DNA of 8,025 nt from a virus (taxonomy: Duplodnaviria; Heunggongvirae; Uroviricota; Caudoviricetes): the IMG/VR virus record IMGVR_UViG_2737471853_000003, positions 1 to 8,025 of that record; one strand, written 5' to 3'. A program made the translations under genes and the position numbers. Shown piece after piece: positions 1 to 8,025 of this stretch (position 1 is its first letter; the number at the start of each line of letters is the position of its first letter). Under the pieces are notes generated by a model. It saw only the letters and a program-made list of their open reading frames with translations, was not told the origin of the DNA and made no database searches.

Positions 1-186
1 TCTATTCAGTTTTCTGTGCGAGGCGTTCTGTATAACAGTGACGGTGAATATGACGAGGACGGAAATATGATAAAGGAGCCGACCCTAAAGGACGGTTATC
101 ACATTGATGTTATCTATGGCCTCATACCTGAAGCTGCGCAGAAATTTATCATCAATCCATCAACACCTGAATACGTACTGGCGTAG
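1..186 (+). CDS. 3' end of an unrecognised protein-coding gene (C-terminal 61 codons, frame 1, stop TAG 184-186)
   Basis: Frame 1 is open from position 1 to TAG at 184-186, reading ...SIQFSVRGVLYNSDGEYDEDGNMIKEPTLKDGYHIDVIYGLIPEAAQKFIINPSTPEYVLA. It is absent from the ORF track because it has no start in the window. Composition is protein-like and it is co-oriented with the next ORF. I do not recognise the product. Confidence 0.35.
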   Translation, partial: SIQFSVRGVLYNSDGEYDEDGNMIKEPTLKDGYHIDVIYGLIPEAAQKFIINPSTPEYVLA

Positions 187-196
187 GGGGGGGCAC

Positions 197-433
197 ATGG
201 CAACAGAAAGAATGATCATAGGCGCTGAACCAGTTCAAATAACGGATGGTACGAATAGCGCACTGATATCTGTTTTAGACCCGGCATCAATCAGTTTTGC
301 TGAGTCTGAAAACATTCCAGATACAGCAACAGGCGATTTTTTACGGGATAAAATGACCGTCCATCCTCCACTGAAAATTTGGGTTTGGAACTCTACCAGG
401 AAACCAATTCCAATTGCAGTAACAAGGTGGTAG
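197..433 (+). CDS. small hypothetical protein (78 aa), cos-proximal ORF of unknown function
   Basis: ATG at 197 sits 3 nt after a G8 run (186-193) that can act as a Shine-Dalgarno sequence; the ORF runs to TAG 431-433. The track's longer 104..433 version starts at TTG and adds a basic, low-complexity N-terminus, which I consider less likely. No recognisable motif. A competing antisense ORF (235..510) overlaps it. Confidence 0.4.
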   Translation: MATERMIIGAEPVQITDGTNSALISVLDPASISFAESENIPDTATGDFLRDKMTVHPPLKIWVWNSTRKPIPIAVTRW

Positions 434-564
434 TTCTGCAAAACAAAAAGCAATACATCTGAGCTTAAAAAGCAGCCGATGAATGGATTACAGACACGGG
501 CCAATGCCATTGCCGTCCAGGTGGCATTATCTTGAAGGGAATAACTTGCAATTGATAATCATTA

Positions 565-780
565 TCTTTTCGGGTCCTTTCCGGCGATCCGCCCTGTTAC
601 GGGGCGGCGACCTCGCAGATTATCGCTATTTATGAAAATTTTCTGGTTTATGCCATTTCCGTTCTTCTTCTTGTTTTCTCATTGTTTTTGTTGAAAACAT
701 CCTCTCTCCAGAAAGGAAATGCTAATCATGGAAAACGGAAGTTAACCGTTGATTGTTTCCTTTCTCTGTTTTGTGCCAGG
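565..780 (+). promoter_or_regulatory. cos: cos region: cosQ-like element (~571-584), cosN (~592-613), cosB with terminase-binding R3 (~651-667), A/T-rich IHF-like I1 (~675-700), R2 (~709-722), R1 (~752-768)
   Basis: Window 551-601 (attgataatcattatcttttcgggtcctttccggcgatccgccctgttacg) closely matches the lambda right end as I remember it, and 602 onward (gggcggcgacctcgc..tcgctatttatgaaaatttt..) matches the lambda left end. tgccatttccgttcttc resembles R3, and gaaaggaaa (711-719) and tttcctttc (758-766) are inverted copies resembling R2 and R1. Spacing from cosN to the Nu1 start (187 nt) is almost the same as in lambda. Confidence 0.8.
602..613 (+). other. cosN: 12-nt cohesive-end sequence GGGCGGCGACCT (cosN nick-to-nick segment)
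   Basis: Exact GGGCGGCGACCT at 602-613, preceded by GTTACG, reproducing the lambda cos junction. Because the junction is intact within the window, the DNA is in a joined (prophage or circular/concatemeric) state rather than a packaged linear end. Confidence 0.85.
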
Positions 781-788
781 AGTGAGCC

Positions 789-1334
789 ATGGAGGTTAAC
801 AAAAAACGCTTATCCGAAATTTTCGGGGTGAGCGTCCGAACGATTCAGAACTGGCAGGAACAAGGTATGCCGGTTGCCCGCGGTGGTGGCAAGGGTAATG
901 AGGTTCTCTTTGAATCTGCTGCCGCAATCGAATGGTACAGTGCGCGCGATGCAGCCATAGAAAATGAAAAGTTGCGGAAGGAAGTTGAAGATCTCCGCAT
1001 TGCTTCTGAGTCCGATCTTCAACCTGGCACGATTGAATATGAGCGACACCGACTTACGCGAGCTCAGGCTGACGCTCAGGAATTAAAAAATGCAAAAGAG
1101 TCCGCTGAAGTGGTGGAGACCGCATTCTGCACGTTCGTGCTGTCGCGGGTAGCCGGAGAAATTGCCAGTATTCTCGATGGAATACCTCTGTCGGTTCAGC
1201 GGCGCTTCCCGGAGCTGGAGAACCGACATATTGATTTCCTCAAGAAGGACATCATTAAGGCCATGAACAAAGCAGCTGCGCTGGATGAAATGATACCGGG
1301 GTTGCTGAGTGAATATATCGAACAGTCAGGTTAA
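789..1334 (+). CDS. nu1: terminase small subunit (lambda gpNu1 homolog), 181 aa
   Basis: Translation MEVNKKRLSEIFGVSVRTIQNWQEQGMPVARGGGKGNEVL... is near-identical in length and sequence to lambda Nu1 as recalled, including the N-terminal winged-HTH region. GGAG lies upstream of the ATG and the gene sits immediately downstream of cosB. Confidence 0.95.
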   Translation: MEVNKKRLSEIFGVSVRTIQNWQEQGMPVARGGGKGNEVLFESAAAIEWYSARDAAIENEKLRKEVEDLRIASESDLQPGTIEYERHRLTRAQADAQELKNAKESAEVVETAFCTFVLSRVAGEIASILDGIPLSVQRRFPELENRHIDFLKKDIIKAMNKAAALDEMIPGLLSEYIEQSG

Positions 1335-3231
1335 GGGGCTGCAGCACTCTGCGCGGGCGGGGCTACGTTCGCTTTACCGGCCAGAACCGCAAACAGCGGT
1401 TGAATGGGCAGATGAGAATTACTATCTCCCGAAAGAGTCTGCCTACCAGGAAGGGCGCTGGGAAACACTGCCCTTTCAGCGTGCAATTATGAATGCGATG
1501 GGCAATGACTATATCCGCGAAGTGAATGTCGTTAAATCTGCTCGTGTCGGCTACTCAAAAATGTTGCTCGGCGTTTACGCATATTTCATCCAGCATAAAC
1601 AGCGTAACTCCCTAATATGGTTGCCAACCGACGGTGACGCTGAAAACTTCATGAAGTCTCATGTCGAACCGACCATTCGTGATATTCCGACGCTGTTGGC
1701 GCTTGCTCCTTGGTACGGCAAAAAACACCGGGACAATACGCTTAGCATGAAGCGTTTCTCAAATGGTCGTGGTTTCTGGTGCCTGGGCGGTAAGGCTGCA
1801 AAAAACTACCGTGAAAAATCCGTTGATGTGGCTGGCTACGACGAGCTTGCCGCTTTCGATGATGACATCGAGAAAGAAGGTTCTCCCACCTTTCTGGGAG
1901 ATAAGCGTATTGAGGGTTCTGTATGGCCAAAATCCATTCGCGGCTCTACACCGAAAGTCAAAGGTACGTGCCAGATAGAAAGGGCTGCTAAGGAGTCAGA
2001 ACATTTTCTTCGGTTCCATGTTCCATGCCCACACTGCGGGGAAGAGCAGTATCTGAAATTTGGCGATGAAGAGACACCATTTGGCTTTAAATGGTCTCCG
2101 GGAGAACCTTCCAGCGTTTACTACCTCTGTGAACACAATGCCTGTGTGATTAAACAACAAGAGCTGGATTTCCTTGAGGCTAGGTATATTTGTGATGAAA
2201 CAGGTATCTGGACGCGAGACGGCCTTCACTGGTTTGCTTCATCCGGTACTGAAATTGAACCTCCTGACAGCGTTACATTCCACATCTGGACCGCTTACAG
2301 CCCGTTCACAACTTGGGTGCAGATCGTCAAGGACTGGATAAAAACAAAAGGTGATACGGGTAAGCGCAAAACCTTCGTTAACACGACCTTGGGCGAAACG
2401 TGGGAACCGAAAATAGGCGAACGACCCGATGCTGAAGTTTTAGCGGAGCGCAAAGAGCACTTTGAAGCGTCTGTGCCGGAGCGAGTGGCATATCTAACAG
2501 CGGGTATTGACTCCCAGCTTGACCGTTACGAAATGCGTGTATGGGGATGGGGACCGGGAGAGGAAAGCTGGCTTATCGACAAAATCATCGTTATGGGTCG
2601 TCATGATGATGAGTCGACTCTCGCTCGAGTGGATGAGGCGATCAACAGGACATATAAGCGCCAGAACGGTCTCGAAATGGTTATATCCCGCACTTGCTGG
2701 GATATTGGCGGCATTGATCCCACCATCGTCTACAACCGCTCAAAAAAACATGGTCTGTTTCGTGTGATCCCTATAAAGGGTGCGTCGGTTTATGGAAAGC
2801 CGGTGGCGAACATGCCACGCAAGCGTAACAAGAGTGGCGTTTACCTCACTGAGGTAGGAACAGACACCGCAAAAGAGCAGATTTATAACCGTTTCACGCT
2901 GGTGGCGCAAAGAGACGAGCCGCTGGCGGGAGCGGTTCATTTCCCGAATAACCCAGAAATCTACGATCTAACCGAGGCCCAACAACTAACTGCTGAAGAG
3001 CAGGTGGAAAAATGGGTAGACGGAAAGAAAAAGATCGTCTGGGACAGCAAAAAACGACGAAATGAGGCGCTCGATTGCTTTGTTTATGCACTGGCGGCGC
3101 TTCGTATCAGCATATCCCGCTGGCAGCTAAATCTTGATTCACTTCTGGCCAGCCTGCTGGAGGAAGAAGGCAGCCGTAACAATAACAAGACCCTGGCGGA
3201 TTACGCGCGGGCATTATCTGGAGAGGAATAA
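1309..3231 (+). CDS. A: terminase large subunit (lambda gpA homolog), 640 aa, GTG start overlapping the nu1 3' end
   Basis: Translation [65 protein letters not shown]... is colinear with lambda gpA (641 aa) over its full length. The start is GTG at 1309, inside the last codons of nu1, the same arrangement as in lambda. Confidence 0.95.
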
Positions 3232-3437
3232 TGGCAACACAGACTGAACTGGATGCCGCGCGCGCTGCGTTACATGACCTGATGATGGGAAAGCGCGTGG
3301 CGACGGTACAGAAAGACGGTCGAAGAGTGGAATTTACAGCCACATCAGTCAGCGATCTCAAAAAATATATTGCTGACCTTGAATCTCAGGTTGGTACCAC
3401 ATCACGACGCCGGGGGCCAGCAGGGTTTTACGTATGA
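3231..3437 (+). CDS. W: head-tail joining / head completion protein (lambda gpW homolog), 68 aa
   Basis: Translation [68 protein letters not shown] matches lambda gpW (68 aa) closely. The ATG overlaps the A stop (TAATG) and GGAGAGG lies upstream. Confidence 0.9.
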
Positions 3438-5026
3438 AAATACCATCTTTAGTGGGACCTGACGGGAAAACATCCCTTCGGGAATACGCGGGATATCATG
3501 GTGGTGGTGGCGGGTTTGGTGGGCAGCTGCGGGGCTGGAATCCGCCGAGTGAAAGTGCAGATGCCGCACTCCTTCCCAACTATTCTCGTGGAAATGCCCG
3601 CGCTGACGATCTGGTGCGAAATAATGGCTATGCAGCAAACGCCGTGCAGCTCCACCAGGACCACATCGTCGGGTCATTTTTCAGACTCAGTTATCGACCG
3701 AGCTGGCGCTATCTTGGCATCAATGAGGAGGATTCACGCGCATTTTCTCGGGATGTGGAAGCCGCCTGGAATGAGTATGCCGAAGATGACTTCTGCGGGA
3801 TTGATGCCGAACGCAAGCGAACGTTTACGATGATGATTCGTGAAGGTGTAGCAATGCATGCGTTTAACGGTGAATTATGCATGCAGGCGACATGGGACAG
3901 CGATTCAACGCGTCTTTTCCGTACTCAGTTCAAAATGGTTAGTCCGAAGCGCGTCAGTAATCCAAGCAACATCGGTGATACCCGGAACTGTCGCGCCGGG
4001 GTAAAAATCAATAATAGTGGTGCTGCGCTGGGATATTACGTCAGCGATGACGGTTATCCTGGTTGGATGGCGCAGAACTGGACCTACATACCTCGCGAGC
4101 TCCCCGGAGGGCGCCCCTCTTTTATCCATGTCTTCGAACCGATAGAGGACGGACAGACCCGAGGAGCCAATGCGTTTTACAGCGTTATGGAGCAGATGAA
4201 AATGCTCGATACCCTGCAAAACACTCAGCTCCAGAGTGCGATAGTGAAGGCCATGTATGCTGCCACCATCGAGAGTGAGCTGGATACGCAGACGGCGATG
4301 GATTTCATTCTCGGCGCGGATAATAAAGAGCAGCAGAGCAAACTGACGGGCTGGCTCGGTGAAATGGCGTCCTATTACTCAGCTGCGCCGGTTCGCCTGG
4401 GTGGGGCAAGGGTTCCACACCTGTTGCCGGGTGATTCTCTCAACCTTCAGTCGGCGCAGGATACCGATAACGGCTACTCGACTTTTGAACAGTCACTGCT
4501 GCGCTATATTGCCGCTGGGCTGGGTGTATCGTATGAGCAGCTTTCGCGAAATTATTCTCAGATGAGTTACTCGACTGCGCGCGCAAGCGCTAACGAGTCA
4601 TGGGCGTACTTCATGGGCCGTCGCAAGTTTGTGGCATCCCGACAGGCCTGTCAGATGTTTCTTTGCTGGCTGGAAGAGGCAATTGTCCGCCGCGTGGTCA
4701 CACTTCCTTCAAAAGCCAGATTCAGCTTTCAGGAAGCGAGAACAGCCTGGGGAAATGCCAACTGGATCGGCTCAGGCCGCATGGCTATTGACGGGCTGAA
4801 AGAGGTACAGGAAGCCGTCATGCTCATCGAGGCTGGTCTCAGTACGTATGAGAAAGAATGCGCCAAACGCGGTGATGATTATCAGGAGATTTTTGCCCAG
4901 CAGGTCCGGGAAACAATGGAGCGTCGTGCTGCGGGTCTGAAACCACCGGCATGGGCCGCTGCCGCTTTTGAGGCTGGACTGAAAAAATCAAACGAGGAGG
5001 AGCAAGATGGCGCACGAGCTGCGTAA
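3434..5026 (+). CDS. B: portal protein (lambda gpB homolog), 530 aa
   Basis: Translation ...[65 protein letters not shown]... is colinear with lambda gpB (533 aa). The start overlaps the W stop (ATGA). Confidence 0.95.
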
Positions 5027-6350
5027 TCTTCCGCATATCGCCAGTATGGCCTTTAATGAGCCGCTGATGCTTGAACCCGCCTACGCGCGGGTTTTCTTTT
5101 GTGCCTTAGCTGGTCAGCTGGGCATCACCCGGCTGACAGATACCGTCTCTGGCATCACGCTTGACGCCGGACAAATAGCCGAACCGCTGGCGCTGTTTGG
5201 TGAAGATGATGACATGGATACCCGACCATCGCGAAGCTATCAGGTGGCAAATGGCATCGCGGTCTTGCCGGTTTCCGGCACTCTGGTGAGTAAAACCCGT
5301 GCGCTGCAGCCTTATTCCGGGATGACGGGTTACAACGGGATCATCGCTCGCCTGCAGCAGGCCATCAGTGACCCCGGCGTCGACGGCATTCTACTGGACA
5401 TGGATACGCCGGGTGGCATGGTGTCCGGGGCGTTTGACTGCGCCGACATTATTGCCCGTATGCGCGATATCAAACCCATCTGGGCGCTGGCCAATGACAT
5501 GAACTGCAGTGCAGGTCAGCTTATTGCCAGTTCGGCATCGCGACGGCTGGTCACACAAACGGCCAGAACCGGCTCCATTGGGGTCATGATGGCGCACAGT
5601 AACTATGGCGCTGCGCTCAAAACTAACGGCGTTGAGGTCACGCTGATTTACAGCGGCGATCGCAAGGTCGACGGCAACCCTTACGAAAAGCTTCCGAAAG
5701 ATGTGCGTGCTGATTTCCAGACGCGTATCGATGCCACTCGTCAGATGTTTGCCGAAAAGGTTTCCGCTTATACCGGCATGTCTGTTCAGGACGTGCTGGA
5801 CACCGAAGCGGCAGTATTCTCCGGCCAGGAATCTTTGGATAACGGGCTGGCGGATGAACTTGTTAACAATACCGATGCGCTCGGCGTGATGCGCGAAGCA
5901 CTCGACAGACGCAAAAAAACAACCCTTGGAGGAACTATGCCATCACCTTCTGCATCAGCTGTGACCACTAAGCCAGTTGACCAGGCAGCAACTCAGACAA
6001 CTGCATCAGCTGAACAGGCCACTACCGTTGACACGACAATTGCTTCCGTAGCAGCCCCTGTAGATGTCAGTGCGCAGGTTACTGCAGCAGTAGCTGCAGA
6101 GAATAGTCGCATCATGGGCATCCTGAACTGCGACGAGGCTAAAGGGCGTGAGTCACAGGCGCGAGCACTGGCCGAAACGCCGGGTATGACGGTAGAGAGC
6201 GCACAGCGCATTCTGGCTGCTGCACCGCAAAGTGCCCAGACGCGTACCGATACGGCGCTGGATCGTTTGATGGAAACAGCACCCGGTGCACTCCAAGCAG
6301 GTAGCGCATCTTCTGATGCCGCTGACGATTTGTTAAACACCCCCGTTTAA
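5007..6350 (+). CDS. C: prohead protease / minor capsid protein C (lambda gpC homolog; S49/ClpP-like peptidase family), 447 aa
   Basis: Translation [40 protein letters not shown]...GIAVLPVSGTLVS...DMDTPGGMVSGAFDCADII...ANDMNCSAGQLIASSASRR is colinear with lambda gpC (439 aa). It overlaps the B 3' end by 20 nt. The C-terminal third is an Ala/Thr/Ser-rich low-complexity segment. Confidence 0.9.
   Translation: MAHELRNLPHIASMAFNEPLMLEPAYARVFFCALAGQLGITRLTDTVSGITLDAGQIAEPLALFGEDDDMDTRPSRSYQVANGIAVLPVSGTLVSKTRALQPYSGMTGYNGIIARLQQAISDPGVDGILLDMDTPGGMVSGAFDCADIIARMRDIKPIWALANDMNCSAGQLIASSASRRLVTQTARTGSIGVMMAHSNYGAALKTNGVEVTLIYSGDRKVDGNPYEKLPKDVRADFQTRIDATRQMFAEKVSAYTGMSVQDVLDTEAAVFSGQESLDNGLADELVNNTDALGVMREALDRRKKTTLGGTMPSPSASAVTTKPVDQAATQTTASAEQATTVDTTIASVAAPVDVSAQVTAAVAAENSRIMGILNCDEAKGRESQARALAETPGMTVESAQRILAAAPQSAQTRTDTALDRLMETAPGALQAGSASSDAADDLLNTPV
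5937..6350 (+). CDS. nu3: scaffolding protein Nu3 homolog, translated from an internal in-frame start within C (137 aa); start position uncertain
   Basis: In-frame ATG at 5937 is preceded by a strong SD (tggagg, 5927-5932) and gives MPSPSASAVTTKPVDQ...AAVAAENSRIMGILNCDEAKGRESQARALAETPGMTVESAQRILAAAPQSAQTRTDTALDRLM...DLLNTPV, whose C-terminal half matches lambda gpNu3 as recalled. Other in-frame ATGs at 5745 and 5778 would give a longer product. Confidence 0.6.
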   Translation: MPSPSASAVTTKPVDQAATQTTASAEQATTVDTTIASVAAPVDVSAQVTAAVAAENSRIMGILNCDEAKGRESQARALAETPGMTVESAQRILAAAPQSAQTRTDTALDRLMETAPGALQAGSASSDAADDLLNTPV

Positions 6351-6359
6351 GAGGCTATC

Positions 6360-6692
6360 ATGGCAATTACTGAAGTTTTCACACATAACCAGCCGCTCGG
6401 TAACAGCGACCCGGCGCACACTGCGTATGGTCCTGGCGAACTGACAGCTTCCACTCCAGCCATGACGCCGCTCATGCTGGATGCCACTTCTGGCAAGCTG
6501 GCCGTCTGGGATGGTGCTCATGCTGGCGCGGCAATGGGCATCCTGGCTGTAACCGCAGACCAGAACAGCGCGGAACTGGCATTTTACAAATCTGGCTCTT
6601 TCCGTATTGAAGATGTCCTCTGGCCATCTGCCGTCACCGACGACAACATTAAACGTAACGCGTTCGCCGGTACTGCAATCAGCATCGTTTAA
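6360..6692 (+). CDS. D: head decoration protein (lambda gpD homolog), 110 aa
   Basis: Translation [110 protein letters not shown] has the same length as lambda gpD and is colinear with it. GAGG lies 6 nt upstream of the ATG. Confidence 0.92.
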
Positions 6693-6722
6693 TCCGCATT
6701 TCTACAACCATCATCATTCATA

Positions 6723-6746
6723 AAAGCCGCCTGCGCGGCTTTTTTT
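6723..6746 (+). terminator. intergenic hairpin followed by a T7 run between D and E (rho-independent-terminator-like; probably a partial terminator or mRNA-stability element)
   Basis: aaagccgc (6723-6730) pairs with gcggcttt (6735-6742) around loop ctgc, followed by a run of seven T (6740-6746). It lies 14 nt upstream of the E start. The stem runs into the T tract, which is typical of intrinsic terminators. Confidence 0.45.
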
Positions 6747-6759
6747 ACGGGAAATATCT

Positions 6760-7785
6760 ATGTCCGTTTACACCACTGCCCAGCTGCTGGCGGTCAATGA
6801 GAAGAAATTCAAATTCGATCCGCTTTTCCTGCGTATCTTTTTCCGCGAAACCTATCCCTTCAGTACAGAGAAGGTTTACCTGTCGCAAATTCCTGGCCTG
6901 GTCAATATGGCGCTTTACGTCTCGCCGATTGTCTCCGGCAAAGTGATCCGCTCCCGTGGCGGCAGCACGTCTGAATTCACGCCGGGTTATGTGAAGCCGA
7001 AACACGAAGTTAACCCACTGATGACTCTCCGCCGCCTGCCGGATGAGGATCCGCAGAATCTCGCTGACCCGGTCTATCGCCGTCGCCGCATCATCCTTCA
7101 GAACATGAAGGATGAAGAGCTGGCGATTGCTCAGGTCGAAGAGAAACAGGCTGTTTCGGCGGTGCTCAGCGGTAAATACACCATGACCGGGGAAGCGTTC
7201 GAGCCTGTTGAAGTCGATATGGGTCGCAGCGCTGGTAACAACATTGTCCAGGCAGGTGCGGCTGCATGGTCAACCCGCGACAAAGAAACGTATGACCCGA
7301 CCGATGACATTGAAGCGTACGCGCTTAATGCCAGCGGTGTGATCAACATCATTGTGTTCGATCCGAAGGGCTGGGCGCTGTTCCGTTCCTTCAAGTCTGT
7401 TGAGAAGAAACTGGACACCCGTCGGGGTTCTAACTCAGAGCTGGAAACTGCCGTGAAAGACCTGGGTATGGCTGTTTCATACAAGGGTATGTATGGCGAT
7501 GTGGCCATCGTGGTGTACTCCGGCCAGTACGTCGAAAATGATGTCAAAAAGAACTATCTGCCGGATCTGACGATGGTTCTGGGTAATACACAGGCCCGTG
7601 GCCTCCGTACCTATGGCTGCATTCTTGATGCTGATGCCCAGCGCGAAGGTATCAATGCCTCGACACGCTACCCGAAAAACTGGGTGCAGTCGGGGGATCC
7701 GGCGCGCGAATTCACCATGATTCAGTCAGCTCCGCTGATGCTGCTGCCAGACCCTGACGCATTCGTCTCCGTCAAACTGGCATAA
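6760..7785 (+). CDS. E: major capsid protein (lambda gpE homolog), 341 aa
   Basis: Translation MSVYTTAQLLAVNEKKFKFDPLFLRIFFRETYPFSTEKVYLSQIPGLVNMALYVSPIVSGKVIRSRGGSTSEFTPGYVKPKHEVNP... has the same length as lambda gpE (341 aa) and is highly similar along its whole length. Confidence 0.95.
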   Translation: MSVYTTAQLLAVNEKKFKFDPLFLRIFFRETYPFSTEKVYLSQIPGLVNMALYVSPIVSGKVIRSRGGSTSEFTPGYVKPKHEVNPLMTLRRLPDEDPQNLADPVYRRRRIILQNMKDEELAIAQVEEKQAVSAVLSGKYTMTGEAFEPVEVDMGRSAGNNIVQAGAAAWSTRDKETYDPTDDIEAYALNASGVINIIVFDPKGWALFRSFKSVEKKLDTRRGSNSELETAVKDLGMAVSYKGMYGDVAIVVYSGQYVENDVKKNYLPDLTMVLGNTQARGLRTYGCILDADAQREGINASTRYPKNWVQSGDPAREFTMIQSAPLMLLPDPDAFVSVKLA

Positions 7786-7794
7786 CTTCCCCCA

Positions 7795-7812
7795 GTGGCC
7801 CTGTCGGGCCAC
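7795..7812 (+). other. GC-rich stem-loop in the E-FI intergenic spacer
   Basis: gtggccc (7795-7801) and gggccac (7806-7812) form a perfect 7-bp inverted repeat around loop tgtc. No clean T-run follows (ctttctgg), so it is more likely an RNA structure or processing site than a terminator. Confidence 0.3.
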
Positions 7813-7830
7813 CTTTCTGGAGTATTTCCC

Positions 7831-8025
7831 ATGACAGAAAAAGAAAAGCTGGTCGCCCGCCTGAATGAACTTGGGACCCAGCTTAACCGCGAGGTCAGTT
7901 CCAGCGGCACCATTCAGGAACTAACGATGCGTATTGCTGAGCTTGAAGAGGAGCTGGATGGAGACGCCATCTCGGTTGACGGTAAAAACGGCGTGCAGAA
8001 TGCTTCCGACAGCACCGACAGCACC
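7831..8025 (+). CDS. FI: DNA-packaging / head assembly protein FI homolog, 5' partial (first 65 codons; continues past the window end)
   Basis: Translation MTEKEKLVARLNELGTQLNREVSSSGTIQELTMRIAELEEELDGD... parallels the lambda gpFI N-terminus as recalled. GGAG lies 9 nt upstream. The frame is still open at position 8025. It is absent from the ORF track because it has no stop in the window. Confidence 0.8.
   Translation, partial: MTEKEKLVARLNELGTQLNREVSSSGTIQELTMRIAELEEELDGDAISVDGKNGVQNASDSTDST

What the first reader, a model, noticed from the sequence alone, without database searches (positions are those of the whole stretch)
1..600. Cos-proximal region upstream of the packaging module diverges from lambda and carries unrecognised ORFs
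From about 550 onward the sequence follows lambda's right end, cos and head genes closely. Upstream of about 550 I cannot match it to what I recall of lambda. It holds a gene 3' end (1-186) and a 78-aa ORF (197-433) with no motif I recognise. In lambdoid phages the segment between the lysis genes and cos is a known site for accessory 'moron' genes, so this is where non-structural cargo would be expected. I cannot assign a function from sequence alone.
Basis: partly seen in the sequence, partly recalled or inferred. Interest (0 to 1): 0.5.

Follow-up and report, generated by a model that had tools for sequence, protein, structure and literature searches.

The report
Spike-fibre partner genes beside phage cos
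The stretch just upstream of this prophage's DNA-packaging site holds two real, conserved small phage genes that travel with a sugar-binding "spike fibre" gene, so it is most likely part of an optional virion appendage cassette rather than bacterial-fitness cargo; their exact roles are untested.

Summary
Lambda-like sequence starts at about 553, with cosQ at 572-578 and cosN at 602-613. Nothing upstream of 553 matches lambda. Bases 1-186 are the last 61 codons of a 94-aa gene, the homologue of HK639 gp75. Bases 197-433 are a genuine 78-aa gene, the homologue of gp76 (dN/dS about 0.2-0.4). The minus-strand ORF that RefSeq annotates here is not conserved.

Neither protein has a known function; they fall in PHROG 18574 and PHROG 4772. 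The 78-aa protein is confidently predicted to be a minimal cupin (jelly-roll) without metal-binding residues. The 94-aa protein has no structural relative.

In related phages both genes follow, often with overlapping stop and start codons, a 310-360-aa protein. That protein carries the RcGTA "head spike fibre" domain and is homologous to the unexplained appendage of the phage Sf11 distal tail protein. gp75-like genes also follow spike-fibre genes in cyanophages and distant bacteria. The cupin gene almost always lies just upstream of the small terminase gene.

There are no own-promoter or terminator signals and no defence-system match. The cassette is rare: 4 of 5,426 E. coli genomes.

Best reading: the tail end of a late-operon accessory spike-fibre cassette. 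The moron interpretation is only partly supported.

The parts
1..186 (+). 3' end (61 codons plus TAG) of a 94-aa gene. It is the homologue of HK639 gp75 and belongs to PHROG 18574. The protein is small, acidic and alpha/beta, and is a conserved downstream partner of spike-fibre-domain proteins.
186..193 (+). Poly-G tract of 8 G, whose first G belongs to the TAG stop codon. It occupies the Shine-Dalgarno position of the next gene, and its length varies between relatives.
   Evidence: Sequence. A relative has a canonical AAGGAG at the same place. Run length is 6-11 G across 11 related sequences. Two public contigs start immediately after the tract.
197..433 (+). 78-aa gene, the homologue of HK639 gp76, in PHROG 4772. 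It is a minimal cupin / double-stranded beta-helix protein with no metal-binding motif.
235..510 (-). 91-aa ORF annotated by RefSeq/PGAP in the near-identical E. coli prophages (WP_040092035.1). Rejected as a gene.
   Evidence: Annotated in L001. No minus-strand ORF of 40 aa or more at the homologous place in HK639. The substitution pattern fits the plus frame. The only family match is a sub-threshold hit to TMEM138.
434..552 (.). Non-coding spacer unique to this lineage. It contains a weak hairpin (about 503-529; the terminator-like hit is at 511-526).
   Evidence: No lambda or HK639 similarity. Fold z-score -0.43, so no significant structure. No meaningful Rfam match. The terminator-like site is not above shuffled expectation.
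553..601 (+). Lambda-type right end of the mature chromosome, including the cosQ heptamer GGGTCCT at 572-578.
   Evidence: Alignment to lambda 48454-48502. Start of the lambda hits. Position of the heptamer. Its identity as cosQ rests on my knowledge of lambda coordinates 48473-48479.
602..613 (+). cosN, the 12-base cohesive end GGGCGGCGACCT, identical to lambda's.
   Evidence: Single exact match, with 0 expected by chance. Base 1 of phi80 aligns here.
789..3231 (+). Context only: the Nu1 (789-1334) and A (1309-3231) terminase genes, followed by lambda-type head genes.
   Evidence: ORFs. Pfam labels on the identical contig L005. Annotation of L001.

Best explanation
Bases 1-433 are the last one and two-thirds genes of a three-gene accessory 'spike-fibre' cassette, equivalent to HK639 gp74-gp75-gp76. 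The cassette sits at the distal end of the late operon, just before cos.

The first gene lies upstream of the window. It encodes a 310-360-aa lectin-like protein with conserved ends and a hypervariable middle.

The likely mechanism, step by step:
1. Shown from sequence: all three genes are co-oriented, tightly packed or overlapping, and lack their own promoter or terminator signals.
2. Inferred: they are transcribed from the Q-dependent late promoter, together with the lysis and head genes.
3. Inferred from homology to the RcGTA head-spike fibre and the Sf11 distal-tail-protein appendage: the gp74-like protein is a virion-surface protein that binds host surface polysaccharide.
4. Inferred from conserved gene linkage across phyla: the 94-aa acidic protein (window 1-186) is a dedicated partner of that fibre domain, either an assembly factor or a bound subunit. 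Its invariant C-terminal peptide could be the docking element.
5. Inferred from fold, linkage and position: the 78-aa mini-cupin (197-433) is a non-enzymatic jelly-roll oligomerisation or docking module. It either links the fibre to the particle or caps it.

The cupin's N-terminal 26 residues are co-inherited with gp75. Its C-terminal two-thirds is swapped or diverged between lineages.
For: The genes are real:
- Purifying selection on 197-433.
- Full-length homologues of both genes in HK639, E. coli prophages and metagenomes.

Linkage to the gp74-like gene:
- It precedes the two small genes in HK639, L001, L006, L010, L086 and L090-L099.
- In L100, L101, L103, L107, L109, L114 and L088 the gp74-like gene runs directly into the cupin gene, with 4-nt overlaps in L101, L103 and L114.
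- Viral contigs L090 and L091, whose cupin is 100% identical to the window's, keep the gp74-like (340-343 aa) and gp75-like (92-94 aa) genes as open reading frames directly upstream.

Nature of gp74:
- NCBIfam NF048003 GTA_spike_fiber, E 4.6e-12 to 3e-23.
- Residues 59-354 match residues 166-455 of Sf11 gp17 (PDB 9occ_C), E 5e-14. That region is the surface appendage of the distal tail protein (PMC12724387).
- The RcGTA head-spike fibre binds capsular polysaccharide (PMC7296036, PMC10218006).
- The middle is hypervariable between conserved ends.

gp75-like genes lie directly downstream of NF048003 genes in cyanophages S-TIM54 and S-WAM2 and in 8 non-enteric bacterial loci.

Other neighbours of the cupin are also fibre-type or decoration-type proteins:
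- an Sf6 tail-needle-knob plus collagen-like protein;
- a Caudo_TAP protein;
- a protein matching the phi29 head-fibre C-terminus;
- a 147-aa protein related to an Ig-domain structural protein.

No own promoter or terminator. No defence-system match.
Against: - No experiment or proteome places gp74, gp75 or gp76 in a virion.
- The 'virion structural protein' label on the cyanophage fibre is only an annotation.
- The cassette sits among genuinely non-structural cargo in some prophages: KilA-N, Rha and a Clp-fold protease.
- In L010 and L094 it is followed by glycosyltransferase (O-antigen-modification-type) genes instead of terminase.
- The gp74 homologue is frameshifted in ECCRA-119, so the cassette is dispensable for that prophage.
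- The cupin and gp75 have no homologue of known function.
- The promoter and terminator scans are crude consensus scans.
Confidence: 0.6

Rival explanations
1. The ORFs are non-structural accessory cargo, a moron in the broad sense. They would act inside or on the host cell, for example in superinfection exclusion, anti-defence or surface modification, and not as part of the particle.
For: - The slot is variable, and in relatives it holds clearly non-structural genes such as KilA-N, Rha and a Clp-fold protease.
- The cassette is rare: 4 of 5,426 E. coli genomes.
- It can sit next to glycosyltransferase genes typical of lysogenic conversion.
- Both small proteins are uncharacterised.
Against: - No promoter or terminator of their own.
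- Same strand and tight packing with the late genes.
- Obligate linkage to a protein whose only characterised homologues are virion surface appendages.
- No signal peptide is evident by eye in either small protein.
- No PADLOC match.
Confidence: 0.2
2. The 78-aa cupin is a DNA-packaging accessory factor, analogous in position to the HNH protein next to the HK97 terminase. Its linkage to the fibre gene would be incidental.
For: The cupin gene lies zero to three genes upstream of the small terminase subunit, or of cos-Nu1, in nearly every locus examined. This holds across at least four unrelated terminase types.
Against: - Stop and start codons overlap with the gp74-like gene, not with the terminase gene.
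- In L010 and L094 the gene is not followed by terminase.
- There is no nuclease or DNA-binding motif.
- The protein is acidic, pI 5.1.
- It occurs with both cos and headful packagers.
Confidence: 0.07
3. The real gene is the minus-strand 91-aa ORF (235-510), as annotated by PGAP, and ORF 197-433 is spurious.
For: RefSeq annotates it in ECCRA-119 as WP_040092035.1. It has a hydrophobic stretch with a weak, sub-threshold TMEM138 match.
Against: - It is not open in HK639.
- The substitution pattern and deep family conservation fit the plus frame.
- The plus-frame protein folds confidently, pLDDT 94.9.
Confidence: 0.02

Closest known systems
RcGTA head spike: Rcc01079 base plus Rcc01080 fibre (PDB 6TB9; PMC7296036)
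   Same: - The upstream gp74-like protein carries the same NF048003 spike-fibre domain.
- The fibre gene is adjacent to a gene for a roughly 80-aa, all-beta jelly-roll protein: 84 aa in RcGTA and 78 aa here.
- The genes are located beside head and packaging genes.
   Different: - No sequence or profile similarity between the cupin family and the Rcc01079 family.
- The gene order is reversed.
- An extra 94-aa partner is present.
- Virion location is untested.
C-terminal appendage of the Shigella phage Sf11 distal tail protein gp17 (PDB 9OCC; PMC12724387)
   Same: About 290 residues are homologous to gp74, including the conserved C-terminal DWGxxYI motif (E 5e-14). The appendage is exposed on the virion surface, and the authors state its function is unknown.
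   Different: In Sf11 the module is fused to a Dit ring protein. Here it is free-standing and followed by two small partner genes. tblastn of the phage collection found relatives of those partners only in HK639 and, for gp75, in three cyanophage records, not in Sf11.
Tail fibre plus downstream assembly chaperone (lambda Stf/Tfa, Caudo_TAP family)
   Same: A small acidic protein is encoded immediately downstream of a receptor-binding-type gene, with overlapping stop and start codons, and the linkage is conserved across hosts.
   Different: No Pfam Caudo_TAP match. The gp75 fold has no relative. In L007 the cupin occurs beside a true Caudo_TAP gene, so it is not a substitute for one.
Lambdoid morons between lysis genes and cos (for example lambda bor)
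   Same: The chromosomal slot is the same, and presence is variable among otherwise similar prophages.
   Different: bor is on the opposite strand and is expressed in the lysogen from its own signals (my own knowledge of lambda). These genes are co-oriented with the late operon and lack such signals.
Phage HK639 gp75 and gp76 (ADO67758, ADO67759); PHROG 18574 and 4772
   Same: Direct homologues. The gp75 3' end is 98.4% identical in DNA, and gp76 is 64% identical in protein.
   Different: HK639 is reported to be a headful packager with an unrelated terminase. The similarity ends inside the cupin gene, at about window 303.

Membership tests
Cupin / double-stranded beta-helix fold (78-aa protein) | Small beta-barrel of two antiparallel sheets (jelly-roll topology) | tested here: met
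Cupin superfamily (metal-dependent enzymes) | Conserved His/Glu metal-binding motifs and a match to Pfam cupin models | tested here: not met
   The only invariant or near-invariant residues are W62, T16, G18 and P41, with no conserved His or Glu. No Pfam or NCBIfam match.
RcGTA spike base protein family (NF048002, Rcc01079) | Sequence or profile match to the family | tested here: not met
   None of the 30 family members matched NF048002, even at E up to 10. hhalign probability 0.1-0.3%. The profile found nothing in the PDB. A positive control, the Rhodobacter 88-aa ORF, matches at E 2.5e-18.
RcGTA spike base protein family (NF048002, Rcc01079) | Pentamer seated on capsid pentons that docks the N-terminus of the fibre | not testable with these tools
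   This needs multimer prediction or cryo-EM.
PHROG 4772 / PHROG 18574 (uncharacterised phage families) | Profile match | tested here: met
   E 4.8e-17 and E 2.8e-37.
Tail fibre assembly proteins (Caudo_TAP, PF02413) | Profile match to PF02413 | tested here: not met
   No Pfam match for either small protein at E up to 1. The same search settings detect a true Caudo_TAP in L007.
Moron (Hendrix/Juhala sense) | Variable presence between otherwise similar phage genomes | tested here: met
   4 genomes carry the segment, against 3,746 of 5,426 E. coli genomes that carry a lambda-type cos-Nu1 region. Different genes occupy this slot in E. coli 97.3.
Moron (Hendrix/Juhala sense) | Own promoter and terminator flanking the insert | tested here: not met
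   No promoter-like site and no plus-strand terminator across the HK639 cassette. In the window there is one weak promoter-like site and one weak hairpin, both downstream of the ORFs and not above shuffled expectation. These are consensus scans only.
Moron (Hendrix/Juhala sense) | Expression from the repressed prophage | not testable with these tools
   No transcriptome data were available.
Lambda-type cos | 12-base cohesive end GGGCGGCGACCT, with cosQ upstream and Nu1 about 190 bp downstream | tested here: met
   Exact cosN at 602-613. GGGTCCT at 572-578, in register with lambda. Nu1 starts at 789.

The most novel reading that the evidence does not exclude
Some lambdoid and other enterobacterial siphophages carry an optional, GTA-like head-vertex spike. 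An oligomer of the 78-aa mini-jelly-roll protein would sit on the capsid next to the head genes that encode it. It would dock a single lectin-like fibre (gp74-like), with the 94-aa protein as a dedicated assembly partner. The variable poly-G tract at the cupin's ribosome-binding site would make display of the appendage switchable. This would be an analogue of the RcGTA head spike that is unrelated in sequence, and it would also assign a role to the unexplained Sf11 Dit appendage domain.
Probability: 0.2. Interest if true: 0.7.

Novelty: new variant of a known kind. Interest (0 to 1): 0.42.

Why it matters
If the reading is right, the segment next to cos in some lambda-like prophages does not carry host-fitness cargo. 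It carries an exchangeable receptor-binding appendage with two previously unrecognised partner proteins.

- One partner, the gp75-like family, is linked to spike-fibre-domain genes from enterobacterial prophages to marine cyanophages and Saccharibacteria MAGs. It is therefore probably a general, undescribed component of this widespread class of phage and GTA glycan-binding fibres.
- The finding gives a testable handle on the unexplained appendage of the Sf11 distal tail protein.
- It flags a probable systematic RefSeq mis-annotation, with the wrong strand called.
- HK639 is a phage described in the literature and carries the same cassette, so the hypothesis could be tested directly.

Tried and rejected
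- Pfam, NCBIfam and PADLOC scans of both small proteins and of the minus-strand ORF gave nothing usable.
- PDB sequence searches with family profiles found no hit for the cupin and only TPR noise for gp75.
- Foldseek against viral models returned only uncharacterised small phage proteins for the cupin.
- The test for homology between the cupin and the RcGTA spike base Rcc01079 was negative at the sequence and profile level.
- Rfam and RNA folding of 434-601 showed no RNA element.
- The minus-strand ORF 235-510 was rejected.
- A lipoprotein-like N-terminus on HK639 gp74 was considered. It was dropped because homologues start about 15-30 residues later.
- A scan of viral contigs with the full 30-member alignment failed because no block was conserved enough. 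It was repeated with 8 closer members.
- Covariation of the cupin C-terminus with capsid type could not be tested, because each cupin variant is seen with only one head type.
- Papers that mention HK639 say nothing about genes 74-76.

Full report

Yes. Frame 1 of bases 1-186 is open and stops at TAG 184-186, and a 78-aa ORF runs from ATG 197 to TAG 433.

blastn against phage records shows that lambda and its relatives align only from window 553 onward, at about 78% identity. phi80 is closer, at 84%, and its first base (the start of the cohesive end) aligns to window 602.

An explicit alignment shows lambda 48454-48502 matching window 553-601. This includes GGGTCCT at 572-578, which corresponds to lambda cosQ on my knowledge of lambda coordinates. 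The 12-base cohesive end GGGCGGCGACCT occurs once, at 602-613, with none expected by chance.

Nu1 (789-1334) and A (1309-3231) follow, then the W-B-C-D-E-type head genes. Upstream of 553 nothing matches lambda.

**2. Are the ORFs genes?**

The segment 1-620 is 97.9% identical to prophages in four E. coli genomes. Bases 1-303 are 90.5% identical to the right end of the phage HK639 record. Those relatives supply the full first gene, a 94-aa protein (HK639_75). They also show the second ORF annotated as HK639_76.

Codon-level comparison of 197-433 with four homologues gives the following:
- Synonymous sites are saturated (pS 0.77-0.84), while pN is 0.21-0.37.
- dN/dS is 0.17-0.39 where it can be computed.
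- Differences are in excess at third positions.

An exhaustive profile search found 30 clusters (50% identity) of stand-alone 75-84-aa proteins with conserved motifs (PVQITDGT, ADSD..P, PP.KIW.W).

RefSeq instead annotates a 91-aa ORF on the opposite strand (235-510) in the E. coli prophages. That ORF is not open in HK639 and has no family support. I reject it.

**3. What are the proteins?**

Neither protein matches Pfam, NCBIfam or PADLOC. They fall in PHROG 18574 and PHROG 4772, both labelled 'unknown function'.

The 78-aa protein:
- It is predicted with high confidence (pLDDT 94.9) as a seven-stranded barrel.
- The family has no conserved His or Glu, so an enzymatic metal site is unlikely.
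- Many uncharacterised 77-100-aa phage proteins share the fold.

The 94-aa protein:
- It is modelled at pLDDT 85 as a small alpha/beta domain with a low-confidence C-terminal tail; the alignment shows P..P..V(L/F)A conserved at that end.

Both proteins are acidic, with pI 4.8 and 5.1.

**4. Context: a three-gene cassette**

In HK639, in metagenomic relatives and in viral contigs, the two genes are preceded by a 310-360-aa protein (HK639 gp74), whose stop codon overlaps the next start. This includes two viral contigs whose cupin is 100% identical to the window's.

What is known about gp74:
- It carries NCBIfam domain NF048003 ('GTA_spike_fiber'), at E 4.6e-12, and 3e-23 for a relative.
- Residues 59-354 are homologous to residues 166-455 of Shigella phage Sf11 gp17 (PDB 9occ_C, E 5e-14).
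- The Sf11 paper describes that region as a large extra appendage of the distal tail protein that projects from the tail and has unknown function (PMC12724387).
- The N- and C-terminal parts of gp74 homologues are conserved, and the middle is hypervariable. This is the usual pattern for receptor-binding proteins.
- In RcGTA the homologous fibre, Rcc01080, binds capsular polysaccharide. It is docked through its N-terminus into a pentamer of an 84-aa jelly-roll base protein, Rcc01079, on the capsid pentons (PMC7296036, PMC10218006).

**5. Linkage statistics**

*gp75-like genes.* I fetched 71 loci encoding relatives of Rcc01080 from the species-representative genome set and searched their ORFs with HMMs.
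- gp75-like genes lie directly downstream, on the same strand, in eight non-enteric loci. These include Malikia, Azospirillum, Xanthobacter, Methylopumilus, and Microbacteriaceae and Saccharibacteria MAGs.
- They also lie downstream in the cyanomyophages S-TIM54 and S-WAM2. There the upstream proteins carry one to four NF048003 domains.
- Rcc01079-like bases were found only in four Rhodobacter-type loci, and the cupin only in enteric ones.

*The cupin.* Of the 27 viral contigs that carry it:
- 14 have a gp74-like gene directly upstream.
- In 8 of those 14, gp75 lies between the two genes. In the other 6 it is absent, and in some of them stop and start codons overlap by 4 nt.
- 2 truncated contigs retain gp75, 2 have no upstream sequence at all, and the remaining 9 have a 143-147-aa protein upstream instead.
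- For the two examples scanned, that protein falls in PHROG 19936 (unknown function), and one also matches an Ig-domain structural protein.

Other cupin neighbours are:
- an Sf6-type tail-needle-knob plus collagen-like protein;
- a Caudo_TAP chaperone;
- a 73-aa protein matching the C-terminus of the phi29 head fibre (PF11133, E 5e-17).

The cupin is followed within zero to three genes by the small terminase subunit, or by cos-Nu1, in nearly every locus. This holds across at least four terminase types and for both cos and headful packagers. The exceptions are two contigs where glycosyltransferase genes follow, two where a minor-tail-protein gene follows (L104, L105), and one degraded locus.

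**6. Moron or late structural module?**

The slot is clearly variable. 3,746 of 5,426 complete E. coli genomes carry a lambda-type cos-Nu1 region, but only four carry bases 1-620. A prophage with a 96% identical packaging module has unrelated genes there.

However, the cassette is co-oriented with the late genes. It has no promoter-like site and no plus-strand terminator in HK639. In the window there are only weak, chance-level signals, and they lie downstream of the ORFs. The spacer 434-552 has no significant RNA structure and no meaningful Rfam match.

I therefore read the cassette as a late-operon accessory module. Its products most likely build or assemble a virion surface appendage that binds host polysaccharide. 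That the proteins are in the virion is inferred, not shown.

**7. Roles of the two small proteins (inference)**

gp75-like is linked to the spike-fibre domain across phyla and is often translationally coupled to it. This makes it a dedicated partner, either a chaperone-like assembly factor or a bound subunit. It is not a Caudo_TAP.

Within the cupin gene there is a sharp mosaic boundary near codon 27:
- The gp75 3' end is 98.4% identical in DNA between lineages.
- Cupin residues 1-26 are 92-100% identical in protein.
- Residues 27-78 are only 50-58% identical, with about 56-60% DNA identity.

This fits a two-faced adaptor, or a diversifying surface, but it does not discriminate between them.

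**8. Verdict**

The genes belong to catalogued but uncharacterised phage families, so they are not new sequences.

What appears to be new:
- recognising that they are partner genes of a spike-fibre-domain protein;
- recognising that the gp75-like partnership is phylogenetically very broad;
- recognising that the mini-cupin occupies a fixed position just upstream of the terminase genes.

Interest is moderate. The hypothesis is testable in an already described phage (HK639), but nothing here overturns current understanding.

Noticed in passing
window 186-193: The poly-G tract between the gp75-like stop codon and the cupin start codon sits where a relative has a canonical AAGGAG Shine-Dalgarno sequence. 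Its length is 6, 7, 8 or 11 G in 11 related sequences. This could be slipped-strand modulation of cupin translation, or it could be sequencing error.
   Followed up: partly
L005 1-10; L013 1-10: Two public genome assemblies examined have contigs that begin exactly after this poly-G tract (AGCACATGG, CACATGG). As a result the cupin gene is recorded as 'partial' at a contig end, and the cassette is split in the assemblies. L011 and L012 also begin at the cupin gene.
   Followed up: partly
window 235-510 (minus strand); L001 8235-8510: RefSeq/PGAP annotates a minus-strand 91-aa hypothetical protein (WP_040092035.1) and leaves both plus-strand genes unannotated in E. coli ECCRA-119. This is probably a wrong-strand call.
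   Followed up: yes
L001 6833-7902: The gp74 homologue in E. coli ECCRA-119 is split into 122-aa and 231-aa ORFs, whereas HK639 has an intact 356-aa gene. This looks like a frameshift, so the fibre gene may be decaying in that prophage while the two small genes stay intact.
   Followed up: partly
window 602-615 versus L001 8602-8615: The otherwise 98% identical E. coli prophage has GGGCGGCGTCCGCG where the window has GGGCGGCGACCTCG. That is two changes inside the 12-base cohesive end, which would alter cos end compatibility.
   Followed up: no
window about 275-303 (cupin codons about 27-36): A sharp mosaic boundary lies inside the cupin gene. Upstream sequence is shared with HK639-type phages at 90-98% identity, and downstream sequence is near saturation. 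The recombination joint between the cassette and the packaging module therefore lies within a coding sequence.
   Followed up: partly
L010 1679-4450; L094 4257-5714: In two contigs the same three-gene cassette is followed not by terminase but by a 485-aa glycosyltransferase (PHROG 1579). In L010, an unknown-function gene (PHROG 11851) and a glucosyltransferase (PHROG 854) follow it. These resemble O-antigen modification genes.
   Followed up: partly
window 553-1400: The cos/Nu1/A region is closer to phi80 (84%) and to a small group of prophages (96%) than to lambda (78%). 'Lambda-like' is a family resemblance rather than near identity.
   Followed up: yes
window 654-765: Nested inverted repeats lie in the cosB-equivalent region between cosN and Nu1 (654-665/710-721 and 710-719/756-765). 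I did not compare them with the lambda R sites or the IHF site.
   Followed up: no
L004 1768-4848; L009 2208-4866: T4-like cyanophages encode proteins with one to four tandem NF048003 spike-fibre domains, each array ending with a gp75-like gene. A 1,026-aa protein in S-TIM54 has four domains, and two adjacent proteins of 452 and 423 aa in S-WAM2 have one each. The repeated motif WG.QLE.G..PT.YIPT marks the domain ends.
   Followed up: partly
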